Assembly (NCBI GenBank): GCA_039917855.1
Contig: JBDSIR010000146.1
Span: 2,047-66,046 of the forward strand
Length of the DNA stretch: 64,000 bases
From: Gemmatimonadales bacterium
Lineage (GTDB): Bacteria; Gemmatimonadota; Gemmatimonadetes; Gemmatimonadales; GWC2-71-9
Direction: 5' to 3'
The notes below the pieces were generated by a model. That model ran no database searches, had not been told where the DNA came from, and worked only from the letters and a program-made list of their open reading frames with translations. Numbering within the stretch: position 1 is the stretch's first letter; each line of letters starts with the position of its first letter. Positions 1 to 64,000 of this stretch are shown here, piece by piece. A program made the position numbers and the translations under genes.

Positions 1-1064
1 CGGGCGGACCGCCCGTCGCGCCCGCCGCGACCCGCTTCCTGATAGTACGACTCCGGGGTCGGCGGCAGGGTCCAGTGCACCACGAGCCGGACGGTGGGCT
101 TGTCGATCCCCATCCCGAAGGCGCAGGTGGCCACGACGACCTCGACCTCATCCTCCAGGAAGCGGCGGAGCGTCGCCTTGCGATCCTTGGCGGGAAGGCC
201 TGCGTGGAACGGTGCGGCCGCGATGCCCCGGGCCGAGAGTCCGCGCGCGATCCCCTCCGCGAGTCCTCGGGTGGGGACATACACGAGCGTGGTGCGATCC
301 TCGGTCCGGAGGAGCGCGAGGAGGCGATCCCAGCGGTCGCGTTCCGAACGCACCGCGACCACGCCGAACCAGAGGTTGGGACGGTCGAAGGATCCAAGAT
401 GGAGATCCCACCTGCCGCGGGTGGCGCCCCACGCGCCGAGGCGTAGGGTGGCAGCGATGTCGTCCCGCACCTCCGGGGTGGCGCTGCCGGTCAGGGCAAC
501 GACCGGCGGACGGCCGAGCTTCCAGCGGAGGCGACCGAGCCGGCGGTAGGCGGGGCGAAAATCGTGCCCCCACTCGACGAGGCAGTGCGCCTCGTCCACG
601 GCCAAGAGCACTGGTCGGACCTTTGCCGCGGCGAGATCGGTGGACAGGCGCTCGAGACGCTCGGGCGAGACGTACAGAAGCTTCAGCTCTCCGGACTTCA
701 CCCGCTCCATCACCTCGGCCTGTTGGGGCGCCTTGAGCAGAGAGTTCAGGGCCGCGGCCGCTATGCCACGAGCTTGCAGCGCGTTCACCTGGTCCTGCAT
801 CAGGGCCAGCAGAGGCGACACCACCAGCGTGAGTCCATCGAGGACCAGCGCGGGGACCTGGAAGCAAAGGGACTTGCCTCCCCCAGTCGGGAGGATGGCG
901 AGCGTGTCACGTCCCGCGAGGATCGACTGGACCACCCGGCGCTGAGCGGGACGGAAGTCGGGAAACCCCCAGTGGCGGGCGAGAAGGGCGCGCGCCGTGT
1001 CCAGTCGCTCCGCCAGAGGGTGCGAAGTGCGAGGTGCGAAGTCCGGGGAGGTCGGAGCGGCCAT
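1..1064 (-). CDS. recQ: ATP-dependent DNA helicase RecQ, N-terminal part (continues beyond window start)
   Basis: Absent from the ORF track because it has no stop in the window. My minus-strand translation from ATG at 1064 gives MAAPTSPDFAPRTSHPLAERL..FRPAQRRVVQSILAGRDTLAILPTGGGKSLCFQVPAL..LLAVDEAHCLVEWGHDFRPAYR..LTGSATPEV..VVATCAFGMGIDKP..YYQEAGRGGRDG. The + ORF 564-1244 is its antisense shadow. Confidence 0.9.
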   Translation of the reverse strand, partial: MAAPTSPDFAPRTSHPLAERLDTARALLARHWGFPDFRPAQRRVVQSILAGRDTLAILPTGGGKSLCFQVPALVLDGLTLVVSPLLALMQDQVNALQARGIAAAALNSLLKAPQQAEVMERVKSGELKLLYVSPERLERLSTDLAAAKVRPVLLAVDEAHCLVEWGHDFRPAYRRLGRLRWKLGRPPVVALTGSATPEVRDDIAATLRLGAWGATRGRWDLHLGSFDRPNLWFGVVAVRSERDRWDRLLALLRTEDRTTLVYVPTRGLAEGIARGLSARGIAAAPFHAGLPAKDRKATLRRFLEDEVEVVVATCAFGMGIDKPTVRLVVHWTLPPTPESYYQEAGRGGRDGRSA

Positions 1065-1195
1065 GGCCCCAACGTACCGATTTGCGAAGAGCGCTCCGTC
1101 ACCAGAAAAGCGCGGGCCGACCCAAAAATCGCGAGCGGAGCCGACCCCCAGCCAGGGCACCCAGCACTTCGCACCTCGCACTTCGCACTTCGGAC
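1020..1195. repeat. Heptamer-array inverted repeat, GTGCGAA type, spanning the recQ start
   Basis: Left arm gtgcgaagtgcgaggtgcgaagtccggg (1020-1047) lies inside recQ codons. Right arm cacttcgcacctcgcacttcgcacttcggac is at 1165-1195. Confidence 0.9.
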
Positions 1196-1244
1196 CTTGC
1201 CGCGCCCCCCCCGACCGGTAGCTTCCCGAAGGGTCACCCCCACC

Positions 1245-3098
1245 ATGCCCGATACCGTCGCCGTTCGCTGTCCCGAATGCGGGACCTCGCTCCCGAATCT
1301 CGCTCGCGCCTGTCCCCACTGTGGGGCGGCGTCGCCGGTGGCGCGCACAGCGGAGGGGCTGCTCGCGAGCCCGGTGGAGCCCTCGGCGCCCCCCCCGCTC
1401 GATGACCCGGAGCAGATCCCCATCGTCGAGGAGCTCAAGGCGGAGCTCGAGCCACGACTCGTGCTCTTGAAGCCGTTGGCGAAGGGGGGGATGGGGCTGG
1501 TCTATCTGGCGCGCGACCCGGCACTGAAGCGACTGGTGGTGGTCAAGGTGCTGGCCCCGGCCCTGGCGCAGAACGACCGCGCCCGCGCCCGCTTCAAGCG
1601 GGAAGCGGAGTCGGCGGCTGCGGTGGCGCACCCCAACGTGGTGAGCATCTACGAGGTCGGTGAGCTGCCCCGCACCGGGACCTCGTACATGGTCATGCAG
1701 TTCGTCGAGGGTCCCACGCTCACGGAAGCCTTTCCGAACGGCACCGTCGCGGCCGAGGACCAAGCCCGCCGGATCCTGGGGGAAGTGGCGAGCGCGCTGG
1801 CGGCGGCCCACGCCCGCCGCCTGGTCCATCGCGACATCAAGCCGACCAACGTGATCCTCGAGCGGGAAACGGGCCGGGCCATCGTGCTCGACTTCGGCAT
1901 CAGCGCCGTGCTCACGCCGTCGAAGCCGCGGGGGTCGTCAGGTCGCATGGCGCGCCTGACCGGCCCGCAGACCATCGTCGATCACACCATCATGAGCGGC
2001 CTCACCAGTGAAGGTGTGGTGATCGGGACACCGTACTACATGAGCCCCGAGCAGGCCGCGACCGAACCGGTGACCCCGAAGAGCGATGTCTACTCGCTCG
2101 GCGTCCTGGCCTTCGAGCTGGTGACCGGAGGGCTTCCCTTCGTCGAACCGACGCCGACAGCGATGGCGGCGGCGCACCTCAACCAGATGCCGCGCCCGGT
2201 GATGGAGTTGCGGCACGATCTCGATCCCGAGTTCGCCGCCCTCATCGACCGCTGCCTGTCCAAGTTGCCGGCCGATCGTCCCTCGGCGGAGGCGATCGCC
2301 CGCGCCCTGATGCCGGACCAGGGCACCCAGATCGAATGGCCGCCCCCGGGGCTGGACCGCCTCACCGGTCGCGGATGGCGGGCGCTGTTGCGCGCGGGCG
2401 CGGCCGAGGTGCTGGCGTTGCTGTCGCTGGCGCTGGCGCCGTCGCTCCGCACGCTCGAACCGCATCAGGTGTCGGTGATCAGCGCGGCCGCCGCCGTGGT
2501 GGCGTTCGCCTTTCTGATGCTGATGGCGGGTGCGACCGCCTCCGACGCCATGACGGGGATGCTCCGCGGACTCAAGGCCGGCTACCCGCGGGACGTGCTG
2601 CTCGACGCGGCGCTCGACAAACGGCGCGATGCCGGGGATTTGGTGAACGGCGTCGGGGTGTTCGCGCTGGTGCAGGAGGCCCAGCGTCGAGCGATGCTCC
2701 GTGCCCGCCGCGCCGGCGCCGCGACTCTGCTTGCGGGCATCGCGGGGACCGGACTCCTTTCCGGCGCCCTGGGCGCGGGTCTCCTGGGCAACGACCAGAC
2801 CGGGATCGCCATCGCCGCGCTACCGCTCACCCTTGGCCTCCTGGTGCGCACGCTCATCACCGGCGCGGAACGCCGGGTGCGTATCCGAGCCACCCGCGAA
2901 GCGGGAGAGCCGGTCTTCTCCCGCACGCCGCCGATCCGAGCGGAGCTGGTGAAGGGGTGGCTCGAAGATGCCGGACGCAATGCGCCCCGCCCCGGGACTG
3001 CTCAGGACCGGCTCCGACTCGAAGCGCTGACGCTCCCGTGGCTCCTGTTGCTGGGGCCGCTGGTGGCGCTGGTGGGTGCGTTGTTGCTAGAGAGATAG
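1245..3098 (+). CDS. Ser/Thr protein kinase with N-terminal zinc ribbon and C-terminal membrane region
   Basis: ORF 564-3098 trimmed to the in-frame ATG at 1245. It has CPECG..CPHCG, kinase motifs GGMGLVYLA, VVVKVL, HRDIKPTN, DFGIS, YMSPEQ, and a hydrophobic C-terminal half. Confidence 0.9.
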   Translation: MPDTVAVRCPECGTSLPNLARACPHCGAASPVARTAEGLLASPVEPSAPPPLDDPEQIPIVEELKAELEPRLVLLKPLAKGGMGLVYLARDPALKRLVVVKVLAPALAQNDRARARFKREAESAAAVAHPNVVSIYEVGELPRTGTSYMVMQFVEGPTLTEAFPNGTVAAEDQARRILGEVASALAAAHARRLVHRDIKPTNVILERETGRAIVLDFGISAVLTPSKPRGSSGRMARLTGPQTIVDHTIMSGLTSEGVVIGTPYYMSPEQAATEPVTPKSDVYSLGVLAFELVTGGLPFVEPTPTAMAAAHLNQMPRPVMELRHDLDPEFAALIDRCLSKLPADRPSAEAIARALMPDQGTQIEWPPPGLDRLTGRGWRALLRAGAAEVLALLSLALAPSLRTLEPHQVSVISAAAAVVAFAFLMLMAGATASDAMTGMLRGLKAGYPRDVLLDAALDKRRDAGDLVNGVGVFALVQEAQRRAMLRARRAGAATLLAGIAGTGLLSGALGAGLLGNDQTGIAIAALPLTLGLLVRTLITGAERRVRIRATREAGEPVFSRTPPIRAELVKGWLEDAGRNAPRPGTAQDRLRLEALTLPWLLLLGPLVALVGALLLER

Positions 3099-3171
3099 CG
3101 CGAAGTGCGAAGTGCGGGGTGCAAATTGAAAGGCACAGCCTGTAGCCTGTTGGCTGTCGGCTGTCGGCTGG
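3099..3171. repeat. Solo GTGCGAA-type array followed by a GGCTGTC-type hairpin
   Basis: cgcgaagtgcgaagtgcggggtgcaaa (3099-3125) starts right after the kinase stop. It is followed by cacagcctgtagcctgt-tggctgtcggctgtcggctgg (3134-3171). Confidence 0.8.
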
Positions 3172-3217
3172 AGGCTTTGGGGACCGCGGTCAGGCCCCAG
3201 TTGATTTATTGGGGCGG

Positions 3218-4156
3218 CTAGGGGGTGGGGGCCGTCGGCGTCCAGAACGCCTCGAAGTTCTCCCTGCCGTTGCTCAGCACGACGTGGGGGTCGCTGTTAT
3301 CGGCGCCCGCAAGCCAGAGGTCCCCGGTGCCGTAGAGAAGCCGCGTGCCATCAGGGGACAAGGTGGGCGGACGGTTCCCTCGGGCACTTCCGAGGAGGTC
3401 ATACCGGGAGGTCGCAAGTTCCAACCGGCCTATCACCCAGTCGTTCCCGCTGACGTCGAGAAGGAACAATGACTGGCCGTCGGGAGACCAGGAGGGGAGG
3501 TACCCCGTAAAGCCCGCCGTGCTATCCACTACCACCGCCTCGTCGCCGGTGGCGAGCATCTTCGTCACGACCCAGCGGATCGCAGTGTGGTGGACGGGCT
3601 CATAGACCTGACGGATGAACGCGATCCGTTCGCCATCTGGAGACCAGTTTCCCCCCCAAGCACTGACCCCATCGGGGAAGGTCAGGCGTTGCAATCCTGA
3701 CCCGTTCGACCGGATGCGGTAGAGCTGCTTATCAGCCGAAGGCGTGGCCTGATAGTCAAATAGGATCCAGTCATCAGCCAGAGCCCATTTGGGATTCGTC
3801 GCGCGTACGCCAGCTGGGAGTACCACCTTCCTCAACCCCTCCCCCGAGGCATCGACCAGAAAGAGCTCCCACCAATCCTCGAAGACCACCGTCCGTCCGT
3901 CAGGCGAGACGGAGGGGCTCTCAGGCCAGTGCAAGTGACCGAGGAGGGGCCGCGGATCGGTGCCGTCCGTTGCCATGGTCCACAACGCCGCGCTTGCTGT
4001 GTAGTGGGAATCGGGATGGATGCTGGTGAAGATGATCCGATCGAACAATGGTGGTCCGGAATACCCGTCCGGACCCGTGGCTCCGCCCTCTCCACGGCAC
4101 CCGAGGGCGACGAGGATCGCGAGCGACACGGAGGTGAGGCGGATCACCAGTCTCAT
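3218..4156 (-). CDS. TolB-like WD40/PD40 beta-propeller lipoprotein
   Basis: ORF 3218-4219 trimmed to MRLVIRLTSVSLAILVALGC (lipobox-like). It has repeated SPDG motifs (SPDGRTVVF, SPDGERIAF, SPDGQSLFL, SPDGTRLLY). Confidence 0.75.
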   Translation of the reverse strand: MRLVIRLTSVSLAILVALGCRGEGGATGPDGYSGPPLFDRIIFTSIHPDSHYTASAALWTMATDGTDPRPLLGHLHWPESPSVSPDGRTVVFEDWWELFLVDASGEGLRKVVLPAGVRATNPKWALADDWILFDYQATPSADKQLYRIRSNGSGLQRLTFPDGVSAWGGNWSPDGERIAFIRQVYEPVHHTAIRWVVTKMLATGDEAVVVDSTAGFTGYLPSWSPDGQSLFLLDVSGNDWVIGRLELATSRYDLLGSARGNRPPTLSPDGTRLLYGTGDLWLAGADNSDPHVVLSNGRENFEAFWTPTAPTP

Positions 4157-4283
4157 TGGATGCCCAGAACGAGCGAGGGGTACTGCCCAAGGTGACGACC
4201 GGTGTCGCCCCCCTCGCACAACCGACCCTGATCTGAGTGCAAACGGGGGCCGGGGTCAGGCCCCCTGAGGTCGCGTTCGGAGA

Positions 4284-4514
4284 TCATTTCCGGAAGACTT
4301 CCGGCCACCGGCGGACACCGTACCACCGCTTTCCGTCCTTCGGCATCGACCAGACATTCGAGACTTCACGCAGTTCCGGGAGGACTTCCTTGCCCTTGCC
4401 GACCGCCACGCGCACCGCCTGCCGCCACGAGCCCTGGGCGCGCCGCTTGGCCCACTTGTCGGAGCCCGCGGTAGTGATGCCGGCAATAGGGGTATGTCGG
4501 ATGGAGCGGCTCAT
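4284..4514 (-). CDS. Hypothetical basic 76-aa protein, third cistron after the RelE-like toxin
   Basis: Its ATG at 4514 directly abuts the toxin stop (4515-4517). Mostly G/C-ending codons. I recognise no domain. Confidence 0.4.
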   Translation of the reverse strand: MSRSIRHTPIAGITTAGSDKWAKRRAQGSWRQAVRVAVGKGKEVLPELREVSNVWSMPKDGKRWYGVRRWPEVFRK

Positions 4515-4778
4515 TCAGCGATCCCAATAGGCATTCTTGCGGTCAGCGACCCGGACGACTACGACGAGCACCCGTTGGTCGTACACCTGATAGAGGATCC
4601 GAAAATCGCCTGAGCGGATCCGGTACTCGTTGCGGCTCCCCTTAAGCTTCTTCACCCCGTCAGGTCGGGGATCATCGGCCAACGCCTCGATCCGAGCACC
4701 GACCTGTCGTTGGATCTTCCGAGGTAGCTGCTCGAATTCCGATTCTGCATCTTCTGTGAACTCGATCCTGTAGGCCAC
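4515..4778 (-). CDS. RelE/ParE-family type II toxin
   Basis: 87 aa with GTG start: MAYRIEFTEDAESEFEQLPRKIQRQV..LKGSRNEYRIRSGDFRILYQV..VLVVVVRVADRKNAY, a typical RelE/StbE pattern. More A/T-ending codons than its neighbours. Confidence 0.85.
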   Translation of the reverse strand: MAYRIEFTEDAESEFEQLPRKIQRQVGARIEALADDPRPDGVKKLKGSRNEYRIRSGDFRILYQVYDQRVLVVVVRVADRKNAYWDR

Positions 4779-4821
4779 CTTGCTCCTCCCATCAGGTGCA
4801 GGGCGCCCTTCCGATCATCGC

Positions 4822-5076
4822 TCAGAGGTCGAGCCGCTTCTTGATCTGTTCCCAGGGAACGCGCTTGTCGCTCTTGGCGAGGACGCGGCGCATTTCCTCA
4901 AGATCGTAACGGTCTTCCAGAGCCTGAAGAAGGTCAAGGTCGGAGGCCGAGATCATTGCGGCAACACGCTTTCCGTGCCGCTCAAGGACGATCCGGTCTC
5001 CCCGCACCGAAACCTCATTCAGTAGATCGGATAGTCGCTCCCGAGCCGCGCTAGCGGATACACGTGTAACTGACAT
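4822..5076 (-). CDS. Phd/YefM-family antitoxin
   Basis: ORF 4822-5196 trimmed to MSVTRVSASAARERLSDLLNEVSVRGDRIVLERHGKRVAAMIS, preceded by AGGAG. Lies directly upstream of the toxin. Confidence 0.8.
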   Translation of the reverse strand: MSVTRVSASAARERLSDLLNEVSVRGDRIVLERHGKRVAAMISASDLDLLQALEDRYDLEEMRRVLAKSDKRVPWEQIKKRLDL

Positions 5077-5243
5077 CGTGAACTCCTGACCGGCACTGCA
5101 TCGTCGGCACCACCGACGGGCATGCGGTAAGGGCAGATCGACCCCTCTGGCGGCGGATGGGACAGCCAATCCCACCCAGGGGGTACGCGACGCCAATTAA
5201 TGCGCCACTTGATGGCAGGGCCCCACCCCACCATCCGAGACAA

Positions 5244-5272
5244 ATATTAGTACAATTTGTACGATTTGTCAA
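5244..5272 (-). promoter_or_regulatory. Sigma70-like promoter with palindromic operator candidate (TA cassette)
   Basis: AT-rich island in GC-rich DNA. The minus strand reads TTGACA-aatcgtacaaattgtac-TAATAT with 17-nt spacing. The spacer contains the palindrome GTACAAATTGTAC, flanked by tgtacg..cgtaca. Confidence 0.5.
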
Positions 5273-5307
5273 TAACGTACAAAACACCGTCGCCCCGGGG
5301 ACCGAGG

Positions 5308-5532
5308 TCAGGCCCCCTCTTTGTTTTTCGGCTTGGCGAACCGCAGGATCACCCCGATGATGGCAAAAATGAATGCGGCCAGGATCATCCGGTCATCGTG
5401 CTGCAGCATGCCGGTAAGGCCAAGAGTGAGCGCCGCCATGAGGATGCCGAGGCGGAGCATCTGATAGCTGGGCAGCCATCTGCGCCTGGGAACGGCCGGT
5501 TGGATCTCTTGGGGTCGTTGGTCGTTGGTCAT
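5308..5532 (-). CDS. Small membrane protein (hypothetical)
   Basis: Hydrophobic core LRLGILMAALTLGLTGML..ILAAFIFAIIGVILRF. The first 7 codons (MTNDQRP) lie in a repeat arm; alternative ATG at 5460. Confidence 0.4.
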   Translation of the reverse strand: MTNDQRPQEIQPAVPRRRWLPSYQMLRLGILMAALTLGLTGMLQHDDRMILAAFIFAIIGVILRFAKPKNKEGA

Positions 5533-5617
5533 TGGTCGTGAACGTGGGAGGGTCGGCGATCGCCATCACGGATCTACTGGACATGGGCCAACAACCAACG
5601 ACCAGCGACCAATGACC
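5513..5617. repeat. Heptamer-array hairpin, GGTCGTT type
   Basis: Left arm ggtcgttggtcgttggtcattggtcgtg (5513-5540). Right arm ccaacaaccaacgaccagcgaccaatgacc (5588-5617). Confidence 0.9.
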
Positions 5618-6366
5618 TATTTCTTGAGGAAGGCGCTGATCGCGGTCCGGAAATCGGGGGTCGCTCGGCTCATCGCGTTGATGCGGGCGCCGAGCCTGAT
5701 GGCGTCATCGAAGGGGAGCCCGTCCTGGGCGTAGCAGAGCTGCTTCGTCAGGGCGTACGCGGTGAGTGAGACGCCGGTCAGCTGGTTCACGAGGTGCGAA
5801 GTGCGAGGTGCGAAGTCCGGGGTGCGGATGACCTCGGTCACCAACCCAAGGGCCTGGGCCTCAGCCGCTGAGAGGAGGCGGCCGGTGGCGGTGAGCTCAA
5901 GCGCTCGCTTCTCGCCGACCTGGCGCACCAGCATCGCCATCACCATCGCGGGGACGAAGCCGCGCTGGATCTCGGGGTAGCCGAACTGGGCCGTGTCGGC
6001 GGCCAGCACGAGGTCACAGGCGGTGGCGAGGCCGCATCCGCCCGCGAGTGCCCTCCCCTGCACCACTGCGACGACCGGCTTGGGGAGCGCGCGGAGCCCC
6101 TGGAACAGGGCGCCCAACCGCAGCGCGCTCTGCTCGTTGTCGGCGGGATCCTTGTCGGCCGAGGCGAGGAGCTCGTCGAGGTCGGCGCCGGCGCAGAAGT
6201 CCTTCCCCGCCCCCTTGATGACCAGCACCCGAACGGCGGGGTCGTGGTCGGCGCGGGCGACGCCCTCGTGCAGCGCTTCGATGAGCGCCGACGACAGCGC
6301 GTTCCGCTTGTCGGGGCGGTTCAGAGTGAGCGTGAGAATGCCAGCGTTGAGATCGGTTTGAAGCAT
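5617..6366 (-). CDS. Enoyl-CoA hydratase/isomerase (crotonase) family, methylglutaconyl-/isohexenylglutaconyl-CoA hydratase-like
   Basis: ORF trimmed to MLQTDLNAGILTLTLNRPDKRNALS. Has VIKGAGKDFCAGADL and GYPEIQRGFVP. Contains the repeat-encoded PDFAPRTSH segment. Confidence 0.9.
   Translation of the reverse strand: MLQTDLNAGILTLTLNRPDKRNALSSALIEALHEGVARADHDPAVRVLVIKGAGKDFCAGADLDELLASADKDPADNEQSALRLGALFQGLRALPKPVVAVVQGRALAGGCGLATACDLVLAADTAQFGYPEIQRGFVPAMVMAMLVRQVGEKRALELTATGRLLSAAEAQALGLVTEVIRTPDFAPRTSHLVNQLTGVSLTAYALTKQLCYAQDGLPFDDAIRLGARINAMSRATPDFRTAISAFLKK
5794..5822. repeat. Solo GTGCGAA-type array inside the enoyl-CoA hydratase CDS
   Basis: A 29-mer gtgcgaagtgcgaggtgcgaagtccgggg, identical to 1020-1048. 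It encodes PDFAPRTSH on the minus strand. Confidence 0.9.
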
Positions 6367-6385
6367 CGGGTTCGTCGTGGTTCCC

Positions 6386-6441
6386 GGGTGAAGGGTCGAG
6401 GGTCGAGGGTGCATCACCCTCCACCCTCCACCCTTAACCCT
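6386..6441. repeat. Heptamer-array hairpin, GAGGGTC type
   Basis: gggtgaagggtcgagggtcgagggtg-ca-tcaccctccaccctccacccttaaccctt. A tight hairpin containing the TAA stop of the upstream gene. Confidence 0.9.
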
Positions 6442-6841
6442 TCGCCTGCTTGGCCTGGGTCGGGAGCGATCTCAAGATCGCCGCCGGGACGGGGATCCGC
6501 ATCCGGAGGAGGGCCGTGGAATAGACCTTTCCCTGCGCATCGGTCTTGAGCGAGATGGTGCCCCCACCATCGAGCGCGCCGTGGAGGAGGAAGTTGAGCG
6601 CCCACAGGTTGGGGAGCTCGAAGCGTTCCACTCCGCTCACCATCCCCTTGAAATGCGCCTTCACGCGCGCCAGCGTGACTTCCTTCCGGATGAGCTCGTA
6701 CCACTCCGGCTGGAGCGCGATCAGCCCGACATTGGCGGTGTCGCCCTTGTCTCCGCTCCGGGCATGGGCAAGCCACCGAAGCTGCACCTGGCGGGCCTGT
6801 GGGCCAGTGGGCCGGTGGGCCTTCTTCCGAGCGCTAGGCAT
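6434..6841 (-). CDS. AtuA C-terminal-domain-like small protein (partner of DUF1446/AtuA)
   Basis: Has [32 protein letters not shown], as in the C-terminal region of long AtuA proteins. The ATG at 6841 overlaps the AtuA stop. The start is uncertain because the track ORF begins at 6862. Confidence 0.65.
6793..6822. repeat. Octamer array GGGCCNGT inside a CDS (AtuA small partner N-terminus)
   Basis: gggcctgtgggccagtgggccggtgggcc. It encodes AHRPTGPQA on the minus strand. Confidence 0.8.
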
Positions 6842-8207
6842 TGAGAACCTCGACGTGGACATGAGGTTCCACCACGGTCCGGTCGATCAATGCCGGCCAG
6901 TACGCCACGATCTCCTCTACCGCCGGGCGGCCACCGGCAAACCCGGTCACGCTCGGCGGGCCTGTGAGGACCAGGGGTGCGATCTCCCGGCTGAACCGCT
7001 CCACCGCCTTCTTGTCGTTGCTCCGCACCCCCACCCTCAGCTGCACCTCCGCTTCGCGGCCAGTGGGCCGGTCGGCCAGCGGGCCATGCGTCGCGTTCAC
7101 GCCGACAAATTCCGTCAGGATGGTCTCGAACTCGAGCCCGAGGTCCTTGAGCCGCTGGCGAAGGATCTTGTCCGCGGCTTTCGCCTTGTCGTACGCTTCG
7201 GGCCAGCTGTACACCAGCGTCCCGACCGCCTTCCAGCCATAGTGATAGGCGATCGAGACCTTGAGCTTGTCGGTGCGCGGCCCCCCGCGGATGCCGGAGA
7301 CGGCCACCCGGTCCTTCCCCGCCTGCTTGAGCCGGATCGAGGTGAAGTCGGCGACGCCGTCGGGAGTGATGTAGTTGTGGGGGTCGCCCATCTCGTACAC
7401 CAGCTGTTCGCTCACCGAGGCCACACTCACCACGCCGCCGGTGTTCGAGTGCTTGGTGACCACGAAGCTCCCGTCGGGTGCGACCTCGACGATCGGAAAG
7501 CCGGGGTCGGCCAGCCCTTTCACCTTCCGCCAGTCCTTCAGGAGGTTGCCCCCCGAGGCCTGGGCGCCGCACTCGATGATATGCCCGGCGATCGTCCCGG
7601 CGGCCATCTTGTCCCAGTCGTCCCTCCCCCAACCGTGCTCGTGCACGAGGGGACCCAGCGTGAGGCCGGTATCGGTGACTCGGCCTGTGATGACCAGATC
7701 GGCGCCGCGGCCCAAGGCCTCGACCACCGGCGCCATCCCGATATAGGCGTTGGCCGAGACCACCTGGTCACGGATGTCGCTCAGAGGACGGCCGGTATCC
7801 ATGTCGCGCATCTCGTGGCCGGCGGCCAGGAGTTCGTCGAGCCGCGGCAGGATGTCGTCCCCGGAGACGAGAGCGACCTTGACCTGCGCCGAGAGGCCGA
7901 GCTTCCGCGCCGCCCCGATGACCGCCTCGGCGCAGGCGCGTGGATTGACCCCGCCGGCGTTCGAGATGACCCGGAACCGCTGCGACGCGAGATCGGGGAG
8001 GATCCGTTCCATCAGCGGCACGAAGTCGCGCGCATAGCCGTGATCCGGGTCGCGCGACTTCTGCTTCTGCATGATGGACATGGTCACCTCGGCGAGGTAG
8101 TCCATCATCAGGTAATCGATCGGGCCGCCCCGGACCTGACGGACCGGCGCTTCGAGCCAGTCCCCCCAGAATCCCTGCCCGGCGGCGATGCGGACGGTCT
8201 TGGACAT
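6834..8207 (-). CDS. Acyclic terpene utilisation AtuA-family protein (DUF1446)
   Basis: 457 aa: [42 protein letters not shown], the pattern I recognise as AtuA/DUF1446. Its ATG overlaps the peptidase stop (ATGA). Confidence 0.85.
7057..7088. repeat. Octamer array (C/G)GGCCNGN inside the AtuA CDS
   Basis: cggccagtgggccggtcggccagcgggccatg. It encodes [10 protein letters not shown] on the minus strand. Confidence 0.75.
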
Positions 8208-11062
8208 CAGCGCATCAGCGGCGTCGGGGCCCGGGCGAGCGGGGCCTCGAGGGTCCAGGGCTCGGTGCCCCCGACCGCGGCGCTCCAGCGTACCAGCGCC
8301 ACGAAGCCGGTCGGGAGCGCCCAGGGTCCCGCGGCCGTGGCATAGCGCACCCCTTCGGGTGTTCCCGGCGCGAGTGTGATCGTCACGGCGCCGGCGGGTG
8401 CGAGCGCGACCCCCACGGTGTCATCGCCATAGAGACGGATCCGCGCGGTGACGGTCCAGCGCTGACCCGGGGTAGCGCTGGCCCAGCCCGGATAGAGCCG
8501 GAGGTTCGCGGTCGCGCCTCTGATTTGGCGGGAGATACCGGCGGAAAGGCGTCCGAAGGCGTAGTTGAGCGGGGCCTTCTCGATCTGGCGGCCCTCGGCG
8601 TCCTCGAGGGTCACGCCGAAGTCGGTGAAACGGGACCAGTCACCGCGGGGCATCTCGATATCGATCTCCACCCGCTTGACCCACTTCGGTAGGTCGATCG
8701 CGAGGCGGCCGGTATCCGCGCCGACGCCGCTCAGCGTCTCTTCCCGCGCCCCACCGATGATCGTGCCCGAGGTGGTGACTGTCACCGGAGCACCGGTCAG
8801 GTTCCGGAGGGCCAGGATGGCGGCGTCCCCACGGAGATCGGCGATCATCGTGAAGGGAGCCTGGGTCAGGTGGACGCCAGCGGTGCTGGAGGAGATCGGG
8901 GGCGCGACCGCGATCACTTCGTAGGTGCCCGTGCTCACGTCACGCGCGTCGACGCGGAACATCGGCGCCGCACTCCCGCTCGAGCCCTCTTCTTTGTGCC
9001 CACCCCGGTACGGTTGACCGCCGGGTTCGTGGAGATAGGCGCGGATCACATCCTTGCTCGCGCCGGAAGCCACCATCACCGCGAAGGGCCGTCCCGCCTC
9101 GGCGCCGAAGCTCCATCGCCGCTCGAGGCCGGGGCCGAGTGCCACGGGGATGACGTCGACGTCGGCTCCAGAGGGCGAGGGCACCACGATCGTGTTGACC
9201 AGTCGGGCCACCGGCCCCGCCATCGTGTCGGCGCCCCAGAGGGTGACCGTGCCGATGTAGGTCCCGGGGACCTTGAGCGCAGTGGCATCGTAGGAAACAA
9301 GCATCTCGCCGGTCCCGCGAGGAAAGCGGACTCGCGGTGCCACGTGGAGCCAGCGCGCATCGGTGCGGGTCGTGAGATCGAGCGGACTGGCTGCCCCACT
9401 GCCGGCCCATTCAATGCCGAAGCGCTGGAGCGTGTCGCCCGGCGCGAGTCCCGCGCCCCTGAACGCCGCCCCGGTGCGCTCGCCGGAACGCCCGATCGCG
9501 AACGCGGTGAGCGCCGACCAGTTGTAGTTCCCCGCGAGCCAGCTCCACGCGCGCCCGACATTCGGGAGTCCGGCGCCTTGGTCGATGATCGAGAGACCAT
9601 CGAGGGGTTGGGCGGTGGTGACGAGCGCCTGCCGCACCCGCGCCGCCACGACCGGCTTGCCGGTCTGTACCAGCGCCGAGGCCAGGAGGGCGGCAAGGCC
9701 GGCAGCGTGGGGCGAGGCCATCGAGGTACCCCCCTTCACTTCGTCGCCCTGGTTCCAGCGCGGCACTGTGGAGTAGGCGACGCCGGGGGTCACGATGTCG
9801 GGTCGGGCCAATTCGCCGCCGCGCGAGCTGAAGTAGGCAATGGGGTCGGGGCCGACGCCCGGGTCGCGCATCAGGAAGGCGCGCGGGAAGGTGGCGCCGA
9901 CCGAGATCACGCGGGAGGCCGAGCCGGGGAAGCCGACGGTGGAGTGGCCGGGGCCATCGTTGCCGGCGCTGATGGTGAAGATGATGTCGGGATGCGCCGC
10001 GAGGACGGAATCGAAGAGGTGGTCGATCCGCGCCCTTCCTTCCTCCTCGTTGCCCACCCCGAAGCTCATGTTGAGCACCAGGGGACGGCGGCGCTCCGCG
10101 GCCACCCGGAGGGCGTAGTCGAGGGCGGCCATCATCGACCCGGTGGTGGAGATCCCCCCCTGGGCGTCGTTCGCGATCTTGAGCCCGAGCAGCTCGGCGC
10201 CCGGGGCGACGCCATCGAAGCCGGCGACGCCGTACATCTCATTTCCCGCGGCGATGCCGGCGACGTGGGTGCCGTGGGCACTGTTGTCGAAGTAGAGGTC
10301 GAGCGCGGGTTCGCCCCCCTGCTCCGTGAAGTTGGCGGCGAAGCCGAGCGAGGGCGCCCTGCCGGCGGGGGCCCAGCCGAAGCTCTCGCGCGCCACGAGG
10401 TAATCATGGATCGGCCTCTCGTTGCTGAGCGAGCCATCCCCGTCGAGGTCGGCGAGAAGCACCCAGCCGTCGGTCGCACGGGTGACGAGGATCGGGAGGG
10501 TATCGCCGACCACGTTGTTCCAATTGACGTCGGAGGCAGGGACCTCCCCCAGCGGGATCTCACGGAGCACGCCGGCGTACCAGGGGCCCGTGGCGTTGAG
10601 ACCGAGGAGCCGACCGAACCCTGTCAGTGAATGGCCAGCGACGCTCACCGCGTCCCCTTGGGGGGTGATGCGGGTGAGCGCGATACGGCCTTCGCCTGAG
10701 AAATCCCGGAGGTCGACGAGTTTGGGGGCGCCGGTGCTGGTGGTCTTGAGTCCGTCGGTGTTCGGATCGATGCCGGAGTCGAGGATGGCGATCAGGACCC
10801 CGCGGCCATCCCACTCGGGGTGCGTCTGCAACCAGGCCGGCACTCCGGTCGGTGCCAGCGGCATCCAGTTGCGCTCGTACGCCGTCGTCGGCGGCTGCAG
10901 ATGGGTCGCGTCCGCGCGCGCGCGCGGCGTGGTGGCCGGGGGCAGCGCCGGCGCGACTGGTGTGGGCGACGTCTGCACGGAGGGGCCGCAGGCGGCGACC
11001 AGCAGAGCGAGAGCGAGGCCTGTCCTGAGGGACAGCGAAGGAAGTGGGGAGCGAGAAGACAT
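8207..11062 (-). CDS. Secreted/lipoprotein subtilisin-like S8 peptidase with long C-terminal extension
   Basis: ORF trimmed to [26 protein letters not shown]. Catalytic triad contexts are [30 protein letters not shown]. Confidence 0.9.
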
Positions 11063-11075
11063 TGGTTCCGTTGGC

Positions 11076-12695
11076 CTAGCGCAGGTCGAAGGGTCCGAGG
11101 TGCGACCCGGTGTTCCGTGAGACGACATCGAGCAGGAACGCGAGGGTATCGCGCGTCTCCTCGGCGGTGATGATGGCATCGACGTGACCGCGGGCAGCCG
11201 CGGACTTGGCGTCGAGCTGGTGCTCGTAATCGGCGCGCATCGATTCGATGGCGGCTTGCACGTCTGGAGAGAGGGCCGTCCCGGCAGTCCGTGCCCGTTC
11301 GAGGGTGGGGCCGTGGACGGCGCCCACCGCGCTCTCCCCCTCCATGACCGCCATCCGCCCAGTCGGCCAGCTCACGATGAAGTCGGGGTCGAATCCCTGC
11401 CCCGCCATGGCGTAGTACCCGGCCCCGGAGGCGTGATTGACCGTCAGCACGAGCTTCGGCACCGAGGCCGTCGCCATCGCCTCGACGAAGCGGGCACCGG
11501 CGCGGATGATCCCGGAATGCTCCGCCTCGGGACCGACCATGAATCCGCTCACGTCCTGCACGAAGAGGATCGGGAGACCCTCCCGGGCGGCGGTCTCGAT
11601 GAAATACGCCGACTTCTCCGCGCTCTCGGTGTAGAGGATCCCGCCGAAGCGCGGGGCCGTACCGGGACGCCCCTTGATGACGCCGCGCTGGTTGGCGAGG
11701 ATCGCGACCGGGCGTCCCCCGATGCGGGCGTGGCCGCAGAGCATCTCCCCGCCGACCGCGGGCTGGAACTCGTCCAGCCGACCCCCGTCGAGGATGCAGG
11801 CCAGGATGTCGCCCATGTCGTACGACATGCGATGATCCTTGGGCAGGATCTTCTCGAGGTCGGCGGCGGGTCGGGACGCCGGGGCCTCAGGCCTCAGGCC
11901 CCGGGCTTCGGGAGGCTTGGGGAGTCGCGCGAGGTACTCGCGGATCATCGTGAGGCAGGCGCGGTCGTCCTTGGCGGTGTAGTGCGCCACCGCGCTGATG
12001 CTGGTGTGGGTGCTGGCCCCACCGAGGAATTCCCCGTCGACGGTCTGGCCGGTGGCGCCCTTTACGAGGTTCGGGCCGCCGAGGCCCATGAAACTGGTCC
12101 CCTCGACCATGTAGATGACGTCGGAGAGGGCTGGGAGATACGCCCCGCCCGCCACGCAGCTCCCCATCACCGCGGCGATCTGCGGGACCTTGAGGTAGCG
12201 GCGCATCAGCGAGTTGTAATAAAAGATGCGGGCCGCGCCGTACTGCCCCGGGAAGACCCCTCCCTGATAGGGAAGATTCACGCCGGCCGAGTCGACCAGG
12301 TAGACGATCGGGATCCGCTCCCGCATCGCCACCTCCTGCGCGCGGAGGATCTTGGTGATGGTCTCCGGCCACCAGCTCCCCGCCTTCACCGTGGCGTCGT
12401 TGGACACCACGACGACCTCGCGCCCCTCCACCCGCCCGATGCCGGTGATGACGCCGGCCGACGGCGCCTGCCCGTCATAGCGGTCGTACGCCACCAGAAG
12501 GCCGAGCTCGAACCAGGGACTCTTGGGGTCGAGCAGGCCTTCGACCCGCTCGCGCGGGGTGAGCTGCCCCTTGGCATGTATCTTCTTGGCACGCTCCGGC
12601 CCTCCCCCCTGCCGCAGCTTGGCGGCGAGGGCGAGGTACTCCTTCGTCAGGCTGGAAAGCCGCTCGCTCAATCCTTGAGGTGGGTCGCCGCCCAC
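11076..12695 (-). CDS. Acyl-CoA carboxylase carboxyltransferase (beta) subunit, methylcrotonyl-/geranyl-CoA carboxylase-like
   Basis: 539 aa: [54 protein letters not shown]. An alternative TTG start at 12671 overlaps the upstream stop. Confidence 0.9.
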
Positions 12696-13117
12696 TCCTT
12701 GATATACGCGATCAGGTCCGTCGTCGGGGTCCCGGGGCCGAAGAGCTTGCCGATCCCCAGTTTCTCGAGGGCGTCGGCGTCGTCCTTGGGGATGATCCCC
12801 CCGCCGGTGACCAGCATGTCGGCGCGACCATCCTTGACCAGGAGCTCACGCACCCGGGGAAAGAGCGTCATGTGCGCGCCCGAGAGGATCGAAAGACCCA
12901 CCACATCGACGTCCTCCTGCACCGCGGCGGCGGCGATCATCTCCGGCGTCTGATGCAGGCCGGTATAGATGACCTCCATCCCGGCGTCACGGAGGGCGGC
13001 CGCCACCACCTTGGCGCCGCGATCGTGTCCATCGAGACCGGGCTTGGCGACGAGCACCCGCACGGGGCGGCCGGGGGCCGGGCGCACGGTCGGGGCGTTC
13101 TTCACGGCCATCATCAT
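12668..13117 (-). CDS. Acyl-CoA mutase small subunit, cobalamin-binding domain
   Basis: ORF 12668-13990 trimmed to MMMAVKN. Has [18 protein letters not shown] (the DxHxxG B12 motif) and [11 protein letters not shown]. The upstream 290 codons are a GC-shadow overlapping the HAD and baeRF genes. Confidence 0.9.
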
Positions 13118-13800
13118 ATCAAGGCTCCAGTGCCGAGCAGTCGGTCGACCACCGCCGCCACATCCGGGGCGGTGGGCACATCGCGCGAGGCGTGGAGCCC
13201 CGCCGGGTCGAGGAGCACCGCGGCCATCCCGGCGCGGCGCGCACCGACCACATCCACTTCGTACAGGTCTCCCACGTACAGCGATTCCGCAGGACCCACC
13301 TCCAGCGCTTCGAGCGCCGGCAGGAAGATACGCGGATCGGGCTTTTCGAACCCCGCCAGCTTCGAATCGACCACCACCGTGAAGTACTCCGCCAGCCCGA
13401 CCGCTTCCAGCGCCTCGGCCACGCGGCCGTCGCTGTTGGAGACCACCCCAAGGCCGATCCTCGCGTCTCGAAGGCGCCCGAGTGCCGGCGCGGTACCGGG
13501 ATCGACGCCAGTCCACAGGTGCCGGTCGGCATGCAGGGCCCAGAGGACCCGCTGGACCTCTGCCATCTGCGCCCCCGGCACCCCCACCTCCGCGAACAGC
13601 AGCTCGATATAGCGCAGTGCGCGCTCCTGGTCGGTCCCCTTTCCCTCTTCCATCGCGAGGGCTGCCTTGGGCGAGGCGGCGCGGAGCATCGGTGCGGTGA
13701 GCGGCAGTCCCAGCGCGCTCGCGACTGCCGGCGCGATGCGCTCGTGATCGAGCCCGACGAGGGTATTGCCCGCGTCGAACAGGACCGCGCGATACTTCAC
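13114..13800 (-). CDS. HAD-superfamily hydrolase
   Basis: GTG start: [15 protein letters not shown] (DxD-type motif I), [24 protein letters not shown]. Its start overlaps the upstream stop (GTGA). Confidence 0.8.
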
Positions 13801-14951
13801 TTGAATCGCAGCAGGGCGGCGAGCCCGTCGACCGCCTTGGCCGCGGCCGCATCGTAGAGCACGTTGATGTCAAGTCGCTGGCGGAGCGCCTCTTCGAGCG
13901 CCTCGTCGACCACGTCGGTGACCGGCTCCGGATCGCCTTCCCCCTTCCACGCGGCATTCTCGCCCGGCACCACCAGCCGGCCGGAGCCACGGAGCCGGAA
14001 CCCCGGACGGCTCGTCTCCCCGTGCACGAGGAGGGTGCGCACCTTGCCGTGCGCGAGCGCCGTGAGGGTATCGGCGACGCCGTTCACGGCCCAGCCGCGC
14101 CCGACCCCCTCCTTCATCTCGGCCACCACCGCCGCTTCGCGTTGATGTTCGTAGTTGGCGCGCACGTCGATCGCCGCCTCGCGCACGATCGCGGCCGTGG
14201 CCTCCTTGGGTCCCAGCGTCCCGACACCGAGGAGGCGCTCGAAGACGTACTGATGGAGAAAGGCCGCCACCGCTTCGGGGGTGCTGCCGGGGCCGAGGAG
14301 GATGACGCCCTGGAACGGCTCACGGCGGGCCAGGTCGAAGAGCCGAGCCGCCACGTTCTCGAGGTGGCGCTGCTGGGCGTTCCGGATCCGGTTGTGATAG
14401 GTGTGCTCCCCCATCCCGGCGCCCGCTTTGCGACCCAGGCGCGGCCGCTCCTCGTTGCCGAGGGTGACGAGCTCGGTCCCGAGCTCGGTGGCGTCGAAGG
14501 CGGTGACGCGGAAGAACCGGGCGTGGGTCCGGTCGACCACGCCGACGAGGAGACGACCGACTTCGTCCTCGATGCCGGCCAGCTCACGCACCAGCGGCGC
14601 GCGCGATACCGTCAGGCGCGAGCGGTGTACCGTCGGGAGCTCGAACACTTCCCAGAGACGCCGCGCCTTCGACGCGAAGAGCGCCAGCCCCTGGCCGTGC
14701 GGGAGCTGGCCCGGATGGGCGAGGTGTTCCTGGATCCGCTTCAGATCGGCGGTGATCGCGTCGCGCTCCGCACGGTCGAAGTCCATCTTCTCGACCGCCC
14801 GCTCCGCCGCCTTGATCAGGTTCTTCAGCTTGATGAGGAACTTCCCCCGCTCACGGTCACGGGGTTCGAGTTTGAGATAGAGGGACACGACCGGTGCGCC
14901 AGTACGCTCCTTGGCGAGGCGGTCGAGCTGCTTGTTGTTGGGAGTGGGCAT
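13797..14951 (-). CDS. eRF1/Pelota-like (baeRF / Vms1-like / host-attachment clan) protein, function unknown
   Basis: 384 aa. N-terminal [18 protein letters not shown], central [29 protein letters not shown]-terminal [12 protein letters not shown]. The layout resembles bacterial archaeo-eukaryotic release-factor-like proteins as I recall them. The CDS is solid; the family call is tentative. Confidence 0.55.
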
Positions 14952-14987
14952 TACTGCTCCCTTCGTTGAGTACGAGTGACGATCGTC

Positions 14988-15258
14988 GACCCGCGAAGCG
15001 GCGGACCCTCTCCGCGGTCTGTCATCCTGAGGGCGCTTCAGCGCCCGAAGGATCTCCGCCGTCCTTGCCGAGATATGGCATGGCGTCGTGCTTCATCCCA
15101 AACTCGCGCGGGTCGATCCACTGCTTCCAGTGAGGCATCGCAATACTTGTCCTGCGCAGGCCCCGTGAGGATCCCGGCAGAACTTGCCGGAGATCCTTCG
15201 GCCCCTGAAGGGGCCTCAGGATGACAGGGCGCGGGGTTCGTCCGCCGCTTCGCGGGTC
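14988..15258. mobile_element. MITE-like element, GTCATCCTGAGG family, copy 1
   Basis: Inverted ends of about 70 bp: gacccgcgaagcggcgga..ctgtcatcctgagggcgcttcagcgcccgaaggatctcc at 14988-15058 and its reverse complement at 15187-15258. No ORF of note inside. Confidence 0.75.
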
Positions 15259-15276
15259 ACGACGTACCACACACCC

Positions 15277-16959
15277 CTAGAAGAACACCGGCTCCCGATA
15301 CGCTCCCCACACCCCTTCCAGCGTGTGGCGGATCTCGTAGAGGGTGCAATAGGCACGGGCGCAGTCGAGCATCGCCGGGATGACGTTCTGGTCCTCGGTC
15401 GCCGCCAACTGGAGGGCGGCGAGCCGCTGTTCCACCAGCGCACCGTCACGCTCGGCGCGGAGCTTGGCCATTCGGATCCGCTGGGTCCGCTCGGCGGCGT
15501 CGGAGACCTTGAGGATGTCGACGTCGGGCTCGTTGTGTTCGAGAAAGCGATTGACCCCGACCACCGCCTTGTGGTCGGACTCGACCTCGGCCTGGAAGCG
15601 CGAAGCGCTCGACGCGATCTGGCGCTGGAACCATCCCGACTCGATCCCCGCCACCACCCCGCCCTGCGCCTCGATCTCGGCGAAGAGCCCTTCGGCCTCG
15701 CGCTCGAGCCGGTCGGTCAACGCCTCGATGAACCAGGACCCGCCGAGGGGATCCTGGACGTTGGGGACCCCGGTCTCGTAGGCGAGGATCTGCTGGGTCC
15801 GGAGCGCGATCCGCACCGAGTCCTCGGTCGGTAACGCCAAAGTCTCATCGAAGGCGTTGGTATGGAGCGACTGGGTGCCGCCCAGCACGGCGGCGAGCGC
15901 CTGATAGGCCACCCGCACCACGTTGTTGTATGGCTGCTGCGCCGTGAGCGAGACCCCGGCGGTCTGGCTATGGAAGCGCATCTTCCAGCTGCGGTCGTCG
16001 GTGGCGCCGTATTTGTCGCGGAGACGCCGGGCCCAGATGCGCCGGGCGGCGCGGAGCTTGGCGATCTCCTCGAAGAAATCATTGTGGATGTCCCAGAAGA
16101 ATGAGAGCCGCGGGCCGAAGGCGTCGACCTTGAGCCCCCGCGCCATTCCGCGCTCCACATAGGTGAAGCCGTTGGCGAGCGTGAAGGCGAGTTCCTGCGC
16201 CGCCGTGGCCCCCGCCTCGCGGATGTGGTAGCCGCTGATGGAGATGGTATTCCATTTAGGCGCGTGGGTGCTGCCCCATTCGAACATGTCGACGATGAGC
16301 TTGAGCGCCGGCTCGACCGGATAGACCCATGCGTGCTGGGCCATGTACTCCTTGAGGATGTCGTTCTGGACCGTGCCCTGCAGCTTGGCCGACGGCACCC
16401 CCTGTTTCTCGGCGGCGGCGATGAAGAAGCACCAGAGCATCGCCGCGGGTCCGTTGATCGTCATCGACACGGAGACCTGGTCGAGCGGGATCCCGTCGAA
16501 GAGCGTCTCCATGTCGGCCAGCGAGCTGATCGCCACGCCGCACTTCCCGACCTCGCCCTCGGAGCGGACGTGATCGGAGTCGTAGCCCATCAGGGTCGGA
16601 AAATCGAACGCCACGGAAAGTCCGGTCTGGCCGCGCGCCAGCAGGAACTTGTACCGGGCGTTGGTGTCCTCGGCGGTACCGAAGCCGGCGAACTGGCGCA
16701 TCGTCCAGAGCTTGCCCCGGTACCCCGACGGGTGGATGCCCCGGGTGTAGGGGAACTGCCCCGGGAGTTCCGCCGCGGGCATCGTGTCGAGCGGGGTATA
16801 CACCGGCTCAAGCTCGAGGCCGGAGATGGTGTTGAAGTCGGTATCATCGCGGAGCGGCTGCTTGGCATAGAGCGCCCGCCACTTGGCGATCTCGGCGCGG
16901 AGCGTGGCCAGTTCCCGCTCCTGGGCGGCCAGGCGTTCGTCGACACGGGTCGTGGTCAT
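15277..16959 (-). CDS. Acyl-CoA mutase large (catalytic) subunit, methylmalonyl-/isobutyryl-CoA mutase family
   Basis: 560 aa: [64 protein letters not shown] lies upstream of the ATG. Confidence 0.92.
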
Positions 16960-16975
16960 CGGTCCCCTCCGGTGG

Positions 16976-18019
16976 TCAGGCGCGGGCGCCCTGGCGCAGG
17001 TGGTCGAGCACTTCCGCAGCCACCTCGTACGGGCTCACCCTCCCCGCCGCGATGTCGTCCAGCCGCTCGGCGATCCGCCGCTCGGTGTCGGTCTCTTCCT
17101 TGAGCCACGCCAAGGCGTGGCGGGTCACCACCTCGCGGGTCCGTTCGCGCAGCCGCTCCCGGCGACGGTGGGCGAGGTCGCCCGTCCGTTCGAGCCAGCG
17201 GTGATGGGCGTCGAGCGCGACCATCAGCTCGTCGATCCCTTCGCCCTTGACCGCGCTGGTGCCGAGCACCGGTGGAAGCCAGACCGCCGCGTCGGGATCG
17301 CCGGCATGCAGCACCGCCTTCCGTTCGGTCGACTTGAGCGCGCCGTGGTGCGCCGGGACATTGCGATAGGCGTGGCCGGTCCGGATGCCGAGGGTGATCT
17401 CGATCTCCTGCCGGAGCCGGTCGGCGCCGGGCCGGTCGGCCTTGTTCACCGTGTACAGATCGGCCGCTTCCATCACGCCGCTTTTGAGCGCCTGGATCCC
17501 ATCCCCCGATTCGGGCACCAGCACAAGGAGGGTGGTGTCGGCGGTGCGGGTCACGTCGAGCTCCGACTGTCCTACCCCTACGGTCTCGACCAGGATCCGG
17601 TCGAACCCCGCCGCGTCGAGCACGTCGCAGACCTCCCGCGTCGTGGTGGCGAGCCCGCCGAGGGAGCCGCGGGTGGCCATCGAGCGGATGTAGACGTCCT
17701 TGTCGAGGGCGATCGCCTCCATCCGGATCCGGTCGCCGAGGAGGGCGCCACCGGTAAAGGGGCTGGTCGGGTCGACCGCGACCACGGCGACGCGGAGCCC
17801 CTCGGCCCGGAGGGCGAGGACCAGACGCTCCGTGAGGGTCGATTTCCCTGCCCCCGGAGGCCCCGTGATCCCGATCCGCCGGGCGTGCCCCTGGCGGGGG
17901 TGGATGGAGGCCAGCAGCTGCTCGAAGCCCGAGCGGCCATTCTCTACAATAGAGATGGCGCGGGCGAGCGCGGCGGGGCGCCCCTGGGCGAGCTCGGCGA
18001 GGATGTGGTCAAGATGCAT
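16976..18019 (-). CDS. meaB: Methylmalonyl-CoA mutase-associated GTPase MeaB/ArgK
   Basis: ORF trimmed to MHLDHILAELAQG because the upstream codons lie in a MITE-like element. Has GITGPPGAGKST, VAVDPTSPFTGGALLGDR, NKAD. Confidence 0.9.
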   Translation of the reverse strand: MHLDHILAELAQGRPAALARAISIVENGRSGFEQLLASIHPRQGHARRIGITGPPGAGKSTLTERLVLALRAEGLRVAVVAVDPTSPFTGGALLGDRIRMEAIALDKDVYIRSMATRGSLGGLATTTREVCDVLDAAGFDRILVETVGVGQSELDVTRTADTTLLVLVPESGDGIQALKSGVMEAADLYTVNKADRPGADRLRQEIEITLGIRTGHAYRNVPAHHGALKSTERKAVLHAGDPDAAVWLPPVLGTSAVKGEGIDELMVALDAHHRWLERTGDLAHRRRERLRERTREVVTRHALAWLKEETDTERRIAERLDDIAAGRVSPYEVAAEVLDHLRQGARA

Positions 18020-18074
18020 CGGCTGGAAAATCACCGTCTTAGGCGACTGGGGCAAGTTCGCTGGCTGTGCCATC

Positions 18075-18300
18075 GGCCCGCGAAGCGGCAGCGACACTAC
18101 GCCTGCTGTCATCCTGAGGGCGCTTCAGCGCCAGAAGGATCTCCGGGTCGCTTGTCGTGGTACTTCGAGGCCGTGATGCTGATCGGCAGCGATTCCAAGC
18201 ATGGGCTCCGCGATCACCGCTCCGAACCAGCACGACGATCCTGGCATCCCAATCATGCCGGCCGGAGATCCTTCGGGGCCTGAAGGCCCCTCAGGATGAC
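18075..18300. mobile_element. MITE-like element, GTCATCCTGAGG family, copy 2
   Basis: ggcccgcgaagcggcagcgac..gtcatcctgagggcgcttcagcgccagaaggatctcc on the left and ggagatccttcggggcctgaaggcccctcaggatgac on the right (ends at 18300). Confidence 0.7.
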
Positions 18301-18342
18301 AGCGCGCGTGATGGGTACGGCCGCCCGGGACGGGCGGCCCTA

Positions 18343-19980
18343 CTACCTCCGCAGGCTCCTCGCCTTGAACCGCAACGGATTCTGGAACAGATGGCTCGGC
18401 AGCAGGAACACCACCACGAACATCCCGAAGCTGATCATCAGCCCGAGCACCAGCACCTCGAGCCGGCGGCTGGCGAGATACACGATCGAGGTGATCATCC
18501 CGACCGTGAAGGCGAAGACCGCCAGCAGCAGCCGCCGCACCTGGGTGCCGATGAAGCGCTGCAGCTCGCCGACGTCCCGCGGATGCCAGCGGACCTTGAG
18601 TTCCTCGCGTTCCACCCGGCGGATCAGGTCGCGCAGGGAGCGGACCCCCTGGGTCACTTCCTTGGCCCAGTCGCCCAGTCCGGCCTGCGGCTCCTGCCCC
18701 AGGAGTGCGGCCATCAACTTCGGCCGCCATCGGTCGAGGACGGGCTTGAGCTCCTGCGCCACGTTCACGTTCGGGTCGTACCGAAGCGCCAACCCTTCCA
18801 CCAGCGCCGAGGCCCGCCCGAAGTAGACGAGGTCGCTCGGCAGCATCAGCGGCCAGTCGTAGAACGAGTGGACCAGTTCGTCCACCAGCTTGCCGATCTG
18901 CCGGACGCTCGCCCCCCGCTGGCCCGCCAGTTCGACCACTCGCCGGGCAGCGTCCTGCACCGCCCCGCGATCAGCGTCGGGATCCAGGATGCCGAGTTCA
19001 TAGAAACCGTTGATGACGCCGTCGGGGTCGCCCTGGGCGGCGGCCAGGACCAGGCGCGCCAATTTGGTCCGGAGCTCCCGTTCGACCGGGATGACCATTC
19101 CGAAGTCGAGGAGCACCACCCGCCCCCGGGGATCGACGAGGAGGTTGCCCGGGTGGGGGTCGGCGTGGAACAGCCCGTCGACCAGCATCATCTGCAGATA
19201 AAGCTCACCGACGGTCCGGACCAGGTGACGGACGTCGATCTCGCCGCTGGCGATCCGGTCGTGCAGCCGATCGATGCGGGTCCCCTCGATGTACTCGAGC
19301 ACCAGGACCCGGCGGGTCACCAGGGCCGTCACGACCTCGGGGACCACCACCTGCGGGAAGGGGGCCAGGTTCTGCCGAATGAGCTGCGCCTGACGCGCTT
19401 CCTCGCGGAAATCGAGTTCCCCACCGATCCGCTTGGCGAACTCGCTGACGATGGCGCCAAGGGCCCGGGTGTGATGGTTCGGGAAGAGGACCTGGACGAC
19501 GAGGAGGAACCGGAAGGCGATGTCCAGGTCGTCGTGCACCAGCTCGACGACACCGGGGCGGAGGACCTTCACGGCCACCTCGCGCCCGTGCCAGGTCGCG
19601 CGGTGCACCTGCCCGAGCGACGCGGCCGCCAGAGGCACCGTATCCCACTGCTCGAACAGCTCTGCCACCGGCGCGCCGAGCTCGGTCCGCACCACCGACT
19701 CCGCGACACCCGGTGCCAGCGGCGGCACCTGGTCGGAGAGCGTCGCGAGGGTCGAGAGATAGGGCTCGGGGAGGATGTCGGCGCGGACGCCGAGGACCTG
19801 GGCCAGTTTGATGAACGTGGGACCCAGCTCCGCGAGGGTGCGGGTCAGGCGCTGGGCGCGGCGGCCGTGGAAGTCCTCGCTGCGGTGGGGGGTCCCGCCG
19901 AACACGATGAACCGGCGCCGGTCGCGGAGGAAGCCGACGAGGAACGGCAAAAGCGCGAAGAGGACGCGGAGGGCCCGCAT
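18343..19980 (-). CDS. ABC1/UbiB-family atypical kinase
   Basis: ORF trimmed to MRALRVLF, whose ATG overlaps the mgtE stop. Has GPTFIKLAQVLGVRADILP, AAASLGQVHRA, VAVKVLRPG, HADPHPGNLLV, and C-terminal TM helices. Confidence 0.9.
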   Translation of the reverse strand: MRALRVLFALLPFLVGFLRDRRRFIVFGGTPHRSEDFHGRRAQRLTRTLAELGPTFIKLAQVLGVRADILPEPYLSTLATLSDQVPPLAPGVAESVVRTELGAPVAELFEQWDTVPLAAASLGQVHRATWHGREVAVKVLRPGVVELVHDDLDIAFRFLLVVQVLFPNHHTRALGAIVSEFAKRIGGELDFREEARQAQLIRQNLAPFPQVVVPEVVTALVTRRVLVLEYIEGTRIDRLHDRIASGEIDVRHLVRTVGELYLQMMLVDGLFHADPHPGNLLVDPRGRVVLLDFGMVIPVERELRTKLARLVLAAAQGDPDGVINGFYELGILDPDADRGAVQDAARRVVELAGQRGASVRQIGKLVDELVHSFYDWPLMLPSDLVYFGRASALVEGLALRYDPNVNVAQELKPVLDRWRPKLMAALLGQEPQAGLGDWAKEVTQGVRSLRDLIRRVEREELKVRWHPRDVGELQRFIGTQVRRLLLAVFAFTVGMITSIVYLASRRLEVLVLGLMISFGMFVVVFLLPSHLFQNPLRFKARSLRR

Positions 19981-21320
19981 CAGAGCAGGAACTTCGTCGC
20001 GAGACCGAGGAGCAGGAAGAACCCGATCATGTCGGTAAAGGTCGTCACGAAGATCGACGACGCGACGGCGGGGTCGACCTTGAACTTCTCCAGCAGGATC
20101 GGAACGAACGCGCCTGCGAACCCCGCCACCATCAGATTGCAGGTCATCGCGAGGAAGACGATCACGCCGAAGCGGATCCCCAGACCGAACACCATCGCGA
20201 CGAGCATCACCACCAGGCCGTTGCCGACGCCGTTGATGAGCCCGACCACGACCTCCTTGGCCACGACGCGCATCCCCTGCCCCTTCGGCACCAGGCCGAG
20301 GGCCAGGCGTCGCACCGTCACGGCGAGCGCCTGGGTGCCGGCGTTGCCCCCCATCCCGGCGATCACCGGCATCCAGAGCGCCAGCACCGTGAGCCGGGCG
20401 ATGGTGTTCTGGAAGATCCCGACGACGGACGCGGCCATGAACGCCGTGATCAGGTTCACATAGAGCCACGGGAGGCGGCTCCGCACCGCCGCGGTCCACC
20501 GGGCCGCGATGTCCTCGTCGGCCGAGACGCCGCCGAACTTGAGCAGGTCTTCCGTCGCTTCGGCCTCGACCACGTCGATGACGTCGTCGAAGGTGACTCG
20601 GCCAAGGAGCCGCCCGTTGCCGTCGACCACCGGCACCTCGAGCAGGTTGTAGCGCGACATCAGGTCGGCCACATGCTCCTGGCCCTCCTCCGGATGCACC
20701 CGGATATCGGCATCCTCCATGAACTCGCGCACCGGCCGCTCCGGCGGACTCGTCACCAGCCCCTTGAGCGGCACGATGCCCTGCAAATGACTGTCCCGAT
20801 CGGTCACGTAGACCTGGATGAAGCCTTCGGCCTCTTCCGATTGCCGACGGATCGCCTCGATCGCTTCCGCCGCCGTGACGTTGTCGGGCACGGTCACGAG
20901 GCGGGTGGTCATCAGTCCGCCGGCCGACTCCTCGTCGTAGCGCAGCAGCTTCTCGACGTCGGCACGCTCGGGCGCCTCGACCTCCGCGAGGATCCGCTCG
21001 GCGGTGTGCTCGTCCATCTGGCCGAGGAGGTCGGCCGCGTCGTCGTCGGCGAGTTCCCCGACGATCTCGGCGGCCCGCCCCGGGTGCATCGCCGCGAGGG
21101 TGTCCTCGGCGTGATCCTCCTCGGGCATCTCGGCGAGCGCTTCACCCGAGAGCTCGGGCGGGAGGGCGGAGACCGCGACGAGCCGTTCGGTATCGTCCAG
21201 GGAGGAAAGGACTTCCCCCAGGTCGGCCGCTTCGAGCTCGTGCGCCGCCGACACGAAGGCGTCGATATGACCGGTGCGGACGAGCTCCGCGATGACCTGC
21301 AGCCGCGAGGGCTTTCTCAC
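19980..21320 (-). CDS. mgtE: Magnesium transporter MgtE
   Basis: 446 aa with an N-terminal MgtE_N region, CBS pair and C-terminal TM domain ending DPAVASSIFVTTFTDMIGFF. Confidence 0.92.
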   Translation of the reverse strand: MRKPSRLQVIAELVRTGHIDAFVSAAHELEAADLGEVLSSLDDTERLVAVSALPPELSGEALAEMPEEDHAEDTLAAMHPGRAAEIVGELADDDAADLLGQMDEHTAERILAEVEAPERADVEKLLRYDEESAGGLMTTRLVTVPDNVTAAEAIEAIRRQSEEAEGFIQVYVTDRDSHLQGIVPLKGLVTSPPERPVREFMEDADIRVHPEEGQEHVADLMSRYNLLEVPVVDGNGRLLGRVTFDDVIDVVEAEATEDLLKFGGVSADEDIAARWTAAVRSRLPWLYVNLITAFMAASVVGIFQNTIARLTVLALWMPVIAGMGGNAGTQALAVTVRRLALGLVPKGQGMRVVAKEVVVGLINGVGNGLVVMLVAMVFGLGIRFGVIVFLAMTCNLMVAGFAGAFVPILLEKFKVDPAVASSIFVTTFTDMIGFFLLLGLATKFLL

Positions 21321-22504
21321 GTGGTCCCCCGGTCGAGGGTGAGGATGGGCACGGGCCCGGGGCGCACCAGCACCCGTTCGACGCGGGCGGGAGACGCCTG
21401 GATGACATCGAATTCGAGTCCGCGGACGGCGAGGCGCTCTCCGGCCTGCGGGATCCGCCCGGCCAGCTCGGTGAGGAGCCCCGCCACGGTCGCGGCACTC
21501 GTGTCCGGCAGGCGGACGCCGAAGCGCGTCGCGAGCGCGTCGAGCGGGGTCGAGCCGTCGGTCTCGAACACCTCGGTCGGCGTCGCGGCGGGCGCCGACA
21601 CTCCCGCGCCGTCGTCCTCATCGAAGATCTCACCGACGAGTGCGGTGAGGAGGTCTTCGAGCGTCACGATGCCCGCGGTGCCACCGTACTCGTCAAGGAC
21701 GACGGCGAGATGGCGCCGCTCCCGCTGCATCGCGAGGAGGAGATCGCCGCAGCTCCGGGTCTCGGGCGTGTGGGTGACGGGATGCCGTGGCAGCTCGGTG
21801 TCGCCCTGGGTGAAGAGGTCGAAGGCAAGGAAGACGCCGATGATCTCGTCGAGCGAACCCCGGTACACCGGCACCCGACTGAACCCGCTCTGGGCAAAGA
21901 CCAGAAGCAGGTCGTCCCGGCTCGCGTCCTCGGGCACCGCCACCACCTCGGTGCGAGGGGTCATCACCTCGCGCACCGGTCGTTCGGCAAAGGTCATCAC
22001 CCCGCCGGCCAGTGCAAGTTCCCGATCGACGGCCACGCCGGCGGCCATCGCCTCGCGCACGAGCGCGGCGGCGTCGTGGCCGTGACGGCCGGCAGGAAGC
22101 ACGGGACCGAGGATCCGGGTCAGCGGCGCGATCACGGGGAGCGTCAGCTCCGCGGTCCTGCCCCCCGCCGCTCGCGCCACCCAGCGGGGCGCGAGATAGC
22201 CGACGAGCAGCAGCACCGGCACGCCACCGAACACGAGCACCGCCGCGAGCGCCGCGCCGGCGAAGCCGGTCACCACCGCGGGGAACGCGGAGCCCAGCAG
22301 CACGACCCCGAGGGCGGTCAACGCGCGGGCCGTGCCGAGGTAGACCTCGGCTTCCGCCAGCCAGGGCGCGGGGCGTTCTCCGCCCCGGAGCCGGCGGTTG
22401 GCCGCGCGCGCGAGCTCACGCCGCCCTTCGGCGACGAGCGCCGCGCCGGCGGTGGCGCCACCGATGGTGAGGATCAGCCCGAGTACAAGCAGGAGCGCGC
22501 TCAC
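21317..22504 (-). CDS. CNNM/CorC-type hemolysin-family protein (DUF21-CBS-CorC_HlyC)
   Basis: 395 aa with N-terminal TM region, VREVMTPRTEVV, a CBS pair, and LDEYGGTAGIVTLEDLL. Confidence 0.85.
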   Translation of the reverse strand: MSALLLVLGLILTIGGATAGAALVAEGRRELARAANRRLRGGERPAPWLAEAEVYLGTARALTALGVVLLGSAFPAVVTGFAGAALAAVLVFGGVPVLLLVGYLAPRWVARAAGGRTAELTLPVIAPLTRILGPVLPAGRHGHDAAALVREAMAAGVAVDRELALAGGVMTFAERPVREVMTPRTEVVAVPEDASRDDLLLVFAQSGFSRVPVYRGSLDEIIGVFLAFDLFTQGDTELPRHPVTHTPETRSCGDLLLAMQRERRHLAVVLDEYGGTAGIVTLEDLLTALVGEIFDEDDGAGVSAPAATPTEVFETDGSTPLDALATRFGVRLPDTSAATVAGLLTELAGRIPQAGERLAVRGLEFDVIQASPARVERVLVRPGPVPILTLDRGTT

Positions 22505-23715
22505 AACTCCTCCTCGTACGAGAGCTCGGCGTCAGGCTCCGATTCCGTCACGATCCGCTCGAAATGCACCCGTTTGATGCGGCGGCGCGTCATCTGCTCG
22601 ACCACCACCCGGAAGCCGTCCACTTCGATGGCCTCGCCCGGGCGCGGCACCCGTCCGAAGAGCGCGAACACCAGACCGCCGACGGTGCTGACGTCGTCGC
22701 GGCCGAAGGAGTGGCCCAGCGCTTCCTCAAGCTCGTGCACCGAGACCGCACCCTGCACCCAGAAGCGCCCTTCACCCTCGCGCATGATCGGGGGCGCGTC
22801 GGCCGCCTCCTCGTCGTCGCGTTCGTCGCGGATCTCGCCTACCACCTGTTCGAGGATGTCTTCGAGGGTGATGAGTCCGGCGGTGCCGCCGAACTCGTCC
22901 ACCACCACGGCGATGTGGCTCGGGCCTTTTTGGAAATCCTTCAGCTGCCGGTCGAGGGTCTTCCCTTCCGGGACGTATTGCCCGGGCCGGATCAGCGTCT
23001 GCCACGCCTCGGCATCCCCGCCGGTGGCCTCCTGGGCGAGGAGGTCCTTGGCATAGATCACTCCCACGACGCTGTCGGGATGGCCGTCGAAGACCACGAG
23101 ACGCGCATGTTCCCACCGGCGGAGTGCTTCGATGGCCTCGTGCCGCTCGGCGCTCCGGTCCACCGAGCGGATGTCGATGCGCGGCGTCATCACCTCGGCG
23201 ACGGTCGTGTCGGCCAGGGCGAAGACGCCGAAGAACATGTCGCGCGGCCCCGGACCCGCCGGGGGGCGATGGAGCGCGGCCACCTCGCGGCGTCCCAACC
23301 GATCGGCGCGGCCCACGAGGGCGAGGAGCGGCGCAAAGGCGCGGAGCGTGCCGGCCGCGCGCCGACGCGCCACCCGCGGAAGGTCGGGGGCGCTCGCCGC
23401 GAGGAGCCGCGGCAGCAGGTCGCCAACGGTCCAGACCAGCGCCACGGCGAGAAGGAGCCGGAACACCGCCGCTCCCCACTGCCAGATCCACCAGTCGAGC
23501 GCCAGCGCCGCACTCGCGGCCGCGAGGCCCAGGAAGGCGAGGTGCATCACCTGGAAGGCGCGCGGAAGGGGGAGCCCTCCCCGCGGCGACTCCGACTCCG
23601 CCAGCAACTGGCCCAGATCGGCTTCCGCCGACGCGGCGAGCCCGTACCATCCGGCGGCCGCCGTGAGGAACGCGGCCAGGAGCGCGGTCAGCAGGAGGGA
23701 GAGTTCCGCGCTCAC
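22501..23715 (-). CDS. CNNM/CorC-type hemolysin-family protein, tandem paralogue
   Basis: Has VAEVMTPRIDI and VDEFGGTAGLITLEDILEQVVGEI. Start set to the GTG at 23715, which overlaps the ybeY stop (GTGA); the track start at 23751 is also possible. Confidence 0.85.
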   Translation of the reverse strand: MSAELSLLLTALLAAFLTAAAGWYGLAASAEADLGQLLAESESPRGGLPLPRAFQVMHLAFLGLAAASAALALDWWIWQWGAAVFRLLLAVALVWTVGDLLPRLLAASAPDLPRVARRRAAGTLRAFAPLLALVGRADRLGRREVAALHRPPAGPGPRDMFFGVFALADTTVAEVMTPRIDIRSVDRSAERHEAIEALRRWEHARLVVFDGHPDSVVGVIYAKDLLAQEATGGDAEAWQTLIRPGQYVPEGKTLDRQLKDFQKGPSHIAVVVDEFGGTAGLITLEDILEQVVGEIRDERDDEEAADAPPIMREGEGRFWVQGAVSVHELEEALGHSFGRDDVSTVGGLVFALFGRVPRPGEAIEVDGFRVVVEQMTRRRIKRVHFERIVTESEPDAELSYEEEL

Positions 23716-24101
23716 GCCAGCTTCCGCACGTAGCGTTCCTGGCGCAGCCACATCGGCGAACGGGTGCGCGCCCCACCCTCGGGGTGCTCATATCCGAGCA
23801 CGTGGAGAGTACCGTGCACCACCAGACGGATCAGTTCCTGCCGCACCGGCACCCGGTGGGTCCGGGCCTGGGTCGCCGCGACCGAGCGGCAGATATAGAT
23901 GTCCCCGACCAGGCGGCCATCCGGCGTGGGCAGGGCGAAGCTGATGACGTCGGTGGGACGATCATGTCCGAGGTGCTCGCGGTTGAGCGCGCGCATCCGG
24001 GTGAGGCCGAGGAAGGTCACCAACAGATGCGCCCTGCGGCGCTCGCCCTTGAGCACGGCACTGGTGATCCGGTCGATCGCGGGCCCGGACAGTGTGATCA
24101 T
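23712..24101 (-). CDS. ybeY: rRNA maturation endoribonuclease YbeY
   Basis: 129 aa with the HGTLHVLGYEH zinc motif. Its start overlaps the upstream stop. Confidence 0.9.
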   Translation of the reverse strand: MITLSGPAIDRITSAVLKGERRRAHLLVTFLGLTRMRALNREHLGHDRPTDVISFALPTPDGRLVGDIYICRSVAATQARTHRVPVRQELIRLVVHGTLHVLGYEHPEGGARTRSPMWLRQERYVRKLA

Positions 24102-25516
24102 CGCTTCCCCGGCGGCGTCGGTACCGCCGGCGTCTCGCCCGCGATCCCCCCCGCGGAGAGGGGATACTGGATCCGCTGATGGTGCATTCCGCCGAGGATC
24201 CGGACGAATTCCCCCTTGATCCGCGCGAGATCGCGCAGGGTCAGCGGCGCGTCGTCGAGCTGTCCGCTGGAGATCTTCCTGGCCACCAGAGTGTCGACGG
24301 CGACCTGGACCGCCTCGGGGGTCGGCTCATCCAGCACCCGGACCGCTGCCTCGGCCGAGTCGGCCAGCATGGCGATGGCGGTCTCGGCACGGCGCGGACT
24401 CGGCCCGGGGTAGGTGTAGACCCGCAGGTCGGGATCTTCCCCGCTCTTTCGGGCGCGGTCGAGGAAATATTCCACCCGGGTGGTGCCGTGGTGCTCGCGG
24501 ATGAAGTCGAGGACCACCTCGGGCAGGCCGTATTGGCGCGCAAGAGCGACGCCGGCCTCGACGTGCCGGGTGATGATGCGCGCCGATTCGGCGGGCGGAA
24601 GCAGGTCGTGCGGATTGCCCGCGCGGTGCTGGTTCTCCACGAAGTGCCCCGGCGACACGAGCTTGCCGACGTCGTGGTAATAGCACCCCACCCGCGCCAG
24701 CAGCCCGTTAGCACCGATCGCTTCGCATGCCGATTCGCAGAGATTGGCCATTGCCAGTGAATGGGCCCAGGTCCCCGGCGCCTCGGTGGCCAGACGACGC
24801 AACAGCGGGCGCGACGGGTCGGCGAGCTCGAGGAGGGTCAGGTCGGTGGTGACCCGCACGCCTTGTTCGAGCAGCGGCAGGACGAGCAGCGCCACGGCGG
24901 CACTCCCGATCGCGATCAGGGCGCCGTACCCCATGCTCTCCAGCACGTCGCCGACGGGCCAGCCACGCAGCACACCGAAGGCAAGCGCCCCGAGGAGGTA
25001 GCCGCCGACGGTGAGCGTCACGGCGAGGTACATCGACTTCCGCCGCCGCAGCACCCGGATGCCGAGGGCGCCCGCAGTCCCCCCGAGGAGGCCGAAGACG
25101 AGCGCCTGATCGTCGGGGAAGGTCCACTGCGTGCCGATGAGGAGCGCCAGCACGGTCGCCGCGGAGACCGCGAGGCGTCCGTTCCAGAGCATCGTCACGA
25201 GCATCGCGGCGAGCGGCACCGGCGTGAGTTCGGGGCGGTCGGGCACCAACCGGTGGATCAGCGCTGCCCCCACGACGGTGACCACGATGATGCCGACCAG
25301 CGCGATCACCTGGCGCAGGTCGGCGTACGTCTCCCGGCGATAGAAGGCGATGAGGAGCCAGAGCGGCGAGAGGAGGAGGAGGTCCAGCAGGATGGCACGG
25401 ATCGGCGTGCCGCCGGTCTCGGGAAACGCGAGGGCGGTCACCCCGGCCGCGGCGGCGAGAAGCGCCCACCGGACGAGGTGCCCCCGCGCGTCGACCACCG
25501 GCCGCTGTGGACTCAC
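24098..25516 (-). CDS. Membrane HD-domain phosphohydrolase (7TM-HD, PgpH-like)
   Basis: 472 aa with multiple TM helices followed by HSLAMANL..YYHDVGK..HH. No large N-terminal extracellular domain. Confidence 0.85.
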   Translation of the reverse strand: MSPQRPVVDARGHLVRWALLAAAAGVTALAFPETGGTPIRAILLDLLLLSPLWLLIAFYRRETYADLRQVIALVGIIVVTVVGAALIHRLVPDRPELTPVPLAAMLVTMLWNGRLAVSAATVLALLIGTQWTFPDDQALVFGLLGGTAGALGIRVLRRRKSMYLAVTLTVGGYLLGALAFGVLRGWPVGDVLESMGYGALIAIGSAAVALLVLPLLEQGVRVTTDLTLLELADPSRPLLRRLATEAPGTWAHSLAMANLCESACEAIGANGLLARVGCYYHDVGKLVSPGHFVENQHRAGNPHDLLPPAESARIITRHVEAGVALARQYGLPEVVLDFIREHHGTTRVEYFLDRARKSGEDPDLRVYTYPGPSPRRAETAIAMLADSAEAAVRVLDEPTPEAVQVAVDTLVARKISSGQLDDAPLTLRDLARIKGEFVRILGGMHHQRIQYPLSAGGIAGETPAVPTPPGKR

Positions 25517-26469
25517 CCGCTCTGATCCTCCGCGTAGGCCTTGATGATCTCGCGCACCAGGCGGTGCCGCACCACGTCCAGCTCGGTGAGGTACATGAAC
25601 CCGATCCCGTCGATGCCGGGAAGGATCCGTTCGACCTGCACCAGGCCCGAGTCCTCCCGCTTGGGGAGGTCGATCTGGGTCTTGTCCCCCGTCACCACCA
25701 CCTTGCTGTTCACGCCCAGGCGGGTGAGGAACATCTTCATCTGGGCACCGGTGGCGTTCTGCGCCTCATCGAGGATGATGAAGGCATCGTTGAGCGTTCG
25801 TCCGCGCATGTAGGCAAGGGGCGCGATCTCGATGACCCGGGTCTCGAGCGCCTTCTGCACCCGGTCCGGCGGCATCATGTCCTCCAGCGCGTCGTACAGC
25901 GGCCGCAGATAGGGATCGACCTTGGCCTGGATGTCCCCGGGGAGGAACCCCAGGGACTCGCCCGCCTCGACCGCGGGACGCGCGAGGATGATCCGCTTCA
26001 CGCGCTTGCGGGCCAGGGCCTCGACCGCCTTGGCGACGGCCAAGTAGGTCTTCCCGGTGCCGGCCGGACCGATCCCCACCACGATGTCGTGCTGGGCGAT
26101 TACCCGCAGGTACTCGCGCTGGCCCGGGGTCTTGGCGTTGATGGCGCGCCGGAGCCCCGGCAGGACGATCCGCTCGTCATTGCTGTTCGCCATCGCCTCG
26201 GCGGCGGCGGGGCCGTCACTGGCGAAGCGGGCGACGTCGTCCGGGCCGACCGTCTCCCCCATCCGCGCCAGGTCGACCATCGCCTGCACCACCGGCGTGG
26301 CGCGTTCGATCTGCTCGAGCGTGCCGTGCAGGGAGATGTTGTCCCCCCGGATCAAGGCGCGCACGCCGGTGGCCCGCTGGAGTTCCAGCAGGTTCTGGTC
26401 GTTGACACCGGCCACGAGCAGCTGGTCGGCGCCCTCGGTACTGACGCGGTGGGTGATGTCGTCGGTCAA
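25513..26469 (-). CDS. phoH: PhoH-family ATPase (YbeZ-like)
   Basis: 318 aa, TTG start after AGGAG. Has GPAGTGKTYLAV and ILDEAQN. Confidence 0.92.
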   Translation of the reverse strand: MTDDITHRVSTEGADQLLVAGVNDQNLLELQRATGVRALIRGDNISLHGTLEQIERATPVVQAMVDLARMGETVGPDDVARFASDGPAAAEAMANSNDERIVLPGLRRAINAKTPGQREYLRVIAQHDIVVGIGPAGTGKTYLAVAKAVEALARKRVKRIILARPAVEAGESLGFLPGDIQAKVDPYLRPLYDALEDMMPPDRVQKALETRVIEIAPLAYMRGRTLNDAFIILDEAQNATGAQMKMFLTRLGVNSKVVVTGDKTQIDLPKREDSGLVQVERILPGIDGIGFMYLTELDVVRHRLVREIIKAYAEDQSG

Positions 26470-26485
26470 TCGGTGCTCCTGATCT

Positions 26486-26555
26486 GGTGACCAGTGACCA
26501 GTGACCCGTGACCGGGCCGACTGGTGCGATCTTCCCTCATAGGCCCGGTCACCGG

Positions 26556-26573
<18 letters not shown>
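26486..26573. repeat. Heptamer-array hairpin, GTGACCR type
   Basis: Left arm ggtgaccagtgaccagtgacccgtgaccgggcc, 24-nt spacer, right arm ggcccggtcaccggttaccggtcaccggtcac. The right arm holds the last aspS codons and its TAA stop. Confidence 0.9.
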
Positions 26574-28343
<1,770 letters not shown>

Positions 28344-28345
28344 GT

Positions 28346-28801
28346 TCAGCGCGATTCGGCGTCGACGAGGGTCTGAATGAACGCTTCGGGAGTGGTGGCG
28401 GCGAGGAGGCGCTGGCGGACCTCGTCGCGGCGCACGACGCGCGCGATGCGGCTCAGCGCCTTGACGTGCTCGCCGGCGGCGGACTCGGGGCCCAGGAGGA
28501 GGAAAAAGAGCCGACACGCCTCGCCGTCGAGGGCATCGAAGTCGATCCCCGCCGTCGAGGTACCGCACACCATCTCGAGGCGCTGGACCACGGAACTCTT
28601 GCCGTGCGGCACCGCGACGCCAAGCCCGATCCCCGTGCTCAGCACCGCTTCGCGTTCCTCGACCGCCTGCAGCACATCCTCGACCCCGACCCCCGCACGC
28701 GCGGCGAGGAGCGTGGAGAGCTCCTTCAACACACCGGCCTTGTCGGCGGCATGGATGGGGACGCGGACACGGTCGGGATGAAGCAGGTCGGTGAGCTGCA
28801 C
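28346..28801 (-). CDS. ptsN: PTS IIA(Ntr)-type nitrogen regulatory protein
   Basis: 151 aa, GTG start. Has REAVLSTGIGLGVAVPHG and LFFLLLGPE. Confidence 0.85.
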   Translation of the reverse strand: MQLTDLLHPDRVRVPIHAADKAGVLKELSTLLAARAGVGVEDVLQAVEEREAVLSTGIGLGVAVPHGKSSVVQRLEMVCGTSTAGIDFDALDGEACRLFFLLLGPESAAGEHVKALSRIARVVRRDEVRQRLLAATTPEAFIQTLVDAESR

Positions 28802-28890
28802 GAGGGTAACGTAACCGGAGCGCGGAGGGGCGGCAACTAAAGTGGTGTCAATGAGTTACGGCGTAGGTGATGGCGGCTCCCTCTCCCTTT

Positions 28891-28949
28891 CCGCCTAACC
28901 CCCTGACCCCCTCTCCGCAAAGCGGAGAGGGGGGACCTCAGGGGGTGAG
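28891..28949. repeat. Palindromic element, CCTCACCCCCTGA..CCCCTCTCCGC family
   Basis: ccgcctaaccccctgaccccctctccgc aaa gcggagaggggggacctcagggggtgag forms a near-perfect hairpin just upstream of rlmN. Confidence 0.85.
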
Positions 28950-28965
28950 TTATCTTGCCTCCAGA

Positions 28966-30054
28966 ATGGCCACTGCACCCGTGAAGTCCGGCGCCACGCC
29001 GTCGAATATCCTCGATCTGACCCCCGCCGCCGCAAAGGAACGCCTGGCGAACTGGGGCAAGGGTCGCGGCCTGCCACGCTATCGCGTCGATCAGATCTTT
29101 CCGCGGCTCTGGCAGCGACCCATCGCCAGCTGGGCCGAGGCGAGCGACCTCCCGAAGGAACTGCGGGACGCATTGCAGGCCGATCATCCCCTGCCGAGCC
29201 TGCATCTCGACGTGCAGCAGACCTCGCAGGACGGCACCAAGAAGTTCCTCTGGCGCCTGCCGGACGGCGAAGCGATCGAATCCGTGCTCATCCCCTCCGG
29301 CACACGCCGGACGTTGTGCATCTCGTCGCAATGCGGCTGCGCGCTCGGCTGCGTCTTCTGCGCCACCGGGACGATGGGGTTCCGGCGGAACCTCACCCCC
29401 TTCGAGATCAGCGGGCAGGTGCGCGAGATCGTGCTCCGCAACGAGACCGACAAGCCGACCAACATCGTGTTCATGGGGATGGGGGAGCCGCTCCTCAACT
29501 GGCCCGCGGTCGACGTGACCCTCACCACCCTCAATTCCCCCGAGGGGATGGGGATCGGCGCGCGACATATCGTGGTCAGCACCGTCGGGATCATCCCGGG
29601 GATGGAAAAGCTCGCCCGGCGCCCGGAACAGTTCCGCTTGGCGATCAGTCTCCACGCCCCGACCGCCGAGCGGCGCCTCGCCATCATGCCGGTGGAGAAG
29701 AAGTACTCCCTCGCCGACGTCCTGAAGGCCGCAGAAGTATTCGAGAAGCGGATCACCTTCGAGTACGTCCTCATCGGCGGGAAGAACGATTCGGATGCGG
29801 ATGCGGATGCGTTGGTGAAGCTGGCCAGAAAGATGCATGCGCACGTGAACCTCCTCCCCCTTCACCCGGGTGGGGCGCCCGACCTGACACCGACGCCGCC
29901 GAACCGGATCCGCGCCTTCGCCGACCGCCTGGGGAATCAGGGGGTCGAGGCGACGGTGCGACGGAGCCGAGGACTCGATATCGCGGCCGCGTGCGGGCAG
30001 CTCAAGGTCGAAGTCGAAGCCAAGCGGCGCAAAGACGCAGCTCCGGCGACATAG
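28966..30054 (+). CDS. rlmN: 23S rRNA (adenine2503-C2)/tRNA methyltransferase RlmN (radical SAM)
   Basis: ORF trimmed to MATAPVKSG. Has YRVDQIFPRLW, CISSQCGCALGCVFCATG, MGMGEPLLN. Confidence 0.92.
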   Translation: MATAPVKSGATPSNILDLTPAAAKERLANWGKGRGLPRYRVDQIFPRLWQRPIASWAEASDLPKELRDALQADHPLPSLHLDVQQTSQDGTKKFLWRLPDGEAIESVLIPSGTRRTLCISSQCGCALGCVFCATGTMGFRRNLTPFEISGQVREIVLRNETDKPTNIVFMGMGEPLLNWPAVDVTLTTLNSPEGMGIGARHIVVSTVGIIPGMEKLARRPEQFRLAISLHAPTAERRLAIMPVEKKYSLADVLKAAEVFEKRITFEYVLIGGKNDSDADADALVKLARKMHAHVNLLPLHPGGAPDLTPTPPNRIRAFADRLGNQGVEATVRRSRGLDIAAACGQLKVEVEAKRRKDAAPAT

Positions 30055-30063
30055 CAGGCGGTA

Positions 30064-30202
30064 TTCACCACGGAGTACACGGAGGGACACGGAGACCCAC
30101 GGAGAACTACAATTGTTGTGGTTGCTTGAGCGGGGCTCCTCTTGAGACCACAAAGTCATCCCTCCGTGACTCTCCGTGTCCCTCCGTGTTCTCCGTGGTG
30201 AA
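30064..30202. repeat. Array hairpin, CACGGAG type
   Basis: Left arm ttcaccacggagtacacggagggacacggagacccacggagaac. The right arm reverse-complements to ttcaccacggagaacacggagggacacggagagtcacggag. 50-nt spacer. Confidence 0.9.
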
Positions 30203-30274
30203 AAAGTCATCCTCGGGAACCGGAAGGCGTTCTAGCAGGTAGCCGCACAACACCAACCCTGACCTGAAACGACC

Positions 30275-31204
30275 ATGCCCGGCGTACACGGCTTGCACCA
30301 CGTCACCTGCATCGCGGGGGATGCCCAGGAGAACCTCGACTTCTACACCAAGGTGATGGGCCTCCGCCTGGTGAAGAAGAGCATCAACCAGGACGCCCCC
30401 GACACCTACCACCTCTTCTTCGCCGACGCGGCGGGAAGCCCGGGGACCGATCTGACCTTCTTTCCCTGGCCCGGCATGGGCCCGGGGCGGCTCGGCCACG
30501 GCCTCACCAACGAAGTCTCGTTCGCCGTGGCAAAGGGGTCGCTCGACTGGTGGAAGGAATGGCTCCCCACGAAGGGGGTCACGCTGAGCCCTGAGACCAC
30601 CCGCTTCGGCGAGCGTACCCTTCCCTTCACCGACCCCCACGGACTCTCGCTCGCGCTGGTCGAGGTCGACAAGCCTCGCACCGTGGTGCCGTGGGAGAAG
30701 AGCCCCGTCCCCGCCCAGCACCAGCTCCGTGGCTTCCACACCGTGCGCACCTGGGAACGGGACATCGCGCCGACCGCGGCACTCCTCACCGGCCCGATGG
30801 GACTCACCAATGTCGGAGAAGAAGGGGGCTGGGATCGGTATGGCGTGAACGGCGGATCCGGAACGCTCATAGACCTCAAGGCGTTCCCGGACGAGCACCG
30901 CGGCTCGTGGGGCGTCGGCTCGATCCACCACGTGGCGTGGCGGGTGACGGACAGCGCCCACGAGCTCGAGGTGCGCGAAGCGGTACGGCAGCACGGCACC
31001 CACACCACCGAACAGATCGACCGGTTCTGGTTCACCTCGGTGTACTTCAAGGAGCCGGGAGGCGCGTTGTTCGAGCTCGCCACCGACGGACCCGGGTTCG
31101 GGCGCGATGAAGACCCGGCGCACCTGGGCGAGATGCTGGTGCTGCCACCCTGGTTCGAGCCGAAACGGGCAGAAATTGAAGCGGGGCTGCCGAAACTCAA
31201 GTAA
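30275..31204 (+). CDS. VOC/glyoxalase-family ring-cleaving dioxygenase
   Basis: 309 aa: HHVTCIAGDAQENLDFYTKVMGLRLVKKSINQDAPDTYHLFF, then a second VOC repeat with HHVAWRV. Confidence 0.85.
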   Translation: MPGVHGLHHVTCIAGDAQENLDFYTKVMGLRLVKKSINQDAPDTYHLFFADAAGSPGTDLTFFPWPGMGPGRLGHGLTNEVSFAVAKGSLDWWKEWLPTKGVTLSPETTRFGERTLPFTDPHGLSLALVEVDKPRTVVPWEKSPVPAQHQLRGFHTVRTWERDIAPTAALLTGPMGLTNVGEEGGWDRYGVNGGSGTLIDLKAFPDEHRGSWGVGSIHHVAWRVTDSAHELEVREAVRQHGTHTTEQIDRFWFTSVYFKEPGGALFELATDGPGFGRDEDPAHLGEMLVLPPWFEPKRAEIEAGLPKLK

Positions 31205-31208
31205 CACC

Positions 31209-31279
31209 GCATGCAGAAGGGCAAAAGAGGCAGAACGCTCCCCGCATGGGACGTTCTACCTCTTCGGCTTTTCTGCATG
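31209..31279. terminator. Long imperfect hairpin between convergent genes (bidirectional terminator candidate)
   Basis: gcatgcagaagggcaaaagaggcagaacg, 14-nt loop, cgttctacctcttcggcttttctgcatg. Lower GC than the surroundings, with T-runs on both strands. Confidence 0.6.
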
Positions 31280-31287
31280 ACTAGTTC

Positions 31288-32280
31288 CTATGTCACCGGA
31301 TCGAGCAAGGTCCCCCCCGCGAAGAACGCGTCCAGGTTCTCGATCGCTCGCATCCCCATCGCGGCCCTTGTCTCCGTCGTGGCGCTACCGAGATGCGGCA
31401 GCGTGACGACATTCTCCAGCGCCAGCAATTCGGCAGAGACCTTCGGCTCCCCCACGTAGACATCCAGTCCCGCCCCGGCCAGTCGTCCTGACTTGAGCGC
31501 CTCGATCAGCGCCGGCTCATCGACCAGGTTCCCTCGCGCGGTGTTGATCAGGTAGCTCCCCTTCTTCATCAGCCCCAGCCGCTCAGCCCCGAGCATTCCA
31601 AAGGTCTCGGAGTTCGCGGGGGCGTGCAGCGAGATCACATCGCTCGTGCCGAGGAGCTCGGCGAGTCCCACCGCCTTGGCGTCGATCTCCTGCGAGGCTG
31701 CCCCCGAGGTCCGAGATCTGACGGGTACCCCCACCTCATTCCGCCCGGCGTAGATGATGTTCATCCCGAAGCCGAAATGCGCCCGCCGCGCGGTGGCCTG
31801 CCCGATCCTCCCGAATCCGATGATGCCGAGGATCTTCCCCTGGATCGAGTTGCCCAGGAGATGGGTCGGCCGCCATCCGGTCCACTTCCCGGCGCGCACT
31901 TCCCGTTCCCCTTCGCCCAGACGCCGCGTGGCCATCAGGATCAGCGCCATCGCCAGGTCGGCGGTGGCCTCGGTGAGGGCACCCGGGGTGTTGGTCACCA
32001 CGAGCCCCGAGGCCTGTGCCGCCGCGAGATCGATATGGTCGGTCCCCGCGCCGAAGTTGGCGAGGATCCGGGTACGCCACGGCCCGCCGCCCAGCACACC
32101 GGCGCTCAGCGGGTCACCCAGCGTACAGATGATCCCGTCCGCCGAGCGGAGGGCATCCTCCATCTCGGCGACGGTGAAGCGACGGTCGTCCATATTGTGG
32201 CGCACCTCGAATCGCTCATCGGCGGCGCGTACCACCGCATCCGGGAGTCGGCGGGTGAGGACCACGATCGGTTTCGTCAT
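31288..32280 (-). CDS. D-isomer-specific 2-hydroxyacid dehydrogenase (glycerate dehydrogenase/hydroxypyruvate reductase-like)
   Basis: ORF trimmed to MTKPIVVLTR. Has GIIGFGRIGQATARR, LINTARG, LDVY..EP, TLPHLGSAT. Confidence 0.9.
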   Translation of the reverse strand: MTKPIVVLTRRLPDAVVRAADERFEVRHNMDDRRFTVAEMEDALRSADGIICTLGDPLSAGVLGGGPWRTRILANFGAGTDHIDLAAAQASGLVVTNTPGALTEATADLAMALILMATRRLGEGEREVRAGKWTGWRPTHLLGNSIQGKILGIIGFGRIGQATARRAHFGFGMNIIYAGRNEVGVPVRSRTSGAASQEIDAKAVGLAELLGTSDVISLHAPANSETFGMLGAERLGLMKKGSYLINTARGNLVDEPALIEALKSGRLAGAGLDVYVGEPKVSAELLALENVVTLPHLGSATTETRAAMGMRAIENLDAFFAGGTLLDPVT

Positions 32281-32309
32281 GGGGTTAGAGTATAGATAAC
32301 TTCCTCCCG

Positions 32310-33614
32310 ATGAAAGGCCCCGACCAGGACCTCCCGACCCTTCTCCGCGCTCTGCACGCGGCGGCCTTGGCCGCCGTCGAGCCAGGTGCGGTGCTGACCG
32401 CTGCCCTGGATCGGGCTGCGCTCCCTGCCCGCGCACCGCACATCCTGGCCCTCGGCAAGGCGGCGCCGGCAATGGCGCACGCCGCCACGAACTGGCTCGT
32501 CAAGCGGAATCTTGCCCCCGCGGGCGGGCTGATCATCGGCGCGGCCCCGTCCGCCACGCCTCACCCTGCCCTCCGCACCCACCACGGTGATCACCCCGTG
32601 CCCCATCAGCACTCGGGCGCCTCCGCCAAACTCGTCGCCGAGGCGTGCGCGGCGATCAGGCCGGGGGACCTCGTCTGGGTCCTGCTCTCCGGCGGCGCTT
32701 CGAGTCTGCTCGGCGCCCCCGTCGACGGGATGACCGACCTCGACTATCAGGAGCTCTGCCGGATCCTCCTCGGGAGCGGCCTCCCGATCATCGAAGTGAA
32801 CCGGATCCGGAAGCGCTTCTCGCGCTGGGGCGCTGGGCGTCTCGCCGCCGCGCTCGAAGGCGCCGAGGTGTCGGCGCTGGTGCTCTCGGATGTGATGGGA
32901 GACGATTTCGCCTCCATCGCCTCCGGTCCCTGCGTGGGCGACCCGTCGACCGCCGAAGTGGTGCGGAATGACCTGATCGGCACCAGCATCGGGGGGATGA
33001 TGCCACCCGCGTTGCTGATCCACCTCGAAGACGTGGCCTCCGGACGGCTCCCGGAAACGCCGAAGCCGCCGGCAGCCTGTTTCCGGCGGGTGACGCATCA
33101 GGTGATCGCCGGGAATCGGATGGCGGTCCAGGCAGCCGCGGCCAAGGCGGAGTCGCTCGGCTTCAGGACGACGGCCCCCGTGCGCCCGATGGTGGGCGAG
33201 GCGGCGGCGGTCGGTCGGCAGATCGGTGAGACGGTGATGAAGCGCACGCCGGATGGACCGTGGTGCGTGGTGTGGGGAGGGGAGGCGACGGTGGCGATCG
33301 GGTCCGATCCGGGGACCGGGGGCCGCTGCCAGGAGATCGCGCTGGCGGCGGCGGAGCGCTTCGCCCAGCTAGGCACACCTCGCCGCCTCGCGCTGTTGGC
33401 GGTAGGCACCGACGGCCGAGACGGCCCTACCGACGCCGCCGGAGCGCTGGTCACACCGGCGACCTGGGGTGCCATCATCGCCGGGGGGCGTGACCCGGCC
33501 GGCGATCTCAAGCGCCACGACGCCTACCCTGCCCTCGATTCGGTGGGCGCGCTGGTGCGGACCGGACTCAGCGGGACCAACGTGAATGACCTGGTGATCG
33601 CGCTGGAGCTCTGA
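32310..33614 (+). CDS. Glycerate 2-kinase (DUF4147/MOFRL family)
   Basis: 434 aa: LALGKAAPAMA, VLLSGGASSLL, CVVWGGEATV, LLAVGTDGRDGPTDAAGA. Confidence 0.85.
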   Translation: MKGPDQDLPTLLRALHAAALAAVEPGAVLTAALDRAALPARAPHILALGKAAPAMAHAATNWLVKRNLAPAGGLIIGAAPSATPHPALRTHHGDHPVPHQHSGASAKLVAEACAAIRPGDLVWVLLSGGASSLLGAPVDGMTDLDYQELCRILLGSGLPIIEVNRIRKRFSRWGAGRLAAALEGAEVSALVLSDVMGDDFASIASGPCVGDPSTAEVVRNDLIGTSIGGMMPPALLIHLEDVASGRLPETPKPPAACFRRVTHQVIAGNRMAVQAAAAKAESLGFRTTAPVRPMVGEAAAVGRQIGETVMKRTPDGPWCVVWGGEATVAIGSDPGTGGRCQEIALAAAERFAQLGTPRRLALLAVGTDGRDGPTDAAGALVTPATWGAIIAGGRDPAGDLKRHDAYPALDSVGALVRTGLSGTNVNDLVIALEL

Positions 33615-33770
33615 AGAGTCTAGAGTCTAGAGACTAGAGTTCTGAGGGGTGCAAGGGAGGATCTCGCCCCTGCACCCCTGAAGAGTCTAGAGTTTGGAGT
33701 TTAGAGGGGTGCCGGGGAGAAACTCGCCCCAGCACCCCTCTAGACTCTAGACTCTGAACTCTCGACTCTT
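33614..33770. repeat. Composite array element, GAGTCTA type, with two internal hairpins
   Basis: gaagagtctagagtctagagactagag, hairpin aggggtgc-N18-gcacccct, a second gagtctagag array, a second hairpin aggggtgc-N19-gcacccct, then the inverted array ctagactctagactctgaactc. Confidence 0.9.
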
Positions 33771-34365
33771 ACAGCCCCAGCACCCACACCAAGCTCCCCA
33801 ACCAGCTCCCCGCCCCGGTCATCGCCTTGCCGAGGAGGGGTCCCGGCGCGACGAGAAGGATCACCACGCCCAGCACCACCCCGGTGATCAGCATATCCCG
33901 CCGAATGGCGGGGAAATCCAGCGCGTGGTCCTCGGCGCGGGCCTTGATCAGCAGGGGGGCGACGAGGCCGATGGCGAGGCCGGCGGCGCCAGCACAGATC
34001 TTCCAGACCCATCGCAGTTCGGTCGCGACCAGCAGGGTGTTGCCCGGCCCGATGCCGAGCACCCCTCCGATGAGGAGAAGGGTCGCAGCGATGGTGGCGC
34101 CGGCGATGCCGAAGGCGACGTTGAATCGGGTGGGTGGGAGGTTGAGGGCGAGGATCGAGAAGATGGTCCCGGCAATGACCGGGCTCCAGACGAGGAGACG
34201 GTACCCCGCAAGGGAGACCGTCATCTGGTCGAAGAGGACCCCGCTCGAGACGAGACGGAGCGGGACCGCACCCACGCCGAGGCCGACACCGACGGGAACC
34301 AGGTAGAGCATCAGCGCCCATCCGGTCAGGACGGCGAGCGACGTCTGCACGGACGGCTTCGTCAT
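33769..34365 (-). CDS. Hypothetical polytopic membrane protein
   Basis: ORF trimmed to MTKPSVQTSLAVLTGWALML. About 6 hydrophobic segments; no recognisable family. Confidence 0.55.
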   Translation of the reverse strand: MTKPSVQTSLAVLTGWALMLYLVPVGVGLGVGAVPLRLVSSGVLFDQMTVSLAGYRLLVWSPVIAGTIFSILALNLPPTRFNVAFGIAGATIAATLLLIGGVLGIGPGNTLLVATELRWVWKICAGAAGLAIGLVAPLLIKARAEDHALDFPAIRRDMLITGVVLGVVILLVAPGPLLGKAMTGAGSWLGSLVWVLGL

Positions 34366-34366
34366 G

Positions 34367-34469
34367 CGCGCGAACCCAAGATGGACCGAACCCACGAGGG
34401 TCCGGTCACGGGTGGGACTCCACATCCGTTGGGAACATCATGGGTTCGGACTTTCCTGGGTTCGCGCGC
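34367..34469. repeat. Inverted repeat element, CGAACCCA type
   Basis: gcgcgcgaacccaagatggaccgaaccca at 34367-34394. The reverse complement of 34441-34469 reads gcgcgcgaacccaggaaagtccgaaccca. Confidence 0.85.
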
Positions 34470-34484
34470 TGGAGGAGCTTCGGT

Positions 34485-34931
34485 TCAGCGACGCAACTCC
34501 CACAATACGTTCACAATGACCCACCGGCCATTCCACTTGGCCACTTGCAGGTAGTCTACCCAGGTCCCGGCATCGATGCGGACGCTGGCGGCGTTCTGGA
34601 AGATATCGAGGATCTTCACATCTTCCCGCTTCTGGGCCGCGGGGGTGTCCTTCCCACCGCCGGCGCGGGTCCCCTGCACCAGCGCCATCGCGCTCATCTG
34701 GCCCAGGCGGGAGCGGCCCTGGGCATCGGAGGTGACGATGCGCTTGGCGAGGTCGGGATGGAGGGCGCGTTCCATGCGGGCCGCGTCGCCGGTGTAGTAG
34801 CCGTCGATGTAGTCGAGGGCGGTGGCGCGGATGTCGGCGGAATCGGCCGGGGTCTGGGCGGCCAGTGGGCCGGTGGGCCAGTGTGCCAGGACCCCCAGCG
34901 CGAGCGCAGTGAGTGAAAGTCGGAGTCGCAT
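34485..34931 (-). CDS. Secreted NTF2-like / putative lumazine-binding family protein
   Basis: 148 aa with a signal peptide and DYIDGYYTGDAARMERALHPDLAKR. Signal-peptide codons [10 protein letters not shown] are encoded by a GGGCCNGT repeat arm. Confidence 0.7.
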   Translation of the reverse strand: MRLRLSLTALALGVLAHWPTGPLAAQTPADSADIRATALDYIDGYYTGDAARMERALHPDLAKRIVTSDAQGRSRLGQMSAMALVQGTRAGGGKDTPAAQKREDVKILDIFQNAASVRIDAGTWVDYLQVAKWNGRWVIVNVLWELRR

Positions 34932-35036
34932 GGGGTGTCCGTTGGGTGTGTCTTGGGAAGGAAGTTCGGGGACACTCTAACTATGGTCGCCGTCTCACTT
35001 CGGTTTCAGCTTTTGGCCCACTGGCCTCCTGGCCCC
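34857..35036. repeat. Octamer-array inverted repeat, GGGCCNGT type, spanning a start codon
   Basis: Left arm ggccagtgggccggtgggccagtgtgccagg (34857-34890) lies inside the CDS. Right arm tggcccactggcctcctggcccc (35014-35036) lies upstream of the ATG at 34931. Confidence 0.75.
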
Positions 35037-35071
35037 CTATTCGTACCGGATGGCCTCGATCGGAGGCGGGA

Positions 35072-35935
35072 TCATCCGAGACCCTTCACCACCGCATCCG
35101 CGAACCGTTCCGCCGCCTGCGGGTGGTACGGGAAGAAGAGTTGCGGCTCCAGCACCTCGAACTCCATCAGCTGGAACTCATCCCCCACCACCACCCCATC
35201 GACCCGGGCGTAGAGCAGCTCATCCCCGCGCAGATCGATGATCTGCTGCGCCGCCAGGAGCACTGCCGGGCTCGGCGTCGCCGGCTCGACGGTACCGCCG
35301 TGGTCGGCCTGCACCCGGAAGTCCCCGTCGGCCGGACGCTTCCGTACCGCATGCGAGTACTTCCCGCCGTAGAAGAGGAGCGAGATCTCCCCCTCGGTCA
35401 CGATCTCGGCCAGGAAAGGCTGGATCATCAGACCGCAGCGCTCGAGGATGGGGTGGATCCGCGCCTCATCGGAGGCGGCCCGCGCCGGAGTGGTGATCCA
35501 GGTGTCGGCCGCGCTGGCGGAGACGGTGGGCTTCACTACGGCCCGGGCCCAGCCCCGGCGGGCGAGGACGGCGGCGAGATCCACGGGCTGCCCCCGCTCG
35601 ATCCACTCGGTGGGCACGATGGATCCACCCCGCTCCTCGATCCAGCGGAGGTAGACCTTGTCGAGATTCCAGCGCAGAACCGAGGTCGGGTTGTGGACCG
35701 GCACGCCGGCGCGATCAAGCGTGGTGAACCACCGGAGGAACGCTTCGCCGTGCTGGGGGTAGTCCCAGGGCGAGCGGACGATGACCTGGTCGAACGACTC
35801 CCAGTTCACCTTGGGATCGTTCCAGACCGCCGGGACGACGGTGACCCCCCGCCGCTTGAGGGGCTCGACAGCCGACCGGTCATCGTCGGTCAGGTCCTTG
35901 AGGGCCAGCGAGGTGGCGAACGCGATGCGAGGCAT
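35072..35935 (-). CDS. ATP-grasp domain protein (RimK/glutathione-synthetase-like)
   Basis: ORF 35072-37291 trimmed to MPRIAFATS. Has VVKPTVSASA, LMIQPFLAEI, EGEISLLFYGGKYSHAVRK, ARVDGV..LMEFEVLEP. The remainder of the long ORF is antisense to the Big_2 gene. Confidence 0.8.
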   Translation of the reverse strand: MPRIAFATSLALKDLTDDDRSAVEPLKRRGVTVVPAVWNDPKVNWESFDQVIVRSPWDYPQHGEAFLRWFTTLDRAGVPVHNPTSVLRWNLDKVYLRWIEERGGSIVPTEWIERGQPVDLAAVLARRGWARAVVKPTVSASAADTWITTPARAASDEARIHPILERCGLMIQPFLAEIVTEGEISLLFYGGKYSHAVRKRPADGDFRVQADHGGTVEPATPSPAVLLAAQQIIDLRGDELLYARVDGVVVGDEFQLMEFEVLEPQLFFPYHPQAAERFADAVVKGLG

Positions 35936-36074
35936 CGCGAAAAATATACCATTCCCTCCCCACACCGGAGGCGGCGCTGCCGCGCTCGTTCTTCGGAACG
36001 GTGCGCTACATCTGGTAGGCCGAGGGCGCGCCGGGGGTTTAGCTTTGACGGGTCCCCGACCTCCATCCGGATCG

Positions 36075-37922
36075 ATGCCCAAGCCGCCCCAGCGTCGTGC
36101 CCTCTTCAGTCTGGCATTCAAGATCACCGCGGGCGCCATCTCGGGGCTCGCGGCGCTGGTTTCGATCCTCACCTTCGCACGCCAGGAAGGGGTGATCGGT
36201 CCGCTCGCCATGATCGGCACCAATGTCGCGCGGATCAGGCTCACGCCGAGCAGCGACACGGCGTGGGCCTTGGGGGATACGCTGAGCTTTGCGGCGCTCG
36301 CCACCGACACCAACGGGCTGGTGCTGAGCGCTCCGGCCCTGACTTGGTCGATCACGAATACCAAGGTGGCCGAGGCACGCTCCGACGGTTCTGCCATCGC
36401 GACCGGGGCCGGTGAGACCACCATCCTGGTCACTGCCGGCACCGCTTCGGCGCGTGCCCGTGTGGTGGTCCATCCCCGGGCGGTGGAGCTCAAGCCGAGC
36501 GCGGATACCATCTTCCTGTCCGAAGGGTCGTCGACCTCGCTGATCGCCGTACCCCTCGATCTGCACGGCCGGATGATCCGCGGAACGATGGCCCGTTGGC
36601 GCTCCTTCGATACCACGATCGTCTCGGTGGACTCCCTCGGCCTCGCCACAGGGATCCGACCTGGCCTCGCGGCCACTGAAGCACGGCTCGACGGGGTCAA
36701 TGCCAAGCTCCTGGTCCGAGTCACTCCGGTGCTCGGTGCCCTCGCCACTGGAGGCGGCGATGACCAGCACGCTCCCGCGAGCACTCCCCTCCCCGCTTCG
36801 GTCGTGGTCCGCACCCTGTCGCGGCAGCGCCAGCCGATCGCCGGGATCCTGGTCCGCGCCGCAGTCGACGGCGGAAGCCTCGAGAGCGATACCGTACGGA
36901 GCAACAGCGAAGGTCTCACGCGGTTCCGGTGGACCCTCGGCGACCGCCCCGGTCCGCAGCACCTGACCGCGCGGGCCGACGAGATCGACTCGACCGTGAC
37001 GATCACCGCCGAGGCGGATCCGGTGGACGGGAACACGAACTTCGTGCTCCTCGATTCGCTAGCGAGCGCGCGCGCCGGTGCCGCACTTCCCGCCCCGATA
37101 GTCATCAGGGTCACCGACACTCTCGGACAGGTGCTCGGCGGGGTCCCGGTGCGCTGGTTCGGATTTGACGGATCGCGGATCGTCGGGACGGCCGACCGGA
37201 CCGATTCGCTCGGACTCGCCACCGCGACCTGGACGTTGGGTCCCAAGGTCGGGATGAACCGCGCACGGCTGATCGTGGGGCCCAGGAACACCCCATTCTA
37301 CGCGCTCACCACCCGGTCGCTCGCGGGCGCCCCAGCGCGAATCGTCGTGGTGCGCGGCGCTGATCAGCGCGGCACTGTCGGTTCGGCGCTTCCACACCCG
37401 GTGAAGGTCCGGGTGACCGATGCGGCGGGGAACCCGGTCGAAGGGGCCACGGTGAACCTTGCCGGATCGAATATCGACACCAACAACCCGATCGAGCGGA
37501 CCGATGCGGCAGGCCATGCGTCCCTCCGGTGGAGCTTTGGTCCGATCGCTGGCACCCAACGCGCCATCTTGTCCGTCCAAGATGCTGACGACGTGGAAGT
37601 GGTGGTGACCTCGACCGCCCTCCCTGCCCCGGCCGCCAAGGTCGACATCGTGGCGCCGAGCATCTCGATCGTGAGCTCGGCGACGATCAGGGTCGTGTCG
37701 CTGGTGACAGACTCCCTCGGCAATCCGATCACCGGGACCGTCGTGCAGCCGCGGGTGACGGCCGGGAGCGTATCTCCGCTCCGGGCCACCACCAACGCAC
37801 AGGGACGCGCCACATTCACCTGGACCCTCGCCCGGCGCCAGGGAGACCAGGCGATCACGGTGCATGCGGCAGGGGTGCGGACCGACGCCACGAAGACGGT
37901 GCGGAGACCGACGAGCAGGTAG
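36075..37922 (+). CDS. Membrane-anchored surface protein with bacterial Ig-like (Big_2 / invasin-like) repeats
   Basis: ORF trimmed to MPKPPQRRALFSLAFKITAGAISGLAALVSIL (TM anchor). Repeated beta-rich modules: LTWSITNTKVAEARSDGSAIATGAGETTILVTAG, and several VRVTD..GNPV..A.V modules. Confidence 0.8.
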   Translation: MPKPPQRRALFSLAFKITAGAISGLAALVSILTFARQEGVIGPLAMIGTNVARIRLTPSSDTAWALGDTLSFAALATDTNGLVLSAPALTWSITNTKVAEARSDGSAIATGAGETTILVTAGTASARARVVVHPRAVELKPSADTIFLSEGSSTSLIAVPLDLHGRMIRGTMARWRSFDTTIVSVDSLGLATGIRPGLAATEARLDGVNAKLLVRVTPVLGALATGGGDDQHAPASTPLPASVVVRTLSRQRQPIAGILVRAAVDGGSLESDTVRSNSEGLTRFRWTLGDRPGPQHLTARADEIDSTVTITAEADPVDGNTNFVLLDSLASARAGAALPAPIVIRVTDTLGQVLGGVPVRWFGFDGSRIVGTADRTDSLGLATATWTLGPKVGMNRARLIVGPRNTPFYALTTRSLAGAPARIVVVRGADQRGTVGSALPHPVKVRVTDAAGNPVEGATVNLAGSNIDTNNPIERTDAAGHASLRWSFGPIAGTQRAILSVQDADDVEVVVTSTALPAPAAKVDIVAPSISIVSSATIRVVSLVTDSLGNPITGTVVQPRVTAGSVSPLRATTNAQGRATFTWTLARRQGDQAITVHAAGVRTDATKTVRRPTSR

Positions 37923-37940
37923 GAAGGGCCGGCCCCGTGT

Positions 37941-38223
37941 CCGCCTCACCCCCCAGCCCCCTCTCGGCACGTGCGCCCTGACGGGCGCTGACCCCGTCCG
38001 GGTTCAGGACTGCGCTCCAATTTCGCCACCTCCCATCGAACCCCGCAGCTTCATGATGGTGCGGCGGTGTTTCGCTCACGGGCTTTATCCCCACTACTGC
38101 ACGGGACCACGGGCCGTAAGGCCCGACGAGCCGAGTGGGGGCGTAAGCCCCCGAAATCGTTGGACCCACAGACAACGTCCCCCTCTCCGCGCGTCAGCGG
38201 GAAGGGGGGGTCAGGGGGTGAGG
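37941..38223 (+). ncRNA. Structured intergenic element (candidate ncRNA or MITE cargo) bounded by CCTCACCCCC / GGGGGTGAGG ends
   Basis: The outer ends pair (cctcaccccccag at 37945; tcagggggtgagg at 38211). The interior has hairpins gcgccc-tgac-gggcgc, gggcc-GTAA-ggccc (38111-38124) and gggggc-GTAA-gccccc (38137-38152). The GNRA-type loops read correctly only on the + strand. Confidence 0.35.
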
Positions 38224-39843
<1,620 letters not shown>

Positions 39844-39859
39844 CGCCCGGGCGGAAAGC

Positions 39860-39896
39860 GGAGATCCTTCGAGGCCTGAAGGCCTCTCAGGACGAG
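39860..39896. repeat. Solo end of the GTCATCCTGAGG family abutting the tRNA 3' end
   Basis: ggagatccttcgaggcctgaaggcctctcaggacgag, immediately adjacent to the tRNA discriminator base. No partner end nearby. Confidence 0.7.
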
Positions 39897-39970
39897 TAGC
39901 AGGGGCGGGACTCGAACCCGCGACCCCGGCATTATGAGTGCCGTGCTCTAACCAGCTGAGCTACCCTGCC
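39897..39970 (-). tRNA. tRNA with CAU anticodon (elongator Met; tRNA-Ile2 not excluded)
   Basis: The reverse complement folds as a cloverleaf: GGCAGGG-UA-GCUC-AGCUGGUUA-GAGC-A-CGGCA-CUCAUAA-UGCCG-GGGUC-GCGGG-UUCGAGU-CCCGC-CCCUGCU-A. Has a G1-U72 wobble; CCA is not encoded. Confidence 0.85.
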
Positions 39971-40103
39971 GTGACGGCCCGTGAGAAGTGACCGGTGACC
40001 CGTGACCGGGCCCTGAACGCACGTCGCCGCGAGGTGGCAAAACTAGTGGCGGCACCACCCTATCGCAACCGAGCCAACATCAGGCCCGGTCACCACTTAC
40101 CGG

Positions 40104-40114
<11 letters not shown>
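39971..40114. repeat. Heptamer-array hairpin, GTGACCR type
   Basis: Left arm gtgacggcccgtgagaagtgaccggtgacccgtgaccgggcc, 69-nt spacer, right arm ggcccggtcaccacttaccggtcaccggtcac. The right arm contains the ftsB stop. Confidence 0.9.
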
Positions 40115-41795
<1,681 letters not shown>

Positions 41796-41809
41796 GGGAT
41801 GCCGCAATC

Positions 41810-42565
41810 CTAGTGGTGGGCGGCGGCAGAATCAACGCGGACCGCGGGGGAATCTCCTGCCAGGGCCACGATCGCTCCCCGGACCTGCTCCATCAGCGCT
41901 TCGCGCGCTTCATAGTCCAGCCCCGCGGTCGGCACCGGGGCGCCGAACTTGAGGGTGACGACGCCGGGCTTCACATACCACTGCCCCTTGGGGAGTGCCG
42001 CGAACGCTCCGTCGATCCAGACCGGGATCACCGGGACCTGCGCGGCGATCGCCAGGACGAGCGGACCCTTCTTGAAGGGGTGGAGCCTCCCGTCGAGGCT
42101 CCGGGTCCCTTCGGCAAAAACGATCGCGGAGATCCCGGAACGGATCGATGCGCCAGCCTTCTCATACGCTCCGAACGCCGCCTGCAGGTTCTTCCGGTCG
42201 ATCCGGATGTGGCGGGCGGCGCGGAGCGCGTGTCCGAAGAGCGGGACGCTGAACAACTCCTTTTTGGCTACGAACCGGACCGAATCGGGGAGTACCGCGA
42301 GGAGGACCCAGATGTCGGAGAAGGAGAAGTGATTCACGATGAAGACGTAGGGCCGATCGCTCGGGATGGCATCGAGTCCCTCGACCCGGAGGGTGAGCCC
42401 GTTGAGCGAGGAAAGCCAACTTCCCCACCAGCGCGCCGCGTTGTCGTACAGCCCCCCCTTCCGGTACCGCACCCCGACCAGGCTGCCAAGCACGCAGGCC
42501 GCCGAGCAATAGACGGTCACCACGAAGAGCGTGAGCCAGTACCAAAGCGCGCGGAAGAGGTTCAT
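41810..42565 (-). CDS. plsC: 1-acyl-sn-glycerol-3-phosphate acyltransferase
   Basis: 251 aa: VNHFSFSDIW (HX4D-type motif region), FAEGTRS. Confidence 0.88.
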   Translation of the reverse strand: MNLFRALWYWLTLFVVTVYCSAACVLGSLVGVRYRKGGLYDNAARWWGSWLSSLNGLTLRVEGLDAIPSDRPYVFIVNHFSFSDIWVLLAVLPDSVRFVAKKELFSVPLFGHALRAARHIRIDRKNLQAAFGAYEKAGASIRSGISAIVFAEGTRSLDGRLHPFKKGPLVLAIAAQVPVIPVWIDGAFAALPKGQWYVKPGVVTLKFGAPVPTAGLDYEAREALMEQVRGAIVALAGDSPAVRVDSAAAHH

Positions 42566-43506
42566 CGGAAGTGCTGGAAGCCGGTCAACATGACGGGTGC
42601 TGCGTGCTGCGTGAATTTCACCGCGTCGCCGGCAACGAGGCGACCGATCGGGGTCAGCTTCACGTCGAGGAGCGGCGGGGCGGCATCGGCAGGGAGGGCC
42701 ACCAACAATTCATAATCTTCTCCCCCCTCCGCGGCATACGCCTCCGGTGTCTTCCCCGCTCTCGCCGCCTCGGCCGTCACGCCGGTACCGATCGGCAGAC
42801 CATCCAGCTCGATCTCGGCCCCACAATTCGAAGCTGCGGCAAGGTGATGGATGTCGGACGCCAGCCCGTCGCTCAGGTCGAGCATCGCGGTCGCGGTCCG
42901 CGCCAGCACGCGCCCTGCGGCGATCCGCGGGACCGGGGTGGCGAACCGATGCCGCGCCCCCTCGTCGGGTCTCCGTCCATCAAGCCAGGCATCGAGCGCC
43001 GCCCGGGCTGACCCGAGTTCGCCGGTGACGTAGAGGATATCTCCCGGCCGTCCTCCACCCCGCGTCACCGGCCGTGACGCCTCACCGATCACGGTGACGA
43101 CAACGGTCCACGTCGGGGCGCTGGAGAGATCGCCCCCCAGGATCTTGGTCCCCGCTTCTTCGGCCGCGAGCCCGGCCCCGCGCATCAACGTCGCCGCCTC
43201 CTTGTCGCTCCCGGCCTTGGGGACCCCGAGGGCGACGAGGACGCCGAGCGGGTTCGCTCCCTCGGCGGCGAGGTCGGACAGGGCCGCCGCGGTGGCGCGC
43301 CAGCCGATCTCTTCGTAGTTCAGCCACTCGGTGCGGAAATGCACTCCTTCGACCGAGACGTCGGTGCTGAGCGCGAGCATATGACCGCCGACCGGCAACA
43401 GGGCGGCGTCATCGCCCGACGGCGCGCCGCGTTCACCCAGCGCGGCAAGGATGGCGCGGACACGATCGAACTCGGGGCCGGGCCCCAGCTGCTGGTGAGC
43501 GCTCAC
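42562..43506 (-). CDS. thiL: Thiamine-monophosphate kinase
   Basis: ORF trimmed to the GTG at 43506, which overlaps the upstream stop. Has GDDAALL, LSTDVSVEGVHF, AAALSDLAAEGA, GGDLS. Confidence 0.88.
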   Translation of the reverse strand: MSAHQQLGPGPEFDRVRAILAALGERGAPSGDDAALLPVGGHMLALSTDVSVEGVHFRTEWLNYEEIGWRATAAALSDLAAEGANPLGVLVALGVPKAGSDKEAATLMRGAGLAAEEAGTKILGGDLSSAPTWTVVVTVIGEASRPVTRGGGRPGDILYVTGELGSARAALDAWLDGRRPDEGARHRFATPVPRIAAGRVLARTATAMLDLSDGLASDIHHLAAASNCGAEIELDGLPIGTGVTAEAARAGKTPEAYAAEGGEDYELLVALPADAAPPLLDVKLTPIGRLVAGDAVKFTQHAAPVMLTGFQHFR

Positions 43507-45128
43507 GGTTCCACGGCCCCGCGGCGAAAGCGCACCAGCCCGCGCGAGGTAGCGACCCAGAGCCAGTCGGCCTCCACACTCACGTCCCACGCCTCGCCCG
43601 GAAGCGCGTCACCCACGGCGAGGATCCGCTGCACGGGGCCACCAAGGCGGGCAAAGCCGACACCGCGCGATCCGGCGATCCAGACCCCCTCGCGACCGTC
43701 GGCGAGGGCACGCCCTCGTCCCAGTTGGTCCGAAGGATCGGGGCCTGCCGTCCAGGCACCGGTGCGGGGATCTCGCCAGAGGAGCGAGTGGTCGGTGAGA
43801 GCGACAAGGGTGTCGCCGTGCCAGAGCAGCGCCGGGACCGGTGAGCGCAGCACGCCGAGGGCCTCCCACCCGGGGGCCTGGCGGAGATCGATCGCGCCGG
43901 GGAGGGCGGCGAAAAGTCCGGTGGGCGTGCCGACCCAGGTGGTATCTCCGGCGATCGCGAGCGAGTATGCCGGCGCCGCGTAGCCGGGAGCGATGCGGAC
44001 CACGCCGCTGTCGGTGAGCTCGGCGACCCCCGCGGCGGTGCCGAAGATGAGCCGTCCCCGCCGCGCTGCGATCGCGAGGATCCGGCGATCGGCGAGACCA
44101 TCCTGTTCGGTGAGCCAGCGGACCCGCTCACCGGTGCGGGTGAGCGCGAGCACGCCCTGATCGGTGCCGAGCCAGAGAAGCGAATCGACCACGCGCAGGG
44201 CACGCACCTGGCGGAAGGGCTGACCGAAGACCTGGTCACCGAAGTACCACTTCGTTCCGTCGATCCCATCGGGCACCTCGACCAGTGCGGCCCCACCGGC
44301 GAAGGAGCGGTCGGTGACCGCCCACGCTCCGCCGGGGACGGCGAAGACCGCGCCGACCTCTTCGCCGGGAAGTCCCCAAGGGCGGGGTTCGGGAGAAACG
44401 CTGCCAAATGGCAGCCACAACAGCCCCGACCCGTCGGTGCCGAGCCACCAGCCGCTCTGATCGGACGCGGGGGCGGCGGCGCGGAGCCGCACGGCACGGA
44501 GCCCCGGCCCCATCAGTGTCCCCGAGATCGCGCCGCCGAGCTGGGGGTTGGCGCGTGCGGCATCCTCGACCGTGGTGGCGCGGATGAGGTCGGACCCCCG
44601 GGGCGGCTCGGTGGCCGGGATCGCGATCCCCATTCCCCGGGTGGCCACGACCCACCCACTCGGCGTCCGCAAGTAGAGTCCATCCGCAGGGCGGCTCCGA
44701 TCGACCGCCGCCACGAGGACCGCGCCCCCCGCGGATCCTTGATCCCAGAGGTCGAGCACCGGGTCGTACCGGAGCCATCCGGAGCCGGTCACGATCCAGA
44801 GCGACTGGTCGAGCGGATCGACCAGCGAGCCGCGCGCCTGCTCCAGGGCGCCCTGCCCCGGTGCGTCGAACGGTCCTTGCCACTCGCGCCGGACCTGATC
44901 GCGGACGAGGACCTGGCCGGCGCTCACGACGTAGAGGCGTTCGAAGCTGGAGGCGACGGCGTAGATGTGAAGCATCTCGCGTAGGACGACGCGGTCCTCG
45001 GTGCGCCAACGTGTTTGGGCGCGCACAGGAGGAGGGACGAGAAGCCAACACACGAGGGTCATCCCGAGCAGAGCGAGGGATCTACCCAGCGCTGATCGAC
45101 GACGGATCCCACGATCCGATCGATGCAT
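43503..45128 (-). CDS. Secreted beta-propeller protein (two-component-regulator-propeller-like repeats)
   Basis: Repeats WIVTGSGWLRY, WWLGTDGSGLLWL, LWLGTDQGVLAL, TWVGTPTGLFA, VWIAGSRGVGFA, LWVATSRGLVRF. The first 24 codons lie in a 100-bp TIR element; alternative ATG at 45062. Confidence 0.7.
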   Translation of the reverse strand: MHRSDRGIRRRSALGRSLALLGMTLVCWLLVPPPVRAQTRWRTEDRVVLREMLHIYAVASSFERLYVVSAGQVLVRDQVRREWQGPFDAPGQGALEQARGSLVDPLDQSLWIVTGSGWLRYDPVLDLWDQGSAGGAVLVAAVDRSRPADGLYLRTPSGWVVATRGMGIAIPATEPPRGSDLIRATTVEDAARANPQLGGAISGTLMGPGLRAVRLRAAAPASDQSGWWLGTDGSGLLWLPFGSVSPEPRPWGLPGEEVGAVFAVPGGAWAVTDRSFAGGAALVEVPDGIDGTKWYFGDQVFGQPFRQVRALRVVDSLLWLGTDQGVLALTRTGERVRWLTEQDGLADRRILAIAARRGRLIFGTAAGVAELTDSGVVRIAPGYAAPAYSLAIAGDTTWVGTPTGLFAALPGAIDLRQAPGWEALGVLRSPVPALLWHGDTLVALTDHSLLWRDPRTGAWTAGPDPSDQLGRGRALADGREGVWIAGSRGVGFARLGGPVQRILAVGDALPGEAWDVSVEADWLWVATSRGLVRFRRGAVEP

Positions 45129-45157
45129 GCTAGATCCCTCGCTCCGCTCGGGATGAC
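45058..45157. mobile_element. 100-bp MITE-like element, GTCATCCCGAGC family
   Basis: Ends gtcatcccgagcagagcgagggatcta (45058-45084) and ctagatccctcgctccgctcgggatgac (45130-45157). Confidence 0.8.
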
Positions 45158-45170
45158 AATTGCGCGCTCA

Positions 45171-46736
45171 TCAACTTGCCTTGGGGCGTTCCAAGTCGAC
45201 CAGCACCGGGGCGCGCGGAATGGGCCGTGCGGCACCCCGCAGCTCCCACGCCCGCCAGAGATCGGGAAAGGCCGCGACGACGTCCATCGGCCGGATGGTC
45301 CGCGCGCTGGTCCGGCGGGCCGCGAGATCAGCCGCGCGACCCAGCGCCTGCGCGCCGAGTGCGGCCGCATGGACCGGATCGAGTCCCGCGGCAAGGGCCG
45401 CGCCCACCAGACCGCTCAGCACGTCCCCGCTTCCACCGGTGGCGAGTCCGGGGTTCCCCGCCGCGATGCTCCACGGTGCTCCACCCGCCGGAGCCGCGAC
45501 GACCGTGGGCACCCCCTTCAACAGCACCACGACCCCGGACGCGACCGCGGCCCCTGAAGCCGCACCCCAGGGATCCTGCTCCGCCGCGCCGGCCTGGTCG
45601 GGAAAGAGCGAGCGGAATTCACCGAGGTGGGGGGTGAGGACGGCGCGACGACCAGCGAGAAGGGACTCGAGTTCCGGCAATGCGCCGACGAATGCGATCA
45701 ATCCGTCCGCATCGAGCACGACGGAAGCGGATGGGGATGCGGAGGCGACCAGCGCCTTGATCCCCTCCCGCACGCCGGTCCCCCGCCCCAAGCCGGGCCC
45801 GATGACCAACACGTCGGCCTTCTCCAGCACCCCTCGCAACTCCTCACTCACAGCTCCCCCCTCCCAGACCCGTGCCTGCACATCGGGTTCCGCCTCCGCA
45901 AGTAGCTCGGCCGTTCCGGCCGAGGAAGCAGTGAAGAGCAGACCCGCGCCGGCAGCGAAGGCCGAGCGCGCGGTGAGGCGAAGGGCGCCGCTCATCCCTG
46001 GCGCGCCTCCGACACAGACAACGCGCCCACGCTCACCCTTGTGTGCCTTCGCACGGAGCCGCGGCAGCCATTCGGCGGCCTGATCATCGGTGACGAGGGT
46101 GGGCCACGCCGGATCGGGGCTGGGGTGCCCGATGTCGATCACCACGACGTCACCCACCTCGTCGCGTGCGAGGAGGTGGCCCCGGCGAAGCCCGCCGAAC
46201 GTCACCGAGCAGGTGGCCTTGGGAGCGCCATGCAGGAGACCGGTGCCCAGATCGACGCCGGTCGGACCGTCGAGGGCAAGTATGGGGAGGGGGAGGTCGT
46301 GCAGGCGATCGAGGAGGGCGCCGACCGCGCCTTTCGGCGCTCCGGCCGCACCGGTGCCGAGCAGCGCATCGACGAGAATCCCGACCTGTGGCCAGGGACC
46401 GTCCGGCGCCACTTCGCGGACCCCGGCCGCGCGAGCGCGCACCGCGACCTTGGAGGTGAGGGGGGCCGACTCCCCCGCCGACGCGACCCAGACCGGGAGG
46501 CCGAGGGCGTGGAGCGCGCGGGCGAGGACCCAGCCATCGCCGCCGTTATGGCCGGGACCGGCGGCGATCAGCACCCCTTTCCGCGCGGCGTGGCCGAAGC
46601 GGTCGAGCAGCACGATGGCCGCCCCTCGCCCCGCCCCTTCCATCAACGTTTCGAGCGCCATCCCCTCCCCTTCGGCACGCTTGTCCCACGCCGCGGACTC
46701 GGCGGGCGAGAGGACGGGGATGGTGGGGGCGGGCAT
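45171..46736 (-). CDS. nnr: Bifunctional NAD(P)H-hydrate repair enzyme (epimerase/dehydratase)
   Basis: ORF trimmed to MPAPTIPVLSP. Has GPGHNGGDG in the N-domain, and HKGERGRVVCVGG and GSGDVLSG in the C-domain. Confidence 0.9.
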   Translation of the reverse strand: MPAPTIPVLSPAESAAWDKRAEGEGMALETLMEGAGRGAAIVLLDRFGHAARKGVLIAAGPGHNGGDGWVLARALHALGLPVWVASAGESAPLTSKVAVRARAAGVREVAPDGPWPQVGILVDALLGTGAAGAPKGAVGALLDRLHDLPLPILALDGPTGVDLGTGLLHGAPKATCSVTFGGLRRGHLLARDEVGDVVVIDIGHPSPDPAWPTLVTDDQAAEWLPRLRAKAHKGERGRVVCVGGAPGMSGALRLTARSAFAAGAGLLFTASSAGTAELLAEAEPDVQARVWEGGAVSEELRGVLEKADVLVIGPGLGRGTGVREGIKALVASASPSASVVLDADGLIAFVGALPELESLLAGRRAVLTPHLGEFRSLFPDQAGAAEQDPWGAASGAAVASGVVVLLKGVPTVVAAPAGGAPWSIAAGNPGLATGGSGDVLSGLVGAALAAGLDPVHAAALGAQALGRAADLAARRTSARTIRPMDVVAAFPDLWRAWELRGAARPIPRAPVLVDLERPKAS

Positions 46737-46744
46737 GTTGGAAA

Positions 46745-46859
46745 GGTAAGCGGTGAGCGGTAAGAGGTGAGCGGGCCGTGCGGTCGAGGTGGTGCCTGGT
46801 GAATAGGCGGGGGACCCGACTTCAGGCCCCCCGCTCACCGCTTACCGCTCACCGCTCAC
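46745..46859. repeat. Heptamer-array hairpin, GGTRAGC type
   Basis: Left arm ggtaagcggtgagcggtaagaggtgagcgggcc, 47-nt spacer, right arm ggccccccgctcaccgcttaccgctcaccgctcac. The right arm contains the stop of the zinc-ribbon ORF. Confidence 0.9.
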
Positions 46860-47050
46860 GCAGGTGTAGTACCAGCGATCTTCCCATAGGAGACCTCCCC
46901 CTTGTGGATCCGCATATGGAATCCGCAGGCGGGATTGGTGCAGGCCCACGCCTTGAACTTGAGCGAAGAGCCTTCGGGGCCGTAGTCCGACAGCGGCACC
47001 AGCACTCCGTCCTCACACTTCACGCACTCCGGGAACTCGCGATTATCCAT
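46856..47050 (-). CDS. Small zinc-ribbon protein (hypothetical)
   Basis: 64 aa: CVKC..(27 aa)..CTNPAC, four Cys in two pairs. Strong GGAGGGGGG lies upstream of the ATG. Confidence 0.6.
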   Translation of the reverse strand: MDNREFPECVKCEDGVLVPLSDYGPEGSSLKFKAWACTNPACGFHMRIHKGEVSYGKIAGTTPA

Positions 47051-47065
47051 CCCCCCTCCTCTGCC

Positions 47066-47476
47066 TCAGGGTTCGAGGCGGTCCGGGTCCTTCGTGAATG
47101 CGACGCGGGCCCAGACCCGATCAGGGCCCAGCGCATCAGGGAACTCGTACACACCTTCGAAATCCTCCACCCGGTCGCCCGGCTGGGTGCTCAACAGGCT
47201 CACGTCGACCAGCGCGAAAACGATGTGGCCGATGTCCTTGGTGGTGGTGATCCCCCAATGGGTCAGCACGGTGCGCGCGAGCAGCCCATACTGCTGCAAC
47301 GCGAGGTCGCGACAGGCCCAGGCGAGCTCGCTCCCGGTCACGTGCCGGCGTTGGGGGAGCTTCTCCTGCAGGAATTCGATCGCCGCGAGCACGAACAGGA
47401 ACCCGCGCTCGTGATAGCGCCGCTCGCGTCGGCGGATGCGGGCGAGGACCTCCTCGGCGAACTGGACGTCGCTCAC
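47066..47476 (-). CDS. Conserved hypothetical protein (possibly Minf_1886/TIGR04138-like)
   Basis: 136 aa: [66 protein letters not shown]. The family assignment is from memory only. Its start overlaps the glyA stop. Confidence 0.55.
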
Positions 47477-48738
47477 CGACGCCCCTTGGGGGTGACGTAG
47501 AGGGGGAATCCATCGGTCAGCTGCCCCACTTCGCGGTGCACCCGCGTCACCGTCGCGTCGTCCTTCCGGGTGATCACCTCGTCGATGAGCCCCGCGATCC
47601 GCTCCATCTCCCGTTCCTTCATTCCCCGCGTCGTCAGGGCCGGCGTGCCAAGTCGGATGCCGCTGGTGACGAACGGAGACTGGGGGTCGTCAGGGATCGT
47701 GTTCTTGTTGACCGTGATGCCGGCCCGATCCAGCAGCTTCTCGGCGTCCTTGCCGGTCATCCCCTTCGGCCGGAGGTCGACCAGCATCAAGTGGGTGTCG
47801 GTGCCGCCGGAGACGATGGCGAAGCCCCGGTCCATCAGCGCTGCGGCCAGGGTGCGCGCGTTGGCCACCACCTGGTGGGCGTAGACCTTGAAGTCCTCGG
47901 TGAGGCACTCGCCGAAGGCCACCGCCTTGGCGGCGATGACGTGCATCAAGGGCCCCCCCTGCGTGCCGGGGAAGACCGACTTGTCGACCGCCTTGGCCCG
48001 TTCGGCGTCGGAGAGGATCAGGCCACCGCGCGGTCCGCGGAGGGTCTTATGGGTGGTGCTGGTGACCACCTGGGCGTGCGGCACCGGCGACGGGTGGGCG
48101 CCCCCCGCGACCAGTCCGGCGAAGTGCGCCATGTCGATCAGCAGGATCGCGCCGACCTCGTCGGCGATGGAGCGGAGCGCCGCGAAGTCGAGGATCCGGG
48201 CGTAGGCGCTGCCGCCGGCCACGATCATCTTCGGATTCTCGGCGTGTGCCTGGGTGCGGAGCCGGTCGTAATCGATCCGACCGGTGGCCGGATCCACACC
48301 GTAGTGCACCGCCTGCCAGATCACACCGCTGTGGTTGACCGACGCACCGTGCGAGAGGTGCCCCCCGTGGGGGAGCGACATCGCCAGGAACTTCTCCCCC
48401 GGCTTCAGGACCGCCATGAACGCGGCGAAGTTGGCGGTGGCACCCGAATGGGGCTGCACGTTCGCGTGGGCCGCGCCGAAGAGGCGCTTCACCCGTTCGA
48501 TGGCGAGCGACTCGACCTGATCGACCACCTCGCAGCCCCCGTAGTACCGCTTCCCGGGATACCCCTCGGCGTATTTGTTGGTGAGCGGAGTTCCCATCGC
48601 ATCGATGACGGCGCGAGAAGCGAAGTTCTCGCTGGCGATCAGCTCGAGGCCGTGTCGCTCGCGCGCCAGCTCGTCGTCAACGATGCGCGCCACGTCGGGA
48701 TCGGCGGCGCGCAGGGAGGCCGTGGGGTCGAGCGTCAC
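47473..48738 (-). CDS. glyA: Serine hydroxymethyltransferase
   Basis: ORF trimmed to the GTG at 48738, which overlaps the rpiB stop. Has [35 protein letters not shown]. Confidence 0.95.
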
Positions 48739-49178
48739 GGGGTGTCGGTCTCGATCTTGGCGACGCGGCGGGAATGACGCCCCCCTTCGAACGGGGTGTC
48801 GAGCCACGCCTTGAGGATGGCCACCCCCTCGTCGTCGCTCAGGCAGCGCGCCGGGAGGACCAGGATGTTGGCGTCATTATGGGCCCGGGCCAGGTGAGCG
48901 ATCTCCGGATTCCACGCCACCGCGGCGCGGACCCCGTGATGCCGGTTCGCGGCGTAGGCCATCCCGAGCCCGGTGCCGCAGAGGAGCACCCCGCGCTTCG
49001 CCTCTCCCACCTCGACCTGATGGGCGACGGGATGGGCGTAGTCGGGGTAGTCGGTGCTGTCGAGGGAGTTGGTGCCGACGTCGATGGGATCGTAGCCGAG
49101 CTGCTTGAGCTCGGCGACCAGCCGTTGCTTGAGCGGGAAGCCGGCGTGGTCGGCCCCGATGGGGATGCGTTCGGGCAT
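48735..49178 (-). CDS. rpiB: Ribose-5-phosphate isomerase B
   Basis: ORF trimmed to [18 protein letters not shown]. Has [15 protein letters not shown]. Confidence 0.92.
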
Positions 49179-49192
49179 GGTTGAATCTAGAC

Positions 49193-49220
49193 GGCTAGGC
49201 GGTAAGGCGGTAAGGTGGCC
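49193..49220. repeat. Solo octamer array (ggctaggc ggtaaggc ggtaaggt ggcc)
   Basis: Tandem 8-mers upstream of the rpiB start. No inverted partner found nearby. Confidence 0.7.
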
Positions 49221-49268
49221 AACTGGCAAGGAACCGTCCCGTACCCACTCTGCCCCGCAGTTCGCCGG

Positions 49269-50327
49269 CTACGCGATATACAACTTCCGAAGGGGCTTGA
49301 TCGCTTCGATCCGCTCTTCCGCCAGGCGGTCGGCCGCGGCGTAGCTCGGGATCTTGTGCTCCGCGGCGATGGCGTAGACCCGGAGCGTGGTTTCGTAGAT
49401 GTCCCCCGCCTTCCGCCTGGCGCGCTCGAGCGCCCAGCCCTGCAGCTCCCCGTACACATTGATGAGCCCGCCACCGTTCACGACGTAGTCCGGCGCGTAG
49501 ACCATCCCCTGCTTTTCGAGCTGGGCACCGTGGCGCTCCTCGGCGAGCTGATTGTTGGCCCCGCCGCAAATGACCTCGACCTTGAGTTGCTTCAAGGTCT
49601 CATCGTTGATCGTGGCGCCCAGCGCGTTGGGCGAGTAGATGTCGGCCTTCTGGGAATAGATCTCGTCGGGCTTCACCGCCGTGGCGCCGGTCGCGTCGAC
49701 CATCGCCTTGACCTTGGCGGTGTCGATGTCGGTCACGATGAGCTTGGCCCCCTCGGCGTGGAGCAGGCCGCAGAGATGCTTGGCCACGTTGCCGCACCCC
49801 TGGACGGCGATGGTCTTGCCGGTCAGGACGTCGGAGCCCCAGCGGGTCTTGGCGGCGGCCTTCATCCCCATGTAGACGCCGTAGGCGGTCACCGGCGACG
49901 GGTCGCCCGACTTGCCGTGGAGCCCCACGACGTGCGGGGTCTCGGAGTGGATGTACTCCATGTCCGCGGGGCTCGTCCCCACGTCCTCGGCGGTAATGTA
50001 GCGCCCGCCGAGCGACTGCACGAAGCGGCCGTGGGCGCGGAACATCGCCTCGCGGTCCTTCCGCTTGTTGTCGCCCACGATGACGGATTTGCCACCGCCG
50101 AGGTTGACGCCGGCCACCGCGGCCTTGTAGGTCATCCCGCGGGCGAGCCGGAGCGCGTCGGTGATGGCATCGTCCGTGCTGGCATACTGCCAGAATCGGG
50201 TGCCTCCGAGTGCCGGGCCGAGCGTGGTATCGTGGATCGCGATGATGCCGAAGTAGCCGGAACTCGGCTCATGGCTGAGCAAGACCTGCTCGTGGTTGTA
50301 CTGGGCCATCGCCTTCTGGAGGTCCAT
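49269..50327 (-). CDS. Leucine (Leu/Phe/Val) dehydrogenase
   Basis: ORF trimmed to [10 protein letters not shown]. Has [37 protein letters not shown]. Confidence 0.9.
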
Positions 50328-50356
50328 GGATGCGTCCTGCTGCGGAAGTGTGTCAG

Positions 50357-50443
50357 GGTGACCAGTGACCGGTGACCAGTGACCGGGCCTCAAGAGAGGA
50401 GCTCACCAACAGGCCCGGTCACTGGTTACTGGTTACTGCTCAC
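50357..50443. repeat. Heptamer-array hairpin, GTGACCR type
   Basis: Left arm ggtgaccagtgaccggtgaccagtgaccgggcc, 22-nt spacer, right arm ggcccggtcactggttactggttactgctcac. The right arm edge holds the hbd stop. Confidence 0.9.
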
Positions 50444-51303
50444 TTCGAATATTCGTAAAAGCCCCGCCCCGTCTTCCGTCCCAGCTGCCCCGCCGCGACC
50501 ATCCGGCGGAGGAGCGGACAGGGACGGTACTTGTCGTCGCCCAATCCCTTGTGCAGCACTTCGAGGATCGCGAGGCAGACGTCGAGCCCGATCAGGTCGG
50601 CCAGCGCCAGCGGGCCCATCGGATGGGCCATCCCCAGCTTCATCACCGTATCGATCGACTCGGCGGTGGCCACGCCTTCCATCAGGCAGTATACCGCCTC
50701 GTTGACCATCGGCATCAGGATCCGATTGGCCACGAAGCCGGGGTAGTCGTTCACCTCGACCGGCGTCTTGCCCAATGCCTTGCACCACTCCATCACCTTG
50801 GCCGTCGTGGCATCGCTGGTGCGCTGGCCGCGGATGATCTCCACCAGCTGCATGACCGGGACCGGATTCATGAAATGCATCCCGATCACCAGCTCGGGCC
50901 GCTTGGTCCTGGCGGCGATCTCGGTGATCGAGATCGAGCTGGTGTTGGTCGCGAGTATCGTCCCCGGCGGGCAGATCGCGTCCAGACCCTCGAAGACCTT
51001 GAACTTCACGAGCGGGTTCTCGCTCGCCGCCTCGACCACCAGCGCCGCGTCCTTCACCGCCGTGAGGTCGGTCCCGGCAGTGACGCGCTTCAGCGTCGCC
51101 GCAGCGTCGGCCTCGGAGAGGGTCCCCTTCTTCACCACCCGGGCGAGCGACACCTTGATGGCCTCGAGCCCCTTGTGGAGTGCGGCCTGTTGCACGTCGA
51201 CGAGCAGGACGTCGTTCCCCTGGGCCGCGAAGACCTGGGCGATCCCGTTGCCCATTGTCCCTGCACCAATGACCGCGATTCGAGTCATCATCTGTCCTTG
51301 CAA
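50440..51303 (-). CDS. hbd: 3-hydroxybutyryl-CoA dehydrogenase
   Basis: 287 aa: [40 protein letters not shown]. Confidence 0.92.
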
Positions 51304-51309
51304 TTGAAT

Positions 51310-51568
51310 GGCTGCTGGCTACTGGCTATTGGCTGCTTCATCCTGCGAACTGGCACTGGCGCGATCGGCCAGAAGCCAGGAGCCAGGAGCCTTCGAGTTC
51401 GATGTCCACCGGAACAGCAGCACCGCCTTGCGAGTATCACGGTTGCAAAGGGCTGCCGGCTACTGGCTGTTGACTGCTCCGTGCTGCGGACTGGCACTGT
51501 CGCGATCGGCCAGAAGCCAGGAGCCAGGGGCTTTCGGGTTCGATGTCCACCGGAACAGCAGCACCGCC
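51310..51568. repeat. Two tandem copies (period about 140 bp) of a GGCTACT-type array hairpin plus tail
   Basis: Copy 1 at 51310-51427 and copy 2 at 51450-51568. Each is ggctgctggctactggct.. / ..ggccagaagccaggagccagg, followed by ttcg.gttcgatgtccaccggaacagcagcaccgcc. Confidence 0.9.
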
Positions 51569-52392
51569 GATGCACCTACGATGATCGTCGCGATGGCCCC
51601 GCCCTCTGGACCGAAGGCGCTGCCGGTGAGCCAGGTCGGTCCACCAGTGGCGTAGTCCAGCATCGGCAATGTGAACGCCAGTCCGCTCACCGGGGCGCCG
51701 AGTGCCGCAAGGGTAAGGTTCCAGCCGAGGTGCACACCGGTGGCGGCCCAGATCCCGCCCGGCAGCCAGAGCGCCGCGCTCAGGAACACCCCGGCCAGTG
51801 CCACGTTGGCGACGGCGAGGCCGGTCACGTTCGGGTTGCCCAGGTGCGCCGCCCCGAAGAGGATCGAAAGCACCAGCGCCGGCCCCAGCCGCCCGAATGC
51901 CCGCGACAACGCCACATACCCCACCCCGCGGAAGAGCAGCTCTTCGCTGAAGGCCGCAGGGAGCATGATCAACGCGAGCGGCCCCACCGCTTTCAACCAA
52001 TCGATCGCAGACCCCCCATCGAGCGACCACGCCGCGCCGCCGGCCGGGATGGCGATCGCGAGCGCCAGGAGCGCCGGGACCATGCCGATCACAAACCCGA
52101 CCCCGAATCCCTTCGCCGGATCCCCCGTTCCGCGCCAGCGTAGGTCGGCGAGATCCCACTTCAGCGCAACGCGGCCGATGAGCCACGTCGCCAGGCCAAA
52201 GCCCGCAATCTGGGCGACGACCCCCAACCACAATCCGGAGATCGGCGCCCCTGAGCGCTTCAGGATGAGCCCGGTCGCGATCGCCGCCACGATGCCGGAC
52301 GCGAAGAAGGCGACCGTCCACCCGATCGCCTTCCACCGGGACATTCCGGTCGCCGTCACTGCCTCACAGGACTCGACGGACTCGGCCGCCAA
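51460..52392 (-). CDS. CPBP-family intramembrane glutamic endopeptidase (CAAX protease-like)
   Basis: Has AAFSEELLFRG and FGAAH. Alternative start MSRWK at 52344. The last 35 or so codons are encoded by repeat copy 2. Confidence 0.8.
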   Translation of the reverse strand: MAAESVESCEAVTATGMSRWKAIGWTVAFFASGIVAAIATGLILKRSGAPISGLWLGVVAQIAGFGLATWLIGRVALKWDLADLRWRGTGDPAKGFGVGFVIGMVPALLALAIAIPAGGAAWSLDGGSAIDWLKAVGPLALIMLPAAFSEELLFRGVGYVALSRAFGRLGPALVLSILFGAAHLGNPNVTGLAVANVALAGVFLSAALWLPGGIWAATGVHLGWNLTLAALGAPVSGLAFTLPMLDYATGGPTWLTGSAFGPEGGAIATIIVGASAVLLFRWTSNPKAPGSWLLADRDSASPQHGAVNSQ

Positions 52393-52945
52393 GACCGAGC
52401 CCCAGACCCGATGCCAGCGCGACTTCGGCCATATCGGTCAGGCCGAAGGGAATCACACCCATCGCGAGGGCCGCGCCGGGGTTCCCGGTCACGATGGTGA
52501 GCCAGGCCCAGCCGCCGAGGTGCACCACCGCCATCCCGGCAATTGCCCCGAGAAGGTAGCGCAGCGGAGTGATGATTCGCGTGGCGTGCAACGCGACCCA
52601 GCCGGCCACGAACGCGCCGAACGGGAAGGCGATGAGATACCCACCGGTCGGGCCGATGATCTTGAGGAATCCGAAGCCGCCGCCGGCGAAGACCGGGAGC
52701 CCCGCCATCCCCGCCACGAGGTAGGTCACCAGCGCCGCCGCGCCGAGCCGGGGCCCGAGCACGAGGCCGACCAGCAGAAGCGCGCCGCCCTGCAGCGTCT
52801 CCGGCACCGGGCTGAAGGGGACCGGGAACTCGAACTGTGCCACGACGGCCACGAACGCGGCGCCGAGTGCCACGGCGATGACCCGGCGTACGGTGTGGAC
52901 GCGGGTGGCGGGAACGGCGCCTGCGAGGGTCTCGGTCGTCATCAA
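52364..52945 (-). CDS. bioY: Biotin transporter BioY
   Basis: 193 aa: PVPETLQGGALLLVGLVLGP, GPTGGYLIAFP. Confidence 0.88.
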   Translation of the reverse strand: MMTTETLAGAVPATRVHTVRRVIAVALGAAFVAVVAQFEFPVPFSPVPETLQGGALLLVGLVLGPRLGAAALVTYLVAGMAGLPVFAGGGFGFLKIIGPTGGYLIAFPFGAFVAGWVALHATRIITPLRYLLGAIAGMAVVHLGGWAWLTIVTGNPGAALAMGVIPFGLTDMAEVALASGLGLGLGGRVRRVL

Positions 52946-54126
52946 GCCTTCTCCACGCTGAGGGCCACGGCGTTACCGCCGCCGAGGCAAAGGGTCGCGA
53001 GGCCGGTCGAGACCTTCCGGTCGGCCATCGCGTACAGAAGCGTCGTCAGCACGCGCGCGCCGCTGGCCCCGATGGGGTGCCCCAGCGCGACGGCGCCGCC
53101 ATTCACGTTCACCTTGTCGAAATCCCAGCCGAGGGCGCGGCCGTCGGCGATGGCCTGGACTGCGAACGCCTCGTTGGCCTCGATGAGGCCGTAGTCGGAG
53201 ATCTTGGTCCCCATCTTCTTCATCAGGTTCTGCACCGCGAGGATCGGGGCGAAGAAGAGCTCCTTCGGCTCGCCGCCGCCGGTGGCGTACCCCGTCACCG
53301 TCGCGAGGATGGTGAGACCGTGCGCCTTGGCGTATGCCTTGGACGTGACGACCAGTGCACTGGCGCCGTCGTTGAGCCCGGGAGCGTTGCCGGCCGTCAC
53401 CCGACCATCCTTGCGGAAGGTCGGCTTGAGCTTTGCCAGCGCCTCGATCGACGTGTCCTTGCGGGGACCCTCGTCCTTGCTCACGACCACCGGGGTCTTC
53501 CCCGCCACCGTCACCGGGAGGATCTCGGCGGTGAACTTGCCGTTCTCCTGCGCCGCGATGGCCTTCTGGTGGCTCTTGAAGGCGAACTCGTCCATCTCGG
53601 CGCGCGTCACGCCGCTCTTGTCGGCGGTGTACTCGGCGTATTCACCCATATGCACGTTGCCGAACGAGTCCCAGAGCCCGTCGCGGATCATCCCATCGAC
53701 CAGGGTCTGGTCCCCCGCCTTGATCCCGCCGCGCATCCCGTAGACGTAATGGGGCGAGGAGGACATCGCTTCCTGCCCGCCGGCGACGATCACCTGCGCG
53801 TCGCCCGCCTTGATCGCCTGTGAGGCGAGCATCACCGCCTTCAAACCGGAGCCGCACACCTTGTTGATGGTGAGCGCGGGCACGACGCTGGGGATCCCGG
53901 CATGGATCAGCGCCTGACGGGCGGGAGCCTGACCCGAACCCCCCTGCAGCACCTGGCCGAAGATCACCTCGTCCACCACGGCGCCGTCGAGCTTGGCGCG
54001 GACCAGCGCTTCCCTGATGGCGAGGGCGCCGAGCTGGGGAGCGGAAAAGCTGGAGAGCCCCCCGAGGTAACGACCGATGGGGGTGCGGACGGCGGAAACG
54101 ATGACCGGCGTGGTGCTATCGGACAC
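52942..54126 (-). CDS. Acetyl-CoA C-acetyltransferase (thiolase II)
   Basis: 394 aa: INKVCGSGLKAV, NVNGGAVALGHPIGASGAR, CLGGGNAVAL. Confidence 0.93.
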   Translation of the reverse strand: MSDSTTPVIVSAVRTPIGRYLGGLSSFSAPQLGALAIREALVRAKLDGAVVDEVIFGQVLQGGSGQAPARQALIHAGIPSVVPALTINKVCGSGLKAVMLASQAIKAGDAQVIVAGGQEAMSSSPHYVYGMRGGIKAGDQTLVDGMIRDGLWDSFGNVHMGEYAEYTADKSGVTRAEMDEFAFKSHQKAIAAQENGKFTAEILPVTVAGKTPVVVSKDEGPRKDTSIEALAKLKPTFRKDGRVTAGNAPGLNDGASALVVTSKAYAKAHGLTILATVTGYATGGGEPKELFFAPILAVQNLMKKMGTKISDYGLIEANEAFAVQAIADGRALGWDFDKVNVNGGAVALGHPIGASGARVLTTLLYAMADRKVSTGLATLCLGGGNAVALSVEKA

Positions 54127-54160
54127 GGGAGTCCCGGGCTGAGTTCAGGCCGGGAAAATA

Positions 54161-54196
54161 GCGGGTAGGCGGGTGGGCGGGTAGGCGGGTAGGCGG
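54161..54196. repeat. Solo octamer array, GCGGGTAG type (G-quadruplex-capable)
   Basis: gcgggtaggcgggtgggcgggtaggcgggtaggcgg lies upstream of the thiolase start. It has five GGG runs. Confidence 0.85.
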
Positions 54197-54197
54197 T

Positions 54198-54295
54198 CGC
54201 CGAGGGCGGGGCGCCCCCGCCCCGCCGATGGGTCGAGGCAGAGCTCCGTCAACGGCGGCGCGAGGTAGCGCCGCCCTCGGCCGGCATCCCAACAA
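54198..54295. repeat. 98-bp direct repeat, copy A
   Basis: cgccgagggcggggcgcccccgccccgccgatgggtcgaggcagagctccgtcaacggcggcgcgaggtagcgccgccctcggccggcatcccaacaa. 97/98 identical to 55467-55564. Confidence 0.9.
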
Positions 54296-54297
54296 CA

Positions 54298-54321
54298 GGG
54301 CCCGCAATGAAATCGCGGGCC
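54298..54321 (-). terminator. Hairpin downstream of the orphan gene
   Basis: gggcccgc-aatgaaat-cgcgggcc lies 14 nt after the stop. On the minus strand it is followed by ctgttgttggg. Confidence 0.45.
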
Positions 54322-54334
54322 GTTCGTCCTCGCC

Positions 54335-55375
54335 CTATCGACACCTTCCAAGGCAGGTGAACCGAACGAACGCCACCTCCCCAGCCCAGCGCACGCTGGC
54401 ACGCAGATGACGAGATCCGACCGTTGTAATGCCGTCACCTGGCCGCAGTTGCCACCGCTGCCGCCGCCCGACCGGTCGAGCCTGATCCCGAGATCGGGTT
54501 CCCCCATCGACCGATCGCCGCTCGATGCGAAGTCCCTCACCGTAGATCGCCTCGACGATCCACCGTTCTGCATCTCCCGCCGGCGGCGAGGTCCAGCCGT
54601 AGACCGGCGAAGCCGCAACACAGGTCAAGTCACCGCATTCATCGAATCCAGTCGGGATCGTGAGGGTCGAATCCAGGGGGAGCGCCTCGACGGGGTCATC
54701 GGAAATGCGTGCCCCGATCTCGGCATCAAGATGCCATTGGCCGTCGCGACCTCGGAACAGCACGTCATCGGGCAAGGCCAGGACCGCTGGAAGCGCTGCG
54801 ACCAGGAGCTCCTCACGGAGCGCGCTGGAATCTCTGGGCAAGGAGATCAATACCACCTGATGCACGACTGCGCTGTCACCGGGCCTGCGTGCCACATAGT
54901 CAAGCGGGATCCGCTGCGGAGATCCTCGTCGACCGACGATCGCGACGACCAGCGCTGCCACCTGGGAGGAATCGTCTTTCCCGCCATAGATCCAGCGTTG
55001 AGTGTCCGCCGCAAGGACGGCACGGGAGAGGATCGCAGAATCCGGAGTCCCTGGCTCGATGATCAGCCAAGGTGCCAGGAAAAGGGCATAGCACTCGCCG
55101 TACCAGCGGATCTCCCGCTGAAGAAAGTGCTCGGTCGTCTGGCAACTGCTCCTGGCGTATTCGATCCGCTCGCGCTCCGGCGTCGGGTCTCCCGCGGAGA
55201 GTGCCCGCCAGAGCACCTCGGTCGAGTAGGGGGGTGTGCCGATGCTTACCGGGATGACCACGGGCGTGCGCAAGACGGCTCGCGGGGACTGCGCGTGAGC
55301 GTCCTCGGCGAGGCTGCTGACGAGCAGCACGACAGCGGCGACCATCGCAAGAATGACTGTTTTGGAAAACTTCAT
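54335..55375 (-). CDS. Orphan secreted protein, no recognisable domain
   Basis: Signal peptide MKFSKTVILAMVAAVVLLVSSLAEDAHA. Many A/T-ending codons (aaa ttt aca att ctt gat tct), unlike the neighbours. The last 60 or so codons are low-complexity and may be degraded. Confidence 0.6.
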   Translation of the reverse strand: MKFSKTVILAMVAAVVLLVSSLAEDAHAQSPRAVLRTPVVIPVSIGTPPYSTEVLWRALSAGDPTPERERIEYARSSCQTTEHFLQREIRWYGECYALFLAPWLIIEPGTPDSAILSRAVLAADTQRWIYGGKDDSSQVAALVVAIVGRRGSPQRIPLDYVARRPGDSAVVHQVVLISLPRDSSALREELLVAALPAVLALPDDVLFRGRDGQWHLDAEIGARISDDPVEALPLDSTLTIPTGFDECGDLTCVAASPVYGWTSPPAGDAERWIVEAIYGEGLRIERRSVDGGTRSRDQARPVGRRQRWQLRPGDGITTVGSRHLRASVRWAGEVAFVRFTCLGRCR

Positions 55376-55466
55376 GGGTGGTCAGGTTCGAGTACTCCGG
55401 AGATGCCCTTGCGCCTGAAATCAGCACACACCCGCGGCGCAGCCGCGGCGGGTGTTGCTGCGGACC

Positions 55467-55564
55467 CGCCGAGGGCGGGGCGCCCCCGCCCCGCCGATGG
55501 GTCGAGGCAGAGCTCCGTCAACGGCGGCGCGAGGTCGCGCCGCCCTCGGCCGGCATCCCAACAA
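55467..55564. repeat. 98-bp direct repeat, copy B
   Basis: One mismatch (gaggtCgcg versus gaggtAgcg) relative to copy A. Confidence 0.9.
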
Positions 55565-55588
55565 AGCCCCGCGATTTCATCGCGGGCT
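55565..55588 (-). terminator. Hairpin overlapping the thrS stop
   Basis: agccccgcga-tttca-tcgcgggct. On the minus strand it is followed by ttgttggg. Its loop is the reverse complement of the loop at 54298-54321. Confidence 0.5.
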
Positions 55589-57509
55589 ACGGCATCAACG
55601 CCCTGCTCTTCTCCTCACCCGCCACCTTCGCCACGAACTCCGCCACCGGCATCACCGTCTGCTTGGTCCCCGCCCCGCGCACCCTGACCGCCACCGCACC
55701 CGAGTCGGCCTCGCGCTGTCCCACCACCGCCATGTACGGCACTTTCAGGACTTCGCCATCGCGGATCCGGTAGTTGAGGGTCTCGTTCGAGTCATCGACC
55801 GTGACCCGGAGCCCCGCATCGCGCAGTTGCTTGGCCACCGCATGCGCCGCCGCGGCCTGCGCGTCGCTGATCGGGAGCACCCGTACCTGCTCGGGCGCGA
55901 GCCAGACCGGGAACGCCCCGGCGAAGTGCTCGATCAGGATCGCGATGAAGCGCTCGAACGAGCCGCTCACCGCCCGATGGATGACGACCGGCCGGTGGGG
56001 ATGGTTGTCCTCCCCCACATACGTCAGGGCGAACCGCTCCGGCGCGTTGAAGTCGAGCTGGATGGTGCCGAGTTGCCAGGCTCGCCCGATCGCGTCGTAG
56101 ACGTCGAAGTCGATCTTGGGGCCGTAGAACGCCCCGTCTCCCGGCTTGAGTTCGTATGGCAGCCCGGTCGCCTCGAGCGCAGCCTTCAAGCTCGCCTCGG
56201 CACGATCCCAGAGCGCGTCATCACCGATACGGACCTCCGGCCGGGTGGCGAACTTGAGCTTCGCCTCCAGCCCAAAGGTCTTGTAGTACGCCAGGATGAA
56301 GTCGGCGATCCGCTTCACCTCGGCGGGGATCTGCGACTCCATCAGGTAGATATGACAGTCGTCCTGGGAGAACTGCCGCACGCGCGTGAGGCCCGAGAGC
56401 GCCCCGCTCACCTCGTTCCGATGCAGCACATCGTAGGTGCTGTAGCGGGTCGGGAGCTCGCGGTAGCTGTGCCGCCGCGACGCGAAAAAGAGGTGGTGCG
56501 ACGGGCAGTTCATCGGCTTCAGGGACATGTCGTGCTCCCCGGTCTCCTTGTCGAGGACGAGGAACATGTTCTCCTGGTACTTCCCCCAATGCCCTGACTG
56601 CTCCCAGAGCGCTTTGTGGTACAGCAGCGGGGTCCGGACCTCCTGATACCCTTCGCGCTCCAGCTCGCGCAGATAGGCGTTGATGGTGTTGTAGATCGCC
56701 GTGCCGCGCGCGGTCCAGAAGGCGGCCCCCGGCGCCACCGGGAAGAAGTGGAAGAGATCGAGTTCCTTCCCCACCCGGCGATGGTCCCTCTTCTTCGACT
56801 CCTCGAGGCGGTGGGTATACGCCTCCAGGTCCTCCTTCTTGAACCACGCCGTACCATAGATGCGCTGCAGCATCTGCCGCCGAGAATCCCCCCGCCAGTA
56901 CGCCCCCGCGATGCTCAGCAGCTTGAAATGCTTCAGCCGCGACGTGCTCGGCACATGCGGTCCCCGGCAGAGGTCGACGAACGGGCCGTCGGTGTAGACA
57001 GTGATGGTCTCGTCGGCGCCGAGGTCGTCGATCCGCTCGAGCTTGAGGGGATCGTCCTTGAAACGCTTCTTTGCCTCCGCCCGATCCACCACCTCGCGCG
57101 TGAACGGGTAGTCCGCCTTGGCCACCTCGACCATTTTCGCCTCGATCTGTGCGAGATCCTCAGGCGTGAAGGGGCGATCGAGCTGGAAGTCGTAGTAGAA
57201 CCCGTCCTCGATCGGCGGCCCGAATCCGATGCCGGCATTGGGGAAGAGCTCGCGCACGGCCGTGGCCAGGATATGGGCGGCGGAGTGGCGGAGCACCTCG
57301 AGAGCGTCGGGGTCGCGGTCGGTCAGCAGCGATACGGTGGCGCCATCCTCGAGCTCGCGGCCGAGGTCGCGGATCTGGCCGTTGACGCGGGCGGCGAGCG
57401 CTGCCTTGGCGAGGCCGGGCCCGATGGCCTGGGCCAGGTCGCGGGCGGTGCTGCCAGCGGGAAGTTCGCGGACACTCCCGTCGGGGAGGGTGATGCGGAG
57501 CTGGCTCAC
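55587..57509 (-). CDS. thrS: Threonyl-tRNA synthetase
   Basis: 640 aa, GTG start. Has a TGS domain (ITLPDGSVRE), HSAAHILA, FRDE-type class II motifs, and a C-terminal anticodon-binding domain. Confidence 0.95.
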   Translation of the reverse strand: MSQLRITLPDGSVRELPAGSTARDLAQAIGPGLAKAALAARVNGQIRDLGRELEDGATVSLLTDRDPDALEVLRHSAAHILATAVRELFPNAGIGFGPPIEDGFYYDFQLDRPFTPEDLAQIEAKMVEVAKADYPFTREVVDRAEAKKRFKDDPLKLERIDDLGADETITVYTDGPFVDLCRGPHVPSTSRLKHFKLLSIAGAYWRGDSRRQMLQRIYGTAWFKKEDLEAYTHRLEESKKRDHRRVGKELDLFHFFPVAPGAAFWTARGTAIYNTINAYLRELEREGYQEVRTPLLYHKALWEQSGHWGKYQENMFLVLDKETGEHDMSLKPMNCPSHHLFFASRRHSYRELPTRYSTYDVLHRNEVSGALSGLTRVRQFSQDDCHIYLMESQIPAEVKRIADFILAYYKTFGLEAKLKFATRPEVRIGDDALWDRAEASLKAALEATGLPYELKPGDGAFYGPKIDFDVYDAIGRAWQLGTIQLDFNAPERFALTYVGEDNHPHRPVVIHRAVSGSFERFIAILIEHFAGAFPVWLAPEQVRVLPISDAQAAAAHAVAKQLRDAGLRVTVDDSNETLNYRIRDGEVLKVPYMAVVGQREADSGAVAVRVRGAGTKQTVMPVAEFVAKVAGEEKSRALMP

Positions 57510-57658
57510 GGGGTCGGCAGCGCTCCACCGATGGCGGCGGCCGCGTCGGCGTAGAGAAAGTAGAACACGACACCGAGCGCCACGATGGCGGTCGGAAGCG
57601 ACCAGCGGACGAGGTCGAAGAAGGTGACGTACTCGCGTTCGTCGCTCATCGGGGTCAT
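57506..57658 (-). CDS. Small membrane protein (50 aa) translationally coupled to thrS
   Basis: Below the ORF-track size cutoff. My translation is MTPMSDEREYVTFFDLVRWSLPTAIVALGVVFYFLYADAAAAIGGALPTP. Almost all codons end in G/C. Its TGA overlaps the thrS GTG (GTGA). Confidence 0.5.
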   Translation of the reverse strand: MTPMSDEREYVTFFDLVRWSLPTAIVALGVVFYFLYADAAAAIGGALPTP

Positions 57659-57754
57659 GCGCTCGAGTCGTGGAGAATGGTGCCTGCGCCGTGCGGCAGG
57701 CTCATGTTAACTTAATCGCAATCTTGCACTTTCGGCATTTCTGAGGAGCGTACG

Positions 57755-58177
57755 GTGCGTCGAACGGAACGGCAGGGCGAGTTGGCGGTCTGGGCCGCGA
57801 TGGGGCTCGGGGTCGGGCTTGTGGCGGGGTTCGCCCTGGCCGAGGCAGTCGGCGCGGTGGACCTGAAGCGCCTGGCGCGCGCCGTGGCACGGATCGGCGC
57901 CGACCACAGCCCGGCCACGCTGACGCCGGATCAGGCGGCGCGCGCCGCGGCGCTGGCCCTCGGCCAGACCCCCGGGCTCGCCGGTCTGGAGCTCGAGACC
58001 CGGGCCCTCGGCCCCGGTCGGGTGGAGCTGCTCGGGTGGGTTCCCGACCGACGCAGCCGGGCGCTGGCCGAACGCACCGTGGCGGGACTCGACGGGATCA
58101 CCGCCGTGGTCAACCGGCTCCTGGTGGAGCGGGAAGACAGCAACGCGCCGCTCACCCTCGCGGACCAGTCGGCATGA
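57755..58177 (+). CDS. BON-domain membrane protein
   Basis: 140 aa, GTG start after GAGGAG. Has a TM helix and VELLGWVPDRRSRALAERTVAGLDGITAVVNRL. Its stop overlaps the valS ATG (ATGA). Confidence 0.75.
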   Translation: MRRTERQGELAVWAAMGLGVGLVAGFALAEAVGAVDLKRLARAVARIGADHSPATLTPDQAARAAALALGQTPGLAGLELETRALGPGRVELLGWVPDRRSRALAERTVAGLDGITAVVNRLLVEREDSNAPLTLADQSA

Positions 58178-60909
58178 GCGACGAACTGAGCCCGACCTAC
58201 TCCCCCGCCGGCCTCGAAGTCGGCATCTACCGGCAGTGGGAGAAGGCCGGGGTCTTCGCGCCCTCGGGTCATGGGTCGAGGGTCATGGGTCGTGGGGCTT
58301 TGGAGGGTCGCAACGCCTCCCACGACTCACGACCCACGACCCAAGACCCGTTCGTGACCATGATGCCCCCGCCGAACGTGACGGCGAGCCTCCACATGGG
58401 GCACGGGCTCAACAATACTCTCCAGGACGTCCTCACCCGCTGGGCCCGGATGCGGGGGCGCCCGGCGCTCTGGCTCCCCGGCACCGACCACGCCGGCATC
58501 GCCACGCAGAACGTGGTCGAGCGGCTGGTGGCCAAGGAGGGCCAGACCCGCTTCGATCTTGGGCGCGGGCCCTTCCTCGAGCGGATGCACGCCTACGTCG
58601 ACGTGACCAAGGAGACCATCCTCGGCCAGCTTCGGAGCATCGGCTCGAGCGCCGACTGGAGCCGCACGTACTACACCTTCGACGAGCACTACTCCGAGGC
58701 CGTGCGCGAGGTGTTCGTGCGGCTGTACGAGAAGGGCCTCATCTACCGCGGCAAGTACATCATCAACTGGTGCCCCCGCTGCCTCACCGCCCTTTCTAAT
58801 GAAGAGGCGGAAAAGGAGGAGCGGGACGGGAAGATCTGGCACCTGCGCTATCCCCTGGCCGATGGCTCAGGGTCGCTGGTCGTGGCCACCACTCGGCCGG
58901 AGACGATGCTGGGCGACACCGGCGTGGCGGTGCATCCTGAGGACGAGCGCTACCAGGCGCTCATCGGGAAGATGCTGGCGCTGCCGCTCACCGACCGGCG
59001 GATCCCCATCGTCGGCGACGAGGCGGTCGATCCGGAGTTCGGGAGCGGCGCGGTGAAGGTCACGCCGGCGCATGACCAGACCGACTTCGAGATCGGCAAG
59101 CGGCACGACCTGGCCCAGATCGACGTGATGACCCCGGAGGCGCGGATGGCGGAGACCGTGCCGCTGCGCTTCCAGGGCCTGGACCGGTTCGACGCGCGAA
59201 AGAAGGTCGTGGCGGAGTTCGAGGCGCTGGGACTCCTGGTCAAGATCGATGACCACCGCCACGCCGTGGGCCACTGTTACCGCTGCGGCACCGTGGTGGA
59301 ACCGCGCCTGTCGGATCAGTGGTTCGTGAAGATGGCGCCCCTCGCCAAGCCGGCGCTCAAGGCGTATGCCGACAAGAAGGTGAAGTTCGTCCCGGAACGC
59401 TGGGGCGACATCTATACCCAGTGGCTGGAGGGGATCCGCGACTGGTGCATCAGCCGCCAGCTCTGGTGGGGGCATCGCATCCCGGTCTGGTACTGCGATG
59501 CGTGTGGTTCGAAGCACGCCAGCCGCACCGACCTGGTCACCTGCCCCAAGTGCCGCGGCCTGTTGCGTCAGGACGAGGACGTGCTCGACACCTGGTTCTC
59601 CAGCTGGCTCGTGCCGATGGCCTCCCTCGGCTGGCCCGAGGAGACCGAGGACCTCAAGCGGTTCTATCCCGGCACGGTGCTCATCACCGCCCCCGAGATC
59701 CTGTTCTTCTGGGTGGCGCGGATGATCATGGCGGGGCTCGAGTTCCGCGGGAAGGTGCCGTTCCACACCGTGTATCTGCACGGCACCGTGCGCGACACCC
59801 AGCATCGCAAGATGTCGAAGTCTTTGGGCAACGGGATCGATCCGCTCGACGTGATCGAGAAGTACGGCGCCGACGCGCTGCGCTACACGGTGATCTCGGG
59901 GATGGCGGTCGGGACCGACCTGATCCTCGATCCGAAGGATCTGGAGATCTCGTTCGCGCCGGGGCGGAACTTCGCCAACAAGCTCTGGAATGCCGCGCGC
60001 TTCCTGTTGAGCAACCTGCACGGCGCTCCCCGTCCCTTGGCCGGCGCGTATCGAGAAGTGATCCGGAGGGAGGAACTCACCCTCGCCGACCGGTGGATCA
60101 TCGCCCGGTGCGATGCCGCGGTGCGCGAGTCGGCCGACGCGCTGGAGAAGTTCCGCCTCAACGATGCGGCGAGTGCGGCCTATCACTTCATCTGGAGCGA
60201 CTTCGCCGACTGGTACGTCGAGGCGATCAAGCCCCGGCTCTACGGCGACGTGCCCGGGGGTAGCATCGCGCGCGCGGTGGCCTACCGGGTCTTCGACACC
60301 GCCCTCCGGCTGTTGCACCCGGTGATGCCCTTCATCACCGAGGCGATCTGGCAGAAGCTCCCCGGGCGCACCGAGGGGGAGCTTCTCGCGCGCGCGCGCT
60401 GGCCCGAAGCCGATCAGCGTGCCAGTGACGACGGCGCCCTCGCAGAATTCGCCCTGGTGCAGGAGGTCGTGACGGCGCTCCGGCAGATCCGCGCCGAGAA
60501 TGGCGTGGAGCCCGGGAAACAGATCGACGCGACCGTCGTCGCCGCCACGCCGGCGATGCGCTCCGCGCTCACCCTCGAGGATGCCACGGTGCGCAGGCTC
60601 GCCAAAGTGGCGAAGCTTACCGTCGGGCCTGCTCCGACCGGGGCCGCCGCGAGCGCGGTCCTCTCCGACGGCTCAACGGTGATCGTTCCCCTCGGCGGGA
60701 TGGTCGACTTGGCCAAGGAATGCGCCAAGCTCGCCGCCGAACGCGACCGGCTGGCGGGGATGGTCGCGAACCAGGAGAAGAAGCTCAGCAATGAGCAGTT
60801 CGTGGCGCGCGCCCCGGCCGCCGTGATCGAAGGGGAACGGAAGAAGCTCGCGGAGTGGACGGAACATGTGAGCAAGTTGAATGATCGAAGGCGGGCGCTC
60901 GGGTGCTGA
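58174..60909 (+). CDS. valS: Valyl-tRNA synthetase
   Basis: ORF trimmed to MSDELSPTYSP. Has PPPNVTASLHMGH, KMSKSLGN, and a C-terminal coiled coil. Contains an 84-bp repeat insertion. Confidence 0.95.
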   Translation: MSDELSPTYSPAGLEVGIYRQWEKAGVFAPSGHGSRVMGRGALEGRNASHDSRPTTQDPFVTMMPPPNVTASLHMGHGLNNTLQDVLTRWARMRGRPALWLPGTDHAGIATQNVVERLVAKEGQTRFDLGRGPFLERMHAYVDVTKETILGQLRSIGSSADWSRTYYTFDEHYSEAVREVFVRLYEKGLIYRGKYIINWCPRCLTALSNEEAEKEERDGKIWHLRYPLADGSGSLVVATTRPETMLGDTGVAVHPEDERYQALIGKMLALPLTDRRIPIVGDEAVDPEFGSGAVKVTPAHDQTDFEIGKRHDLAQIDVMTPEARMAETVPLRFQGLDRFDARKKVVAEFEALGLLVKIDDHRHAVGHCYRCGTVVEPRLSDQWFVKMAPLAKPALKAYADKKVKFVPERWGDIYTQWLEGIRDWCISRQLWWGHRIPVWYCDACGSKHASRTDLVTCPKCRGLLRQDEDVLDTWFSSWLVPMASLGWPEETEDLKRFYPGTVLITAPEILFFWVARMIMAGLEFRGKVPFHTVYLHGTVRDTQHRKMSKSLGNGIDPLDVIEKYGADALRYTVISGMAVGTDLILDPKDLEISFAPGRNFANKLWNAARFLLSNLHGAPRPLAGAYREVIRREELTLADRWIIARCDAAVRESADALEKFRLNDAASAAYHFIWSDFADWYVEAIKPRLYGDVPGGSIARAVAYRVFDTALRLLHPVMPFITEAIWQKLPGRTEGELLARARWPEADQRASDDGALAEFALVQEVVTALRQIRAENGVEPGKQIDATVVAATPAMRSALTLEDATVRRLAKVAKLTVGPAPTGAAASAVLSDGSTVIVPLGGMVDLAKECAKLAAERDRLAGMVANQEKKLSNEQFVARAPAAVIEGERKKLAEWTEHVSKLNDRRRALGC
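58266..58349. repeat. Heptamer-array hairpin, GGGTCRT type, in frame inside valS
   Basis: Left arm gggtcatgggtcgagggtcatgggtcgtgggg, 21-nt spacer, right arm cccacgactcacgacccacgacccaagaccc. Total 84 bp, which is 28 codons. Confidence 0.9.
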
Positions 60910-60910
60910 G

Positions 60911-61110
60911 CCCTCTCCCCCCGACCCCCTCTCACTGTCGGGAGAGGGGGAGCGCCACGGAACAGCTCCCCTCCCCCGACAAGGGGAACACCACGGTTCA
61001 ACTCTCCTCCCCCGACAGGGGGAACACCACGGTTCAACTCCCCTCCCCCGACAGGGGGAACACCACGAAACAGCTTCCCTCCCCCGACAGGGGGAGGGGC
61101 CGGGGGAGGG
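60911..61110. repeat. Tandem array, 36-bp period, about 4.5 units, of the CCCCTC..GAGGGG hairpin family
   Basis: Units at 60966-61001, 61002-61037 and 61038-61073 (ctcccctcccccgacagggggaacaccacggttcaa), flanked by partial and divergent units. Confidence 0.9.
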
Positions 61111-61130
61111 GGCTGAGCGTCCGGGCGTCC

Positions 61131-62417
61131 GTGCTCGGTGGCCTCGCCGTGCTCGCCGCCTGCGCCAAGTTCGGTCCTCCGCCGGGCGGCCCTCCCGACG
61201 CGATCGCGCCCGTGCTCGTCGCGACCCGCCCCGACTCCCTCGGCACCTTTCCCGATTTCCGTGGGGACGCGGAATTCATCTTCGATGAGACCATCTCGGA
61301 GGGAGGCTCGCCGAACTTCGGCTACGGGACCGGTGACCTCGAACGGATGGTGGTCCTCTCGCCCAGCGACGAGGTACCGCGGGTGAAATGGGAGCGGAGC
61401 CGCATCGCCGTGCATCCGCGCGAAGGGTGGCGGCCCAACACCGTCTACCGGATCGAGCTCCTCCCGGGGATCACCGACCTGCGGCGCAATCGCAGCCGCA
61501 GCGGCCAGATCATCACCTTCTCCACCGGTGCGCCCCTCCCGACCGATTCGCTGAGCGGGATCGTGATCGACTGGACCACCCGTCAGCCGGCCCGGCTCGC
61601 CGCGATCGAGGCGCTCCTCCTCCCCGATTCGCTGGTCTATCGCACGCAGAGCGACTCAACGGGCCGCTTCATCCTCGCACCGATCCCGCACGGGGCGTAT
61701 CTGCTTCGCGGCTTCCTTGACCAGAATCGGGATCGGCGGATCAACGGCAAGGAGAACTGGGACTCCGTCGGCGTGGCGCCGGCCCCGGCGGCTACGGCAG
61801 TGCTCTGGCTCGCGCCCCACGACACCCTCGCGCCGCGCGTGATGCAGGTGACCTGGCGCGACTCCCTGACCGTCGAAATCCAGCTCACCCAACCGATCGA
61901 CCCGTATCAGGTGCTCGACACATCGAACATCGTCGTGCTGCAACTCCCAGACTCCGTCCCGATGGTGGCGCGCACCTTCCGGACCAAACCGCTCGACGAC
62001 TCCCTCGTGGCCCGCGCCAGAGTGGAGGCCGACAGCCTTCGTGCCGACTCGCTCAAGCGGGCGCGGCCCGATACGGGCCAGCGGCCGGGACTACCCGGTC
62101 GCATCGTGGCTCCCCCGGCCCCTGCGCCGACCCCGATCCTGCGTCGGCGTGCGGGGGTACCGATCGACAGCACCGTCATCAAGCTGGCGCAGACCCGTCC
62201 CGCTTTGGGCGACCGGTTGGTCCTCCGGTTGGCTGCCCCGATGCCGCCTGAATCGAGGTATGTGCTCGAGGTGCGCGGGATCCGGAATGTGAATGGGGTG
62301 GCGGGGAACGCGGCCGGCGGATTCGCGGCCCCCAGGCAGCCACCGCCGCCGCCGCCGAAGGCCGCTGCCGACAGCACCCGTCAGGACAGTACCGCCGTCC
62401 CGCCGAGGCGACCCTGA
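61131..62417 (+). CDS. Lipoprotein with SbsA-type Ig-like domain
   Basis: Track ORF 60903-62417. Lipobox LAVLAAC at about 61140. Has PPDAIAPVLVATRPD and WRPNTVYRIELLPGITDL. The start is uncertain: the GTG at 61131 gives a short signal peptide, while the upstream part is the tandem repeat. Confidence 0.7.
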   Translation: MLGGLAVLAACAKFGPPPGGPPDAIAPVLVATRPDSLGTFPDFRGDAEFIFDETISEGGSPNFGYGTGDLERMVVLSPSDEVPRVKWERSRIAVHPREGWRPNTVYRIELLPGITDLRRNRSRSGQIITFSTGAPLPTDSLSGIVIDWTTRQPARLAAIEALLLPDSLVYRTQSDSTGRFILAPIPHGAYLLRGFLDQNRDRRINGKENWDSVGVAPAPAATAVLWLAPHDTLAPRVMQVTWRDSLTVEIQLTQPIDPYQVLDTSNIVVLQLPDSVPMVARTFRTKPLDDSLVARARVEADSLRADSLKRARPDTGQRPGLPGRIVAPPAPAPTPILRRRAGVPIDSTVIKLAQTRPALGDRLVLRLAAPMPPESRYVLEVRGIRNVNGVAGNAAGGFAAPRQPPPPPPKAAADSTRQDSTAVPPRRP

Positions 62418-62992
62418 TGGCCCAGCGAGCGGGGGTGCCGCCACTGCCGGGGGCGCGTCCAGCCGCGTTCTTGGACCGCGACGGGACCATCATCGAGGAT
62501 CCCGGCTACCTCGACCACCCCGAACAGGTCCAGCTCATCCCCGATGCAGCCTCCGCCATCCGTCGGCTCAATGAAGCGGGGTGGGTCGTCGTCGTCATCA
62601 CCAACCAGAGCGGCATCGCCCGCGGCTATTACACCGAGGCCGACTACGAGACGGTGCGCGCGCACGTCGACGAACTCCTGTCGCGCCAAGGGGCGCGCGT
62701 CGACGCGCACTATCACTGCCCCCATCATCCCAGCGTTTCGGCCTGCGAGTGCCGCAAGCCCGGGCTCAAGCACTTCCTCCACGCCATCGGCCGGTTCGGG
62801 ATCGATCCCGCGAAGAGCTGGTGCGTCGGCGACAAGGTGGGCGACGTCACTCCAGCGATCCGACTCGGCGCCCACGGCCTCCTGGTCCGCACCGGCGAAG
62901 GGGTCGCCAATCGGGTCGAGGCCGAACTGGCGGGGTTCGGCTCGGTGCCCGACCTCGCCGCCGCGGTGAGTCGGATGCTGGGGGGCGGGTAG
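62417..62992 (+). CDS. gmhB: D-glycero-beta-D-manno-heptose-1,7-bisphosphate 7-phosphatase (HAD-IIIA)
   Basis: 191 aa: FLDRDGTII, VVVITNQSGIARG, CPHHP..C.CRKP, VGDK. The stop TAG lies in the first unit of an octamer array. Confidence 0.85.
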   Translation: MAQRAGVPPLPGARPAAFLDRDGTIIEDPGYLDHPEQVQLIPDAASAIRRLNEAGWVVVVITNQSGIARGYYTEADYETVRAHVDELLSRQGARVDAHYHCPHHPSVSACECRKPGLKHFLHAIGRFGIDPAKSWCVGDKVGDVTPAIRLGAHGLLVRTGEGVANRVEAELAGFGSVPDLAAAVSRMLGGG

Positions 62993-63200
62993 GCGGGTAG
63001 GCGGGTAGGCGGGGGGAATGTCGATTCGGGATCAGGCCATAAGAGGTGTCATCCCGAGCAGAGCGAGGGATCTAGCTCGCTTCGACCGGGGCCTGGACGC
63101 ACCCTCAACGCTTCGCCGGGTAGATCCCTCGCTCTGCTCGGGATGACATTGGTCGCCCCCCGCTGGATGCCCACTCTACCCGCCTGACCGCCTTCCCCCC
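62984..63200. repeat. GCGGGTAG-type octamer array with a partial inverted copy, enclosing a 100-bp TIR element
   Basis: ggcgggtaggcgggtaggcgggtaggcgggggg at 62984-63015. The inverted ctacccgcctgaccgccttcccccc is at 63176-63200. Confidence 0.7.
63048..63147. mobile_element. 100-bp MITE-like element, GTCATCCCGAGC family
   Basis: Ends gtcatcccgagcagagcgagggatct (63048-63073) and tagatccctcgctctgctcgggatgac (63121-63147). Same length and ends as 45058-45157, but a different interior. Confidence 0.8.
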
Positions 63201-63211
63201 TATTTTCACGG

Positions 63212-63805
63212 ATGCGCATCGCGGTAGCGGTCTCGGGGGGAGGCTCCAATCTGCAGGCCCTCCTCGACACCCTGCCCCCGGGCGGACCGACCCACGTCGC
63301 GCTGGTGCTGAGTAATTCGACCAAGGCGGGCGCTCTGGAGCGCGCGCGGGCCCACGGGGTCCCGACCGCGGTCCTCGTCGACCACGGCTCGACGGACGAA
63401 TGGCTCGCGCTGCTGCGACACCACCGGATCGATCTCCTCGTCCTGGCCGGGTACCTCAAGCTGGTGCCCCCCGGAGTGATCGCCGCGTATCGCGGGCGGA
63501 TCCTCAACGTGCACCCCGCCCTGCTCCCTGCCTTCGGCGGACCCGGGATGTACGGCAAGCGGGTGCACCAGGCGGTGCTCGACGCCGGCGCCACCGAGAG
63601 CGGCTGCACCGTGCATCTGGTGGATGAGCTCTTCGACCAGGGCGAGATCCTGGCCCAGGCCCGGGTGCCGGTCTTGCCGGGCGACACCGCGGAGAGCCTC
63701 GCCGCCCGCGTGTTGACCGCCGAACATCAGTTGCTGCCGAGAGTCGTGCTGGCCATCGCGGCCGCCGGACACCCTGTCCCTCTCGCTGACCGCCCGACCG
63801 CCTGA
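63212..63805 (+). CDS. purN: Phosphoribosylglycinamide formyltransferase
   Basis: 197 aa: [45 protein letters not shown]. Confidence 0.93.
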
Positions 63806-63819
63806 CCGCCGGACCGCCC

Positions 63820-64000
63820 ATGCCACGCGCCCTGATCTCGGTGAGCGACAAGCGAGGGATCGTCCCGTTCGCCCAGGGCCTCGTGCGCCAGGGGTGGGAG
63901 ATCATCTCCACCGGCGGCACCGCCGCGGCGCTGCAGGCCGCGGGGGTCCCGGTCGTCCCGGTCGACCAGGTCACCGGATTTCCCGAGATCCTCGACGGGC
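63820..64000 (+). CDS. purH: Bifunctional AICAR transformylase/IMP cyclohydrolase, N-terminal fragment (runs off window)
   Basis: My translation from the ATG at 63820 is [60 protein letters not shown], the canonical PurH N-terminus. Confidence 0.9.

Follow-up and report, generated by a model that had tools for sequence, protein, structure and literature searches.

How does the gene of an essential enzyme come to carry a palindromic array of heptameric repeats inside its reading frame, and does such an array serve the gene or is it only tolerated there? The question is raised by valS of a soil Gemmatimonadales bacterium, known from a metagenome-assembled genome, of which a stretch of 64 kb was analysed (this whole stretch is called the window in the following).

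The hairpin in the valS reading frame

The ORF list, NCBIfam and the match to the structure 1gax all place valS at 58174-60909 on the + strand (911 codons plus stop). Its ATG (58174) shares bases with the stop codon TGA of a BON-domain ORF upstream (ATGA), the product reaches 1124.9 bits over residues 8-904 with the NCBIfam valS equivalog NF004349 (cut-off 704) and matches the T. thermophilus ValRS 1gax with E = 6e-230, and PPPNVTASLHMGH, with the PPPN and HxGH motifs, is found at residues 65-77. The 911-residue product is the same as the NCBI protein P0122 (MEO6068648.1 / MEO7332716.1).

In this gene, an earlier note had described an array hairpin of 84 nt at 58266-58349, in frame, and the sequence, the ORF list, NF004349 and 1gax agree on it. 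It consists of four GGGTCRT units, a spacer, and the inverted array. The left arm (58266-58296, + strand) reads GGGTCAT GGGTCGA GGGTCAT GGGTCGT GGG, i.e. four 7-nt units and a partial one, the right arm (58319-58349, + strand) reads CCC ACGACTC ACGACCC ACGACCC AAGACCC, and the spacer between them (58297-58318, + strand, GCTTTGGAGGGTCGCAACGCCT) holds one further degenerate unit (GGGTCG). The repeat finder sets the arms at 58265-58296 and 58319-58350, each 32 nt long, 88% complementary and 22 nt apart, which corrects the 21-nt spacer of the note, and TRF detects a period of 7 with 4.4 copies in either arm. When the stretch 58256-58359 is folded as RNA, it reaches -66 kcal/mol (z = -6.8), which was attained by none of 200 shuffles, and as DNA it reaches -34.7 kcal/mol (z = -5.3); the outer spacer bases lengthen the stem in the predicted fold. 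The pattern GGGTCRTGGGTCRNGGGTC (up to two mismatches) occurs 8 times in the window, as compared to 0.13 expected occurrences. An intrinsic terminator or attenuator was rejected as a candidate, as no T-run follows the hairpin. A promoter and terminator consensus scan of 57600-58700 found neither, and an Rfam scan of 57400-59000 at a permissive E-value gave nothing beyond sub-threshold chance matches.

In ValRS, the hairpin falls into the linker that joins the N-terminal helix to the first Rossmann strand. Codons 1-28 (58174-58257, + strand, MSDELSPTYSPAGLEVGIYRQWEKAGVF) encode the conserved helix upstream of it, codons 29-59 (58258-58350, + strand, APSGHGSRVMGRGALEGRNASHDSRPTTQDP) form a hypervariable loop of 93 nt, and directly after the loop follow the first Rossmann strand and the HIGH motif (codons 60-77, 58351-58404, + strand, FVTMMPPPNVTASLHMGH), where the columns M64-N68 and H74-H77 are invariant in the ValRS alignment. 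The first hairpin base is the third of codon 31 and the last is the second of codon 59; the hairpin had been described as exactly 28 codons long, and this holds for its length but not for its register, as it is not codon-aligned and contains 27 full codons (GHGSRVMGRGALEGRNASHDSRPTTQD).

Is this DNA also read as protein? In 12 relatives, third codon positions make up 24 of the 40 variable sites in codons 1-28, with pairwise codon differences of 531 synonymous versus 264 non-synonymous, and by this measure the codons upstream of the hairpin are under purifying selection. As the variation in these codons is mostly at third positions, the reading frame runs through the hairpin, and as the frame is open and continuous with no stop and no frame break, read-through translation is the only simple reading. 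The hairpin would thus be translated as part of ValRS, as the earlier note had proposed, and NCBI annotates the same 911 residues. All three sense frames of the hairpin are free of stops, the antisense strand has one stop per frame, and GC3 is 0.71 in the insert versus 0.91 elsewhere in valS.

A different reading of the gene would have the functional ValRS start past the hairpin, at the ATG ATG of 58360-58365, with the upstream 62 codons as a relic or leader. The two codons are in frame after the loop, and three ValRS entries on long contigs (P0012, P0149, P0157) begin after the loop, being called from MMPPPNV or later; these late starts could also reflect frame breaks, which would count against read-through in those genomes. 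In every lineage, however, the upstream 28 codons are conserved and most of their variation is synonymous. The ValRS family profile already matches from residue 8 in the continuous frame, the N-terminal segment is predicted as a confident helix, and no promoter-like site was found upstream of Met63, all of which makes a late start very improbable.

In the AF2 model, residues 33-55 are coil with pLDDT <50, a helix is found at 14-25 in a block with pLDDT of about 85, and a strand at 60-63; the remaining model compares to 1gax with TM-scores of 0.79 (query-normalised) and 0.84 (target-normalised). On this prediction, the insert is most likely a floppy extra loop that is disordered. An intein or mini-domain was considered and rejected, as the insert has only 27-31 residues, low complexity and predicted coil. 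Also a translational bypass around the loop from TTC to TTC (Phe28/Phe60) was given next to no chance: the take-off codon is not followed by a stop, the ancestral linker would be lost as well, and both phenylalanines are conserved for structural reasons. In-silico tryptic peptides of the loop region include GALEGR and NASHDSRPTTQDPFVTMMPPPNVTASLHMGHGLNNTLQDVLTR.

A hypervariable loop in related genomes

In the alignment with orthologues, the nearest hairpin-free relative, L088 (P0007), has a loop of 9 residues (APRAEGRDP) encoded by 27 nt (GCGCCCCGGGCCGAGGGCCGCGACCCC), as compared to 31 residues and 93 nt here. The note's claim of a short loop in other ValRS stands, since L088/P0007/P0008 have 9 residues there and most Gemmatimonadales relatives at 65-70% identity have 8-13 (a length distribution that comes from a metagenome scan in which all recovered relatives had at most 75% identity), but the net gain is 22 codons and not 28. 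A hairpin-free valS is the rule in Gemmatimonadota, and is found also in the sister lineage L088.

Hairpins are nevertheless present at the same valS loop in about a dozen relatives (about 85% nucleotide identity), and most of them use other 7-nt units, namely GAGTCRT, GAGTCGC, GGTCGGT, CCSAGAG, GGCCTCA or GGGACGC. The note had considered that relatives might have an ancestral non-repetitive loop of similar length at this position; what they have are repetitive hairpins of varying length. In L112, an unrelated lineage that came from the metagenome scan, this loop holds an array hairpin of 8-mers, and its relative L118 has none. As the hairpins of close relatives are spelled differently at the same spot, a fast-evolving repeat is evidently tolerated in an essential gene, and judged by the aligned alleles the hairpin is not a one-off insertion, as its site in valS is hypervariable throughout the clade.

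This also bears on the suspicion that the hairpin could be an assembly or sequencing artefact, such as a chimeric inverted duplication. Assemblers can generate palindromes and the source is a metagenome-assembled genome, but the arms are imperfect, the site is central in a contig of 64 kb or more, an identical protein is deposited under two NCBI accessions, and independent assemblies (NCBI, JGI, ENA) have related but non-identical hairpins at this site. An artefact is hence hardly credible.

The hairpin loops of the relatives in these NCBI, JGI and ENA assemblies range from 42 to 93 nt, and every length is a multiple of 3. All 13 sequenced alleles are in frame; they were found mainly via protein searches, so this pattern is partly due to ascertainment. 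In phase-variable contingency genes, simple sequence repeats in the coding region switch the ORF on and off by shifts in copy number. The valS array is similar in that it lies close to the start of the gene and has a unit length not divisible by three, so that one unit more or less would put the gene out of frame, but it differs in its essential host, in which on-off switching would be lethal and not adaptive, in that the observed alleles are in frame, and in that the array is mirrored.

The left arm is also a G3N4 quadruplex motif, with five tracts of at least three G and 4-nt loops, as the earlier note had pointed out, and as a motif this is correct. The G tracts are missing, however, from the orthologous hairpins of L083, L082, L087 and L001, and units such as GAGTCGC, CCSAGAG, GGTCGGT and GGCCTCA have no such motif, which is why it is not a conserved feature but incidental, and a G-quadruplex as the selected feature was rejected.

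How the loop changes can be seen in close pairs. The loops of L001 and L084 differ at 4 of 54 nt, and these differences are two mirrored compensatory pairs, T20C/A43G and A22G/T41C. The valS genes of L081 and L170 are 94.6% identical over 1950 nt and yet have different hairpin types, although the immediate flanks of the hairpin are 96-97% identical; in a test for a long recombination tract, the flanks proved 95-100% identical, and of the 5 differences within 80 nt downstream, only 4 follow the hairpin type, which is too weak a signal. The unit series GGGTCRT, GAGTCRT, GAGTCGC looks like gradual divergence, and decaying hairpins that fold no better than shuffled sequences are found in L083 (z = -1.1), L171 (z = -0.6) and L172 (z = -1.0). 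When compared with the L088 loop, the final unit of the right arm passes into the GAC CCx codons (Asp-Pro) of the ancestral loop, the outer half-units match ancestral flanking sequence (AP...DP), and there is no target-site duplication relative to this empty site. As the clade tree is star-like, a single gain with subsequent turnover and several gains are inseparable.

Array hairpins between genes and known repeat systems

The valS hairpin belongs to a class that occurs across Gemmatimonadales genomes and of which about 14 members are found in the window, built from about 3-5 tandem 7- or 8-nt units, a short spacer and then the inverted array. The valS copy is the only intragenic one in the window, and across 772 kb of high-GC loci all intragenic ones are in valS. 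Three hairpins whose gene context was inspected are intergenic, and the remaining ones lie at ORF boundaries (no strand is assigned to any of these). The three are found at 1018-1199 between genes, at 5510-5620, and at 6385-6443 (GGGTGAA GGGTCGA GGGTCGA / CACCCTC x3). The hairpin at 5510-5620 has the unit that is most like valS (GGTCGTT/GGTCATT x4, then inverted) and its spacer shares GGAGGGTCG, a weak similarity at the unit level that is the sole such case found within the window. The GTGACCR unit is used at 26483-26575 (a gene boundary), in the hairpin at 39981-40117, and, with four copies, at 50356-50446 between a dehydrogenase and a 3HCDH gene. An 8-mer array hairpin lies at 41675-41794 (ATGGGCGG x4.8 / ATCCGCCC x3), one with GGTAAGC/GGTGAGC x4 and its inverse at 46744-46861, and a further 8-mer array hairpin with GGCGGGTA at 62977-63200 upstream of purN, with a second palindromic repeat nested in its loop. 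In total, at least 8 unit types occur in the window (GGGTCRT, GTGACCR, GTGCGAA, GGTRAGC, TGGCTRC, GGCGGGTA, ATGGGCGG and GGGCCAGT).

Orthologous intergenic sites of relatives behave like the valS loop, with one site but different units, the outermost of which merges with the conserved flank. At the sites orthologous to 62977-63200, the units are GGCGGGTA, GGCGCGTA or GGCGCAGT, and the outermost half-units upstream of purN match the ancestral flank (CCGCCTATTTT). Some units keep their spelling: the L171 site orthologous to 50356-50446 uses GTGACCR too, and the GGTGAGC unit of 46744-46861 recurs in L002 (65% identity). An exact-pattern search for GGTCRTK arrays in the loci of the relatives gave no match, and blastn-short detected an ACGACCC/GGGTCGT unit between purN and purH in L170.

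These recurrences raise the possibility of discrete mobile elements, akin to MITEs or REPs, with several families that insert or replace each other at one permissive spot in valS; the unlike units of the relatives would then go back to separate insertions and not to turnover at the site. That GTGACCR, GGTGAGC and GGCGGGTA recur across loci and genomes argues for some copy-and-paste dispersal, GTGACCR even with a GGGCC junction at 26483, 39981, 50356 and in L171, and also the valS-like unit in L170, the resemblance to 5510-5620 in unit and spacer motif, and the different cassettes in the near-identical L081/L170 flanks are in line with it. However, neither a target-site duplication against the empty site nor a GTAG or CGTC head is present, the outermost half-units are ancestral flank both in valS and before purN, the unit series resembles gradual divergence, and an unsystematic look identified no transposase. 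Mobile elements are thus an unlikely, though not far-fetched, explanation.

Alternatively, the hairpin could be a selected cis-acting element of valS, whose structure is conserved without its sequence and whose peptide is a by-product. Such an element could be an mRNA hairpin 92 nt into the ORF that tunes elongation, stability or RNase III processing, or a protein-bound site on the DNA or RNA. It would fit that hairpins recur at exactly the valS loop in about a dozen relatives and an independent lineage, that mirrored substitutions maintain the pairing, that the stem is very stable (-60 to -66 kcal/mol), and that neighbouring genes in the 772 kb of loci have no intragenic array hairpins. On the other hand, valS does without a hairpin in most Gemmatimonadota, the hairpins of L083, L171 and L172 have decayed, and neither an Rfam match nor a terminator was found. 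As the identical architecture is common in intergenic DNA, with the same turnover at orthologous sites, a role specific to valS is not needed. A cis-acting element is considered improbable, more so than mobile elements, and the present sequence data lend no support to a benefit of the hairpin for valS.

Of the known repeat systems, the Rickettsia palindromic elements (RPE) are an obvious comparison, which had been drawn in the earlier note. According to PMC10969869 (after Ogata et al. 2000), RPE are about 150 bp long, form defined families with a conserved peptide per family, and occur in many Rickettsia genes. The valS hairpin is likewise a palindromic repeat in frame in a conserved housekeeping gene, presumably read through into a fold-compatible peptide, and array hairpins are found in intergenic DNA as well, but the valS hairpin differs in its 7-nt tandem units, in orthologous copies that differ in unit and peptide, in that only valS is affected in the DNA examined, and in the phylum, Gemmatimonadota. 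By analogy, the valS element acts like an RPE but is not one; the likeness is of behaviour, which the note had right, and does not extend to family membership.

A similar build is seen in the G-rich heptamer arrays known from Xanthomonas (GGGAATC) and Nostoc (GGGGAYT), which have G3 tracts and a quadruplex motif (Rehm et al. 2015, PMC4692102). In Xanthomonas, 70-75 cases of two convergent arrays capable of stem-loop formation were found, mostly intergenic near ORF ends and some overlapping stop codons (PMC4692102). With these, the valS copy shares the 7-nt unit, the number of about four units and the G3 tracts of a putative quadruplex motif, and, as in Xanthomonas, each array is paired with an opposite-strand array. 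In contrast to the one consensus unit used throughout in Xanthomonas and Nostoc, however, many units coexist here and change between orthologous sites, and coding DNA has fewer of the Xanthomonas repeats than expected, with none reported in frame in an essential gene (PMC4692102), whereas the valS copy is in frame. Most of the array-hairpin units would probably also not form G-quadruplexes, unlike the Xanthomonas heptamers.

REP/BIME sequences are single extragenic palindromes of 20-40 bp with a GTAG or CGTC head that are conserved in sequence within a genome, and like the array hairpins they are short, rich in GC and abundant at the ends of genes, with many copies in a genome (PMC3733652). 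The valS element differs by its 31-nt arms of tandem 7-mers and its intragenic position (codons 31-59), and none of GTAG, CTAC, CGTC and GACG occurs within 58266-58349. From MITEs it differs in that the flank is not duplicated in comparison to the empty site of L088 and the outer half-units overlap ancestral sequence. Borg elements, according to PMC9879509, contain direct tandem repeats that arise in ORFs, evolve rapidly and add disordered segments; the valS repeat likewise evolves rapidly in place and adds a segment predicted to be intrinsically disordered, but its 7-nt unit cycles through all three frames and has an inverted array as its mirror image, in contrast to the direct repeats described for Borgs. 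For Gemmatimonadota, no description of the array-hairpin class was found in literature searches for heptamer or inverted tandem arrays.

Origin and significance of the valS hairpin

Taken together, the hairpin probably belongs to a repeat class that is spread over the genome; in valS it would be tolerated and translated, kept in frame by purifying selection, and turned over in place. According to this explanation, the 9-residue loop would be ancestral and the hairpin would have arisen after the split from the L088 lineage, followed by a turnover of units and a lengthening and shortening of arrays, so that the hairpin would be a property of the site rather than a fixed mobile sequence. Quasipalindromes are known to mutate by template switching (PMC7202029), and arm-to-arm templated change of this type may keep the arms complementary while slippage would alter the arrays; selection for pairing could have the same effect on complementarity. 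Transcription and translation through the hairpin would add about 22 residues rich in Gly, Arg, Ser, His, Pro and Thr, which are probably disordered and which the enzyme would tolerate, presumably neutrally. If valS is, as presumed, essential and present in a single copy, only stop-free variants with a length that is a multiple of three would persist, and as the sense orientation is stop-free in three frames, persistence in frame would be easy.

It is conceivable, though on balance doubtful, that an undescribed process in Gemmatimonadales builds and maintains such site-resident array hairpins, in that local sequence is amplified to 7-8-nt units, mirrored and turned over in concert while the architecture is kept, and the valS loop would then be an instance of it inside an essential ORF, where it would yield a hypervariable, disordered stretch of protein whose length is strictly filtered for multiples of three. 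In a bolder version of this idea, the hairpin would be a structure-conserved regulatory element of valS.

In any case, the locus is a clean natural case of non-coding-type repeat DNA inside the gene of an essential enzyme: with a 7-nt unit, a slip by a single unit would be a lethal frameshift, and still few parts of valS change as fast across the relatives. The array-hairpin class is dense in these soil bacteria, with about 14 per 64 kb, and can confuse gene callers and assemblers. The valS loop may therefore be a tractable system for the origin and upkeep of inverted tandem arrays, where templated mutation can be weighed against selection, for how much foreign sequence the linker of a class I synthetase tolerates, and for how selfish or structural repeats may seed new disordered protein segments.

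An inverted heptamer array within valS

The ORF from 58174 (ATG) to 60909 is identified as valS by the NCBIfam valS equivalog, with 1125 bits over residues 8-904, and by T. thermophilus ValRS (1gax), with E = 6e-230. The very same protein is recorded at NCBI as MEO6068648.1 / MEO7332716.1, from a metagenome-assembled genome of the Gemmatimonadales. The valS start codon shares bases with the TGA stop of a BON-domain ORF just upstream (ATGA, 58174-58177), which suggests translational coupling, and the gene order thrS, 47-aa ORF, BON, valS, Big_5 is kept in every relative examined. Directly after the valS stop there is a 36-nt tandem repeat (60945-61095, 4.2 copies, 87% matches) with a CCCCCGACAGGGGG mini-hairpin in each unit; the repeat falls into the leader or 5' end of the Big_5-like gene that follows.

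After its conserved N-terminal segment ...YRQWEKAGVF and before FVTMMPPPNVTASLHMGH, valS contains an array hairpin (58266-58349) with the left arm GGGTCAT GGGTCGA GGGTCAT GGGTCGT GGG, the spacer GCTTTGGAGGGTCGCAACGCCT, and the right arm CCC ACGACTC ACGACCC ACGACCC AAGACCC. The earlier note had read this array by eye, and it was confirmed by a repeat finder (32-nt arms at 58265-58296 and 58319-58350, 88% complementary), by TRF (period 7, 4.4 copies in each arm), by folding, and by the unit pattern, with 8 occurrences in the window where 0.13 would be expected. RNA of 58256-58359 folds with -66 kcal/mol (z = -6.8; 0 of 200 shuffles equally stable) and DNA of the element with -34.7 kcal/mol (z = -5.3). 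The spacer, claimed to be 21 nt long, is 22 nt according to the repeat finder, and the claimed length of 28 codons holds, but the ends do not match codon boundaries, as the element starts at the third base of codon 31 and ends at the second base of codon 59.

Also the claim that the palindromic DNA is translated as part of ValRS is supported by indirect evidence. Ahead of the loop that houses the element there are 28 codons in which third positions make up 24 of 40 variable sites among 12 relatives, and pairwise codon differences are 531 synonymous versus 264 non-synonymous, which is why these codons are evidently translated in this frame; that the valS start codon lies downstream of the hairpin is very improbable. 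From these codons, the frame stays open across the hairpin and on into the catalytic core, and the element has no stop in any of the three sense frames and one per antisense frame. GC3 is 0.71 in the loop codons versus 0.91 in the rest of valS, as expected of sequence on which codon selection has not acted. AlphaFold2, with 62 homologues as input, gave a model (mean pLDDT 83) that agrees with 1gax and in which residues 14-25 are a confident helix, 60-63 the first strand, and 33-55 coil with pLDDT <50. All this is consistent with the hairpin being read through into protein.

Hairpin diversity in the ValRS linker

In most Gemmatimonadales ValRS at 65-70% identity, there are only 8-13 residues between helix and strand, many fitting xxRxxGRxP. 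The clade of the window (about 85% nucleotide identity) has a star-like tree, and its basal member L088 (protein P0007) has the 27-nt loop APRAEGRDP. In the comparison with ValRS orthologues proposed in the earlier note, the window has a gain of 22 codons relative to L088, and the loop lengths across relatives show the short loop to be ancestral.

Nearly all other clade members have a hairpin at exactly this loop, built from other units: GAGTCRT/GGGTCAT in four copies in L081 (loop of 72 nt), GAGTCGC in L083 (69 nt), GGTCGGT in L087 (63 nt), CCSAGAG/GGCTCTC in L082 (69 nt), GGGACGC in L169 (75 nt), GGCCTCA in L001 and L085 (54 nt), GGCCTCA/GGCCCCG in L084 (54 nt), and the GGCCTCA type with a 30-nt internal duplication in L170 (84 nt). 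L171 and L172 have decaying versions (57 and 51 nt), L086 a plain 9-bp hairpin (42 nt), and additional peptide variants are present inside 90% clusters. Every loop length is divisible by three, which is partly ascertainment, as the variants were found as proteins. With hairpins at this site in so many genomes, an assembly artefact can practically be dismissed. In a separate lineage (66% identity), L112 has an 8-mer array hairpin of four GATGAGCG units in an 81-nt loop (-52.8 kcal/mol, z -6.8), and its relative L118 has none. A further clade, the P0014 cluster, has length-variable inserts with the peptide arms SRREQ ... PLPPA, which at the protein level look like the expected product of reverse-complementary codons.

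The database gene calls of the ValRS relatives P0149 and P0157 (840 aa) and of P0012 start past the loop, at MGHGLNN or MMPPPNV, in case of P0157 despite a 46-kb contig; this could reflect frame breaks or mis-assembly within hairpins at this site in other genomes. One-armed direct arrays without inverted partner are found in the valS loop of L111 (2501-3295, CGCGTCCT, 3-4 copies) and upstream of purH in L088 (9195-9275, CGACCC(T/C), 5 copies), and may be intermediates of growth or decay.

Downstream of the loop, L001 and L084 share 88.5% identity over 1950 nt of valS, and their 54-nt loops have only four differences, T20C/A43G and A22G/T41C, which are two mirrored compensatory pairs. Such pairing would also suit a regulatory hairpin conserved in structure, which we regard as improbable; scans around the valS hairpin found no Rfam family and no terminator-like or promoter-like site. 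For L081 and L170, identity is 94.6% over the same 1950 nt and 96-97% right up to the loop, yet they differ in hairpin type (L081 window-like, L170 L001-like), with the change falling exactly between ...GTGTTCG and TTCGT.... Of the 5 flanking differences within the first 80 nt downstream, 4 track the hairpin type, a hint of short-patch recombination, though on too little evidence for a call.

Array hairpins between genes

About 14 array hairpins are present in the window; their units measure 7 or 8 nt and come in at least 8 different sequences. Those inspected lie between genes or overlap gene ends, with the valS copy as sole exception. Across 772 kb of high-GC loci around valS, none is intragenic apart from those of valS; one further match was a false positive, positioned ahead of a kinase gene. 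Intergenic sites that are orthologous show the same behaviour as the valS loop. Upstream of purN, GGCGGGTA/TACCCGCC units are found in the window, L081, L170, L085 and L169, GGCGCGTA-type units in L082, and GGCGCAGT/CTGCGCCC units in L086 and L171, and each time the final unit merges with the conserved flank CCGCCTATTTT. In the purN-purH gap, the units are GGGTCGT/ACGACCC (L170), CGACCC (L088), GGTCGCA (L169) and GACCGCC (window), and all arrays end at a conserved flank of the GACCCCC-ATG type. Likewise, the outer half-units CGGGTC...GACCCG of valS coincide with the ancestral CGGGCC...GACCCC. As orthologous sites thus vary in unit while outer units merge with conserved or ancestral flanks, growth and turnover in place is favoured. 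Some dispersal is likely as well, since unit families are shared by unlinked loci and different genomes (GTGACCR at three window loci and in L171, GGTGAGC in the window and L002, GGGTCGT also in L170) and since the valS element is similar to the intergenic element 5510-5620. Discrete mobile elements that repeatedly inserted at a permissive site are an unlikely alternative, though the least unlikely one, and overlap with the main reading, that of a translated passenger (below), on the question of origin.

The window has further repeats. Within its loop, the 8-mer array hairpin ahead of purN carries a dispersed palindrome of another kind (63047-63148; TGTCATCCCGAGCAGAGCGAGGGATCTA ..., with perfect arms of 28 nt), which has related copies at 45058-45157, 18099-18309 and about 7270-7310 of L085. 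A one-armed array of four GTGCGAA units (5789-5819, peptide RTPDFAPRTSHL) is in frame in an enoyl-CoA hydratase gene (5620-6366, minus strand) whose product is unchanged in length versus 1uiy, a homologue of solved structure, as though a variable helix had been overwritten by the array. The 8-mer array GGCCAGTG (7058-7086, 3.6 copies) lies within a 457-aa ORF (6834-8207, minus strand), and its partner, direct and not inverted, is 265 nt away at the next-gene junction (6793-6821). A 141-nt tandem duplication (51310-51568, 1.8 copies, 90% matches) doubles part of an array hairpin (TGGCTRC / GCCAGGA units). Between a thiolase gene and thrS, a GC-rich hairpin (GCCGAGGGCGGGGCGCCCCCGCCCCGCCGATG ...) occurs twice (54199-54281 and 55465-55553), the first just preceded by the 8-mer array GCGGGTAG (54161-54196, 4.5 copies).

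Origin and relation to known repeats

The valS element is quite probably a tolerated, translated passenger, belonging to a genome-wide class of array hairpins and having arisen in a ValRS linker without constraint. Slippage of units would alter it, and arm pairing would be kept by arm-to-arm templated mutation, of the established kind known as quasipalindrome template switching (PMC7202029), or by selection for pairing. As valS is presumably essential, only stop-free lengths divisible by three would pass.

Rickettsia palindromic elements are palindromic repeats found in frame within housekeeping genes (PMC10969869). The valS element behaves alike, as the earlier note had pointed out, but it has no conserved sequence or peptide family and thus does not belong to them. 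The nearest architecture is that of the convergent heptamer arrays of Xanthomonas (GGGAATC, four units preferred, 70-75 inverted pairs; PMC4692102), whereas here there are many units that turn over, and the array is in frame in an essential gene. Lacking a GTAG or CGTC head and lying inside a gene, the element is no REP, and without target-site duplication it is no classical MITE. We found no description of such an array-hairpin class in Gemmatimonadota in the literature, and this dense class is apparently undescribed. The finding of the earlier note is thus real and its interpretation essentially right, and beyond that first reading, the valS locus is a clade-wide, hypervariable but structure-preserving hairpin that is part of a dense repeat class.
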